A stretch of 64,000 nt of DNA from Lytechinus pictus. Taxonomy: Eukaryota. The notes beneath the pieces are model-generated. The model made no database searches and had not been told where the DNA came from. It saw nothing but the letters and a program-made list of their open reading frames with translations. A program made the translations under genes and the position numbers. Positions within the stretch are counted from its first letter, which is position 1. Every line of letters starts with the position of its first letter. Of this stretch, positions 1 through 64,000 are shown one piece after another. The stretch lies in NCBI RefSeq assembly GCF_037042905.1, contig NC_087250.1, positions 8,620,001-8,684,000 on the forward strand. Direction: 5' to 3'.

Positions 1-1270
1 CGTTTTGTAGAGACACTAACATATTTTTGAAAGAAAATGTACATGCTTTGCTACGCTAAATTTCAAACATAATTTTAAAAGTTTAATGAGAAATTTTCAA
101 AATTCATTGCTCATGTTTTTTTTTGTTCAATTTCAAAATATTTGCTTATATTGTCTTTAAACACAATATGAACAATCGTTAGTTCATATTAAACCAGGTT
201 GTATGAGATGTCTAACGGGTTGTTTATTTCTTATTCTGTACTGTGTAAATATAAAATAATTGCGTTTCTAGAATAGATCCCTGAGGGACTCCTCATATAT
301 ACCTGTACAAAGGCCAAAACATCTGAGTTTGTGAAATTGTTGTGTAAAAATATGGGAATTAAATATTCAACGGTTGCTAGAAAAAGTGCTCGACTGGGAA
401 TATTATGTAAATCAATAATTTCGACCATTTCCTTTCATCCGCACTTACACACGCAATTCAATTTTAACATGTTTAAAGGAACTGGGGAATATTACTTACT
501 AACACCCGGAATGATGACAACCTTGTTTGGCACACCGTCCAGAACATCGCCTCCAATTTTATGCGGGGACCGCTGTCCCCATACCACCATATTTGTCACG
601 ATGTCATAGGTCATGACCCCTGGTCGGTGGATAAATTCGAAGAACGCCCTCTGATGCAGCTGATCGGTCAGGAGCATTCCCGGTTCTATATCACTGTGGT
701 ATATTCCGAAATTGATCTGGTCCACAAAGAAGACCTTGTCCGCGGCTGCCGAAAAAACATAAATAAATAAATAAATAGATAAAATAAGCGTGACCAAATA
801 TATGAAGTAACATAAAACTAATGATAATTGATTCCAGGACAATTGTTCCGCTTTAAATTTCACACACCAATCGAATTACTGATTTTAAGCCTGCGTGGAT
901 TTAACACTAAACCCTCCTTAAACCTAACCCTAAATCTAACATAGAACCTATTGCAACCCTTACACTACATCCTATATAGACAAAATAAAGCCAGCGGCAA
1001 TTGTCGCAGGAGCAAATGTCATGACACCTCATAGTCCAGTGCAATTCTTATCACCCGACTGGCAAACATTTTGAAGAATTCTTCTGGTGTAACATTGGGT
1101 TCCAGGACATTTGCTCCGGCGACTATTGATCAGCTCTTAATTCCATACACTAATGGAACGGCCAACTTCAACCCTGGGTTTAACACCGTATCCTTCCCTA
1201 ACACTGTAACCTACCCTACACCTATACCCTATACCAAACGTAAAATCCTATTGCAACAATTCCATAACCT
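1..1270 (+). repeat. Segmental/tandem duplication of about 25730-27600 (with 3265-3400 matching 27710-27965)
   Basis: Long co-linear near-identical intron and exon sequence in the same orientation. Confidence 0.9.
500..745 (-). CDS. Exon 2 of a tandem paralog of the same gene (continues beyond window left edge)
   Basis: 246 nt, intact splice sites and frame, 15 nt and 9 aa differences from 26207-26452 by manual comparison; flanking introns also homologous. Confidence 0.8.
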
Positions 1271-1282
1271 TTACCCTTTATC

Positions 1283-1510
1283 CAGGGACAGACCCAGGAT
1301 TTTTCAAAGGGGGGGGGGGGGCACATTTTTCCCAAGGAAAAATTTGACAAGCCCCCCCCCCAAAGTCTTCAATTTCAAAAGGGGGTGCACATTTTAGTTT
1401 TAATGCCATTTTTACTGTTTTACATTATACATTTTTATTTTGCTTTTCAAGGGGGGGGGGGGGGCACGGGCCGGCTGTGACCTCCCTCCCGCCTCCTGGA
1501 TCCAACAGTC
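1283..1510. mobile_element. G/C-run MITE, hAT-like ends
   Basis: CAGGG..GACCCAGG left end and CCTGGATCC right end; absent from paralogous intron. Confidence 0.45.
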
Positions 1511-1781
1511 CCGACCTTTCGTTTGAGGACGCACACGCTTATTTACGACGGTAGTTGATTTTGGAAGAGACTTTTTGGGCCCGTCATCATGGTCGTAAAA
1601 TTCTGTCCTGCAATGCAAATTGTGTGACATGATATTTTTTTGTCGTTTCGCATCTGCGACGGAAACATTCAATATGCGTTTCGTGTGCAAAATTCTGGTT
1701 GCTACTATGGTAACAGCGATTTATCCGATTTAGGACGACTTTCCAAATCCACTTTTGGTTCCTCCCAGAGCTCGAGAAGCC

Positions 1782-2078
1782 GCCCGGGGGCCCACTCCCA
1801 TTGAAAAGTGGATACCAGGCGCGACCATACGTAAAAAGGGAAAGAGTGGGTAAGTACGTTACGTATAGGCATATGTAGCATTATAAGGGTGTCAAAAACG
1901 ATGATTAAAATACTGAAAAACGGGATATATTTCCAATACTTGTAGGGTGTCACAACCCAAATACTTAAGAGATGCATTTTCATAATCTGGAAAAGACTTA
2001 CTTCCATTGTTTAGGGTGCTTTTCAAAACCCCATGGTCGCGCCTGGTATCCACTCATCAACGGAAGTGTACACCCCGG
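1782..2078. mobile_element. CCCGGG-ended MITE (family also at 34577-35184, fragment near 44430-44560)
   Basis: Terminal inverted repeats containing GTGGATACCAGGCGCGACC. Confidence 0.7.
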
Positions 2079-3884
2079 GAAATCCCCCATTTCTGCGGAA
2101 AGTAAAACATACTGCCCATTACATTGTGTGCTAGAGGCATATCGTTTGTGTATAAGAGCAGGAAAATGAAGAAAACCCCGCAAATTTAGATGTTTTTCCA
2201 GACGGTTTATGGCCTATTGCATGCTGTGTATATGTCAACGCATGCGAAAATGGTTCCGGCTGGAGAGGTGATCTGACTCATGGAATCAATAAGCCAGTTC
2301 GTAGTTTCTTTCTGCGCATTATCAAAAGATTCTACGCATGATCAGAGGAAGGTCATTTGTACTAAAGTGACATGGTGATTAAAATCTAATAAGATAAGCA
2401 CCAACTTTGATGTCTTGATTATTCATATATTCTTTTGATTTGTGGTTTTCATTACATCCACAAAAAAAACAACAATGCGTCCACGAACGACTGGTATTTC
2501 ACAGTTTGCTAAGTACATTGTGCAACATGAAATATGCATTCAAAGAAGGAATGCAACAAATACCTTCATAAAGTGTTCATTGGTGTGCTATTCCAGCCAC
2601 CTGGTCTATTCAATGTCTTCATCCTGCTATGTAAGGCAAGCTTACGTAATATCTTGCTTTGAAATCTGCCTATCATAATGAAAGAAATGAAAGGTCCTTT
2701 GACCAAAATTGTCCATAAGTAACTACGAACTGGTCTATTGCCAGTGATCCACCAATAATGTACATTAAATGCAATATCGATTCGATGGACTGTAATGATC
2801 TATATCTAAGCCTTAATTCGGTAAATTTTTCCTTACTCAATATGTACTCGATTTGTCTGAAAAACCACTTTCTTATCCATGTCATAATCTACATTTCGCA
2901 TGTCTCCAGCCAGCTGGAGTCATAGCCATGATACAGGTACAGTCCCGCCGCGAGCTCAGCCAGGCAAATGGCATGGCATGGTGGTATCATAGAGCTATTA
3001 TAGCTCCATGCTGGTATCGTATGAAAGAGCTTTGCACACGAAAAGCAAGATCTATAGGGCCTGTAACACAAAGCTCAGCAATGATTGTAGAACAGTTTTC
3101 TACGTTTGATTGTATTGACTGTAACGTACAATCAATCTGAAAATCGAGTCCATGATTAATCGTTAACTTTTGAGTTACCCGACTCTAATCTCGCGTTGTA
3201 GAGGATTGCGAAAGGTGCCTAGTGCCTCTATCTTGGACGAAATTAAGCCCGGAGCAATTGTTGTAGACGCCAAGGTGGTACAGGTGTGCTCCATCGTGTC
3301 TTATATTGATATCATTCCAATCTGATATGCAAATTAGTGCTACAATTTTAACATCATATACCGTGCCCTCTATCGTTCGAGTCTCCAACATTTTTCAAGA
3401 CTCTTTTAGCCTGTTCACGGTTGTAAACTGCGCACGAGCAGAAAAAGGTCATTGGAGACAACCATGAAGGTGGCTTTCAAATTCACTGACATAGGCATTT
3501 GCTGTGATTTGATGATTATTCATGTATTCCTTTCAAAATATTTATCACATCCAAGCTGAAGAGTAATAAATAGAGCCTTCATAATCACTGGTATTTGACA
3601 GTAGCCTAAACAATAGTCAAATGTGCCAAAGGCAGACAATAACACAGATTTCCAAACTTTATCCCTGATGTACTATTCTAGTCACCTGGACTATACAATG
3701 CCTTTTGTTTAGAATTTGTTAGAATTTGAATACTCTACCGGTAAAGCTTACGCAACATCTACATTTGAAAATGATAGTGCTTATCCAAATGAAAAATCAC
3801 AGAGGTTATTTGAGAAAAGTTGATCATGAGCTAACCGTGAACTGGCTTAAGCCCGTATGACAAGCCGTTTTAGCATTTAAGCCT

Positions 3885-4262
3885 ATTACTTGATATCAAG
3901 AATTCATTTCTTGATATCAAGAAATGAATTCTTGACATGAAGAATTCTATTTCTTGATATCAAGAATTCAATTCTGATATCAAGAAATGGAATTCCTGAT
4001 ATCAAGAATTTGTATTCTTGATATCAAGAAATGAATTCTTGATATCAAGAATTAGTTTTCCATTTCAAGAAATGGTTTTGTGCAGTTAAGCAATGGTAAT
4101 TCTTGATATTAAGAAATCGAATTCTTTATATCAAGAATTGAATTCTTGATATCAAGAATTCATTTCTTGACAAGAATGCAAATTCTTGATATCAGGAATT
4201 CCATTTCTTGATATCAGAAATTTGATTTCTTGATATCAAAAATTCATTTCTTGATATGAAAA
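3885..4262. repeat. Array of palindromic TTCTTGATATCAAGAA units
   Basis: More than 15 copies of the self-complementary core with short spacers. Confidence 0.85.
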
Positions 4263-4403
4263 ATTGTTAAGTGATTTTTTTCGAGCACAAAATAATTGCA
4301 AGGATTCGGATATCGAGCACAAACGAACTCAAAAGTTTTGCAGAATTGAAATTCATAGTTGATTTCCAGCGCAAAAGTAATGCAGAAATTCATTCTGATT
4401 TCT

Positions 4404-4555
4404 AACTCAAAACTTGTGCACGATTACATTGTGATTCGATTTCGAACTCAAAACTTGTGCACGATTACATTGTGATTCGATTTTGAACTCAAAACTTGTG
4501 CACGTGTGCACGATTATATTGTGATTCGATTTCGAACTCAAAACTTGTGCACGAA
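4404..4555 (+). repeat. About 41-bp tandem repeat (AACTCAAAACTTGTGCACG...) x4
   Basis: Visible direct repeats. Confidence 0.85.
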
Positions 4556-5957
4556 TTCACCCCATACCGAGCGGCCATCTAAGTGTACGTACGCAATTTT
4601 TTGGTCCGAAATCATGTTGCCAGCTTGCAGTTCATTTACTGTCTTTGTGATATTTCTTATAGAATATTTTAATTTTATACTGTTTAAACATGAACCCTCG
4701 ACTACTATTCTTAAAACAACTTTAACGGGATTTTCGTCCCATCAAAATTACTTGTTGTAAAATATATGAAAAGATGTTATTAAAAAACGTAAAACGGCAA
4801 CAATTCAAGAATTAATTTCATGATATGTTGCCAAACGACAATGCACACACCTGTATCAAAGATCACCCCACGTCTTAATATCATAGCCACGTTTTACTGT
4901 ACAATTAATGTTAGAAAATTTTGGCTACGTCGAATTGAATAATATTGGAAGAATTGATTATTTAAAAAAATCAAAATTAACTTACAAATCACCTATTGGA
5001 AAAATAATTGATTGGCCACATTTCACGAATTCATGCGGAAATAATGAATTTGTGATATGTTGCCAAATTGTGCATTTACAATGCGTAATTTGTAAGTATT
5101 TTTGAACTTATTTTGCTTTTAAAATATCAGATCTGATGTCATTATTCCAAATAAAATAAGAGTATGTTTTACATTTAACCATTCAGAAAAAACGATAAGA
5201 CATATTTATTGTACAAGTGACAATTTTTACAAATGGTTTGTCAACGGTTAAATTGGCAACATATCAAGAAATAATTTCGTGATATGTTGCCATTTCATAT
5301 ATTTTTAAATATACGTTTTCATTATGGTGACTTGATTAAAATTAACTGAACTAGAAACAAATATCTATTTTTTAAATTTTATAATAAACAAGCTGTCGAG
5401 AAATGTATAACTTGCAGTACCAAAAAAGCATTTTCTACATGAAAGTTCACCTAGCCATTTGGCTCTGTTTAGTTGTCATTTTTCAGCCGCAGCAAGTTCT
5501 TGCGAAAAAGGGTCTTCGGCTTCCCATTTTGACGGGATAGAGGCGTATTTTGGTATGTATTAAATTTTCATTGTTAGATAATATATATATCTCACGTTCT
5601 GACCCAAATTTAATGTTTCTAAGAAGTATGAAGAGATCTTTTAAATGAATTATTATCGCCGTCAATTTCATGTAATGATTGTTCGGATACTCTCCGGCTG
5701 CTTTTAGCCGTACAACACCGGCAGTGCTAGCCGGAGGTTCCGGCGTCTAACACAGACAAATAATGCATGGAATCCACACCGTCAGAAGACATTGGACATT
5801 GATTTGAAGGGTCCGGTGTCTGATGAACATGAATAATGCGTGGAATGTACACAGACAGAGAACAGTTTTAATCGATCTTCACGACATTGGACGTTGATTT
5901 TAAGGTTTATTTCTTTATCTAACGTTAGAGTTTAAATTCTAACGTTAATAAGTTAGA

Positions 5958-7415
5958 TCTAGTCTAGGCCTAACCCAGGGAGCTCCGGTACGTGTAATAC
6001 TAGTCAAACATATACTCTCCAAAATGGGGTGGAATAGGGTCGGAATAGCACTTTAAGGACGTTCCACAGTTATGTTTGAGCGCATCATGATCTGCGCATA
6101 GTTTACACTCTGCGCGCTGACATCACAATGAATGAACAGGTGCTTAATAAGCTGCGGGTATGAGCTGATTTTTCTCATCTTCTGCACTTTAACTGCAGAT
6201 CCGATGCGTTATTTCATGAAGCTAAAAATTGAATAATTCCATGGACCATTCAAAAAAAATATTCTCTACAATTTCAAAATACTTTACTCTGCAGTGCTGC
6301 CAAGAATCACGAATATTACCGCGAGTTTGAATAAATGGTAGAGTGGTTTTGATTTTTTCTTCACATAGATACTAAGCATTCGGCGCATTTTTGGTGTTTT
6401 AAAAAGCACATTTGCTCTAATAAAAATGCTAATAGTTAAAAAACAAGCACATGAACCCCTATTTTTTAATGTTTGTACCTCTTAGGTATACCTTCCTCTA
6501 CAACTCTGCAAATTTTGGTGAAAATGACATGGATTTTGAATAAAGTGCAGCATTTATTGTACGTTTGTAGTTTGTTACTGAAATTTTACATTTTTTAGAT
6601 TGGGATTTTGTTATCTTTTACGCCATTTGTAAGAAATGACAGTGCTGTTAAACTTAAAGTTGCAAACAAATAGCACTATAAATAGATTCTCCATTCTAAC
6701 GATACAATTATTAACTCTCTTGCGAAATTTGATGACTTTTTCATGTATTTTGACTGAGTAATAGAGGTTTAAACTCATTGTAGTAATCTTGGGCGGTCTA
6801 AAAATGCCAAATTCTTTTGAATGCGCAATTCTTAAGAACATCGATTTGGGTGAACTTTGGAGCTCTATAACAAAAAATCAAGCACATGGACCTATGTTAA
6901 TTTTTGCATATTTCGAATATTAAGGTTCTAAAGTATCTATGTGCAAAGTTTGGTGAAAATGACATGGATTTCACTTTAACTGTGGAACGTCCTTAAATAA
7001 AAGGGGAAAAAATTAATTATGCACTTACCTTGATTATTCATATTGATGAAGGTCTAAGTAACGTGATACAGCTATCCTGACATCGAGGCACAAACTGGAC
7101 CCTCAAAAAAGAGAAAAGTTCTGTCTCGTTCGTTTTCCTTCTGTCAAAATTAAAAACAAAATGGCTGATCGATAGCAAAACGAACGTGACAATGAAGTCT
7201 AACTTTTAATTTTTTTAGGGTCCAGTTTGTGCCTCTATGTCCGGATAGCTGTATCACGATAGACCTTCATCCATACAATCGAGGTAAGTGCATAATTTAT
7301 TTTCCCCCCTTTTATTTGTAGTGCTATTCCGACCCCATTTTGGAGAGTATATGTTTGACTAGTATTACACGGACGACCCCTGGAGCTCCCTGGGTTATTC
7401 TAGGCCTAGATTAGA
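5958..7415. mobile_element. Foldback element with long inverted arms, left arm interrupted by a TTAA element
   Basis: 5958-6052 plus 6997-7110 is the reverse complement of about 7210-7415. Confidence 0.75.
6057..6992 (+). mobile_element. Non-autonomous Kolobok-type DNA transposon (second copy 41565-42500)
   Basis: TTAA TSD, perfect TIR GGACGTTCCACAGTTA, RR..YY termini, near-identical second copy. Confidence 0.88.
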
Positions 7416-7512
7416 CTAGACTAGACCCTCTAGTTACGGCCTGGAGTCTATACAGCTCTGTCACTGACCGTCAGAGCCAGGCTCTAGACTTTCTAGGCCT
7501 TGCCCTAACTAA

Positions 7513-7914
7513 AGGCCACCGCACACCACGACTGTTCGCGTTCCGATTTTGGAACAAATCGCATTTTGCTCATTTTCTGAAAATTTGAATGGAACATTTC
7601 ATTTTATTTTAGGTTAAAATTAATTGAAAGAATACTAATATATACATTTTGTAAGATTGTTAGCCTTTATTTTGGAGTAAAGCCCAAATTAGTTTCAAAT
7701 CATAGCCAATCGTACGACTGCTATGACGTCATTACGACTAAATATTAAATTTGCTTTTATTCTAGGAAGGATAATAGCATAGTCACAGATTTAAAGATAG
7801 GCATTCGGACGATGATTTTGAACATTACACAGTAAGATATTTCAAGTCTCAATAATAGCATCAAATTCTACGTTTTATTCCAGAATTGACCAATCGTAAG
7901 ATGTGCGGTCGCCT
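7513..7914 (+). mobile_element. MITE with AGGCCACCGCACACC TIR (second copy 15943-16354)
   Basis: TIRs and two homologous copies of about 400 bp. Confidence 0.8.
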
Positions 7915-7993
7915 TAAGTCTAAGTTAGGGCCTATAATTTAGGCTATGAGCCTATGTTAGGAAAACAAATGAGGCTAGAGTCTAGGCATGGCC

Positions 7994-8141
7994 TACCTCA
8001 GGCGAGGTTTTGTATAGGCTCCACTTCCATGACTACACTTCACTACCGCTACCCTCCGCCCCACTATCGGATAGTTAAAGCGGAGGGTAGCGGTAGTGAA
8101 GTGTATTGGAGCCCATACTCTACGAACCCTCGTCTGAGGTA
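7994..8141. mobile_element. Hairpin MITE, TA..TA ends, 9-bp TSD
   Basis: TACCTCAG..CTGAGGTA ends, flanks GGCATGGCC / GGCAGGGCC. Confidence 0.7.
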
Positions 8142-8332
8142 GGCAGGGCCAGGCCCTAGCTATACTAGTTTTGCCCCTTGTAGGTTCTAATCTAGATCTA
8201 CAGTAGTCAGTAGATCTATTCTGATCTATTTTTCTATCTAGGGTCCAAGTTAGACTTAGACCTCCCAGGTCTAGATCTAGATCTAAGAAATTCTAACTCA
8301 GTTAAACTTGTCTTGGTTAGCTGAGCTGGCCC

Positions 8333-8515
8333 TGTTACAACGCATAATGTCGCAGATTGCGACATTATGCCAAGAGCGTCCGACGCATAATGTCGCAGTC
8401 AACGCATAATGTCGTAGTTTTTTTCTAACGCATAACGTCACATATGTCGCAACGCATAATGTCGCAGCAAAATTTCTAACGCATAACGTCACATGTCGCA
8501 ACGCATAATGTCACA
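8333..8515 (+). repeat. ACGCATAATGTCGCA subterminal-type repeats after a TGTTACA end (transposon end fragment)
   Basis: About 8 copies of the motif; same TGTTACA terminus as the 53044-58886 element. Confidence 0.6.
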
Positions 8516-9374
8516 GCGGTATTTCCTTCAGGACTCGAGCAACAGATGAGATATAAAATATGCTTTCACTAAGTATTTTGAGACACGAAAAAAGAGAATT
8601 ATGATTTGGAAATCAGGATTACTCTTTGTATGGATATCAATCGGTTTATTGCCATTTAAACTGCCCTTTTCCACAACTATCGCATGGTCTGATATCATTT
8701 TGTGTACCATTAGTTAGTCAACTATCAACATAGTCCAATAACCATTTCGTCTAATTACCATCTCGTCTAATAGCCAGTTGGTCTAATAGCCGTTTTGTTT
8801 ATTATCATTTAGTCTAATTGTATTTTTCAATTGGTCCAATACCCACTTTGTCAAATATCATTACGTCTATTAACTTTTGGTCTAAAAAAATATATAAATA
8901 CATTTAAATCACACGGCATATGGTACATGTCGATCTGTTTTGGTGTGGGGTGGGTCTGTGCGTGTGATTAAACATACAACCAAATATTGATAGCTGTTTC
9001 CGCATATTTATGGCAGTAAAACCGCATAGCCTGCGAAATATTTCATTTTCATTATTAATAAATATTTTGAATAAAAAGTAATAAACAATACGAAAACTAC
9101 CACAACATATGTTTCTAGGATTGGTAAATCGACACTTTGATAGTATAAACGTCTCAGTTAAAAAGAGTGTGACGTTTTCTTTCAATAAATGTATTGAAAG
9201 TGACCGCCAACTGACAAAGAACAGCTGGAAGTCTTTCTCGAAAATTGGTGAAGTGGAAAAGTAATTTCGTCCTAAATTCTGAAGCTGATTAAAAATGGCA
9301 AACATACCATTTTTCCAGAGTACGGGACTAAACTGCCGTTTTTATTCACCAATTTTTGACAAAGATATCTTTAA

Positions 9375-9928
9375 AGGAAACCAAAACCCAAGAAGAGGAG
9401 CAATCTTATTGGAAAAGAGTAAAATAAGAGGAACAATTTAAAACAAGTTCCACCAAAATCGGTTGTGAAATAAGCAGGTTGTGGACGTTCAAAAAGTCTT
9501 GTTGAACTTTCTATGGGGATCCTCAAATTGGCGAACGTGCTTCAAAATGGCTGATTTTGTAGACAGGTCTCCATTTGTTTTGTACACAAATTTTTAGATT
9601 TTCCCGTTTATTTTACATATTTCCTCCTGACCTTGACATGTGGTGTGAATTATATTTTCCCATGACATATATTGTGCTTAGAAGGAGGCAAGATGCAATG
9701 TGAAAGATAATGAGGAAAATTTACAAAACAAATTTTAATTAGAGTTGTCCACAAAATCAGCCATTTTGAAGCATGTTTGCCAATTTGAGGATCCCCATAG
9801 AACTTACATTAAGAGTTTTCAAACTTCCATAACTCGCTTATTATATAACCAATTTTGATTAAAACAAGTTTTAGATTGCTCTCATTTTATTCTTTCTGAT
9901 AGATTTTCTCCTTGTATTTTGGTTTCCT
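9375..9928. mobile_element. Kolobok-type palindromic MITE
   Basis: TTAA TSD, AGGAAACCAAAA TIR, long internal inverted repeats. Confidence 0.85.
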
Positions 9929-12077
9929 TTAACAATACATTTCTGTGTTCTTGTATTCGTTATGCACCGATATCCGAAAATTCCCTATTTTTCGAACATT
10001 ATCTGAAAGAGAAATTACAATTATTATGAATTCGAAATGATACAGTTTCTTACCAGAGTACGAACAAATGCAGAGGAATATGATGAAGAAAAAAGACTCC
10101 ATTATGAGGTCACCTTTTAGCTAAAGAAACAAAAATGGAGCAATGATATTAGTTCTCCTACCACGATTAAAATAGTTATATTCGGAGGATGTTTACCAAT
10201 GAACTTTTCTATTAAGCCACGACCACCAAATTAATGTCGTTGTAAAAGAAAAGTCCCAGAAAAACTCCGGACAGTATGAGAAGTGTCTTCAAAACGTGAG
10301 TTCGCTTTGACGATAAGTTCATTCAAATGAAATCATAACAATTATTACAAAAGGTTGAAGGTTAACCCCCCCCTCCCCCGAAAAAAGACACCGTCGAAGG
10401 ATAAGAGTTGAATTTCTTACGTTGTGACGTTGCGAAATGCAAGTGGTTTCACCATCCCCAAGTGTTATATAACTTTTTTTTAAAGAATTCATGTCTACTA
10501 ATAGTTTTTACAGAATCATGTAAAATATTATATGTCTGAGGATAAAATGTGATGGATGCACATGTAAAGGAAATACCATATTGTTACCTCTTAAGTAATT
10601 ATAGAGCGTATTTTCATATACATACAAAATTGTAAGTTTTTTCAGAAAAAATGATGGAATTTATAGAAGGCGACCTTATGCGATGTCAGGAATTTATACT
10701 TTAACAGTATTTATGATCTTCTTTGAAGATGGATCATTGCCAGCTTTCACGTTTTTTATGTGTTTCTGCATTTTGTAAGAACAACTTTACGTCAGGGTGA
10801 ACTTTCGTGTACGTCATTCAGAATCGCATTTGCAATACATTAATCATTAGAAGATTCTTATGATATGTTTTCCCCTTTCTTCAATTTCTTGAAATAGTCA
10901 CCATGATAAATGTATTTAATGCATTAAATGGTGACATTGTTTATAGGCATTCGACTAGCATTCTGGACAAATGTTATACAAAATGACGTAAGACCATTAG
11001 ACCAAAATTATTTGTACTAAAAATTATAGAAATGTTTAGCCAAACACACAGTTATGTCGTATAAAAATTGTAAAAATTACATTTTTTCAAAAGTCATAAA
11101 TTTTCAAAAGTCATCACAATTTAGATTTATGATCAATTAAGAAATGTTTATACAAATTCATATGACTATTCAAATATTTCGTACTGAAATTATAAAAGGC
11201 ATAATATTTTACGAATATTTTAAAAAATAAATCATACAGCACTTTGTGATAAGACACTTTAAGGTTTTAATCTGATAACAGTTGGTGTCCGTAGAAAATG
11301 TTAGAATTACACACTAAAGTTTCGACACAACAAAGTCACCAACAGTTTTAAAGTAGCAACCAAATGTTTTGTTATAACATCCCCTGAGCACACACACAAA
11401 ATCAACACCGGAGAAAAATGACTTGTTTGGTTATCTATACACAAAATCATCACCATTTCGTTTTAACTGACTAAGGTCAGAAAATAAATGTCACTCACCC
11501 CTTTTTCCTGTATCAGTCACCCGAACTTCTTGCTTCTTCCTCCTACTTACCAGTTATAGAGATATGGGGCCAAACTATGGTCCTGACTGGCACATGCTCG
11601 AGAATGACCAAGCCCTTTTCTCTTTACTACGCTATATGCAATAAATAATGTTTCGTACCAGCATTTTGTTCACAAGATATTTTCTTTCTGTAATGAGTTT
11701 CAGAGCATGTTTTATGGATTTGACTTTCTGACCGGATCGTCGTTACATAATTTTTAAAGAAGCAAAAACATATTTTGCGGCGGCGGGGAGGAAGAAAAAA
11801 ATGAAGACAAATGAAGAAATCAGAAAAATAGAGAGAAGCCTGGGGGGCGTTTCGTGAAATAATAATAAGCGCTTTATACGGAGGTTTCTAAGGTCTAAAA
11901 GAGAAAAAAAAAGAGAGAAAAAAAATGAATATACATATACAAGATATCTCAGATAAAGAACGAAAAAGTATTGGGTATTGGGGCAAAACCTGAAAAGGAT
12001 TTGTCACCTCCCTATAATCAGTGTTAGATGGCCAATTATATTCGCACACTTTTGTCAATCAGCAATATCAAATTTAA

Positions 12078-12586
12078 AGGTCAAGTCCACATCGAAAAAA
12101 TGTTGAATCAGACAAGCATAATGATGAAAATTTCATCAAAATAAGAAAGTTATGACATTTTAAAGTTTTGCATTTTCCAAAATAATTATATGCAGAAGTT
12201 AGTCACATGCAAATGACAGAATCGATGATGTCCCTCACTCACTATTTCTTTTGTTTTTTATTGTTTGAATAACATAATTTCAATTTTTGACAGATTTGAC
12301 CAACTTGACTGAACATAAACTGTTTAACAATGGTAGTTCCACAAGTTCAGGGAGAAAAAAGACTTTGTTTCACAGGACAATGAGGAAGAAATTAGAATAT
12401 TTCATATTTCATATACTAAAATAGAAAAGAAGCAGTGAGTGAGCGATGTCAACAGTTCGCTCATTTGCATAACGACCGGGATATGAAATTAAGCGGAGGT
12501 TTTTTTTACATCTGATTTTGATGAAATGTTTGTTGACTTTTTCTCGTTTTATTCAAATCAACTTTTTGTTGGGGTGGACTTGTTCT
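12078..12586. mobile_element. AGG(T/A)CAAGTCCAC-family Kolobok-type MITE
   Basis: TIRs, TTAA/TCAA flanks; family copies at 26627, 32589 and 40022. Confidence 0.8.
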
Positions 12587-13559
12587 TCAAGAAATTTCGA
12601 ACGGGTTGGGTCGAAGGAATATCTTTTCCCTTCCTGTTGTAAGCTCGTGACACCATAGGGCTAAGTCAACTTGATAATTCAATCTGAATCTCGTTTGATT
12701 ACGTTCCATTTGCTGAGTTTAATCATGGACCTACATGTGTAGTAGGTCCACGGTTAAATGGACACTCGTAATAACTCCTTGAATGCGCCAAGCACCGTTA
12801 GCAGCTGGAGCTTAGCCGGTGTAATACGGGCGCCATTGAAAAGGCAACCATTGATACTCAGCGCCTCACAAATGCTTTATATTATATAACTATATCATTA
12901 AAAAAAAGAAAGTGATTTTAAGATTTGCTAGTCATTTTTAAAGTAATTCTAATTCTATGACGCCGTTGAGGCGAATGATAAATATAGTACGCTCAACTTT
13001 ATCAATTTCCTAAATTTTTGTTTGATCATACATTTTTCTACCCCTTACTATAGAGTCATGGTTGTCTCTGTGTTGAACATATGATGGATTTTCATTATTG
13101 TAACTTATGATTAAAGCTTTGTGATTTGTTTTGGTTAACCATAAAATAGGCACCTAGATAAACTATGACTTTTTATTTCCGGCTAAGAAAATAGTGTCAT
13201 TAACAATCTCATGAACATACTACCAGCGTCGTTTTGCAAATGTAAGCGACATGAAATTGTACAAACAATTTTGATGAAGAAGTTTACTGATGTTCTCTGT
13301 TAGTTCTCTTTTTTAAAGCTCTTTATCAATGGGCTATGTAATATTGTTCAGAATTCTAAATCATTTTTATCGTTCCGAGTTACATACCCATATATTCACA
13401 AGCGCACCCCTAATATTCTACACAAAAACCAATCCATAATTCACTATCACACGCATGCAAGCAGATACCAACTGCTACAAATATAAACACAATCATATTT
13501 AATCCACACTCTCACCAACTCCCACACATACGTTTAACGCTCAACCCATGCAACCTTTA

Positions 13560-14650
13560 CACTCTCGCATCCACACACCCCACTGCAACAACTACACACA
13601 TAATACACCCATTGACACACACGCATGTGGATAAAACACGTTTCACCGAGACATCACGCACACACAAAACACCCTCACGCACTAGGCACGCATTGAAACA
13701 CCCGCACTTCATCCACTTTTTTGTTTTTGTTTCCATGCACCCACATCTACACACACACATTCACACTCCCTCACATAGGCACTCATTGAAACACCCACAC
13801 TTCATCCACTTTTTTGTTTTTGTTTCCACGCACCCACAATCCACACACATCCTTTCCCACACATGCATATCAACACACCCATATTTGCCCCCAACACACA
13901 CACACACACTCACTCTCAGGCACGTTTTACTGAGACATTACACACACAAACACAACCTAACGCACTCCCTCCCATAAGCACTCATTGAAACACCCACACT
14001 TCATCCACTTTTTTGTTTTTGTTTCCACGCACCCAAATCCACACACATCTATTCCCGCACATACATATAAACACACCCATATTTGCCTCCAACACACACA
14101 CACTAACTCTCAGGCACGTTTTACTGAGACATTGCAAACACACAAACACACCCTCACGCACTCCCTCCCATAGGCACTCATTGAAACACCCACACTTCAT
14201 CCACTTTTTTGTTTTTGTTTCCATGCACCCACATCTACACACACACATTCACACATATACATATAAACACACCCATATTTACCCCCTACACACACACACA
14301 CACTCACTCTCAGGCACGTTTTACTGAGACATATTACACAAACATAAACACACCCTCACGCACCCCCTCCCATAGGCACTCATTGAAACACCCACACTTC
14401 ATCCACTTTTTTGTTTCCATGCACCCTAATCCACACACATCCATTCCCGCACATACATATAAACACATCCTTATTTGCCCCCAACACACCTTCACGCACT
14501 CCCTCCCATAGGCACTCATTGAAACACCCACACTTCATCCACTTTTTTGTTTTTGTTTCCACGCACCCACAATCCACACACACCCATTCCCACACACACA
14601 CATACACACACCCATACCTTACCCCCCGGACACTGACTCTCAGGTACCCT
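13560..14650 (+). repeat. CA-rich minisatellite, 6 units of about 100-200 bp (CACTCATTGAAACACCCACACTTCATCCAC core)
   Basis: Direct repeats; source of many spurious His/Thr-rich ORFs. Confidence 0.9.
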
Positions 14651-15305
14651 CATCCACACGCTCAAACTTCACCTACAATCCCTAACATTTCGTCACCCAC
14701 TCAAACGTTTTTATACATGTATCCGGCTCTGTGTATGATAATTGATTTTAATATTACTGTTGTGGCGACGCATTCCGGTACTCTATTCTATTTTTGTGAA
14801 TCGTTTTCTATAATCATTCTTATGTTTTATTCTTGGTTTCCCTTCTTTCAAGCCTTTGAGGCTTTTTGGGATACCTTTTTCTTTCATTATTTTTTTTATC
14901 TCACCTTAATGACTCATGATTATGTTTGTATATTTATGTTCAAAATACTGTATGATATTTGTATGTTTTTACATGTAGATAATTATTATTGAAAGAAATA
15001 AATGAGAGTATTTTCACTCTCCCTCAAAATTATAAAAACAATTCTCCCATACACTTTCACGCATTGCATTCGCGCGACGAAAAGACAACGCATTCTACAT
15101 TCATTCTAACACTGAACAAAAAACACACACACAGACCAAATTTGTTGCAATTTCATTATATACAATCGTATATATGCAGTTTAATCAATATTTAAGTTTT
15201 AAAACGTATATTTAAAAAAGTGTGAACTGCATTGGAATAAATAGTACAGATATGGACGCCGATTAACTTGTATCGATTTTCTTTGGATCTATGCTGAGCA
15301 GAAAA

Positions 15306-15376
15306 TACCACCACCACTATTACTACTTCTACTACCACTTCTACTACTACCACTTCTACTACTACTATTTCTACTA
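15306..15376 (+). repeat. (ACT/ACC)n microsatellite next to a small inverted-repeat element (about 15378-15615)
   Basis: Trinucleotide run; GCCAATTCGTCCACT..AGTAGACGAACTGGC ends. Confidence 0.75.
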
Positions 15377-16549
15377 TTGCCAATTCGTCCACTCACCATT
15401 TTGCATAATAACCAGTTGGTCCAATAGCCATTTAGTCCATATACCATTTGGTCTAATTGGACTAAGTGAATGAAAATGGTTATGAGACGAAATACGAAGT
15501 GATGATTGGACCAAATGGTTGTTAGACGAAATGTTCATCAATGAAATGGCATTAGACTGAATGAAAGTAGACCATGTGGTGAGTGGATGAGTTGGCAGTA
15601 GACGAACTGGCAATTTACCTGCACTGCGACCAGATTATTGTCTACTATCCGGCTAGTGTCATACGATGAGCTCAAAGTGTATTCACATGGTGAATTGGTG
15701 ATATATATGTAAATAAGATTCACTCTGTTACAAGGATCACATTTAACAGTGTTAAGATAATTTCACACTGTGGACACCCAAAAAGTGTGGCTGTTCACAG
15801 TGTATTCACATAATGAACAATATAGAATGTGTTTTACACCGTTACAATGATCAAATGTTATGGAGTGAACACACTGTCTGCACTTGTACACTATAGTGTG
15901 CGCGTTCAGCGTATAGTAGACTGTGTGTAAATATGATCCATAAGGCCACCGCACACCTTACGACTGTTCGCAATCTGATTTTGGGACAAATCGCATTTTG
16001 CTCATTTTCTGAAAATCTGAATGGAACATTTAATTTTATTTGAGGTTAAGATTAATTGAAAGAATACAAATATAACCATTTTTAAAGATTACAAGCCTTT
16101 ATTTTCGAGTAAAGGCCAAATTAGTTTCAAATCGTAGCTAATCGGACGACTGCTATGACGTCATTATGACTAGATTATAAATTCGCTTTTATTCTAAGGA
16201 GGACGAAAGCATAGTCTCAGATTTGAACATAGGTATTCGCACGATGATGTAGAACATTACACAGTAAGATATTCCAAGTCTCAATATTAGCATCAAATTC
16301 TACATTTTATTCTGAAATCGGGTCGCAGACCAATCGTAAGGTGTGCAGTCGCCTGTAGAGTTAAAATGTTTAAATTTAACAGTGTGAAAGTGATTTCACA
16401 GTGTCTTCCAAACTGTGACCACACTGTGGACATTATATATATGTTTCCTGCAGGGTACAATCAAAGATTCGTTATGTGTGCAATGGCTTTAATGTCTGTA
16501 TATAAATTAAAAAAACCTAATAAAAATACGTAGCCGATCTGCCACATGT

Positions 16550-16690
16550 CGCCAGCGATTCAAGGGATTGATTCTACCACTTTGTATTTCACCTGGGTAG
16601 AGTGCGGCAAGAATGCAAAGTATCTTGGCAAATGATGCTCGTGTAATTCGAACCATAGACCTTATGCTCTCCAACCAACGAGTTGTTCAG
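16550..16690 (-). mobile_element. Decayed tRNA-derived SINE
   Basis: GGTTCGAAT B-box on minus strand followed by CCAAGATAC..TGCCGCACTCTACCCAGGTG core-like sequence. Confidence 0.55.
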
Positions 16691-17604
16691 TCTTTCAATG
16701 CTCACAATGAATTCTAGCATCATCAAATCGTTAAAAATTGTGCCAATAAAGGTGAGAAGTAAAACAAATATCTCAATCGATTGGGCATAAATATATTATA
16801 AACTGTACAAAAGTATACATAACTATTTCGATTACTAAGTTTCATGATACACTCAAGTGAAGTAGCCCGTCCCACTCCAACCCAGTTCCCTTGAGTTCGG
16901 TCACGATTTCAGCCACGCACAAATATCAATAAAAGAGATCATCTGTATTTTTATATACGACATTCCAATACGTCCCTTCCGGTCCGTCCCATGTTTCATA
17001 AAGACTTGGTATGATAATAGATGCGCAATTTCTGTAACGTGTTTTCTATCAGCCAATCAAATTGAATGATTTCAGTAGCTTAAAACTGTTAATGCAATTT
17101 TTTGTGTGAAATCGGGTTTTAGTAAATAGGCACCAGGTTACTGACGTCACAATCCAACAATACACCGTCAGCGGTCCAAAGGAAGTGCATTTAAAAGACA
17201 TATCAATCAATGCCACCATTCAGCGGATAGGAGAAATCATTTGCTGGCTCAAGAATTGTGAAAAGGACTTGAAATCACGAAATACAATTACATCAGTGGA
17301 AGCAGCGAATTGGTTGTATCACTGAAAAATATTCTTCACCTCGATCGCGGAGCCTCGGGTATTTTCGGTGTGGAAAGTAATGTTAGCATATGATATAGGG
17401 ATATGCATGGAATGTGTCGAAAATACAGGGGATCAGATTACGTCAGTTACGTTATACGTCAGTAAGTTATGCAATTCTTTACACGTTTGATAAGCACCAG
17501 ATTGGGATTTGATTTTTTTAATATCCTCAAAGCTGGGATGATATCACTTTCAAACTTTGCATTGCGCCATCTTTCGGGGAGAATGAAACATGGCAAACTT
17601 GGGT

Positions 17605-17730
17605 GGTATGTGTGAGTATGTTATTGATTTTACTTTTACAGAGTTGTATTGAATACTTGCATCTGTGACCGACATTGAACGTCATCCATGCAGGGCTCGA
17701 ACCTCAAAACTCTGCATCGATTTGGTTGTA
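17605..17730 (-). mobile_element. Old diverged copy of the SINE seen at 55461 and 56684, in the gene 3'UTR
   Basis: TCTGTGACCGACATTGAACGTCA..CAGGGCTCGAACCTC..TCTGCATCGATTT aligns with the young copies; 7SL head not recognisable. Confidence 0.65.
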
Positions 17731-17774
17731 GTTGCATGTCTTCTGAGGATTCCGAATTTTATCGAAGAATGACT

Positions 17775-17974
17775 TTATGCGGCTTCATTGTTTTTTCCTT
17801 TTCTCTTGCATCTATAGCAGACGACTACGATGACGATGCTGGTGATGATGATTAAGAGAACGACTATGGTGATGATGATGATGATGTTCCTCGGCAGCTG
17901 CCATGTGATTGGGTCGTCGTAATTATCGGACACGTTGGTCTCAGTATCGTCGTCGTCATCCGTTTCCAAATCAA
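17775..17974 (-). CDS. Terminal coding exon 10: acidic stalk, TM helix, short basic tail
   Basis: CAG acceptor phase 1, ETDDDD stalk, about 23-residue Ile/Val-rich helix, YRCKRKGKNNEAA then TAA. Confidence 0.9.
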
Positions 17975-18717
17975 CTGAGGTGAGTGAAATATTTTTGAGA
18001 AGAAACAAAATAATGATATCTCATTGGTGGCGATTAAAAAGAAATAGTGATTTTTCGCAATTGCAACGGGGCGGATTCTCCAACATAGTAAATCTATTGA
18101 AAAAGCCCCTCAGCGCTCCATGCACAGTTCATATGCCTTTGTCGACAATAGGTGAACGGGGACGGATATTGTTCTAACATTCTGAGCTGAGAAAAAATAG
18201 CAAATATGTCGTTTTGTCCAGAGTCATGAGCGACACTACTGTTCTGATTCACCGATTTTCTACAAAGACTGCTATTTCATGAGTGGCTGTCGAAAATAGA
18301 TGCTCACCGTCAAAGAAAGCGTCTGAGTAGTGGTTTCAAAAGCGGTGAGGGTGCGTATGTGTGTTGAGGGAGGGGGGGGGTCTCATGAACGGTCTTTGAA
18401 TTTTTTTGGTTGATCTATGGATAGCCGAAAAGCGCAAATATCAATTTACAAAAATAATTGGAATTTAATTTTGTTTTGTTTTTGTATCTTCAACATTGTT
18501 GGCGAGTGACAGTTACGGTTGTTTCCTTCACCTTTTACAGGTATTTGGGGGAGAATTCACAGTAAACATGAAATATACAGGAAGTGAAATCGATTTTCAT
18601 TTTCTTAATCATTTCTTGCTTCCCATAGTTTTAGCACAGACTTGGTCCTATATACTCTGGCCGACGTAGAACCAGTTGATAATACGGGCAAAAGAATTCG
18701 GACTAAAACAAACTTAC

Positions 18718-18813
18718 CAGTTTCGCACAATATCCCTTCGATATCATCTGGGCAGAAGCACTGATTGTCCGTACATGTGCCATTATTTTGACAGGTACTT
18801 TCGGTGCAGTCCA
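18718..18813 (-). CDS. Coding exon 9, EGF-like domain
   Basis: TAG acceptor, GTAAGT donor, 96 nt phase 1-1, CTESTCQNNGTCTDNQCFCPDDIEGILC. Confidence 0.92.
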
Positions 18814-19267
18814 CTATGGATAAAGGGTTTATAAGACGAAAATGATAAAAAAATAGTAAAACTCAAATCTAACATTGCTACAATTAATAAAAGTTTGAAG
18901 GAAGAAATGACAGATTTCACAGAGAGGGGTAAGAGACATGTTAAAATTTAGAAAACCGTATATGATGCAAATATTTTAAGTGCATGACGTCATGACTTTT
19001 CATGTTAGAAATATATACAGAAATAATTTTTTCATATATATGTACAATTCAAATTCAATTCCAATTTATTTACATTTTTGATAAAAAGGAAAGAGAATTA
19101 ACAGAAACAATGATAAAACAATGATAACAGCGTTGTCAAAACATACAAACACATTTCGGGGGGTGGGGGCAAAGTAGCATGAACAACCTTAACATTAACC
19201 CTAAAGAGTCAGAACACAGAATCGATATATTCTGTGAAAGACACCTATGACAAAACACGGATATTAC

Positions 19268-19504
19268 CTTGGCACGTGAATCCGTCCCCAACTGTTATAA
19301 AACCAGTCTGACAGGTACAGTAGTATCCTCCTTTCGTGTTCACACATACGCCATATTCCGGGTCACAAACAGAACTTTGGCATTCATTTATATCTTCACA
19401 GCGTTCATCTCCGGCTAGTATGAACCCGCTGTCGCAGATGCATTCATAGATGCCGTCGGCCTCGATGCATTCGCCATTGTCACAGTTCCGGCAGTTTGCG
19501 TGGA
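19268..19504 (-). CDS. Coding exon 8, EGF plus calcium-binding EGF domain
   Basis: AG acceptor after (TC)n tract, GTAATA donor, 237 nt phase 1-1; CRNCDNGEC...CICDSGF...CEDINECQSSVC...CVNTKGGYYCTCQTGF; absent from ORF track. Confidence 0.92.
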
Positions 19505-20263
19505 CTTAGTGAGTGAGAGAGAGAGAGAGAGAGAGGGGGGGGGAGTGATTATTAGATCATCAGAATAATCATTAATCAAATGCACCTTTTATCCGTTCTG
19601 TCAAAACAATTACAAAAAAAAAAAATTGTCATTTAACACATGATGAAGGCATGAACAGTCTTTTTCAGGTAAGCCTAATACTGAAAGAAACTGGACGACA
19701 AAAAATCAATTTCATTGATAGATATTGCATGGAGATTCCATCGAGGTTCTTCTCTTTGCTTTGAACATAAAAAAAATACTGATAATGACCTGAAACAAGT
19801 TATGGGTCACATTTGCTCACTTCCGGCCCACTGTGCGACGCCGACAAACTTTCTTCACGATTGTCATGAGAGGTGTTTTGACCTATCAAGATACTTTAAA
19901 TTATAAACGTGCAAGTGGTTTTAATGAATGAAATGGAAGAGGAGTAAAGGGTAACATACCCAAGGGGGACAGGGAGGACGTGTCCCCTCTACCAAAAAAA
20001 TAGGGGGGGGGGGACTCAATATCAAATGTCCCCCTACTATTTTTTGTATTTTATGATACATAATTCACAATCGCAATAATACACGTATTTTGACCTCACA
20101 TTTTGGGTGAAAACCTTTATTTCTTCCCTTTTTGGGTTGTCAATTTAGTTTTGGTTAAAGTGACCTTACGTTTTAGGTGATAACCTTTTTTTTTATTTTT
20201 TGCCAAATTTTCCAGCCCCTGGTTCCCCTACCTTTCGGGACAGATTTCCGCCCATGAACATAC

Positions 20264-20401
20264 CTAAACACATGACGCCATCAAGCCCAAGAACGTATTC
20301 CTCTTGACAGTCGCAGAGGGCTGATCCGTTGTTGTTATGGCAGATACCACGCAACGCGTCGCACGGGTAGTCTTCGCCGCGTAAACCACACGGATTCAAT
20401 C
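20264..20401 (-). CDS. Coding exon 7, EGF-like domain
   Basis: CAG acceptor, GTATGT donor, 138 nt phase 1-1, six Cys (NPC...PCDALRGIC...CDC...DGVMC). Confidence 0.9.
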
Positions 20402-21495
20402 CTGTTGTTTATCAGTAAATGAAAAGTTCAAGAAGTGTTTATATGCGTGCCTTCTGAGGCGTTGCAAGAAACTTGCCATCAGTTGGAAGTCTATTTTCGG
20501 TCCCTAAATCATAAATATATCAATTTATAATCATTTGTAAACGACTTTGAATTCAATTGTTTTATTTTATTTCAATATTCACTCTTTTTAACATACAAAT
20601 AAAAAACATAAATTATACCAATCAATCAAGCTTACACTTTTAAATTGGTTATAACAATACAAACCATATTCAATAACCAAATAAAAACCTTTTTAAACGT
20701 AATTAAAGTATATAAATAGTTGTCTATGTATGCCAAAAAAGAAAGAAAAGAAATGGAAAAAAGGAACAGCTGGGAAGTGAGGCTTGTATTGTGATTGATT
20801 AATGTTCAAGGATTGTCCGCAACTGAGAACATGTAAGTGCGACTTTTAATTATAGACTTGAATATTTGTGAAACACCCCCTTCCCCGATCAAATCAAATC
20901 ACACTTAAAAGTGAAGTAAAACATGCCTATTACAACACATCAGCATCAAACATTTGAATCAGATGAAATCACATAAATCCATCAAACCAAAATCTCATAA
21001 ATTAATTTAAATCTAATTAATTTAAATCTAATTCGTATTTTTCTATTTTCAACAATTACAGTTTGTTTTGTACATTTTGACATACAAATAAAACATATTT
21101 CATTGAAGTATCCCTGTACAAAAATTATATTCAAGATTATTACATATAAGGTTGGAAATGGAGGAGGCTGCTAAAAGCGGAGCTTGTAGAGTGCAGCCTC
21201 CCAATAAATCAAATTAACAACTTGAGCATAAACCAGTTAAATTTAAAAGAAATAGGGGGAACTTAAAAACAGAAAAGGAAATAAGAAAAAGACCGATTTA
21301 AGGTCTCCAGAATCCAGCCCAGTACTCACAAACGGACCTCGCTGATCAACAGGAAAACGAAAGAGATGGAAAGTATGATATTCATGTTTGATAAAAAAAA
21401 TACAAAAGTTTGAGTGATGAAGAATTAATTCAATGGTTATCTTTGAGAAACTTTTTGAACTTATATTTGAAAGAATTACAAATGCTTGCTCTTAC

Positions 21496-21654
21496 CACCG
21501 CTATTTAATGTTGTATTTCTCCCGGCATTGTTGCTGTCAGTACTGTTGCTAGTGTTGTTGTTGTTGCTTGTGTTGTTGGCTACGCAGTTGTATTCGAATC
21601 TGTCACTAACACAGATGAGACCCTCTTGACATGGAGACGAGCTGCAGTAGTCGA
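21496..21654 (-). CDS. Coding exon 6, 4-Cys EGF-like module plus Asn/Thr/Ser-rich linker
   Basis: CAG acceptor, GTAAGA donor, 159 nt phase 1-1, DYCSSSPCQEGLICVSDRFEYNC. Confidence 0.88.
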
Positions 21655-22037
21655 CTGTCACGTGAGCAGATAAGAAAGACATTTTCAAATGAGGACAGGT
21701 AGAATTTGCTTTTATTCATAGACAAGCTGCACTAGTCGACTCCCACATGAACAGATAAGAAAGACATTTTCAAATGAGGACAGGTAGAATTTGCTTTTAT
21801 TCATAGACAAGCTGCACTAGTCGACTCCCACATGAACAGATAAGAAAGACATTTTCAAATGAGGACAGGTAGAATTTGCTTTTATTCATAGACAAGCTGC
21901 ACTAGTCGACTCCCACATGAACAGATAAAAAAGACATTTTCAAATGAGGACAGGTAGAATTTGCTTTTATTCATAGACAAGCTGCACTAGTCGACTGCCA
22001 CATAAGCAGATAAGAAAGACATTTTCAAATGAGGACA
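21641..22037. repeat. 85-bp tandem repeat, about 4.7 copies, spanning the exon 6 acceptor
   Basis: Unit starts at 21641, 21726, 21811, 21896, 21981. Confidence 0.95.
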
Positions 22038-22120
22038 TGACCAATAACATGTAGAATTAGCTTTTATTCATATCAAAATTCAGAGAAATATCAAAGATGC
22101 GAGAACAAGAGCATCGGGGA

Positions 22121-22641
22121 AATACATGCAGTGACTTACGTGAGTCTTATGGGGAAAGACTGACTTAATACATGCAGTGACTTACGTAAGTCTTATGGGG
22201 AAAGACTGACTTAATACATGCAGTGACTTACGTAAGTCTTATGGGGAAAGACTGACTTAATACATGCAGTGACTTACATAAGTCTTATAGGGAGAGACCG
22301 ACTTAATACATTCAGTGACTTACGTAAGACTTACGCAAGTCTTATGGGGAAAGACTGACTTAATACATGCAGTGACTTATGTAAGTCTTATGGGGAAAGA
22401 CTGACTTAATACATGCAGTGACTTACGTAAGTCTTATGGGGAAAGACTGACTTAATACATGCAGTGACTTACGTAAGTCTTATGGGAAAGACGGACTTAA
22501 TACATGCAGTGACTTACGTAAGTCTTATGGGAAAAGACTGACTTAATACATGCAGTGACTTACGTAAGTCTTATGGGGAAAGACTAACTTCATACATGCA
22601 GTGACTTACGTAAGACTTAGGCCTATATACGTAAGTCTTAT
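22121..22641. repeat. 46-bp tandem repeat, about 11 copies, with GACTTACGTAAGTC palindrome
   Basis: Visible direct repeats. Confidence 0.95.
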
Positions 22642-22856
22642 GTGATAAACAAAAGTAATTTCCGTTTATAGGCGACTTGAGTGGACATGTTCACAACTTT
22701 ACCTTTAATTTTGGCGATTCTGGATTCTTGTTCTTTGTTACTCATTATTAAGGTTTAACGTACGCAGCGTCATGGATACTATTTTGGATTTCGCAGAGAT
22801 AATTAAAGTATATCAACGATAGAAAAATGTAAGATAAATCTTTGAGTTTGACCTAC

Positions 22857-23141
22857 CATGTTCGCCAATGAACACTTTCATATCCAGTATCCCTGCCAAG
22901 CTCTGCTCGGTCCCACTCACTGTGATGTTCGTCCGGAAGTCTTGATTGGTCGGATCCGTCAGGTGTAGATGGCCAATCCCACCTCGTTTATTATCTGTCC
23001 AGTAAATTACGTCATTATAAACGACTATGTGCTCAGCGTAACCGATTAATATCGATATATTGGCGAGGGCGGTACGCACGTTGGTTTCCAAATTGTACCT
23101 CTCGACTGTTTGGCCACCGTTGATCCAGTATAGACAGTTAT
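22857..23141 (-). CDS. Coding exon 5, beta-propeller (LYWIN...IYWTD...GEH)
   Basis: Polypyrimidine-TAG acceptor, GTAGGT donor, 285 nt phase 1-1, canonical YWTD motif. Confidence 0.92.
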
Positions 23142-23770
23142 CTACAAGGAATAGAAGAAAAAAAAAACAATATCGTAACTCTTTCTTGAAATGTGAATCT
23201 AATTCGGGAAATGGGGTAGACCAACTGTAGAAGACAAATGGTAGGAAAAAATAATCATGGTACTTTAGCACGACGTGGCCATTACACCATCCCCATAAAG
23301 CGCTCTTCATATTTTTTTTAACTCATGTGCTAGTACATGTTTCTTCCCAATCTTCCTCCTCTTCTTTTATCTTTCTTCTTTGTGTGTAGATTTGCTCATT
23401 TTGTTCCTGTTCTTCTCGTTCTTCTTTTCCTCTTCCTCCTTTCCTTTTCCTTCTTATTGGATTTGCTCTCAGAGAATGTGAAACAGTAGAGTTGTGCAAA
23501 CCAGGCAAACGAGGAAACGTCTACAAGGTGAACTTCAATGTTAGACCGATCGACTCATGTTGTCGCAAAATACAACCTTTCGTGAAAAACATCCCCCTTT
23601 TAAAGGAAACCACCACGAATTGACCCAATTATTCAGGGACATATCCGAAATTATAAAAACATAACCAATTATAAATTAAGTGACTTTTTCACGAAAGGTA
23701 GGGTAACGCGTTTACACGACCGGACGCGATTACCCGATGTTTTGAGACAAGCCCGGCCACCGTCCCTTAC

Positions 23771-23889
23771 CTTGGGCGTTTCTTGTGAAAGCAGTAACAT
23801 TGGCCAGGTCCGTATCAACAATGACCTCTTTATCTGTACCATCCACCTTTATTTCCATGATGCGATCTCCCTCAGAAAAATAGAGCTTT
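23771..23889 (-). CDS. Coding exon 4, beta-propeller (KLYFSEGDRIMEIKVDGTDKEVIV...)
   Basis: TAG acceptor, GTAAGG donor, 119 nt phase 2-1, LYFSE and VDGT motifs. Confidence 0.9.
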
Positions 23890-24079
23890 CTAGTCATAGA
23901 CACATGAATGAAGAATGGCAAAAAGATAATGAGACTCGGGCAAATGTATTATCTAAGGGAGACGACAGACCCCTTCCCTTCTGATATAACTTAACAAAAA
24001 ATAAAACTCGTGCATATATTGGTACCACAACAACATTCATCTTTTCATCTTTATAAAAGTGCAATATTGATTAAATACA

Positions 24080-24171
24080 TTGCTCAGGGGCATATGTGCC
24101 GTGACTGGGGATCGAACCTCCAACTTTCGCTTGTCTTTGTATGCCTTCAGGCGTCTTAAACCACTCGGCCA
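24080..24171 (-). mobile_element. tRNA-derived SINE head (truncated)
   Basis: A-box TGGCCGAGTGG and B-box GGTTCGATCCC on minus strand followed by GCCCCTGAGCAA core-like motif. Confidence 0.7.
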
Positions 24172-24615
24172 ATGTTCCTACATGGAATTCTCACTGATCT
24201 GTAAACAGATCAGTGGTAATTCTCCGCGATCAGTGTCATATCGCCATCTACGACGCACACTGGAGAGGTTGTTACCAGTTTACTGGCGAAAAAGTACTCA
24301 CAGGGCAACCGAATAGTTCATCTCGATTGTGAAAAATATAACATATCATTGATAAACAGATTGGCTTATTACGGCATACAGCTTTAAATAAAGGGTGGTG
24401 GTTCCTTGCTTGTTATATTTTCACCCTTTAAAACGCGTTGAAATAGAAATAACAAATATACAATTTCAACATTCTAAACAGACTCTAAAATGGGATCATT
24501 GACTCCCATCCCTTCCTCTCTCTCTCTTCTGTATGATCAATAACAGTAGCTGATGTTAAACATGGGCGGCTCCAGTGTATTTTGATAGGGAGCGGCAAGA
24601 CATTTACTCAATTAA

Positions 24616-25198
24616 AGGAGAATGAAACCCTTGAAACCAGCTGATTCCATATCAAAGAGAAAAATCAAAGAAACATATTGTTGAAAGTTTGAGGAAGATT
24701 GAATGAATAATAAGAAAGTTATGAGCATTCGAATATTGAGATCACTAGTGCCATGTAGATCCTCCCAACGGCAATGCGACCAAGATCTGTGATATCACAC
24801 ACGTACAACTCCCTCATTACTTTAGTACTTATTTCACTTATATTCTCACTTTTATAGAGTCTATCACAAGGTGAGGTGTTCTCTTTATGAGATGACAAGT
24901 ACAGAGGTTTCACAACATTATATCATTGATGAATCGTTTGTCATATGATTAGAATGAGCAAAAAGAGATGTTTTGGGGTATATTTTCAGTGTCCAAATGG
25001 GAGAGTTGTACGTGTGTGACATCACAGATCTTGGTCGCATTGCCAATGGGAGGATCTCCATAGCATTAGTGATCTCGACATTCAAATGCTCATAACTCTT
25101 TTATTGCTAGTCCTATTTTTCTCAAAGTTTTGTTGATCTTATTCTTTGATTTTTCTGCTTTCACAAAAGCTAACTTGCTCCAAGAGTTTCATTCTCCT
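24616..25198. mobile_element. Kolobok-type palindromic MITE
   Basis: TTAA TSD, AGGAGAATGAAAC TIR, long internal inverted repeats. Confidence 0.88.
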
Positions 25199-25421
25199 TT
25201 AAATTAGGCCTCCATTGGTAACAGAGATTTACATAACCTATATATCTCTTAGTCTCTAAAGGATTCGTTTTCCCCTTTAAATTAAATTTCTCGGGTTTAT
25301 TTCACTGCTTTATACATAAAAGGGGTGGGGCGCTTCCCCTACCCCCTCCCGATAGCTGAAATGAATATAAGTATATTGTTACGAAAAAAAAAACACCATA
25401 ACAATGAATATTATTATTCAC

Positions 25422-25581
25422 CCTATCTGACCGTCCGCGCTTAGTCCATATATATGCCTATCATTGTAATCGATCCTTATCTTATTAGTCCCATCTAGTC
25501 TGATTGATGCCAAGATTCTAGAGACGTTCCCAAACCAGTAGATCCTTCGGTCAAAATTGTTGAAGGTGATGCAGAAAGGCT
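25422..25581 (-). CDS. Coding exon 3, beta-propeller (KPFCITFNNFDRRIYWFG...RLDGTNK...DGQIG)
   Basis: TTTTTCCAG acceptor, GTGAAT donor, 160 nt phase 1-2, IYW and LDGT motifs typical of LDLR class B repeats; absent from ORF track. Confidence 0.88.
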
Positions 25582-26206
25582 CTGGAAAAATAAAGCACCA
25601 AAGTGAACTCGGTTATTTCAAAGATGGAGCGAACCAACCAACAATTTGGGGTCTTACTCACTAACGTCAAGTCTTAAAATATACATTTTGAGATAAGTTT
25701 TAGTAATAAAAAAGCCCTTAATTACATTTTTGAAGAAACACTAAAATATTTTTGAGAGGAAATGTGCATGCTTGGCTACGCTATATTTCAAACAAAATCT
25801 TTAAATTTCAATGAGAAATTTTCAAAATTTATTGCTAATTTTTTTTTTAAATTAAAAAATATATGCTTAGTCTTTAAACACAAAATGAACAATCGTAAGT
25901 TCATAGTAAACCATGTTGTATGAAATGTCTAACTGGTTGTTTATTTCTTATTCTTTACTGTGTAAATATAAAATAATTGCGTTTCTAGAATAGATCCCTG
26001 AGGGACTCCTCATATATACATGTACATAGGCCAAAACACCTAAGTTTGCCAACTTGTTGTGTAAAAATATGGGAATTTAATATTTAAAAGGTGCTAGAAA
26101 ATTATGACGACTTGGAATATTATGTAAGTCAATAATTTCGACCATTACCCTTCATCCTCACTTACACTTGCAACTCAATTTTAAGGAACTGGGGAATGTT
26201 ACTTAC

Positions 26207-26452
26207 TAACACCCGGAATGATGACAACCTTGTTTGGCACACCGTCCAGAACATCGCCTCCAATCTTATGCGGGGACACCTGTCCCCATACCACCATATT
26301 TGTCACGAAGTCATAGGTCATGACCCCCGGTCGGTGGATATATTCGAAGAGCGCCCTCTGGTATATCTGATCGGTCAGGACCATTCCCGGTTCTATATCA
26401 CTGTGGTATATTCCGAAATTGGTCTGGTCCACAAAGAAGACCTTGTCCGCAA
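26207..26452 (-). CDS. Coding exon 2, beta-propeller (ADKVFFVDQ...IIPGV)
   Basis: CAG acceptor and GTAAGT donor, 246 nt, phase 1-1, open frame, YWTD-like FFVD and VWGQ motifs; conserved in paralog at 500-745. Confidence 0.9.
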
Positions 26453-26626
26453 CTGCCGAGTAAAACATAAAAAAAAAAAAAATAAAAAAAAAAATAAATA
26501 AATAAAATAAGCGTGATCGAATAAATGACGTAACATATAACTAATGATAATTGAATCAATGAAGTTTGCTGCGGCGACGATTGCTCCGCTATAAATCTCA
26601 CACACCAATCGAATGACTGATTTTAA

Positions 26627-27237
26627 AGGTCAAGTCCACCCCAGCAAAGTGTTGATTTTAATAAATAGAGAAAAATCAAACTAGCATATCACTAAAAATT
26701 TCATCAAAATCGGATGTAAAATGAGAAAGTTATGGCATTTTAAAGTTTCGCTTATTTTTCACAAAACAGTGATATGCACAACTCAGTGACATGCAAATGA
26801 GACAGTCGATGATGTCCATCACTCACTATTTCTTTTGTTTTTTATTGTTAGAATTACACAATATTTCATTTTTTTACAGATTTGACCATAGGGACCGACT
26901 TGACTGAATCATATAGTATTAAACAATGCTAATTCCACATGTTCAGAGAGGAATGAATCACTGTAATTTGTTGCACTTGACAATGAGGAGAAAATTATAA
27001 TATTTCATATTTCATATAATAAAATACAAAAGAAATAGTGAGTGGATGACATCATCAGTCTCCTCATTTGCATACCAACCAGGATATGCATATAACTGTT
27101 TTGTGAAATTAAGCGAAACTTTAAAATGCCATAACTTTCTTATTTTACATCCGATTTTGATGAAATTTTCAGTGTTATGCTTGTTGGATTTTTCTGTTTT
27201 TATTCAAATCAATTTTTTGTTGGGGTGGACTTGTCCT
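26627..27237. mobile_element. AGGTCAAGTCCACCCC-family Kolobok-type MITE
   Basis: TIRs, TTAA/TTCA flanks, empty TTAA site in the paralog at about 885. Confidence 0.9.
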
Positions 27238-28351
27238 TTCAGCATGGATTACACACTACACTCTCTAAACCTAACATAAAACCTTATTGCAACCCTTACA
27301 CTACATCCTATATAGACAAAATAAAGCCCGCGGAAATTGTCGCAGGAGCAAGTGTCGTGACACCTCACAGTGCAGTGCAATTCTTATCACCCGACTGGTG
27401 ACAATTTTGAAGAATTCTTCTGGTGTAACATTGGGTTCCATAAACATTTGCTCCGGCGACTATTGCTCAGCTCTAAATTCCACACACTAATGGAACGGCC
27501 AACTTCAACCCTAGGTTTTACACTATACCCTATACTGTACCTAAACCCTAAACCTAACGTAAAACCCTATTGCAATCATAACTCTAACCCTATATCTTAA
27601 ATGAAATTAGGGCCGGAGCAATTGTCGCAGGGGCAAATGTCGTGTCACCTTCTTTTGACATCATAAAGACTAAAAGCGGAGCGATGTTTTGGGAATTGGC
27701 ATATTCTAGACGCCAAGGTGGTACGTATATGCTCAATCGTGTCTTATATTGGTAACATTCCAATCTGATATGCAAATTAGTGCTACAATTTTAACACCAG
27801 ATACCAGAAGGAGAGGAACGATTTTAAAGGACACGTCGAAGAAAAGAAAGAAAATAATAGTAGGCCTAACGAGTTGGCGGTAATAGTCAAATATGACTGG
27901 TCGCCATTAATATCCAACAAACAACAACAACCTCTATCGTTCGAGTCTCCCACATGTTTAAGACCCGATTTGCGACGCCCGTATGAGGCGGTTCAGAAAA
28001 TACATAATTTTGTACAAGAATTACGCATGTCGGACCAAAATTTGCTCAAAGCTCGATTTCGGATTCAACTCCAATACAAATTGTTTTCAGCCAAATATCA
28101 TAAGGATCAATATTTATTCATTTTATGTTGTTAATGATCGAATAAGCGTCAACGACAAATTTCATCGACATCAAACAATGAAAACTAAAGGTATTTAATA
28201 GAACGAATAAAACGAAATTACAAAAACAATACATAAGAAATTGATCTAATATTGCGGCTATATGATATAAAAAAATACCCTGCCTTAACTTATGAGGTTA
28301 AATCTGTGTCAAAGACCCCTCCCCATCCCCCCGTCCGATTTTTTTACTTAC

Positions 28352-28400
28352 CACATGAACAATAGAAGCACATAGAGATGATGCAAAGAAACGACTTCAT
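28352..28400 (-). CDS. Coding exon 1 (signal peptide MKSFLCIISMCFYCSC) of YWTD-propeller/EGF-repeat type I membrane protein
   Basis: ATG at 28400, hydrophobic N-terminus, phase-1 GTAAGT donor at 28351 that joins exon 2 in frame; upstream TTTTTCAG acceptor at 28419 implies a further 5'UTR exon. Confidence 0.8.
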
Positions 28401-29517
28401 TGTGACGTCACTCGTTACCTGAAAAATATAATTTGACAAAAAAAAGATATATATTCATAATCACCTGAGGCGAGCAACAAAAAGTCTAGCAATAATCGTA
28501 GAAAAATATCTTTAAGATCGATTGCATTGAATACAATTGATAGTAAAAAGCAAGCTTACATTAAATCGCTAACCTCTGTGCTACGGGATCCTGATTTGAA
28601 AGCGTACGCCTTCGCAAGTCTCTTGTTGAAAGCGACCGCGACAGATTAAACAGGAAGAAGAAAAAAATACATAGACCTAGATATACGCGAGGGTCCTGGG
28701 GGAAATAATGAGGTACAAAACCTTTGCCCGCGATCAATCACTGCTTATATCTACAATTATAAAAAGTAAGTATACTATTTCATGCGTTTGAAAGTGAATC
28801 CTGCAAACCGAAGCCATGTCGAATTGACGTTATTAGACGGTCGATATTACTGTTATCATGACTTTAGTCACTTGAAAGCTTAATTTAATCAATATTGCAT
28901 TCCTCAAGTGAAAAAAGGGCACATAGATTTAGAACTCATCCATTGTACAATATAAAGATTATATACCGTGAGCTGCTGATCGATAACTGTGGAGAGTTGT
29001 ATTTTAATGGCAGTTTATATATGAAGTTCCCGCCAGATAATAAGCAATTATGAGCGTAAAAAGTCATGCGTCAACGAATCATTACCTTTTAGATAATGCT
29101 ATACCAACAATGGACCGGCTCCCTCCCCTTAGGAAGAATAAGAAATTAATTTGGAGGCAGGATACACGCTGAACCCCCTCCCTAAACAATTTTCCTTTCT
29201 TGCATAATAGCGCGCTCATACGATTCAAAACACAACCTACATTGTTTCCTGACGTAACAGCGTAGTAAGCTAGATCATACTTACGACATTATTACATTAC
29301 AAATCGATCGCTTCCTTTTTTTATGTGTCAATGCGGCACATCTTTGCTGTTTTAAAGGAAATATTACTTCCTTTAATAAAATGGGCAAATTTGGTTCCAA
29401 ATGTTTAGTTCTAGGAAGTGATCAACGGCAGTTAAATGAAACCAAGTTACATTGTGAAATGAATGCATGTATGGGTATGATGGTAATACAGCTGGTGTAT
29501 ACTGCACTGACGAAATC

Positions 29518-29700
29518 AGGGGGTCGTTTCATAAAGCTGTTCGTAAGTTAAGAGCGACATTAAGAACGACTGGTGAACCTTTCTTGTGGGAAATGATATT
29601 CACTAGTAAATGTTCATTGGTGATTATTTAGCGCGTAAAAAAGATCACCAGTCAGTCATAAAGTCGCTCTGAACTTCCGAACAGTTTTATCATGTTTATG
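29518..29700. mobile_element. Small palindromic MITE
   Basis: AAAGCTGTTCGTAAGTTAAGAGCGAC and its inverted partner. Confidence 0.6.
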
Positions 29701-30468
29701 AAGCACCAACCCAAGCTATTAGAAGAGGGATGAGCTGCCCCCATAATGTTCGTTTAAAGTTATTACTCAATTCTGGTGAATCATGTTTGTTCATTTTATA
29801 ATTTTGTCTCGTTCTGACCGTGGGGGTTTTTAACATCTCTAATTTGCCTGATATAGCGAGGAAATCTCACTATAGTATCGATAATTATATTTGGTCAAAA
29901 ATGGGGAGGGGGACCCTTTTTCATTTCGGATTATTAATTCTTTGTTGTACCCTACTTACACTAGGCCTATCCATATAATCCAATTTGCCTATGGTAATAA
30001 TTGGATCATTTCCCAAAGATTGTCTTCATTTTCTCTTTCTCTCCATAAAAAAGGAAGTTGATAGAAGTCTGCTGCTCCATTCCTCCATGTTGTTCACCCC
30101 CAGGTAGATAGAAGTCTGCTCCATCCTTTTCACGATCTCCCCCCCCCCAAAAAAAAGGTATAGTTAGAAGTCTGCTCAATCCCTTTCATGATCTTGTCCC
30201 CCCGGAAGGTTGTTAGAAGTAGCTGCTCCACTCCTTTATGATCTTGTTCATCACCCCCGCCTCCGCCCAGGGGGGGGGGGGGGGGGGGCAGTCAAATATA
30301 TTGATGTACACACGCGTGACCAATGAATTTCCAAACACCCTCTAAACGAGTTTTTCTCTGGATGCAAAATAACCCCCTAAACAAGTTTTTCGCGGGCTTT
30401 ACTTGCACATTTTGGCCCCTAAACAATTAGTTGTCGCCAAAATATGACCTCGGGGGAAAAAGCTTGGG

Positions 30469-32439
30469 GGTATCACAGGCCTAATTCATTTCCCATAGAC
30501 TCGTGCGTTAAAGTGGCACTTAAAAAATTCATTAAAAATAAGGACGAAATTCGAGGGTTGAATGTTTACTATCAGTGGACAGGATATATGTCTGAGATTC
30601 CATATCTGACCAGAAAAGGGTACCTCGACCGGCTCATTTTAAAAATAAATCGGCATTTATGAAGACTACACCTGCCGGGACCAAATTCATCACTTGAGAG
30701 AGTAAAATGGCCCTAATTCTTCCGCCAGTAAAAAAATAGTTCCAAAGTAGTGATATATCTTTCCAATTTGGAAAAAGAAAGTTCAGTAGGTACCCTCCCT
30801 AGAATCAGTGTTAGATTGTCAATCATATTCATTCATTTTTGTCAATCAGCAATATCAAATTTCAAAATTGAGCAATGGGTTGGCTCGAATGAATATTTTT
30901 GGCCTGCCAGTTGTAGTTAGGCCCGTGTGACCTTTATTATATGGCACATGAAGCCAGGTTTCTTTTTAAATTCCTGGCTTTTCTTTAACATCTGTACACT
31001 CACTTTATCACAAAGAAATGCATGAAATATACATATGTGTTGTGTAATGACCAATTTTAATGTTACTCCTGTATGTCTAGTGCCATATGGATTTACACAC
31101 ATCCTACCTGCCTATATATGTAGTTCAACAATGAATGGATGCAATGTAGGGCCCTAATCCTATAATGTAAAATTGTAGATAAGCATAGTGTGCATATCTG
31201 GATGCAAGAACTGCCCACAACATAAATACAAGATTTACATGAGTTAAATGAGATAACAATAAAAAGAAATGAGAATTAACATACAAGCATACTATACATT
31301 CACATCTTCCTATGACAAGGGGTGTAAGAAAGAGAGAGAGAGAGGGGGTTAGATGGCTTGTATTCTAAAGGGATGGGGGCTAGTCTGGCTAGAAATAAGT
31401 GAAAGTTAGAACAAGATAGCAGTAGCACTCATTCTCAGCCACCCCCCAGACATACTTACTCTGCTTTACTCTACCCCTCCCTCCTTCTTGAATCCACCAC
31501 TCTTCAGTCAAATTCTAAAGTTCTCTCTTCTCCATCCCTTTCCCATGAGCCATTTCCACAATTGCAATTGATCAAGGCTTATCTAATGTTTAGTGTAACC
31601 TGTAATGGGTGCTATACACGAATACAGCAGCGCTCGTTGGTATACGAAAACACACGAAAACATGCAACACAGAGACTAACGTTAGCCTAAGTTACACAGC
31701 CTAGCCTAGCCCTAGGTATACAAACACAAAGGTACTAATCACAATTCATTACCTGACATACCCCCTATACAGCCTTGCATATAACCATTAAGTCAGTTTT
31801 TGGACCTCTTGATGATTGAAACATGTATACTAGTGCAAATAATTTGCTACTGAAGAGTTTGGGCAGGTATTTCATCCACTAGGGAATTCCCCTTGTAGGC
31901 TATAGTCAAGGTCATTTTAGGTATCACAGGCCTAATTCATTTCCCATAGAATCGTGTGTTAAAGTGGCACTTTAAAAAATTCATAAAAAATAAGGAGGAA
32001 ATTCGAGGGTTGAATGTTTACTATCAATGGACAGGATATATGTCTGAGATTCCATATCTGACCAGAAAAGGGTACCTCGACCGGCTCATTTTAAAAATAA
32101 ATCGGCATTTATGAAGACTACACCTGCCGGGACCAAATAAATATTCATATCTGAATAACACGCGCCTCAAAACCCAAGATAACAACAACGAATTCATCAC
32201 TTGAGAGAGTAAAATGGCCCTAATTCTTCCGCCAGTAAAAAAATAGTTCCAAAGTAGTGATATATCTTTCCAATTTGGAAAAAGGAAGTTCAGTATGTAC
32301 CCTCCCTAGAATCAGTGTTAGATTGTCAATCATATTCATTCATTTTTGTCAATCAGCAATATCAAATTTCAAAATTGAGCAATGGGTTGGCTCGAATGAA
32401 TATCTTTGGCCTGCCAGTTGTAGTTAGGCCCGTGTGACC
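30469..32439 (+). mobile_element. Non-autonomous element with long terminal direct repeats (KolobokP-like)
   Basis: Direct repeats 30469-30932 and 31920-32439, each with short imperfect TIRs (GG..CC), TGGG TSD, TTTA at both inner junctions. Confidence 0.8.
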
Positions 32440-32588
32440 TGGGGGAAAAATACCCTACACACGTTAGTCTAAAAAAAAGCTTTGGGGGAAAAAACATACC
32501 CTAAATACGATTGACCCCGCGATTGACCATTGCCCAGTCATTCAAAACCACCCTATTTCTTGAAAATCTGTGTTTTTTATACCCTTAA

Positions 32589-33172
32589 AGGACAAGTCCA
32601 CCCCCAAAAAATTGATTTGAATAAAAAGAGAAAAATCCAACATAACACTGAACATTTCATCAAAATCGGATGTAAAATAAGAAAGTTATGACATTATAAA
32701 ATTTTGCTTAATTTCACAAAACAGTTATATGCACATCCTGGCGGATATGCAAATGAGGAGACTGATGACGTCATCCACTCACTATTTCTTTTTTTTTTTA
32801 TATGAAATAGGGAATATTCTATATTTCTCCCCATTGTCAAGTGAAACAACGATTAATTCCTCCCTGAACATGTGGAATGAGTATTGTTTAGTGCTATATG
32901 ATTTAGTCAAGTTGGTCCTTATTGTCAAATCTATAAAAATGAAATACTGTATAATTCAAACAATAAAACACAAAAGAAATAGTGAGTGAGGGACATCATC
33001 GACTGTCTCATTTGAGTTGTGAATATCACTGTTTTGTGAAAAATAAGGAAAACTTTAAAATGTCATAACTTTCTTAGTTTACATCCGATTTTGATGAAAT
33101 CTTCAGCGTTTTGCAAGTTTGATTTTTTTTTTATTTATTCAAATCAACATTTTTCTGAGGTGGACTTGACCT
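32589..33172. mobile_element. AGGACAAGTCCAC-family Kolobok-type MITE
   Basis: TTAA TSD, TIRs; empty site in the related element at about 46914. Confidence 0.88.
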
Positions 33173-34576
33173 TTAACGAGTCCACGTGCGGACCGCGTCC
33201 AAAACTGAAAAAAAAAAAACACCCCTTAAAACGCGTGTGTACAGCAATATATTTGACTGGCCCCCGGGCCTACGCCACACTGATCTCTGACCCGTTGCAG
33301 GAAGAGTTGCGATCAAACGCAACTCAAAATATCTTGCGCAACTTGATTTTAAAGCACCCGTATTTGGGACGTGCGCTTGATAGTTTGACTTGCGTTTAAA
33401 CGCAACTCTTTCTGCAACAGGCCCCTGGATAGCCAGGTGATCCTGGATGACCACAGCTTGAGTAAAAATAATGACCTCGGCCACAATATTGTCTCTTAGA
33501 GTATTTTTTTTTGTTCGTCTTCCCATGCAAGAGTCCACTTGAAAACCAGGCAATTGAAAGCAGATATTCAGTAGCGTGATTCGAAGTGTCAGACGAACAA
33601 GTTTGGCCTTACTAAGTAGGATCGCTGACATATTACCAGAATAATAAGGGCCATACTGGGTAATCTTCAGGCGCGGATCCAGCATTTTGTTTAGCTCTCT
33701 CTTAGTTTTTTTTAATTTTATATACGCCATGCCTGTTGCAGCTCGGCTTGACTGTGTAGACTGTGACCTCCAATTACCTGATTACCCAACTAAAAAACGA
33801 TTGATGAAACTAGTAAAACAGATTGATTTTACCCCCTATTAGGGTGAAGGCTGATTGTGTAACGGATGAATGGCCCGTAGACTCCTTCTAATCCCACTAC
33901 CTGTATCTGACTGACAGCTCATCTAAAATACATTACATAATCATTTTCTCTCCGCAAGCGTCATGTTAATTGATTAGTATTGTGTTGTAGGAAATCAAAG
34001 AGATCAATCATGTATACTGTTTGTATAAGGTTACAAAGGGGTGACGTAAGGATATTCCTAATAAGGGGGTGGCCGGGGGCATGAGAGGTGGTCTTGCACG
34101 ATTTCCTAAGAACTCTTCTTTCCTCCCTTTCCTTTACTTTTCTAACTGATATAGATTCAACAAAGAAATTATTCTGTTTTGAAAAAAAAGGAAAGCAAAT
34201 TAACAAGGCAACAATAGTCAAAACTGACTAGTTTGCCTATTGAAAATAACAACAACACCATGATGGTGACGTAATTTTTCTTTCCAAGGAACAACGGGAG
34301 TAACATCATGAATATTGAGTGTTCGACTAGACTTCGCTTTTAATATACGAATTCCTCCTTTTCTTTCCATTTTTCTTCCTTTTCCCACTTAAGCTCTTAC
34401 TACTTTTTCAGGAGGAAGGTGTGGTTGATCATGTCCCGTGGAGCTCTGCCACTGAGGTAACAAGAAAAAAAAAATTACGAAGAATGTCTTTTAAAAAAAC
34501 TCGATCAACTCCGTGTCACTCCTATGGTACAATGTATCTGCTTGATCAAGCATCACATTCAGTGATGAAAAGGGGG

Positions 34577-35184
34577 CCCGGGGGCCATTTACCATGTTTA
34601 CATTGACGAGTGGATATCATGCGCGACCAAACAAAAAAAAAAGCATAAAACATTATGTCTTTTTCAAGATAGGGCGCGTTAATTACGTAACGTAATAAGG
34701 GTGTCAAAAACACTAAAATTATGAAAAAAGGGTATCTATCTATTTCGCTACGAAAGCTACGTGTTTAGGGTCAAATTTGCGAGGGTATAAAAAGACTAAA
34801 AATGTTTTATAAAGGATGTACCTTTTACCCCAACAGTCAACGTGTTTAGAGTCCGATCTGCGCGAGGTGTGCATGGGAGCTAGGTTGGGCCGTACTCTAA
34901 AACCATGAAGCTATAGCTTCATGCTAAAACCAATGATGTAGGTACGGTAAAACCAGGGAAGTATAACACTTCCCTGGTAAAACATCGCTGTACTTAATGT
35001 TTAGGGGTTCAATTCAGGGAATTGCCAAGGGTATCGTTTTGTTTAATTGTTAAGGGCGGGGTTTCATACGCCAATACTTGTTAAGGGGTGCATTTTCAGA
35101 ATATGGAAAATACTTGTTTAGGGTGCTTTCGGGACCCCATGGTTGCGCATGGTATCCACTCGTCAATGGAAGTGGCCCCCCGGG
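34577..35184. mobile_element. CCCGGG-ended MITE
   Basis: TIRs, AAAGGGGG on both flanks. Confidence 0.75.
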
Positions 35185-35550
35185 AAAGGGGGATTATTCA
35201 GCATCATCAATTACGGAATATTATGGTCTAGACTCTTGAAGTGAAATAAAAGAGGATATAACAAGGGATTTATTGAAGCACAGCTATAAGCCGATGTTAA
35301 GAACTAAGAACGTTTTTATTATGATCATGGCGTACTATGACTGAACGCCTAATACGAACAACAATATCACTTTAGACGAATGTGCAAGGTGTGATTTCCA
35401 TCATGGCTAAAAGGACACCGAATCCACATTCGGACCCCCCCCCCCGCCCCCTCTCCCCACTCAATTTTTGTTTTGGTTGAAATCGCGGCCATGACAAACT
35501 TATCAGATGGAGACAGCAGGTGTTTCTAAAGCACGACCCCCAGGTGTTAC

Positions 35551-36134
35551 AGGGATACTCCAGGCTGAAGATATTCATATTTCAATAAATAGATCGAGTA
35601 AACTTCACGTACAGAGCAAAATGCTGAAAATTTGATCAAAATTGGATAACAAATAACAAAGTTATTGAATTTTTAAGACTTTCATTATTCCAATGAAACA
35701 TTCTTCTTGAATATTCAATGAGCAAACTGATGATGTTATATACCCACTTGTTCTTTTTTATTTTATTAGATGAAATTAAGTTTATTCAAATTTTTTCTAC
35801 CAAGATTGACAACTGATTAAGTGCATTAGTTATTTATTGCTGCAACTTATTTCATCATAATGGAGACACATCATGTATGAGAAAATGAAACAAATATGAT
35901 TTCTTGTAATAACATATTAAAGAAAAAAGGAAAGTGGGGAAGTAACATCATCAGCTCACCTTATGAATATTCATGATGATGTGCATTATAACGATTTCCA
36001 CAAAATATAGCTAAACTTTAAAATTCAATAACTTTGTTATTTGTATTCCGATTTTGACGAAATTTTCAGCACGTTGCTCCGTGGATTTTAATCTATATAT
36101 TCGCATACAAATATTTTCAGCCCGGAAGACCCCT
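35551..36134. mobile_element. AGGG..TCC(A/G)GGCTG-family Kolobok-type MITE (others 38552-38942, 42897-43499, 47315-47765)
   Basis: TIRs, TTAA-like flanks, homologous bodies. Confidence 0.8.
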
Positions 36135-36381
36135 TAAACATTGTGTAACGAATTACGTGAGTCATCAATGCCATGACATAAAAGCTGAGCAGAGCTAGCC
36201 TTCTATTGTTTTCATCAATTAGAATGTCTATTTAATTTTTTTTTTAATGTAGCAGTTCGATCAATGTATAGGATCTAGCCTACATCCATTCCAACACAAT
36301 GCTCTGGTAAATAATTTCTTTACTAAATACTCGTAATGTTGCAGACGTGTCGAGTACAGAGGCTACAAATTAATTAAAAAA

Positions 36382-36623
36382 ACTGAAAAAACTCCGGTGT
36401 TAAATTACACCAGCCCGGAACTTATATAATGTCCACACCAGAGAAGTGTTAAACACCACCAGTTTCGTTTTGGTCTAACACCAGATGTGTTTATACAACA
36501 CCAATTAGTATTAAAACATCATCGGTTTGATTCCAAACTTGTGTTATTTCAATATAGTTATCTAGTGTGGACATATATAGATTCCGGGCTGGTGTTAAAT
36601 CAACACCGGAGTTTTTGCAGTGT
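36382..36623. mobile_element. AACACC-rich palindromic MITE (relative at about 39066-39293)
   Basis: CCGGTGTTAAAT..ACACCAGCCCGGAA inverted arms. Confidence 0.7.
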
Positions 36624-39600
36624 AGGTCTATGCGTCGGAGCTCGCGGTGCCCTATTACAATTCCTTGATGATAACAGAAAGCTTAGCAAGAATTAAGTTG
36701 TAAACAAGGGATTATCACGGAGTGCACAAAAGAGTAGAATGCGTGAAAGAGATGGGACAACTGAATACCCATGGGAAATGTAAACACTTTGCTGGTACAT
36801 GAACTTGTTAAGAAGGAAATAGCATTTTTGTAGTCAATGGTCATTCCCATTTTATTCAACAACCCCCCCCCCCGGAATAACAAACAGACTGTAGGGGAAG
36901 TTGAGCATAGGGGCAAGTTGAGCCAACCCCTCCCCCAAGGCCAATAATGAATGAGTCAGACATTGTGGTGGTGTCATGTATTGATGACCCATTGCATAAC
37001 CCTTAGCCCCACCACATTGTTTTCAACTTTGAAACCAAAAGTACTTTTCTAGAGGGAAAAATGCAAATTTCAGCCAAAAAAGTAAAAGAGGGTGTGAAAT
37101 AGATCAATGTTTTTTCCCCACACACGTCTTTGAATATAATAAAAAAAAAGAACAATATTTTTAGTCCAGGTATGGATTCTCATTCTTGTCATAGTCTTTT
37201 ACATGATGGATGCATAAGAAATGTGTGGATGTGAAATTATCGCATGAAGTTCGGACTGGGGTAATTTGAGCCAGCCAGCATGGGGCAAGTTGAGCCATAC
37301 GGTAATTATTATGGTAATGTAAAATAAAAATTGGCATGCTGGTTCTTCCTGCATACATTGTGTATTGAGTTAGGCGCAGTTGGCAAGTGTGTGTTGTATT
37401 TTAATATGTGAGCATAAAGAAGATCAGCTCAGAAAGTTGGGGCTTGAATACTAACTCATTACACAATTTAAAGAAAGCACGTTGCCTGTAACTAGAACAA
37501 GAGGTTTTCAATCTTTTTTTTTTTAATTGTTTAAACTTTTTAAAACAACTTGTTTAAAAAGTTTAAAAAGTTGTTTTAAAAGTCTCAAGAGTAGTTGTTA
37601 GAGTGACGGGCTTAAACAACGTGCTTAAAACTTTAAACAGCGTTAATTACAGTGCAAGAGTTATGCATGGTCTTATGATGGAGTTAATGAGATCATTTAC
37701 CAGAGGGGAGAGGAGACACGGTCATATCTATAGTAGGTGAATAACCTTAGCTTATAACATGTATAACAATATCATGAAATTCATTACTCTGGACCATAAC
37801 AATATCAGTGTTCGCTAATACACATACTTCACCTCCTTTTTGCACGATATACACGCGCGAAAGAGTTGGATGCCCGGCATTTGGCGCACTTTGAACAAAA
37901 GCGATATTCGAAACACAAGACATAATAAAATATTATTTTATATCATGCATGAAAATGTATCATGGCCGCCGACTGACAGACTGACACTTAACACCGCAGA
38001 GTGGCACAACCCGTGTTTTTTTTTATTTCGTTGGTACTTAGGTTTTATTGCTGGTACTAAAGGTGTTTAATTTCAATTGTCCTAGGTGTTTTTGAATGAT
38101 TATTGTGATAGTACGTGGAAGATACTTGTACATGAGAAGGTCACATGTGTACAGATATAGTCTTGATGTTTCATTACTCTTATTTCCCCATTAATCCAGG
38201 TATTAAAAGTGCAGGTGTATGATCTATATCATTAAAATGCTAGTCTTGAATGATACAGCCCTACATTTTTAGAGAACTACGGACGATACTTATAATGAAT
38301 TAGCATAATCCTATTTGTATAGAGGAACTGAAATAATTTTGCGAGGAATATACGTATTTTGCTACTTGCTAACGCAGTAACTGCAGTACGAATGTGTATG
38401 TGTAGTGAAATTAGCATACTAATATTTATTAAAAAACGACTATATTACGAGACTACACATGCTCAGAATGTTGCATTGTGGTTAGGAACCTGCCCAGATG
38501 TTAGTACTTCAGGACTGGAGGTGCAAGGCTGCTCTTTCATATCTACTTTGAAGGGGTACTCCAGGCTGAAAACAGTAACTGAACCATAAAATGTTAAACA
38601 ATGGTAGTTCCACATGTTCAGGGAGAAATAAAACTTTGTTTTGAAAGGAAAGTGAGGACAAAATTAGAATATTTCACATAATCAATTGCAAAAAAAATAG
38701 TGAGTGATGTCATCAGTTCCCTCATTTGCATACCGACGGAAATGTGCATATAACTGTTTTATGAAGTTGAGCGAAACTTGAAAATGTCATAACTTTCTTA
38801 TTTTATATCCAATTTTGATGAAATTTGTAAATTTGTAGTGTTATGCTTGTTCGATCTCCTCCCTTTTTTTTTTATTAAAAAAACTTTTCACTTGGGTAGA
38901 CTTGTCCTTTAAATATATATATTTTGAGCCCGGAGTACCCCTTTCAGTTTGGAAGAAAAGACACCATAGGACATGAACCGGTTGCCTCTTTTCGATTCGA
39001 ATTGAAGAGAATGTTAATAGCGTGTTTTCGCTCGGAGATGTATACTGTATGAGATTTCCGGGCGTACACAGCAAAAACACCGGTGTAGATTTAACACTAG
39101 CCCGGTATCTATCAGGAAACACTAGGGAAAGTTGAAACAACACTAGTTCAGAATCAAACCGAGTGTTGTTTTAACACTGATTGGTTTTGTTTAAATGCCT
39201 AAAGCCAAAGTGGTGCTGTTTTAACAACTCTCTGGTGTTTTCCTATACAGATACCGAGCTGGTGTTAAATTAACACCGGTATTTTTTAAGTGTATGATAA
39301 ACACATTTAAAGTAAATTTCTATTTCATGAAGTCAAGAAATGCATTCCTGTATTATGCTGATATCAATAAATATAATTTGTCTTATTTCAATCCTTCAGA
39401 ATATTTTTTGAGGGGGACCGCCTCACCTGAAATTTCGGAGGGGGGGGGGGGTCCGTCCTCCGCTTTCGCCGTCTATGAATGCTACGAAATCATGGATCTC
39501 GCGCAGCAGGTACAGTCTTTTGGGAAGGAGCTAAAATCGACAAAAAAATTGACCATAAACGTAAAAAAGGGATCGTGACGTTTCCACTTTTACATGATGT

Positions 39601-39683
39601 GGGGGGGGGGGCGACCCCGCGAACCCTTGGTTATACATGTAGTGAGTGGGGTTCATTGTTGATCCTACATTGAGACATCAGCC

Positions 39684-39846
39684 TAGTCTGCAAGCACAGA
39701 CCCTCATTGGAACTTTGATCAACAAGTGTGCCTCTACGCAAAGACTAGCACATACAAAACTTGCTGTTCAGCCTTCAGTACACAAGGCATGAGTAGGCTG
39801 CACATTCAGACCCTTGACTCGAGTGAAGGGTTTGCCCAGCGGACTA
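39684..39846. mobile_element. TAG..CTA element with 9-bp TSD (AcademH-like); inverted relative at 46051-46249
   Basis: TAGTCTGC..GCGGACTA ends, perfect ACATCAGCC TSD; relative flanked by CTTATATCG / CTTATACAG. Confidence 0.8.
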
Positions 39847-40021
39847 ACATCAGCCTTCACTGAATTGAAACATCAACTTGTACTTCTCCGAGAATGTACT
39901 TCTCCGAGGACAGACCTGTTGAATATAAAACTTGGGTTTCATGTCCGCAGACTATTTGGCTCCTTTCCAAGCTTATGACCATGATGGCTTTAAAGAAACC
40001 GATTACAACACACTTTTTTAA

Positions 40022-42841
40022 AGGACAAGTCCACCCCAACAGTCAGACCGCAGGTCCCTATGCTAATGAGCAAAAAGGCCAGATTCATCCAAATCATCTC
40101 GTGGCTGAATCCTCCTCCTTCCAAAATCTCGTGATTCGTGAGATTTTCTTTCTCTAAGAATTTACCTGTTTTAACCTCAAGTTAAATGAAATATTATTAC
40201 ACCATCAGATAGAGTGAATGTTACTCTTTCATATTGGTCATTTATTTTGTATACAATATTTTGTTAAATAAGTAAATTTCTGGCCTGAAAATGTGCCTCA
40301 AAACTGAATTTTCTTCCTCTGTTTTCTTTTGCAAATTGTGCAAAACTTTTTATTTTGAGCCTCAATGATATCTATATCACCATAAAGCTGAACTTCTGCA
40401 CTTTCTCACAATGCCACTCTTGATATGCGGCACCTTTTAATTAGTCTACAACTGTAGACCCACATCTGCAGTGTGTGTATCACAGCTGATTCAAGGAGTC
40501 TGCATAGCAGACTAGGTCTACTATAAAACTAGAGCCTGCAGATCTGGCTCGCTTCGCTCGCCCTTTCAGGCTGGTTTGCTTCGCAAACCAGCTGCAGATC
40601 CCACTTCACGAGCCATTCAGAGTCTGCATAGCAGACTACCTTTTAATCGGGTCAAGATCACACTTTTCCCACCAAGGTACAAGACGAGATTTCTGAAATT
40701 TTGTACTTGCATGAAATCCAGAGTTCTGATTGGCTGGATAAGGTTCACAGAACAACAGGCGCGAGGTATTTGAGCCTTACCACATGGGAAGTGTGACCTT
40801 CCCACGAACCCAGGCACTGGAACCGTTGGAATTTGTCATTGTGTGGTCTTTTTGACCAATCAGAGTGCAGTATTTTTGTTTTCAAGCTGCTTTATGTACT
40901 TGGCAAATGAAAAGTGTGATCTTGACCCGATTAAACCAATTCTTGTTTTGAAACCTATATCATTTCAAAGCATACATATTCAGCTTTATCATGATATAAA
41001 AACCATTTGGGCTCAAACAAAAATAAAGTGTGAAAATGCAGCTTTTGTCAGGTGAAAATATTTATTTTGTAGCACATTTTAGATCAAAATTTTAACCTAT
41101 ATTACAAAATCTTTGAATAAATCCAAACACATGACCTGAAAGAATGATTCTTCTTCTTTACAATGGTACCAAATTCATGAAATTCGATGCACAATTAGAG
41201 CAGAAATGACCGAATGAAAAGAGATGTTTTGGTCCGCATCAAGCTCATTAAATATGCAAAACATCTCAAGTCATGAATATCACTTGGATGAAAGAAGCCA
41301 CTTTCTTGGGACCTGCAGTCTGACTGCCAACAAAAAGTTGATTTGAACAAAAAGAGAAAACCCCAAACAAGCATAACACTGGAAATTTCATCAAAATCGG
41401 ATTGAAAATAAGAAAGTTATGACATTTTAAAGTTTCGCTTAATTTCACACAACAGTTATATGCACATCCCGGTCGGTATGGAAATGGGGGAACTGATGAC
41501 ATCACCTACTATTTCTTTTGTATTTTAAAATATGAAATATCATTTTCTCCTCATTTTCCTTTAAGGACGTTCCACAGTTATATTTGTGCGCATTATGATC
41601 TGCGCATAGTTTACACTCTGCGCGCTGACGTCACAATGGATGAACAGGTATTAATTAGCTGCGGGTATGAGCTGATTTTTCTCGTCTTCTGCACTTTAAC
41701 TGCAGATCCGATGCGTTATTTCATGAAGCTAAAAAATTGAATTATTCCATGGACCATTCAAAAAAATATTCTCTACAATTTCAAAATACTTTACTCTGCA
41801 GTGCTGCCAAGAATCACGAATATTAGCCCGAGTTTGAATAAATGGTAGAGTGGTTTTGATTTTTTCTTCACATAGATACTAAGCATTCGGCCCATTTTTT
41901 GTGTTTTAAAAAGCACATTTGCTCTAATAAAAATGCTGATAGTTTAAAAACAAGCACATGAACCCCTATTTTTTTAATGTTTCTACCTCTTAGGTATACC
42001 TTCCTCTACAACTCTGCAAATTTTGGTGAAAATGACATGGATTTTGAATAAAGTGCAGCATTTATTGTACGTTTGTATTTTGTTACTGAAATTTTACATT
42101 TTTCAGATTGGGATTTTGTTATCTTTTACGCCATTTTTAAGAACTGACAGTGCTGTTAAACTTAAAATTGCAAACAAATAGCACTATTAATAGATTCACC
42201 ATTCTAACGATACAATTATTAACTCTCTTGCGAAATTTGATGACTTTTTCATGTATTTTGAATGAGTAATGGAGGTTTAAACTCATTGTAGTAATCTTGG
42301 GCGGTCTAAAAATGCCAAATTCTTTTGAATGCGCAATTCTTAAGAACATCAATTTGGGTGAACTTTGAAGCTCTATAGCAAAAAATCAAGCACATGGACC
42401 TATGTTAATTTTTGCATATTTCGAATATTAAGGTTCGAAAGTATCTATGTGCAAAGTTTGGTGAAAATGACATGGATTTCACTTTAACTGTGGAACGTCC
42501 TTAAAACAAAGTTTTATTTCTCCCTGAACATGTGGAATTACAATTGTGTAGCATTTTATGGTCCAGGGAAGTTGGTCCTTATCGTCAAATCTGTAAAATT
42601 GAAATATTGTTTAATTCAAACAATACAAAACAAAAGAAATAGTGAGCGAGGGACATCGATGATTCTCTCATTTGCACGTGACTAAATTGTGCATATAACT
42701 ATTTTATGAAAATTAAGCGAAACTTTAAAATATGTTATCTTTCTTATTTAACATCCGATTTTGATAAAATTTTCAGCATTGTGTTTATCTAATTTTTCTC
42801 AATTGATTCAAATCAACATTTTTCTAAGGTGGACTTGACCT
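40022..42841. mobile_element. Kolobok-type MITE hosting nested insertions 40040-41326, 40442-40638, 40647-40930 and 41565-42500
   Basis: Outer TTAA TSD and TIRs; inner TSDs CCAA, CCTTTTAAT and TTAA. Confidence 0.85.
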
Positions 42842-42896
42842 TTAATGGTGTCCTTTCACTAATAGGAGAGTCAGTAACCGTACGGCTTGTATTTAA

Positions 42897-43499
42897 AGGG
42901 ATGGTCCGGGTTGAAAATATTTATATCTAAATAAATATAGTAAAATTCAAAGAGCAAAATGCTGAAAATTTCATCAAAATCGAGTGACAAATAACGAAGT
43001 TATTGAATTTTAAAGTTTATCAATATTTTGTGAAAACAGTTATATGCACATCGTCATGATTATTCATTAGGTGGGCTGATGATGTCACATCCCCACTTTC
43101 CTTTTTCTTATATAATTACATGAAATCATAAATGTTTAATTTCTTCATACATGTGTAAATGATGTGTCTCCATTATGATGAAATAAGTTGCGGCACAAAA
43201 TAACTAATGCACTTAATCAGTTGTCAATCCATTTTTTTTTAGTTCTTGGTAGAACATTTTTGAATAAACCTAATTTCATATAATAAACTACAAAAGAACA
43301 AGTGGGGATATGATATCATCGGCTCACCTAATGAATATTCATAAATACATGCCTAGAACTGTTTCACCGGAATAAGCAAATTGTAAAATTGAATAACTTT
43401 TTTATTTGTTATCCGATTTTGATCGAATTTTCAGTATTCTGCTCTGTGAATTTTACTCTACTTATCGAGGTATAAATATTTCCAGCCTGGCCCATCCCT
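42897..43499. mobile_element. Kolobok-type MITE
   Basis: AGGGATGG..CCATCCCT TIR, TTAA/TCAA flanks. Confidence 0.82.
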
Positions 43500-44163
43500 T
43501 CAAGAGTCTCCACTGTATGTGGGCGTGGGTCTAGACTCTATGAAAACCATTGTGTAATAGCGAAATCATTCATGCAGTCTCCAAATGAATATCCATTGAT
43601 CAACGACCTCTCAATTCGTTCCATTGGAATTTTGATACACAAGGAGATAATCAAGGTACTTTCGTTTTTCTGATTTGGAAACGGAAAAAAGCAAAAACGA
43701 AGTATATTACTAAAACGTAAAAGCTGACTCTCATTTTGAGATTTTAAACTGTTTACCGTAAAGGTTTATTTGGAATTTTGGAAAATGACATTGGGTCAGA
43801 TACACAAAAAAAATAGCAGTTGCTGGCAAGCAATATCTAGCCATGAAGAACATCATGAATTAGCAATGGCTTTATTTCGTATGCATAACCCTTTGCTTGT
43901 GCTTAAACCATTTTCTTGCCTTGAGAAAGCAATTTCTAGCGGTTTGAACAATAGCGACGTCACACTGGTGTGAACACGACTTACACAGCAAAGGCGGAAT
44001 CGAATGCCAAAGAGTGTGGCAGTGCAAAATATCGCTTCTCTCCTGTAACATCTTTTCATTAGACGTGGTGTCAAACTATTCATTTAACATGTTTATGATA
44101 AATATATTTATAAAGTTGGCATCCAGTTTGCACTTATTAGGACGAAAACATGTACAAGCAGGC

Positions 44164-44339
44164 TACACTGTAAACAAACGAAGTGCTAATTTAGCACTTA
44201 CAGTGCTGTGCTTGTATAGTGACTGCACTACGAGTGCTGATTTTCTAGTTTAAATTTGAACTAGAAAATCAACTCTCGTAGTGCAGTCCCTATACAAGCA
44301 CTGTAAGTGCTAAATTTGCACTTCATTTGTTATAGTGTA
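44164..44339. mobile_element. TACACT..AGTGTA hairpin MITE
   Basis: Near-perfect fold-back over about 175 bp. Confidence 0.75.
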
Positions 44340-46372
44340 CTGTACACCTTGAGGTTCCCCAGGTAAATAAACATGATTTTAAGACGCGAACATCCTGATC
44401 AGCTTCGCTGACGGATCGAACTTGACAAGGGGGGGGGGGGGCACTTCCATTGACGAGTGAATACTATGCGTGACCATGGGGTTTCGAAAAGCAAGTATTT
44501 TTCATGTTCTGAAAATGCACCCCTTAAGGAGTATTGGCGTGGGAAACCATTCCCTTAATCCTTAAATGACTGGGCTATGTGAGATGTATTGAGGACTGGG
44601 GGGGGGGGGGGGGAGGGCATTTCCTGTAAAATCAGTTTTTTTTAAACAGCTAGTGCACTATATATAAGCATGGTGGAATATATTATTATCATTATTATTA
44701 TTATTATCATGATTATTAGTATTAGCATGTAGGTCTAACTGTTTTGTGAAATTATGAGAAATTCCAAAATATAACTTTCTTATTTCACATCCGATTATCA
44801 TCATTATTTTATTAAATTCTCAGCATTCTTCATTTCTTCAATTTTTTTTTATTCAAAGTAATTTTTTTGTAAGGGTTATCTTTAAGGGATACGGCGACCT
44901 TGCGTAAGAAAAGAAAGTAGTCTGGTAATTCTTTTGTATTCTTTGTTAACCTTCTTTTGCTCTTCTCTAAACCAGATTTTTCGCTCGAATGGTATCAGTA
45001 CTGTATATAAGCCCCATGCCTTCGTTATATTCGCCATTACGTTTTCAAATCAACGAGGAACATTTCGTTTTCACCACTCATATTTAGAATAAAACATATT
45101 TCATGATTGTGAGAAACCAATCTCTAACATGGGTTTATTAATGAAGGCACTCTATGAAATAAATAAACATTATTATCATCCAACATCATCGTCAGAGCTG
45201 CAAGCTGCCATCCTTCCAAAGTAATCCGGCAGCTTAAAAGTCATAAGTTTGTGATAAAAGTCACAATTCTATACTATAAATTTCTCAGAAGAGGTAATAG
45301 GTCTATACTAAACAGATGCAAAATGCTCATAAATGCCAAGTTTTGCCAACCTAATTACATAATGGTTGTCAGGTATATTCATCCAGGGTGCTACATTCTG
45401 TGAAGCACTAGCTTGCATAGTCAGGCAAGGCAAGTACATTTAACAACTGCGCAATGTATTAGTATTACTTTGTGTGTATTTAATGTCTTCATACCTATTC
45501 TACCTCAAAAGCAAAATAGTGACTATCAAAGCATAATGGCATAATTTGGCATGAAAATCCTTTAAAAATGTGACTAATATGGTTGGCAGCTCTGTGTTAA
45601 TTGTCAAGAAGCGGAGAGCTGCGCGTGCGCGGTCGTGAAGATGAGGAGACGAGATGATGAGAGCTGATGTAGAAGGACCTCCATCCATATCTACAGACTA
45701 CAGAGAGACCGGCAATGTTTCTTTCTTACCTCGATACAAAACTCATTACTTACCTTCAGCAATCAACACAATCAAAGCAAAGTTCTCTTCATTCAGCTAG
45801 AACAGCAAACAGTATCCTTCCAATGAAAAAGAATGTATCCCAATGTATCCCATTCACACAAAAATCCTTTTGTACGATTCCCACTTGATAAAGGCACAAT
45901 GGATTCGACTTCTCTGCAAATCGTACAGCATGTACTTTTGTGACAATGCTCCGTGATTGTATGCAGAGTCAACTGTGTCCGTGGCACTTCATCACCTTTC
46001 TACGTGGTTATGTAATCCCACGCTCTTGCGGAAACATTCCCCTTATATCGTAGTCTGCTGGGCATACCTTAATTCACTCGAGTTAAGGGTCTGAATGTGC
46101 AGCCTACTCATACCTTGTGTATACTGAAGGCCCTCTCATTCAAGGTCTGCTTCACCTGTCTTGGAACAGCAAGATTTGTATGTGCTAGTCTTTGCGTGGA
46201 GGCACACTTGTCGATCAAAGTTCCAATCAGGGTCTACGCCCGCAGACTACTTATACAGCTACATGCCCTTCTTTGACCAGAGACGTGCGCGGGAGGGAGA
46301 CTTCTCTGCTTTGACTGTTTGACATATATAATGATGTGAGATAATGAATGCATTGTTACATCAGCTATAATA

Positions 46373-47118
46373 GGGCCCCGTCCTACAAAGAGTCACAATT
46401 GATCCGATCAATCTCAACTGTATGGAAATCCATCCATACCTTATTTTTTTCTACAGGAACTTTGGACAATCTCCTTGGAAAAAAAATGAGAATCACAACG
46501 AATCTTCAGGAGAATGGTAAATTTATGAATATACATCATATCTAGAAAATATTTTGAAAATTGTCCCGGGGGGGGGGGGGGGGCAGTCAAATGTATTGCT
46601 GTACACACGCGTGGCCAAATTATTTCCAAACACCCCCTAAACGAGTTTTTCTAATTTGTGTGCAAATAACCTCCGAAACAAGTTTTTCGCGGGATTTAAT
46701 TATTTGCACATTTTGGCCCCTTAACAAGTTGTCGCCAGAATATGACCCCCGGGGAGAAAGTTTTGGGAAAAAACATACCCTAAACACGTTTGACCAGTCT
46801 TTAAAAAAGAGCTTTCGAAAAAACATACCCTAAATACGATAACTGCGATTGACCATTAACCAGTCTCTCAAAACTACCGGTTTTTTTTTGGAAATCGGTT
46901 TTTTTTTATACCCTTAACTAGTGCACGCGCGGCCCGCGTCCAAAACTGAAAAACACACCCCTTTAAACGCGTTTTTGGGGTCACGCGTGTGTACAGCAAT
47001 ATATTTGACTGCCCCCCCCCCCCCCCCGGGACAATTTTGCAGATTAGATGTTGAAGTTGCTGGCCGTCCATAGTTGTGATTGATCGGATCAATCGTAACT
47101 CTTTGTAAGACGGGGCCC
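46373..47118. mobile_element. GGGCCCCGTC-ended MITE containing nested MITE 46565-47030
   Basis: Two concentric TIR pairs. Confidence 0.78.
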
Positions 47119-47928
47119 CAGGAAGAGGGTGGTTACATAATGAATACGTCCATCGTCAAATCATGATTGTTTCCGGGACAAATTTTGATTTTCTCTGGAA
47201 CGAGATACACTTGGTCACTGCACTATTATTATTATCCGTGAACAAAGTTGCTTGGCCAAGCAGCATTCGATCGGTTTTTCAAAGTGTTATGTATTTTTTG
47301 CAGGCCTTTATTGAAGGGATGCTCCGGGCTGAAAATATTTAAATCTAGATAAACAGAGTAAAATTCACAGAGCAAAATTCTGAAAATATCATCAAAATCG
47401 GATAACAAATAACAAAGTTATTGAATTTTAAAGATTTGCATTATTCCGGTGAAACAGTTCTAGGCATGTCTTCATGAAATTTAATTAGGTGGGCTGATGA
47501 TGTCACTTCCCCAACTTTCCTTTTTCTTATGCTATAACATGAAATTATAATTGTTTCATTTTTTTGTATAAATGTGTAATGATGTGTTTCCATTATTATG
47601 AAAAAAAGTTGCAGCGATAAAATTAATGCACTTAATCAGTTATCAATCCAATTGATTAAGTTCTTGGAAAAAGTTTTTGAGTAAACCTAATTTCATATAA
47701 TAAATTAAAAAAGAACAAGTGGGGATATGACATCATCAGCCCACCTAATGAATATACATGAAGACGGGGACATCCCGATAGACCGCGGGTCCGTTAGACC
47801 GCGGGTCCGATAGTCCGCGGGTCCGATAGACCGCGGGTCCGATAGTCCGCAGTGTGTGTAAAATTATGATCAGATATATCAAATGTCATCGAGAGGTCCA
47901 AAGGTCAAATGAGACCATGGACTTCTAT

Positions 47929-48308
47929 CAGGTGCGGATCCATGGGGGGGGGGCCGAGGGGGAACTGCCTCACCCCCCACCCCCAGCTCAAAAAAAGAGG
48001 GGGAAGAGGGGAAAAGGAGAGAATAAAAAAGAAAGAGCAAGATGGGAAAAGAACAGAATAGAAAAGAGAGAAAGAAGGAGAAAGGAAGAGAAGAAAAAAA
48101 GAGAAGAAAAGGGGAAAGGAAAGACAAAGAAAATGGGAGAAGAAGAGAAAAAAGAGAGGAGAGAAAAGGAAGAGAAGAAAAGAAAGGAGAAAGGAAAAGG
48201 AGGAAAAAGAAGAAGAAAAAAAGAGGAAGGAAGAGAAGAATGTTTAAATAGAGGAAGATGGGAAGAAAGATATTAAATAAGAGAGAGAGGAAGAGGGGAA
48301 AAGAAGAG

Positions 48309-48346
<38 letters not shown>

Positions 48347-51300
48347 GGGGGGAGAAGAAAAAAAATGATTAAAAGAAAAAAAGGGGGAAAGGAAAGAAAA
48401 AGAAAAAGGGAGAAGTAAAGGGGGAAAGAGAAAAAACGTGGAAGAGGGAAAAGAAAGAAAAGAAAAGAACGGAGTAAGGAAAAGGGGGAAAAGAAGAAGA
48501 AAAAAAGAGGAAGGAAGATAATAATATTTAAAGAGAGAGGAAGATGGGAAAAGAGAAGAAAAGAAGAGAGAGTAAGGGGGGAGGAAGAGAAGAAAAACGA
48601 GAAAAGAGAGAGGAAAAGAGAAGACAGAAAAAAGAGAAGAAAAGGGGGAAAGGAAGACAAGAAATGAGAGAAGAAAAGGGGAATACAAAGAGAAGAAAAA
48701 AAGAGAGAGAGAGGAGGAAAAGAAGAGAAGAAGAAAAGGGGAGAGGAAGAAGGGGAAAGAAAGAGAGAAAGGAAGGAATGGGAATAAGGATAAGAGAAAG
48801 AAAAAAAAAGAAAGAAAAGGAGATGGGAAACGGAAGAGGGAGATGTTGACCTGGACGTTGATTTGATGGCGCCAAAATGACGTTCGAACTATGGGGACCC
48901 GAACTGATGTTTGAACTGGGAGGGGGGCGCCAAATTGATGTTCGAACTAGGGGAGCGCTAATTTGAATTTTGACCATAATGCGACAAATACATGTTTCAG
49001 AGAGGGGGAGGGAGGGCAAAGTTATATTTCACACGGGGGCGCCAAGTTTATGTTCAACCGAGGGCGCCAAATTGACCTTGAACTTAGGGGACTTCATGCA
49101 AATTCATTTTCGACCGGGGGCGCAACATTGCTCGTATTTCCTGTTTATAGTGAAATATATGTCCTGCCCAAAAAACTTAAATTAATGCGGCTGAATTAAA
49201 ATATCCCGTTTTTACGATAACAGACAAAAACAATGTTTTCGAGTTTTAAGTCTGTTTAGCGAGATAGATACCCTGTTCAGGGTCACATAAAAGGGTTATT
49301 ATCGAATTCAGCTCGCGCTACGCGCTCGCAATATTTGATTAATGAGGTATGCATCATCTGCATCAATCCCACATGTAAGTGTTAGTGTTTTTCAAGTCAA
49401 CATACATAGGCCGATCCAGGGGGCAAAGATATTGCCCCCCCCCCCATGGTGGCGCAAAAAAGGGGTAAGAAACAGAAAAAAAGAAAGGAAAAAAGGACAA
49501 GCAATTAGAATAGGAATTATACCTTAGTCCTTCTTAAGTCAGTATATAAAAAAATTGAGCTCGCGCTTCGCGCTGGCATCAATAAATTGTTTAGTTATAT
49601 ACGCATCCCGACCTTACAGTTTTTTATGCGAACGAGAAGCACAAGCTGAAAATATTTGATATTCTAACCTGACAACTGAAAATGTATTTTTCATTTCATC
49701 ATTATAAAAGTTTTCAGCTAGCGCTTCGCGGTCGCATTCATTTCATAATAGATATGCATCGTGTTCATCATAACAACTACTATCATAGGCGGATCCAGGC
49801 GGCCCGAGGGCAACCTCCCCCCTATTGACAGAGCAAATAAATTGGGAAAAACGGGGAAAGAAAAAAGGGAGGAACGAAAGGAGAAAAAAGAAGACGAAAC
49901 ATAAAAGGAGGAAGACGAGTGAATGAAATAAGGTCAGGAGAAGACTTTGAAAACAATTTTTGAAAATATTTAATGTCACTATATTAAAGTTTCGCTCGCG
50001 CATCGCGCTCGCATTGCCTGTTCGATGTGTTACATATCTTGCTCAATATGCTGATATGTAGTTTGAAATATCAAGTTTTGATATAAATATACAAAACATA
50101 ATTCAGCTCGGACATCGATCTTTCATTATTTTGTTTTATTCACCAATTTATGTTTTTAAGTGCTCTGGAAAATGTCCGTTTTATGGTTTGAATCAACATT
50201 TACAACATTTTGTGCGCTCGCACTATTTGCCAAGTAGGCCTACCTATTGTCAGTTTGTATTTCCAAGAAGTTTCTATGACTGGAGTTCCAACAGGCAACA
50301 CATTTATTCAAGCAGCTGTTCATTTCTAAAGAAGCACAAAAGATAGAACGACAGTTAAGACCTTTTTGATGTCCGCCTTCGAAGCCGCCAGTTTCAGTGA
50401 AGAAATCCGAAGAGTGAATTTTACGAATATCCATTTGGATCAATTTTCCATCTTTCATATTAATAAACAAACAGAAATTTGTACGCATGACAAGACATCA
50501 ATAACCAAGCGCTATTACGCTGAGATATTTGCCCAGATTATATCAATTTACCTTTAATTAGTGGAAAAAGTAAGAATTTGACCTTTACTGAAACCAGATT
50601 TTAACACTTTTCCGATCGTTTGCGGCAAATAAAAATTTCAAATGTGGTCGATGGAATATTGCTATTCATTATTGTATATGCCAGATGAGTGCCCGCACAT
50701 GCCCAGTCGAGGAAATTTGAGTCATATTTCAGGACATATTGCATAGTTTTTTTTTCGCATGCCTCCGAATTATGTACTACACATATAACCAGACCAGATG
50801 CGGCGAAAAAGTAATTATCATCACAATTGCATATTTCCCTTTATAAATGGCCTATAGCTGCGGAGTCACGCGGGAATCATTTGTCTACACAATTGCAAGA
50901 GATGTCGAGCAAAGTGCATGCCTGACATACTTTCTGCTGGTGGCTTCAAAGCTTGTTCAAAGGGATTTTGTTTGCTGTTCCTCCATCTCATTTAAACCTC
51001 CTTGGTATTTCATATAAGATTCTCTAAATATACCTTTTCAGGTGTCTCGATTGTAAAAAATAATAATAAAGGCCTATGAGCTAGCGCTGTGCGCTCGCAT
51101 TTTGATTGGTGAGTTATGTATACTTATATTAATTCTATAACAAACTACTTAAATCCCCCATTAAAAAATTCCGGATCGCGATTTGCGATCGCATTATTTG
51201 CTAAAAATATATCAACCAATGAATCCTATTCATGATTACAAAAATACTTAAAATATCCAGTTTTCAGGCCTCATGCACTGTAAACAAATTTCACACACTC

Positions 51301-52805
51301 ATTAGGCTTAACAGATTAATAAATATGAAATAAAATTTGTATGAATTCATAATAACTTAATTGTCCCTTTTTCAGAAATAAATATCGATAAGTTTTAGGA
51401 AAAGAAATAGATGATAGTCATCATTCTTATATGATGACAAAATGTCCTTAGGCCTAAAATGTCTCGATCCTAGGTCAAAATAATAATAAAATATCAGCTC
51501 GCGCTTCGCGCTCGCATTATTTATATAGTGCTATCATATTTCCCTATATACACAGTGCTGTAAACAGTGCTCAAATTTACCCTTTTCATATCGGAATTTC
51601 AAATATTATTTTCAGCTCGGGCTCTGCGCTCGCATTATTGATTTTTATGATGAAAAATGAAATGTATTCAGATTGCGAGGATTCTGTCTAATTCTAAAAC
51701 ACGCGCACGCATGTTTTTTGAGATACAAAGCTTGATCTTAAACGTGCTAACATTATCCAGTTTCGGATCAGAATATCAAAAGATTTCTGCTCGCGCTTTG
51801 CGCTCGCATTATTATTGTAGGACGATGCCAAAAATTACCCATGCTTTTTCATGATTGACAAACATGAATCGAATGTCTCATTGGGGCATTTGTAATCTCA
51901 TCTTTTTAGGTAGGAATATCAAAAATGTTCAGCTCGCGCTTCGCGCTCGCATTATTTAATCGTTGAAATATGTATCGTCTTAATGGCTAACTGCAAAACA
52001 TCCTTAACAGGTCCCTTTTCGACTAGGCCACTGGGACAACCCCTTCAAAGAAACCAAAAAAAAAATCAACTTTGAGCGGCCGATCGGGGAAATTATTGGT
52101 GAAAAATGGTCCCTCCCCCTATTGGCGGAAGCTGGGTCCGCCCCTGACATAGGCTTTCAGGATATAATACATGATAAATCTATTTTAAAAAAAAACAGAT
52201 CGCGCTTCGCGTTCTCATTTTTTATTTAGGCCTTGTGAGATACCTCAATGTGTTTTTAAGAATGAAATATCAGATTTTCTTTGACGTCTACCCCCCCCCC
52301 CATTTCATTTATTTTTTTTAACTTGGTGCCCTCGCCACCCACCCCCCCCCCGTGCACCCATGCTGAATACATACGCCACTGATGAGGAGAATTAGTCGAT
52401 TGCTTCGAGATTGCATTATTCCCAAGAGGTTATCATTAATATTATTGAAGGGTATTCTAAACAACAGTACAGAAAATACAGCTCCCGTTCACAATATTCC
52501 AGTAGGGCCTATACTCTGGTTAGAAGTTAAACCAAATTGAACCTCCCCCCCAAAAAAATCGCTCGTACTTCGCGCTCCCATTGATATTACATTATATATT
52601 CATGGATTTTTTTTTCAAGAACACATGAAAAAGTGGTATTTTTTTTAAATGTGATTATAAGATAATTCAAAATCCATTTAAGGCACTTAAGTTAGCCTGG
52701 CCGGGAGGGAGTGGGCGCCATTTTTCGAAAAGTACACATGGGCGCCAAAAATCAGGCAAATTACCCCCCCCCCTCCCTCCCCACGAAATCCTGGATCCGC
52801 GCCTG
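47929..52805. mobile_element. hAT-like non-autonomous element with polypurine tract and GCTCGCGCTTCGCGCTCGC motifs
   Basis: CAGG(T/C)GCGGATCC TIR, 8-bp flanks ACTTCTAT / GGTTCTAT, splits the host arm. Confidence 0.7.
47990..48845 (+). repeat. About 850-bp polypurine (A/G) low-complexity tract
   Basis: Almost pure purine strand including (GA)n. Confidence 0.95.
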
Positions 52806-55460
52806 GGTTCTATAACAATAACCCAATTAGGGCAATCACCCCCTGACAACTACTTCAAGGAAAATATTATCCCCATATTTTTACCGCCGGGGACTATACC
52901 CCCCCCCGGAAATTTACCCTCCAGACAATTACCCCTAGTACGGAGCCTTGAAAATGCCATCAACGTGGCGACATGGCGCGGTACTTTATCTTGCCATGTC
53001 TTAATTAATCATTGGCGGCGGAAGGCAAAAAAATTAGGGGGGTTGTTGCACCCACAAATGTAATAACGCCCACAAATGTAATAACACTTTACCCACAAAT
53101 GTAATAACGCCCACAAATGTAATAACACTTTACCCCCAAATGTAATAATTTCACCCACAAATGTAATAATGCACTTTACCCACAAATGTAATAATTTTTG
53201 ATCGCCCACAAATGTAATAATGACTTTACCCACAAATGTAATAAATTTGAAGGGATTTTTGGCGAATCCGTTCTAAACTGAAATCCTGTAGTAATGCGTT
53301 CATATAGCGATGGGCCTATTGTAATAGGTCCATGATATAGCACAAAAGTGCAAAGTCTTTTTTCCAGACCTGGTTAATTAAAAAAATATAATATAAGTCC
53401 AAAGCCTTTTTTCCAGACCCGGTTGTTTAAAAAATTATAATATAAGTCCAAAGTCTTTTTTCAAGACCCGGTTATTTCAAAAATTATAATATAAGTCCAA
53501 AGTCTTTTTTCCAGACCCGGTTGTTTAAAAAATATTATAATATAAGTTTAAAGTCTTTTTTCCAGACCCGGTTGTTTCAAAAATTATAATATAAGTCAAA
53601 AGTCTTTTTTCCAGACCCAGTTGATTAAAAAATTATGATATAAGTCCAAAGTCTTTTTTCCAGACCCGGTTGTATCAAAAATTATAATGCAAGTCCAAAG
53701 TCTTTTTTTCCAGACCCGGTTGTTTCAAAAATTATGATATAAGTCCAGTCTTTTTTCTAGACACGGTTATTTCAAAAATTACAATATAAGTCCAAACTTA
53801 GATACGATAATGATATTCAAGTGGAATAAAAATAAGAATCGAGCTTAGTCTTTTCTCCAGACCCAGTTAATTAAAACTTGTGGAATCAATGTCTTGTTGT
53901 TGTTTTAACTTATACGGCGCATATCGTGAATATATACGTAAAGAGTAAATTGAAAATCAATTGTAGTCTTTTCTCCAGACCCAGTTACTTAAAATTAAAT
54001 ACTAAAACCCTATAGTAATGCGTTCATATAGCACAAAAGTGTAAAGTCTTTTTTTCCAGACCCGGTTAATTCAAAAATTATAAATATAAGTCCAAACTAA
54101 GATACAATAATGCTATTCCAGTTGAATAAAAATGAGAATCGAGCTTAGTCTTTTCTCCAGACCCAGTTAATTAAAGCTGATGGAATAAATGTCTTTGTTG
54201 TTTTTTGAAATTATACGGCGCGTATTGTGAATATATGCGCTAAGAGTAAATTCAGAACCAAGCTTAGTCTTTTCTCCAGACCCGGTTACTTAAAACTGAA
54301 AACCCTAAAGTAATGCGTTCAAATTGCACAAAAGTGCAAAGCCTTTTTTCCAGACCAGGTTAATTAAAAAATTATAATAAAAGTCAAAGTCTTTTTTCCA
54401 GACCTGTTTGAGTAAAAAAAATATAATATAAGTCCAAAGCCTTTTTTCCAGACCCGGTTGTTTAAAAAATCATACTATAAGTCCAAAGTCTTTTTTCCAG
54501 ACCGGGTTATTTCAAAAATCATAATATAAGTCCAAACTAAGATACCATAATGATATTCCAGTGGAATAAAAATGAATTCCAGTGGAATAAAAATGAATTG
54601 AGCTTAGTCTTTTCTCTAAACCCTGTTATTCCAAAATTATAAATAACAATACAACAACAAAAACAGTATAAAGACTCCATAATCTTGTTAATGATGGATA
54701 ACATGGACATATAGAGTAGTCTTTCAGCCAGACCCAGTTATTTTTTTTCAAAATATCGCAAATAGTAATAATAAAAAACTACAAATCTAAGACCAAGCAA
54801 TCCTTCAACCTAAGAACCTGTTTTAAAAAGAGGTTAAGAACGTTGTCTTTATTCCAGACCTAATCATTTAAAATATTACCCAAAAAAAATCTTCTAACGT
54901 AAGACCCTATCATATTCTTATTCTTGTGGAATAAGACGAGATTCAAAACGTACTCTTTCCTCCAGACCCAGTTTTTTAACAAATGAAATTTAAAAATACT
55001 TCAAATCTAAGACCAATTTTCAAAAGTTACACCCAGAAAAAAATGTCTTTACCCCACACCCATTTTTTAAAAAGAAATAATACTAAGACCCCTACAAAAC
55101 ATTGTAATAATGCATGGGTAAAGCAATCATCTTTTCTCAAGACTTGGTTATTATTTGAAAAAAATAAAATAGTTTTTACAAATATTCTTAAACGAATACC
55201 CAATCATCTAATTACTGTGGAATAACATGAAGATCGATTGTAGAATTTCCTCCAGACACAGTTATTTCAAGAATAAAAAAGCAATAAAAAACCCAACCCC
55301 CAACAACGAATCTAAGAACCATCAATCCTCCAAATTAAGACCATGTAAAAAAGCACATGTTTAAAGCGTTGTCTTTATTCCTGACCCAGTCATTTAAAAA
55401 ATGATTTAAACAATCTTAAAAACATAAAACTTTTTCATATTCTTATTCCTGTGGAATAAC

Positions 55461-55639
55461 GTGTGTGTGTGTGTGTATTTGAGTTTTGTCAGACGTGTAT
55501 CAATCAGATATGATTATTTACGTCTGGGACCGACCTTTAACGTCACCATCCGAAAGACGTGACCAGGGCTCGAACCTCTGCATCAATTTGTAACTTCCCC
55601 GCATAGCTTGGATTACAGGCGCACGCCACAACGCCCAGT
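55461..55639 (-). mobile_element. 7SL-RNA-headed SINE, full-length copy
   Basis: Minus strand ACTGGGCGTTGTGGCGTGCGCCTGTAATCCAAGCTA head, GGTTCGAGCCC B-box, (CA)n tail. Confidence 0.85.
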
Positions 55640-56683
55640 ATTATGATTAGTCTTTCTTCTAGACCCGGTTATTTAAAAGATAAACAATCATTGAAAAAAA
55701 AATCTAGGCTAAGACCAATCTTCAAAATTAAACCCAGTTAAAATGCTTGGGTTTAGAGCGTTGTCTTTACCCCACACCCAGTTCTCTTAAAAATACGAAT
55801 TAAGCCAAACTATAAAAATCATGTGATAACGCATACCACAAAGACGACAAATTAATCATAGGCGTAAATATTCATATGATACGCGCCTTAAAATCCAAGA
55901 TAACAACAACAATGTTTTTCTACATCAATGATATTGTGGGGTCTTTACTTATACTGTTTGTTTGTTTTTATTGTTTCTTATAATTTCCTATTTTGAAATA
56001 ACTGGGTCTGGAGCAAAGACTACACCATATTTCCATGCTATCCAATGTTGATAAGATTGCAGGGTCTTTGTTTTGTTGTTGTTGTTGTGTTTTTTAATTA
56101 TTTTTATTACTGGGTCTTGAGAAAAGTCCACGCTATATTTCCATATTATTCAACATGACTAGGATCGTGGGTCGTTGTTTTTTTAATTATTATTATTAAT
56201 TTTGTATTATTATTCTTCATTTGTTATTTGAAAGATCTGGGTCTATATGAAAGACTACGCTATATTCCCATGTTATTTAACATTAATAAGATAGTGGGGG
56301 TCTTTGTTTCTTGTTGACTCTTTAAAAAATGATTTGTAATTTTGAAATAAGTGGGTCTGGAGGAAAGACTGCGCTATATTTCCATGTTATTCAACATCAG
56401 TAAGACTGTGGAGCCTTTGTTTTATTATTATTATATATCTTTTCTATGATTTTTTATTTTAAAATAACTGGGTCTTGAAAATAGACTACGTTATATTTTC
56501 AAGTTATTCAACATCAATGAGATAGTGGGGTCTTTGTTAATAGTGTTCTTTATGATATGCAATTGTGAAATAACCGGGGCTGGAACAAAGACTACACCAT
56601 ATTTCGATACTAATAATCATATCTGATTGATACACGTCTGACAAAACTCAAATACACACACACACACACACACACACATACTA

Positions 56684-56860
56684 ACTGGGCGTTGTGGCGT
56701 GTGCCTGTAATCCAAGCTATGTGGGGAAGTTACAAATTGATGCAGAGGTTCGAGCCCTGGTCACGTGTTTCGGATGGTGACGTTAAAGGTCGGTCCCAGA
56801 CGTAAATAATCATATCTGATTGATACACGTCTGACAAAACTCAAATACACACACACACAC
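56684..56860 (+). mobile_element. 7SL-RNA-headed SINE, full-length copy (preceded by 3' fragment 56612-56678)
   Basis: Same structure, about 3 differences from the 55461 copy. Confidence 0.85.
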
Positions 56861-58365
56861 GCTATTCAATGTTGAAAAGATTGCGGGGTCTGTTTTTGGT
56901 TGTTGTTGTTGTTCTTTTGTTTTTGAATGATTTTTTTATAACTGGGTCTGGAGGAAAGACTATGCTATATTTACATTTTGTTCAACATTAATAAAATCGT
57001 GGGGTCTTTGGGTTTTTTTTATTATTATTTATTATTTGCTATTTGAAATATTTGGGTCTGGAGCAAAGGCTAAGCTAAACTTCTATGTTATTCAACAATA
57101 AGAAGAATTTATTTGGAAGATTGTTTAAATGTTTTATATAACCGGGTCTAGAGAAAAAAGACTGTGACTTTGCACTGTATTAACGCATTACTATAGGGTT
57201 TTATTTTAGAACAGATTCGCCAAAAATCCCTTCAAATTTTGTAACATATGTGGGTAAAGACATTATTACATTTGTGGGCGATCAAAAATTATTACATATG
57301 TGGGTAAAGTGCATTATTACATTTGTGGGATGAAATTATTACATTTGTGGGTAAAGGGTTTTAGTTTTAAGTTTTAAGTAACTGGGTTTGGAGAAAACAC
57401 TACGCTTGATTCTCAATTTACTCTTAGCGCATATATTCACAATAAGCGCCGTATAAGTTAAAACAACAACAAAGACATTAATTCCACCAGTCTTGATTAA
57501 CTGGGTCTGGAGAAAAGACTAAGCTCGATTCTCATTTCCATTCCACTGGAATATCATTACCGTATCTTAGTTTGGACTTATATTATAATTTTTGAAACAA
57601 CTGGGTCTGGAAAAAAGACTTTGGACTTATATTATAATTTTTGAAACAACCGGGTCTGGAAAAAAGACTTTGGACTTATATTATATTTTTTTAAACAACC
57701 GGGTCTGGAAAAAAGACTTTGGACTTATATTAAAATTTTTGAAACAACCGGGTCTGGAAAAAAGACTTTGGACTTATATTATAATTTTTGAAACAACCGG
57801 GTCTAGAAAAAAGACTTTGGACTTATATTATAATTTTTTAATCAACCGGGTCCGGAAAAAAGACTTTGGACTTATATTATAATTTATGAAATAACCGGGT
57901 CTGGAAAAAAGACTTTGGACTTATATTATAATTTTTGAAATAACCGGGTCTGGAAAAAAGACTTTGGACTTATATCATAATTTTTTTAACAACCGGGTCT
58001 GGAAAAAAGACTTTGGACTTTTATCATAACTTTTGAAACAACCGGGTCTGGAAAAAAGACTTTGGACTTTTATCATAATTTTTGAAACAACCGGGTCTGG
58101 AAAAAAGACTTTGGACTTACATTATAAGTTTTTAATTAACCGGGTCTGGAAAAAAGACTTTGCACTTTTGTGCTATATCATGGTCCTATTGCAATAGGTC
58201 AATCGCTATATGAACGCATTACTAAAGGATTTTAGTTTAAAACGGATTCGCCAAAAATCCCTTCAAATTTATTACATTTGTGGGTAAAGTCATTATTACA
58301 TTTGTGGGCGATCAAAAATTATTACATTTGTGGGTAAAGTGCATTATTACATTTGTGGGCGAAAT

Positions 58366-58569
58366 CAGTGGCGTACCTAGGATTTTCCACAGGGGGGGCA
58401 AAACCGTCCGCCAAAAAATTTGACAAGCAAAAAAAAAAAAAAAAAAAAAAAAGGTCTTCGGTCACAAATTAAGAATTTCGTACCAGAAAAAAATTTGACA
58501 AGCCAAAAAAAAAAAAAAAAAGGTCTTCGGTCACAAATAAAGGATTTCGTACCAGAAAAAAATTTGACA

Positions 58570-58625
<56 letters not shown>

Positions 58626-58755
58626 AAACTCGTCAGGGGGGGCAAAAATGGTTTTTCAAGCCCGTCAGGGGGGGGCAAAGAGACGTTTTTGCATGGGTTG
58701 TGACTCGTCAGGGGGGCAGAGTGCCCCCCCCTGCCCCCCCGTAGGTACGCTAGTG
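58366..58755. mobile_element. hAT-like MITE
   Basis: CAGTGGCGTACCTA..TAGGTACGCTAGTG ends, perfect 8-bp TSD GGCGAAAT. Confidence 0.85.
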
Positions 58756-60429
58756 GGCGAAATTATTACATTTGTGGGTAAAGTGTTATTACATTTGTGG
58801 GCGTTATTACATTTGTGGGTAAAGTGTTATTACATTTGTGGGCGTTATTACATTTGTGGGCGATTATTACATTTGTGGGTGTAACAGGGGTCCACCTGAA
58901 ATTTTGGGATGGACACAGGTAAAGAATTTGACAAGCAAATCAACCAACATTTATAGGAGGGACCACCAACATTTTTTGACAAGAAAAAAAAGGTTATCAA
59001 CCAAAATTATGGGGGGGGGGGGCAAAAAGATTTTAGGGAGGTCCACCTCAATTTAGGGGGGGGGACGTAGAAAACAAATTGACAAGCAAAAAAAAAAGAT
59101 TCTCAACTAAAAATCTAGGGGGGACCGTCCCCCACCTCAAATTTAGGGGGGAAAGGTCCCCCTTCCCCCGCTTCCACCGCCTAAGTAATTAATACGCTTA
59201 TTATTTCGACATAGCGATATATTCTAACTTGTCAAGTCGATATGTCGACATGGCGAGATATGAAGTGTACAAGTCCCGGCGAGAATCCCGATATATCGCC
59301 ATGTTGACATGTTACTTATTTAAGTCGACTTTGCAAGATAAAATATCTCGCCATGTTGACATATAACTTTTTATAAGTGGGCTGACTTGGCAGGATAACG
59401 TATCGCGCCATGCGGACATAATAAGCTTATTTAGTCGACAAGGCAAGATAAAGTATTTCGCCATGTCGTCAAGTCGATGGCATTTTAGAGGCTCCGTATG
59501 GCGTCTAGAGGGTAAATTTCCGAGGGGGGGGGGGCGGTAACAGTCCCTGACGATAAAAATATGGGGATAATATTTTCCTTGAAGTAGATGTCAGGTGGCG
59601 ATTGTCCTTTGGGTCATCGTTATAGAACCCCATGGACTCGTATCATTGGCCTTTTAACCTCTTGATGACATTGGATCTCACTATATCCTGATCATAATTT
59701 TACACACACCGCGGACTATCGGACCCGCGGACTATCGGACCCGCGGTCTATCGGACCCGCGGTCTATCGGGCTGTAACCATAAATACTTATATTGTATTG
59801 TATTGTATTGTAATGATGATCGAACTTCGTCTTTAGAATCATCAGACCTTTCACACGGAAAATTCATACCGTAATTTGAGTGGAACTTGACTGAAATTCA
59901 CCTCCGGAGTAGAATTTGAATTCGTGATTGTAATTAGCGTTCGTAATTCTGGTTTGGTTTCATACGTGCTAAAAATTCGTTATTAGAATTATTTTTCACT
60001 GGAATCATCATTCGAATTACTTTTTTTTTGCCGTGTGAAAGGTTGGTATAGCTTTGTAAAGTAATCAATGCCTTTCTTTTTCTCAAGGGCTCTTTGTGAT
60101 ATTTATTGTATCGTGATTTATTTCTAGGAAAAAGGTACTGGGACTAGCACATTTACTTCACGGATAAATCACATTTATTCTGTTTGAAGATGTGTGAGAT
60201 AAATAAATTATAAACCAGCAGCGAAATTCATTTGCAAGTGCAGTTAACCTAATTTCACTTCCAACTACTACACTAAGAGGCTGTTCTCACTACGTTCCTA
60301 AAACTAGTTTACTGGAAACTAGTTTAACGCGTAGTGAGAACGGTCGAAGCGGTCTTGGAAGCGATCTTCCAAACCAGTTTGGAAAACCAGCTCGCGATGT
60401 AGTTTTCTATGAGACGCCGATTGTACCAA

Positions 60430-61330
60430 TATTATATAGAACAATTATTTGTTATATAATCATTATTTATTAAATAATAACTATTATTTATATATAATTT
60501 ACATTTTATTTGTAAATAATTACTATTATATAAAATAACATTTCTAATTATTTATATATAATTCCAAGTAATACTTCATTATTTGTAAATAATAATAGTT
60601 CGACATTCCATTATTTATAAATAATGATTATTTGTCTTTCATTATTTATAAATAATGATTATTTGATTTTCATTATTTATAAATAATGATTATTTGTTTT
60701 TCATTATTTATAAATAATGATTATTTGATTTTCATTATTTATAAATAATGATTATTTGTTTTTCATTACTTATAAATAATGATGATTTGTTTTTCATTAT
60801 TTATAAATAATTTTTATTTGTTTTTCATTATTTATAAATAATGATTATTTGTTTTTCATTATTTATAAATAATGATTATTTGTTTTTCATTATTTATAAA
60901 TAATGATTATTTGTTTTTCATTATTTGTAAATAATGATTATTTGTCTTTTATTATTTATAAATAATGATTTTCGTTTTTCATTATTTATAAATAATGACA
61001 CTACATACTTCATTATTTATAAATAATTGCAATTCGTTTTTCCATTATTTATAAATAAGTTTTCTATTATTTATAAATAATAATTATTTATTAACAATGC
61101 CAGTGCACATTTCTTTATTTATAAATAATTTGTTGAGTTTCCCATTATTTATAAATAATGATTATTTGTTAAATAATGAAAACGTCTACTTCATTATTTA
61201 TAAATAATAATTTAGTTTCAATATCCCATTATTTATAAATAATCATTATTTATAAACAATTTTTACAGTTTGCCATTATATACAAATAATCATTATTTAT
61301 ATACAAATAACCATTATTTATTAAATAATG
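60430..61330. repeat. AT-rich 31-bp minisatellite with ATTATTTATAAATAAT palindrome
   Basis: Homogeneous centre (60611-60985), degenerate edges. Confidence 0.92.
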
Positions 61331-62504
61331 GAAAACTCGCTATAACATGGAAATGTGGGACCGCCCATGATATGAATATTCATGATGCGATTTCCTTTTT
61401 CGTGATTTTTCTTCACAAATTTTTGTCCGTTTCCTCTTCATAATGGCATTTCTTGAAGCAATTTTCTAGGGATATGGTCTGATTGTAATATTCTTCATTT
61501 TCTATATAACTTCGGCTTCGTAGAAATATCAAAAAGTGTAATTTATACGATTTTTCCTACAGTTCACAATCCCCGTAGGCGCGCGTGTATTTCACCTTTT
61601 CTCTCTGATCGTAGGAACAACCCAAGGGTTCATTACATGTTGTCGCGCACAGAAAAATTAAGCCATAGAAGTTGCGTGTTGTGGACACCAGAAGTGAGAT
61701 CCCAGCATGCGAGACCCACTTGTTAGAAATCCACTGACCGGTGAATCGACGAAATGCTCTTCATCGAAATATTACGTTGGTTGGTCCCCGGAACTGTCGG
61801 GCGGAATTTAGCCCGAAATCCGGATCAAGTGCATATGAGCTGAGAGAGTGAATGTAAGTGAATCAGGCCCTTCTACTTTCTATAATTTTTTGTTTTTTTG
61901 TTTTTGTTAAGTTAATATTTTCCCAAAAATGCTCGCAACGATACGGGGGCATGATGACCCCTAAATTTTTGAAATTTTTTCTATTTTTCTAATTCTATTG
62001 AAAATTATCACAAAATTCACCAAAAGTGTGCATGAAAGCCTTCACATTTCACTTTTAAAACTCCAAAAAGTGCCCAAATGACAAGCTTGGTCGCTTCGCT
62101 GTGTCGCTTTCAACTTGAGAACGAGTTTACACGCATACTCCCCCCCCCCCGAAAGAAATTCTGTGTACGGCCATGCTCAAAAGAGCCTGTCACATTGATT
62201 TATATATACTTTTCATTTTCATTATTTTTATATTTTTTTTCTCATTATCACCATGGCCTCACGCATAATTTTTTCAGGGGGGGGGGGGGAGCATGACGCG
62301 CGTAAACTTTCTATAAAAAAAACCTTGAAAGCGAGACAACCACGCGACCAAGCCAAAATGACAAGCTTGGTCGCTTCGCTGTCTCGCTTTCAACTTGAGA
62401 GCGTTTACGCGCGTCTGCCCCCATCTCCCGAAAGAAATTCTGTGAACGGCCATGCTGAAAAAGAGCATATGGCACCATTGATTTATATAGTGGAGCGGTT
62501 ATGT

Positions 62505-62825
62505 GACAAAAAATGGCCAAGATGCTCGGATCTGGCAGAAAGTGTGAAATTTGGGATACATGGGTATTTTTGGGCGCTGATTTCAAAAATTGCCGGCCCC
62601 AAGCGATTGGACCATCGGGTCGGCCGCCATTTTGAAATCCAAGATGGCCGCCATGAAATATCAATAAATGTCAATTTCTGGAGTTTTACATGGCATGTGA
62701 CACTGAAATTTGGCATATAGGGGTATTTTGAGGCACTGATTTCAAATATTGCCGCCCATCAGCATTTTGACCATTTGGTCGGCGGCAAAATGGCCGCCAT
62801 CTTGAAATCCAAGATGGCCGCCATG
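62505..62825. repeat. Repeat with CAAGATGGCCGCC (YY1-consensus-like) motifs
   Basis: Two units of about 175 bp with GGCCGCCAT(T/C)TTGAAATCCAAGATGGCCGCC hairpins. Confidence 0.65.
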
Positions 62826-64000
62826 ATTTGATTTGATTTGATTTTATTTCAGCATTTTTCCAACAGAAATAATTAACAAACATAATGTACAACATAAAGA
62901 AAAAAATAGTGATACATTTCTTTTTACAAAAAAAAAAATACAAATAATCATTCATTTGCTAAAATGTATATAGATAGTATTAGTTTGCAATATTATAAGT
63001 TGTACTTTGTTGAGTAGACAAAAAAAAAATGCTGGAGACCGCTACCATAAGCAGTGCTTGACTAGGGTAGCGGCCTCAAAACGTATTAGCGAAATAGACA
63101 AAAAAGAACGAAGTACAAATCAAGCATTGACTTAAATTAATTATAAACAGATATTATTAATACGATATTTACATGCAAGAACCTTGTATGCCTGATATTA
63201 TGTGCACATTTGACGTATTTGCATGTGTTTGTGCATGTGCAAACGTGTGCGCGTGTGCAAATGTATATTAAAAATTGTATGTGTATGTTAAGTGTGTGTG
63301 TGTGTTGAGAGTGGGTGTGCGTGTATGTGTGTCGGTATATGAGGGTGTGGGGGTAGTATTAATTAGGAATTATTGAATGGTTCCAGGATACAGCTTGAAA
63401 TGATAGAAAAGTTTGATACTATGACTTAACTTTTTTCATTTTCTGATGTAACAGTTTATGAGATCAGATAGAAATTAAAAATTTACCAAGAAAATTGAAA
63501 ATTGACCAAGACCCGTAGAACTCTTTTTATATATATATGCATAAATTATTCAGAATTGTATTTGCGTGTCATAAATTTTTTAAAGGATGATTTGAATGAG
63601 TTAAGAGAGGGACATTGTTTTAAGTATTGTGGTAAGGAATTCCAGGTATCTGGTCCATGATGGCGAACTGATTTTTGAGCAAGAATAAGTTTGGGGTTGT
63701 GTAGATGATAATCAGAAGAGTGGCGAGTTGGATATGCATGTATATTTGAATTTAAATTGAATAGATTTTGGAATAATGATGGAAGATTATTGTAAGTGTA
63801 TCTAAACATAAATATACCTGTTTGTAGAGTGTGAATATCCTGTATTTTAAGTGCATTTAAACGCTGAAATAGAGGTTCTGTGTGGGAAATATAATGCGAA
63901 TGAGTAACGTTACGAATTGCTCGTTTTTGGAGAAGTAGAAGAGAGTTTATTTTCGTTATACTACAGTTACCCCATACAATATTGCAATACATCATATGTG
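62826..64000 (-). mobile_element. 3' end of CR1/L2-group non-LTR retrotransposon
   Basis: ORF2 C-terminus, about 700-bp 3'UTR with stem-loop 63035-63077, (CAAAT)n tail. Confidence 0.85.
63546..64000 (-). CDS. LINE ORF2 reverse transcriptase C-terminal region (partial)
   Basis: YCNIVWG..LQKRAIR..HTEPLF..LKIQDI..YPTR..GPDTWNSLP..SLNSFK motifs typical of CR1/L2-group ORF2. Confidence 0.88.
   Translation of the reverse strand, partial: HMMYCNIVWGNCSITKINSLLLLQKRAIRNVTHSHYISHTEPLFQRLNALKIQDIHTLQTGIFMFRYTYNNLPSLFQNLFNLNSNIHAYPTRHSSDYHLHNPKLILAQKSVRHHGPDTWNSLPQYLKQCPSLNSFKSSFKKFMTRKYNSE

Follow-up and report, generated by a model that had tools for sequence, protein, structure and literature searches.

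Background

SINEs derived from 7SL RNA are extremely rare: the relevant sections of the two papers that treat their distribution report them from supraprimates, from hagfish, and, since 2026, from the shrew mole, and describe all of them as keeping both 7SL ends (PMC7245038, PMC13023118). Before the hagfish family was described, well-defined 7SL SINEs were known only from Euarchontoglires, according to the same account of that family (Kojima 2020, PMC7245038). Alu, B1, and Urop have a central deletion of ~183 nt, keep the 3' part of 7SL, carry A-rich tails, and use L1, as the section of the shrew mole paper on these families has it (PMC13023118). The hagfish element, SINE1-1_EBu, is described in the corresponding part of its source as keeping the 5' and 3' 7SL regions (an Alu domain with a central deletion) and as carrying bipartite RTE sequences (PMC7245038). 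Tu-type SINEs of tree shrews and GarnAlu, which bring together 7SL- and tRNA-derived SINE material, are presented there as fusions of whole monomers (PMC7245038).

Two further lines of work bear on the element described here. Alu retrotransposition requires a 46-nt 5' Alu domain, which associates with SRP9/14, as stated in the portion of the study that defines it (Moldovan, Yin & Moran 2025, PMC12199147). Sea urchins harbor SINE2 families (SINE2-n_SP and others), and the descriptions of them in the sections concerned mention no 7SL head (PMC4758252, PMC5804259).

Our literature search, which covered publications, turned up no paper on a 7SL SINE from a sea urchin or any other invertebrate, and the full texts and readable supplements searched contained 0 occurrences of the core motif of the element. 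The family to which the element belongs may already be in Repbase or Dfam under a SINE2 or unclassified label.

Copies and module anatomy

The window (the whole 64-kb stretch of DNA that was analyzed) comes from a sea urchin, in agreement with the original prediction, which had supposed an invertebrate host. A YWTD-type exon at 22816-23115 (-) matches the low-density lipoprotein receptor-related protein 1-like of Lytechinus pictus with 100% identity across 86% of a 100-aa query, which places the window in this sea urchin or in a species very close to it. The window contains 2 full SINE copies and 1 fragment; the arrangement is the one proposed from the letters alone, two near-identical inverted copies plus a 3' fragment at 56612, with boundaries that agree to within 2 nt. 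The features are as follows, in window coordinates.

55463..55639, minus strand: full-length SINE copy 1, 177 nt; two CpGs kept that are TpG in copy 2
55593..55639, minus strand: 7SL-like head module of copy 1; Metazoa_SRP match at 29.6 bits, E 1.7e-5
56612..56678, plus strand: SINE copy truncated at its 5' end, with element positions 122-177 followed by (AC)12; it ends 5 nt before copy 2 starts
56684..56860, plus strand: full-length SINE copy 2, 177 nt
56684..56730, plus strand: head module of copy 2, element positions 1-47; 7SL-like 5' Alu-domain with helices 2-4 and the CCUGUAAUCC turn, matching Metazoa_SRP
56731..56772, plus strand: 3' half of a tRNA-type SINE head plus linker, element positions 48-89, delimited by alignments to SINE relatives
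56747-56757, plus strand: B-box GGTTCGAGCCC, element positions 64-74
56773..56846, plus strand: body and tail derived from a LINE 3' UTR, 84% identity to L004 over 81 nt
56797-56833, plus strand: predicted hairpin CAGACGU...ACGUCUG, inside the LINE-derived body and tail
56847..56860, plus strand: (CA)n terminal repeat, end of copy 2
17650..17724, minus strand: older, diverged relative with the B-box half and the LINE module, without the 7SL-like head

Copies 1 and 2 form an inverted pair with 98% complementarity (98.3% by BLAST across 177 nt) and have 3 mismatches, at element positions 19 (T/C), 39 (T/C), and 84 (G/C); positions 19 and 39 belong to CpG in copy 1 vs TpG in copy 2. The first 56 nt of the fragment (56612-56667) are 100% identical to element positions 122-177, and a longer (AC)n run then extends to 56678. 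Both the head motif and the core motif occur twice in the window, vs 0 occurrences expected from 100 shuffles. At 177 nt and with flanks that vary between copies (in the window and in 4 open reading frames [ORFs] elsewhere), the element is short (<1 kb), interspersed, and non-tandem in the sense of SINEBase. The tRNA-type B-box and the (CA)n tail that had been read from the sequence are both present.

7SL-like head

A permissive Rfam scan of positions 55440-56880 returned Metazoa_SRP model positions 1-44 as the best match of both copies, with 29.6 bits (E 1.7e-5) for copy 1 and 27.2 bits (E 8.7e-5) for copy 2 in this 1.4-kb scan. When all 64 kb were scanned, the only SRP matches were the 2 SINE heads (E 8.3e-4 and 9.9e-4). 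The alignment runs from the first base of the element, which corresponds to model position 1. Copy 1 agrees with the Metazoa_SRP consensus at 34 of the 44 model positions and departs from it at 10; both CCUGUAAUCC and AGCUA are reproduced exactly, and helices 2, 3, and 4 mostly keep their pairing pattern, apart from one or two non-standard pairs. Where C is replaced by T at position 19, G-C pairing gives way to G-U. The search thus supports the 7SL-like head that the original prediction had proposed.

The score of ~29 bits is far below the Metazoa_SRP gathering score of 70, and Rfam at gathering thresholds gave 0 matches in the window. No tRNA model matched at E<=10 in the scan of 55440-56880, and ARAGORN found no tRNA. 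An end-to-end (glocal) fit to model positions 1-299 spans 87 nt and gives 29.5 and 29.2 bits vs 29.6 and 27.2 for positions 1-44; this fit brings no real gain in score, so there is no sign of the 7SL 3' region that is kept in Alu, B1, Urop, and the hagfish element. As a control, Rfam was run on 4 related loci with other heads (L001-L004, described below), with 0 matches at E<=1. Compared with the Rfam consensus rather than with the host 7SL, element positions 1-47 are best explained as derived from the 5' end of 7SL RNA.

Some bases of the head, for example GUU at positions 9-11 and AAUCCAAGC, are possibly lineage specific. The head also gives weak matches to mir-1268, an Alu-derived model, and these reflect only its likeness to Alu.

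Relatives and the B-box half

Scanning metagenome contigs with a degenerate 27-nt core pattern yielded 4 loci, L001-L004, and the 7SL-like head is absent from all 4. Neither the tail pattern nor the core pattern had any match in the genome-contig collection, and the viral contigs likewise gave 0. L001-L003 are SINE-like elements with different heads, a common body and tail, and a (CA)n or (CAAC)n end. The head of L002 contains a box A motif, TAGTGGTTAG, and a box B motif, GGTTCGAATCC, and that of L003 contains a GGTCGAGCGG-type box A region. Because neither Rfam nor ARAGORN found a tRNA match in L001-L004, the label "tRNA-type" as used here for the heads of the relatives refers only to their A- and B-box motifs.

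By BLAST, the element aligns to L002 over positions 64-174 (90%), to L003 over positions 77-161 (87%), and to L001 over positions 77-166 (86%), and the heads of these relatives do not align to element positions 1-47. The old relative inside the window, at 17650-17724 (-), aligns from element position 50 onward with 69% identity over 87 columns, and the sequence upstream of it bears no relation to the 7SL-like head. Since this alignment begins at position 50 and the SRP match ends just before it, the junction between the 2 parts lies at about positions 47-50. The element is therefore chimeric in the way that had been envisaged, its tRNA-type B box coming from a resident SINE lineage and being joined to the 7SL-like head.

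LINE-derived tail

Locus L004 has no SINE head and represents a LINE 3' UTR, to which element positions 90-170 are 84% identical; the shared module starts ~55 nt after the stop codon of the LINE ORF2. The L004 ORF (127 aa) shares 82-86% identity with the C-terminal ends of P0008, P0009, and P0012, three ENA proteins that carry RVT_1 (E 3e-33 in P0012 and 8.5e-33 in P0009), and it contains a C..CG...EH zinc-knuckle-like motif with a weak zf-RVT match (E 0.15). A LINE sharing the 3' tail, which the original prediction had recommended looking for, was thus found. A 3' region in common with a LINE 3' end is characteristic of stringent-type (LINE-dependent) SINEs, and the element has such a region as judged from L004, which is a metagenome contig and not part of the host genome.

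Given this identity to a LINE 3' UTR, the segment from GATGGTGACG onward is a LINE-derived tail, and the TTTCG that precedes it is part of a linker common only to the SINE relatives. The initial interpretation of TTTCGGATGGTGACGTTAAAGGTCGGTCCC as a core of the Deu/Nin/Meta kind consequently has no support.

Dispersal beyond the window

We searched 1.84 billion protein representatives with a 36-aa reverse-frame translation of element positions 50-157. The search returned 8 proteins at E<=0.001, and a follow-up search with one of them (P0018) added P0026, giving 9. In 4 of the 9 (P0018, P0019, P0020, and P0026), the reverse frame encodes the body and then the peptide (A)WITGARHNA(Q), which is the reverse-frame translation of element positions 2/5-34, within the 7SL-like head. 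Each of these 4 proteins comes from a single ENA contig, in other assemblies than ours. The 4 head-encoding ORFs have at least 3 different flanks and represent two sequence variants; P0019 and P0020 have identical element-encoded peptides and different flanks. P0022-P0025 have the body without the 7SL-like head peptide. The remaining match, P0021, is a 946-aa protein with 7 weak stretches.

Head-bearing copies at several loci in independent assemblies argue against a one-off chimeric retrocopy, and the simple fusion that would have undone the original prediction is unlikely to describe this element, as 4 further ORFs with other flanks encode head and body together. In our view the element is likely a dispersed SINE of a sea urchin whose 5' domain derives from 7SL.

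Alternative explanations

The B-box half, linker, and tail of the element are those of its box-A/B-headed relatives, the part that resembles 7SL covers just 47 nt and reaches 29 bits, below the gathering score of 70, and no 7SL 3' part is present, all of which would suit an ordinary tRNA-derived SINE (SINE2) with a degenerate 5' half that has come to look like 7SL by chance alone or because a box A was selected for. We hold this to be unlikely, given that the SRP match (E 1.7e-5 and 8.7e-5 locally, ~1e-3 window-wide) preserves structure and begins exactly at model position 1, that neither Rfam nor ARAGORN recognizes a tRNA, and that the 4 relatives carry other heads, which have no SRP match at E<=1 and cannot be aligned to positions 1-47. 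A single chimeric retrocopy, formed when 7SL RNA was fused to a SINE/LINE transcript by template switching and never part of a transposing family, seems very improbable: the window holds few copies, and chimeric small-RNA/LINE retrocopies are known and are mentioned in the hagfish study (PMC7245038), but the head is found twice in the window and in 4 ORFs on other contigs, in two variants and with at least 3 flanks. That the element is an assembly artefact or human Alu contamination has a negligible chance of being right. The weak match of the head to the Alu-derived mir-1268 model would fit contamination, and we rejected it, as only 47 nt are 7SL-like with 10 of 44 positions off consensus, and the head is joined seamlessly to sea-urchin-type SINE modules both in the 2 copies and in independent assemblies.

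An alternative that accepts the element as real concerns the history of the window copies, which would be the products of an inverted duplication or of arm-to-arm gene conversion instead of independent recent insertions. The region from 53.0 to 58.9 kb is an imperfect palindrome of satellite arrays, with outer arm blocks 83-92% identical. Within the ~110-bp monomer both full copies occupy an identical point, with ...TTTCCA on one side and TGTTATTC... on the other, and the midpoint of the two (56161) is offset by one monomer from the midpoint of a flanking palindrome block (56053.5). Because the copies occupy mirror positions of the palindrome and the same monomer point, the 98% identity between them may be owed to duplication or gene conversion instead of recent transposition. 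One possibility is that the element has a preference for this monomer site and went in twice; the other is that a single insertion spread from arm to arm by copying, and in that case "young and active" does not follow. We give this dependence of the 2 copies real weight without favoring it. It is opposed by the fall in identity from 98% inside the element to the satellite level (~60-70%) within ~10 nt of both ends, by the 5'-truncated copy adjoining copy 2, which is identical to the tail of copy 2, and by P0019 and P0020, where the same element-encoded peptides have different flanks. The full copies have no clear target-site duplication. The 5'-truncated copy at 56612-56678 is bracketed by ATACT on both sides, a possible 5-nt target-site duplication, and looks like a separate event.

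Comparison with known SINEs

With Alu, B1, and Urop the element has in common the 5' 7SL segment, CCUGUAAUCC, the helix 3/4 pattern, and the logic of a Pol III internal promoter, as these are set out in the section on those families (PMC13023118); in contrast to them, it has no 7SL 3' part and ends in a (CA)n tail. SINE1-1_EBu resembles it in several respects, in that both occur outside Euarchontoglires and combine a 7SL piece with an older tRNA-derived SINE lineage, a LINE-derived tail, a simple-repeat end, and mobilization by a non-L1 LINE, so far as the hagfish element is characterized in the part of its source concerned (PMC7245038); mobilization of the sea urchin element by such a LINE would follow from its tail. 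The difference is that the sea urchin element has only the 5' 47 nt of 7SL, with a tRNA-type SINE as the source of its box B. Compared with the whole-monomer fusions of Tu-type SINEs and GarnAlu, the join here is inside a single promoter unit. The echinoid host is shared with the sea urchin SINE2 families (PMC4758252, PMC5804259, as excerpted), and the B-box half, linker, and LINE tail resemble L001-L003, the comparison with the SINE2 families themselves being by description only.

The 7SL part, at 47 nt (model positions 1-44), coincides with the 46-nt minimal 5' Alu domain as delimited in the relevant portion of that study (PMC12199147). The minimal domain is an engineered human construct assayed with L1 in HeLa cells, whereas the present case is a natural element with a different LINE and is known from sequence.

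The element combines features of 2 classes. Its 5' end appears to derive from the 5' end of 7SL, as in SINE1 (Metazoa_SRP 1-44, from model position 1). SINE1 elements also retain the 7SL 3' region after the central ~183-nt deletion, and here positions 48 onward are instead homologous to the box-A/B-headed relatives. SINEBase asks for >=60% identity over >=60 nt, and the 7SL-like overlap is ~47 nt, measured against the Rfam consensus and not the host 7SL. A SINE2 has a tRNA-derived head with boxes A and B; the element has box B, and its 5' half is 7SL-like and matches neither tRNA models nor ARAGORN predictions. As it lacks the 7SL 3' region and falls short of the 60-nt overlap rule, we do not class it as a canonical SINE1; it is probably a new LINE-tailed SINE with a 7SL/tRNA hybrid head in an echinoderm.

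We lean, with some reserve, toward regarding the element as the first 7SL-built SINE lineage of an invertebrate (an echinoderm), with an origin independent of those in mammals and hagfish, a ~46-nt 5' Alu-domain set in a tRNA-type promoter, a non-L1 LINE as partner, and perhaps a preference for a satellite-monomer site. If this is true, 7SL SINEs would have had an independent origin in an invertebrate, and the element would be a natural counterpart of the 46-nt minimal Alu domain as that domain is presented in the portion cited above (PMC12199147). Such an element would suggest that what selection retains is the 5' domain that binds SRP9/14, as opposed to the complete Alu fold, and that this domain works with a tail-specific LINE. 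A 7SL-headed SINE in an echinoderm would surprise specialists in transposable elements, and its coincidence with the minimal Alu domain makes the idea testable. Sea urchin embryos can be injected and genomic resources for them are plentiful, so transcription, SRP9/14 binding, and mobilization are open to direct tests.

Proposed mechanism and origin

We propose that the head is a hybrid, in which the 5' Alu-domain of 7SL (helices 2-4, the UGUAAU turn, and the box-A region) meets, at about position 48, the 3' half of a resident tRNA-type SINE head, the source of box B at positions 64-74. A module of ~75 nt that stems from a non-LTR retrotransposon 3' UTR comes next, ahead of the (CA)n tail. RNA polymerase III would initiate at the first position of the element, with box A provided by the 7SL part and box B by the SINE part. 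The reverse transcriptase of the partner LINE may recognize the 3' stem-loop together with (CA)n and carry out target-primed reverse transcription.

In structural work, the 7SL 5' Alu domain alone binds SRP9/14 in vitro. The features of the head related to SRP9/14 are the conserved UGUAAU turn and the helices, as seen in the match to the model. The 7SL 5' domain could plausibly recruit SRP9/14 and so bring the RNA to ribosomes that are making LINE protein, as has been proposed for Alu.

As to origin, the likeliest course is that a reverse transcriptase switched template from SINE RNA to 7SL RNA or that two elements recombined, either of which would explain why the element starts at 7SL position 1. 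The resulting copy, ending exactly at the 7SL 5' end, would then have become the master element. The same kinds of events are proposed by Kojima, in the passage on that subject, for the origin of the hagfish element (PMC7245038). The sea urchin element may also have been active recently, subject to the palindrome setting described above.

Traces of the partner LINE group

The tblastn search of the window with the LINE protein P0012 found nothing below E 0.27; there is therefore no partner LINE in the window. Pfam gave nothing relevant on 22 window ORFs and on 15 ORFs upstream of a related tail at 32.1 kb, and a search of the Atlas for the LINE clade returned only generic RVT_1 clusters. Compensatory changes were seen in 0 of the 17 pairs of the predicted tail hairpin among the 6 sequences compared. 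The related tail, 52 nt long (32139-32190), has no obvious target-site duplication. It lies in one of two duplicated segments that are 97% identical and is absent from the other, which indicates that the LINE group inserted 5'-truncated copies here fairly recently.

Apparent exchange of heads and terminal repeats

We identified a relative of the SINE with a different head in L003, a metagenome-contig locus:

L003 165-375: related element whose head differs, carrying a box A region of the GGTCGAGCGG type

In comparison with the window element, the tail hairpin of this relative carries a 9-nt insertion, and the element terminates in (CAAC)n. One and the same LINE-derived module has evidently received different heads and terminal repeats by exchange. 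Among the copies bearing the 7SL-like head, P0020 and P0026 (ORFs from ENA contigs) have flanking peptides that are similar yet diverged. These 2 copies may represent one insertion in 2 related genomes or haplotypes, which would imply a greater age for that copy.

Related tails and satellite context in the window

Two short retroposon tails of the (CAA)n type were identified in the window:

32139-32190 (+): 52-nt retroposon tail with a (CAA)n end, a relative of the SINE/LINE tail
55865-55910 (+): further short copy of this type of tail, 81% to 32138-32189

The 52-nt tail is present in the first of 2 duplicated segments (31920-32230 and 30469-30723, 97% identical) and missing from the second, at 30686, the 2 positions forming a filled/empty site pair for this tail, with no obvious target-site duplication. 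Satellite arrays form a large imperfect palindrome at 53050-58880, comprising 49-bp, roughly 110-bp, and 18-25-bp TTATTACATTTGTGGG repeat units, with arm-to-arm identity of 83-92% in the outer part and at satellite level only in the inner part. Both copies of the SINE pair lie inside this palindrome, and the 55865-55910 copy is close to its center.

Coding and low-complexity sequence

Other features of the window included the following:

22816-23115 (-): YWTD-type exon, 100% identity to an LRP1-like protein recorded by NCBI for Lytechinus pictus
13400-15000 and 47880-49030: long tracts of low complexity, rich in CA/ACAC and in CT

Apart from this exon, which is also 93% identical to a pro-EGF-like paralogue, the window yielded no clear coding sequence; the low-complexity tracts give rise to spurious long ORFs. 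At 9509-9800 (-), 3890-4220, 8025-8112, and 44154-44313, models of miRNA precursors from plants or animals gave sub-threshold matches (MIR8007, for example, with 58 bits and E 3e-8). The matched sequences probably represent long inverted repeats or MITE-like hairpins rather than miRNA genes.

Follow-up and report, generated by a model that had tools for sequence, protein, structure and literature searches.

The window analyzed here is the whole 64-kb stretch of DNA from which the lines above are taken. A sequence-only reading of it had described two near-identical copies of a 7SL-headed SINE with a 3' fragment at 56612, and had taken the host to be an invertebrate; the genome is that of a sea urchin. 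An HSP70 exon of 592 aa is 98% identical to a protein named from Lytechinus variegatus, as against 89% for Diadema and about 80% for Strongylocentrotus, so that the host belongs in or near Lytechinus; a search of the assembly for the mitochondrial COX1 family found no match. The features on which the analysis draws are as follows, with element positions (nt) counted from the first nucleotide of the SINE.

53050..58365, no strand: foldback-like element of about 5.3 kb, with long inverted arms around a center near 55800, holding both window SINE copies
55461..55639, minus strand: full-length SINE copy, head at 55593-55639, 1 difference from the family consensus
56612..56678, plus strand: SINE copy truncated at its 5' end, with element nt 122-177 and an extended (CA)n, adjoining the plus-strand copy upstream
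56684..56860, plus strand: full-length SINE copy of 177 nt including the (CA)n tail, 2 differences from the family consensus
56684..56730, plus strand: 7SL-derived head, nt 1-47, comprising helices H2, H3, and H4 from the Alu domain's 5' part
56695-56705, plus strand: 7SL/Alu-type A-box-like motif TGGCGTG(C/T)GCC inside the head, nt 12-22
56747..56757, plus strand: tRNA-type B box GGTTCGAGCCC, nt 64-74, identified from its sequence
56768..56797, plus strand: Nin-DC-like segment TTTCGGATGG...GGTCCC, nt 85-114, identified by eye against Nin-DC SINEs
56797..56833, plus strand: 3' hairpin, nt 114-150, with a 7-bp outer stem and a 6-bp inner stem
56848..56860, plus strand: (CA)n tail, identified from its sequence, its length differing among copies
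17609..17724, minus strand: old and decayed sequence related to the SINE's body and tail, 64% identical to nt 50-176, head unrecognizable

The two full-length copies form an inverted pair (arms 55463-55639 and 56684-56860, 177 nt each, 98% complementary), and they differ from one another at 3 sites only, element positions 19, 38, and 84. The fragment was also as first described: 56612-56667 corresponds to element positions 122-177 at 100% identity, and a 5-nt duplication, ATACT, flanks the fragment at 56607-56611 and 56678-56682. The window contains two occurrences of a 32-nt motif from the head, as against 0 of 100 dinucleotide shuffles with 2 matches, a control that speaks only to the non-chance repetition of the motif. 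The decayed relative at 17609-17724 had only 14 candidates in the genome, none with a readable head.

The arms of the foldback-like element are built of 23-, 49-, and ~110-bp subrepeats, and one example pair of arm segments (53148-53533 and 57980-58365) is 94% complementary. The central 110 nt are common to copies of this element elsewhere in the genome, and we take the structure to resemble the TU foldback elements of sea urchins. On contigs C10 and C1 (loci L001 and L003), the plus-strand SINE copy and the fragment upstream of it are found again without a single change, between the same flanks; the copy also recurs, minus the fragment, in the paralogous loci L012 and L013. Because copy and fragment stand in identical flanks on two further contigs, DNA duplication carried the plus-strand copy of the window along as a passenger. 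Thus both copies described earlier are real, but only the minus-strand copy is an insertion in its own right, made independently into the other foldback arm. The SINE pair is asymmetric about the axis of the arms, with arm midpoints at ~55760-55830 and a SINE pair midpoint at 56161.

A DNA search of the host genome (assembly of 812 Mb, 368 contigs) returned at least 1,749 first-look candidates. The best 40 of these, which as the highest-ranked make a biased sample, had 98-100% identity across 174 nt or more. Pattern counts, each allowing up to 3 mismatches, gave 1,224 heads with a 34-mer and 1,484 cores with a 35-mer, with 0 matches for either reversed control, and at least 100 perfect heads lay on contigs C1-C3 alone. 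Among 26 top-hit loci with differing flanks, a top-ranked and hence biased set, 8 copies equaled the consensus over all 177 nt; most of the other top-hit copies differed at a single common CpG/TpG site. Older subfamilies were 184-185 nt long, 88-96% identical, and carried a 7-nt GGTT(C/T)GA duplication beside the B box. Their heads were nearer to 7SL, with CTACG rather than the CTATG of young copies, and one copy was without the extra A. SINEBase defines SINEs as interspersed elements shorter than 1 kb with at least 100 copies and at least 60% identity to 7SL, tRNA, or 5S RNA over at least 60 nt (PMC3531059). The urchin elements are 177-185 nt long and dispersed, with 65 distinct flank combinations and well above 100 copies. 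The earlier suggestion of recent activity was likewise borne out by a family that is multi-copy, dispersed, and rich in identical copies. On the sequence comparisons given here and below, we estimate a probability of about 85% that this is a genuine, recently amplified chimeric SINE of the sea urchin, headed by a piece of the host's 7SL RNA.

The junctions of 65 distinct copy/flank combinations were assessed with a simple duplication test. In 6 of the 65 (L022, L038, L062, L072, L075, and L084), the target site was duplicated over 9-13 nt, allowing no more than 1 mismatch. Another 5 had duplications of 5-6 nt (L009, L015, L028, the window fragment, and L039, the last possibly an artefact of the CA tail), and 53 of the 65 had none by this test. 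An apparent 8-nt duplication at L001 was rejected as a spurious match in the CA tail. The points of 5' truncation fell at many different positions, in some copies together with duplications (L075, for example). Truncations and duplications of 0-13 bp such as these appear to be the marks of target-primed reverse transcription by a LINE of non-L1 type. Five separate insertions (the L013 group, the young copy in L014, L023, the minus-strand window copy, and the truncated L079) have their 3' junction directly before G(T/C)TAT(T/C)C of the ~110-bp monomer, all in the same orientation relative to the monomer. Both window copies sit at this recurrent insertion hot spot, which would be one for the nuclease of a putative partner LINE. 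A common target motif was not seen for most other insertions among the 65 junctions.

These junctions also bear on the strongest of the alternatives, namely that the copies spread only as passengers of DNA duplication, in foldback-like elements and segmental duplications, and not by SINE retroposition. The recurrence of the plus-strand copy in shared flanks is just what such passengers would show; another repeated flank is common to L018, L025, and L028, and L039 and L040 are paralogous. Most examined copies, however, lie in unrelated flanks. The 9-13 nt target duplications at 6 of 65 junctions and the 5' truncations at many positions, with duplications in cases such as L075, also argue against passive spread, as do young SINE copies that are 99-100% identical inside ~110-bp monomers that are only 60-80% alike. 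We consider it very improbable that duplication alone accounts for the family, and we favor retroposition of a 7SL-headed SINE.

The starts of both window copies had been said to match 7SL RNA in its Alu domain. In a search of 1.7 kb, the Rfam family Metazoa_SRP (RF00017) matched both heads over model positions 1-44, with 29.6 and 29.2 bits and E values of 2.1e-5 and 2.6e-5. The gathering score of this family is 70, and both heads score far below it because a 47-nt piece is compared with a 299-nt model. The same model gave scores of 272-283 bits to 7 full-length 7SL genes in the host genome. A further 18 matches scored 32-35 bits; these were short and head-sized, and the three examined (L038-L040) were SINE heads. 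The SINE consensus was identical to the host 7SL gene L037 at 41 of 47 positions, and the older copy L038 was identical to three host 7SL genes at 38 of 40. Against the host 7SL genes, the head was identical throughout nt 4-30 and at 37-38 of its first 40-41 nt. The SINE and the host 7SL genes have GCGTTGTGGCGTGCGCC in common where the Rfam metazoan consensus has gcgcggUGGCgcgcgCC, and these common differences argue for capture from the lineage's own 7SL.

The earlier proposal of a 7SL head thus gained a source, the host's own gene, and a limit at nt 47. Local alignments of the SINE to 7SL extended from nt 1 to about nt 100 (71/100 to 77/103), but they were significant only for nt 1-47, and homology past that point was rejected as chance. 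For the part of L038 past nt 47, 444 and 293 of 500 shuffles scored as well against 7SL. For the same part of the consensus, 10-18 of 500 did so, with the match at an unrelated place in the S domain. The 3' part of 7SL was absent from the SINE as judged by alignment past nt 47 and by these shuffles. All 12 of the canonical H2/H3/H4 pairs can form in the consensus head, and the pair types are those of 7SL gene L037, including U3-A. Minimum free energy folding gave H3 and H4 for the consensus head and for the head of the minus-strand copy. The head of the plus-strand copy folded non-canonically (z +1.6) because of a C-to-U change in its H3. Taken together, these comparisons indicate that the host's own 7SL RNA was the source of nt 1-47 and that the head coincides exactly with H2-H4, the Alu domain's closed 5' part.

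The remainder of the element is of another origin. The B box, the TTTCGGATGG...GGTCCC segment, and the (CA)n tail were all found where they had first been placed. The B box GGTTCGAGCCC is a perfect fit to GGTTCGANNCC, which we take to be the consensus of tRNA-type B boxes; that of the older subfamily is GGTTCGAATCC. No T4 terminator was present inside the element, and its promoter-like motifs are the A-like box at nt 12-22 and the B box at nt 64-74. A tRNA-derived head with A and B boxes is not what the SINE carries; it keeps only a T-arm-like B-box segment, and ARAGORN found no tRNA in the window, in the SINE, or next to the host 7SL genes.

The perfect tRNA-type B box in its T-arm-like segment, together with the Rfam score under the gathering threshold, would suit an ordinary SINE2 whose head is tRNA-derived or of some other origin and resembles 7SL by chance or convergence. 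That account has very little to recommend it, given that ARAGORN detected no tRNA in the window and that the head equals host 7SL at nt 4-30 and at 37-38 of the first 40-41 nt, host-specific substitutions included. We therefore retain the 7SL-headed chimera as the reading of the element.

Printed cores of Nin-DC SINEs are available for Lottia, Nucella, Littorina, and Potamopyrgus (PMC4758252 supplement file 4), and by eye nt 85-114 resemble the 5' end of the core in Lottia_Nin, Nla_Nin, Lsa_Nin, and Pan_3 from that file. A comparison by eye with Nla_Nin gives agreement at about 26 of 33 positions; the likeness covers the first ~30 nt, and the rest of the Nin-DC domain is absent. The central segment had been likened to the core of Deu, Nin, and Meta SINEs. 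The Nin-DC likeness held by eye, and what corresponds to it is only ~30 nt of that domain. A mollusc-type Nin-DC motif had 0 matches in the host genome at up to 2 mismatches. The 3' hairpin folds at -13.0 kcal/mol (z -3.45), and 2 of 200 shuffles folded as well; the fold of the whole element is unremarkable (z -0.57). After the hairpin there is an A-rich stretch and then the (CA)n.

From this anatomy, our best reading is that of an independently born, recently active chimeric SINE of the SINE1 type, a non-LTR retroposon specific to this lineage. We propose that the 47-nt head was captured from host 7SL and attached to what had been the 3' part of an older SINE related to tRNA, the source of the T-arm-like B box, the truncated Nin-DC-type core, the hairpin, and the (CA)n tail. 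The birth would most likely have been by template switching or recombination from SINE RNA to 7SL RNA, as has been proposed for hagfish SINE1. A search for a tRNA-headed parent with the same core, using a pattern that excluded the 7SL head, found none among the 100 of 521 matches listed; all 100 were 7SL-headed, carried indels, or were 5'-truncated. LINE reverse transcriptases are known to switch templates to small RNAs (PMC7245038, PMC4758252), and the copies might then be sporadic, repeated retrocopies of a 7SL fragment and a SINE, like U6-L1 chimeras, rather than one self-propagating family, but this is hardly credible with 1,224 heads, an identical junction after nt 47 in all full-length copies seen, and diagnostic changes common within subfamilies.

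For the self-propagating SINE that we favor, RNA polymerase III would start at nt 1, directed by a composite promoter of the A-like box (nt 12-22) and the B box (nt 64-74). The 3' hairpin and (CA)n would be recognized by the reverse transcriptase of a putative stringent-type LINE. By target-primed reverse transcription, this LINE would copy the SINE RNA into nicked DNA and leave 5' truncations and variable duplications of 0-13 bp. SRP9/14 may bind the retained 7SL fold and so guide the RNA to ribosomes, a role also proposed in Alu. In Alu, the A-like box lies near nt 12-22 and the B box around nt 65-75, as in the urchin SINE.

SINEs derived from 7SL are treated as an extreme rarity in the literature, and those described in the two papers cited here are from supraprimates, shrew mole, and hagfish, all vertebrates (PMC7245038; bioRxiv 10.1101/2024.08.25.609555). 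Kojima 2020 reported hagfish SINE1 as the first outside Euarchontoglires (PMC7245038), and Kosushkin et al. 2024 added Urop of the shrew mole, for three independent 7SL SINE lineages (bioRxiv 10.1101/2024.08.25.609555). The sequence-only reading had named Euarchontoglires and hagfish correctly and had missed Urop. No 7SL SINE from an echinoderm or other invertebrate was found in the literature, and 14-20-mers of the urchin SINE occurred in no paper text, a search that covered the main text of papers. Judged against the literature, the SINE is probably undescribed, although we hold this with only modest confidence. It is, by a narrow balance of likelihood, the first 7SL-derived SINE of an invertebrate, the fourth independent birth of a SINE1, and a new architecture that combines a 47-nt 5' part of the Alu domain with a borrowed tRNA-type B box.

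The nearest parallel is SINE1-1_EBu (Ebu1-1) of the hagfish Eptatretus burgeri. As described in PMC7245038, it also has a 7SL head on a pre-existing SINE body and a birth separate from Alu, and it also ends in a microsatellite-type tail and is mobilized by a non-L1 LINE, a partner that for the urchin SINE is putative. Its copy number of 2,363 (quoted in bioRxiv 10.1101/2024.08.25.609555) is of the same order. SINE1-1_EBu retains the 5' and 3' regions of 7SL alike, and with them the complete Alu domain; its tail is bipartite, derived from RTE, and includes (AAC)n (PMC7245038). In contrast, the urchin SINE has 7SL nt 1-47 only, a tRNA-type B box, a Nin-DC-like core, and a (CA)n end.

In supraprimate Alu, B1, and Tu and in shrew-mole Urop, too, the head comes from the 5' end of 7SL and spans the same H2-H4 region. 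They are 7SL without its ~183-nt center, joining the 5' and 3' ends, and they have an A-rich tail and are mobilized by L1 (bioRxiv 10.1101/2024.08.25.609555). Unlike these, the urchin SINE is without the 7SL 3' part and has a tRNA-type B box and a hairpin with a (CA)n tail. A SINE described in 2007 resembles it in that a promoter-bearing unit was made from both 7SL and tRNA; that SINE is mammalian, L1-dependent, and from supraprimate SINE1 stock (cited in bioRxiv 10.1101/2024.08.25.609555). The known SINE1 families all retain both ends of the Alu domain, which PMC7245038 uses to argue that the whole domain is needed. The urchin SINE has the 7SL-derived 5' head of a SINE1 and lacks the second 7SL end that is kept by Alu, B1, Urop, and Ebu1-1. 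In carrying the 5' part of the Alu domain only, together with a tRNA-type B box, it appears to differ from every described SINE1.

Its body invites comparison with Nin-DC, or Inv(alpha), a superfamily of invertebrate SINEs with a tRNA origin (Piskurek and Jackson 2011; Luchetti and Mantovani 2013, cited in PMC4758252). Members share with the urchin SINE the motif (T)TTCGGATG..GACG.TAAA....GGTCCC directly after a tRNA-type B-box region and a microsatellite tail (PMC4758252). The urchin SINE differs in that the domain is represented by only ~30 nt from its 5' end and in having a 7SL head rather than a tRNA head. Compared with the printed Nin-DC sequences (PMC4758252), its core has a 1-nt insertion and has GGTC where Nin-DC has CCGA.

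Alu, the most abundant human mobile element, is derived from 7SL. An echinoderm SINE made from the urchin's own 7SL would show that the birth of 7SL SINEs is not tied to vertebrates or to L1. It would also be a natural deletion experiment, a family of more than a thousand copies with only the 5' part (H2-H4) kept. If this is true, an H2-H4 module without helix 5 or the 7SL 3' end suffices for an advantage with a hairpin-recognizing, non-L1 LINE, and within foldback-transposon subrepeats lies a pronounced hot spot for the nuclease of that partner LINE. It would become directly testable which portion of the 7SL fold aids retroposition, in an animal with good tools for embryo injection and genomics. 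The very low divergence suggests still-polymorphic insertions, which would serve as markers.

A LINE with the SINE tail was sought with a tail pattern preceded by non-SINE sequence and in ~340 kb of loci, and none was found. The pattern matched exactly at 19 places and, with up to 3 mismatches allowed, at 166; all of the matches listed, 100 of the 166 among them, were truncated or rearranged SINE copies. The examined loci and the window together contain 17 ORFs of at least 180 aa, 12 in the loci and 5 in the window. A domain scan of all 5 window ORFs, one of which overlaps a scanned locus ORF, found no family, and a scan of 8 of the 12 locus ORFs found no LINE linked to the SINE tail. The locus scan gave one sulfotransferase domain (L006) and one weak endonuclease-RT match (L016, E 2e-4) that is unlinked to the tail. 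A related (AAC)n tail, with no ORF attached in the examined DNA, is present in the window at 55796-55912 and 32138-32195.

Both full-length window copies of the SINE, the 177-nt family with a head derived from host 7SL RNA, were carried by a foldback-like element. The inverted arms of this element (up to 386 nt, 94% complementarity) were composed of tandem subrepeats of 23, 49, and approximately 110 bp. The element was present in multiple copies, with its central 110 nt common to seven genome loci (L001, L003, L012-L014, L023, and L079), and it resembles the TU foldback transposons of sea urchins. The features concerned were as follows.

Features in the window and at host genome loci
Window 53050-58365: foldback-like element, ~5.3 kb, inverted arms around a centre near 55800
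Window 55461 and 56860, and loci L014, L023, L079, and L013: hot-spot SINE 3' junctions in the ~110-bp monomer
Window 55796-55912 and 32138-32195: 5'-truncated retroelement tail with (AAC)n at its end
Window 17609-17724, minus strand: old relative, with 64% identity to the SINE body and tail
Loci L031-L036, contigs C10 and C1: 7SL genes with a downstream B-box-like motif

In the ~110-bp monomer, G(T/C)TAT(T/C)C directly follows the 3' junction of five separate SINE insertions, all 5 of which were in a single orientation relative to the monomer. This site is an insertion hot spot for the SINE. No common target motif was found among most SINE insertions outside it. The (AAC)n tail was approximately 80% similar to the SINE tail region, and its copy at window 55796-55912, central in the foldback-like element, occupied nearly the same position in the monomer as the hot spot. 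This tail may belong to a related LINE or SINE. An unrelated repeat of about 220 bp lay at window 31920-32138; the number of its first-look candidates in the genome was 1,979, and it had copies with 92-97% identity.

A tandem array in the host genome (C18:3150275-3170672; unit ~1.7 kb) contained the same 5'-truncated SINE tail in each of at least 12 units; a SINE fragment has been amplified there as a satellite component. Of two paralogous loci, L039 and L040, one had a head-to-tail SINE dimer and the other a single copy; because the single copy appears to be a recombinant of both dimer units, unequal crossing-over between tandem copies is suggested. Separately, a short MITE-like element with ends GGGGAGCG...CGCTCCCC was located inside SINE copies (L078), and adjoined the SINE body at ...CCTGGTCAC in 3 other loci (C9:14268807, C17:1181344, and C20:11619360).

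The head of the old relative was too decayed to distinguish 7SL from tRNA, and a duplicate of this relative with 95% identity lay on the same contig (C6:8605903) at a distance of 32 kb. On C10, each of the three tandem 7SL genes carried one old SINE copy (80-88% identical), whose end lay approximately 35 bp upstream of where the gene starts. Except for L037, the host 7SL genes (6 of 7) had a B-box-like GGTTCGAGTC(C/T) beyond the T-run terminator, at a distance of approximately 15-45 nt, and this motif may be a downstream TFIIIC site.
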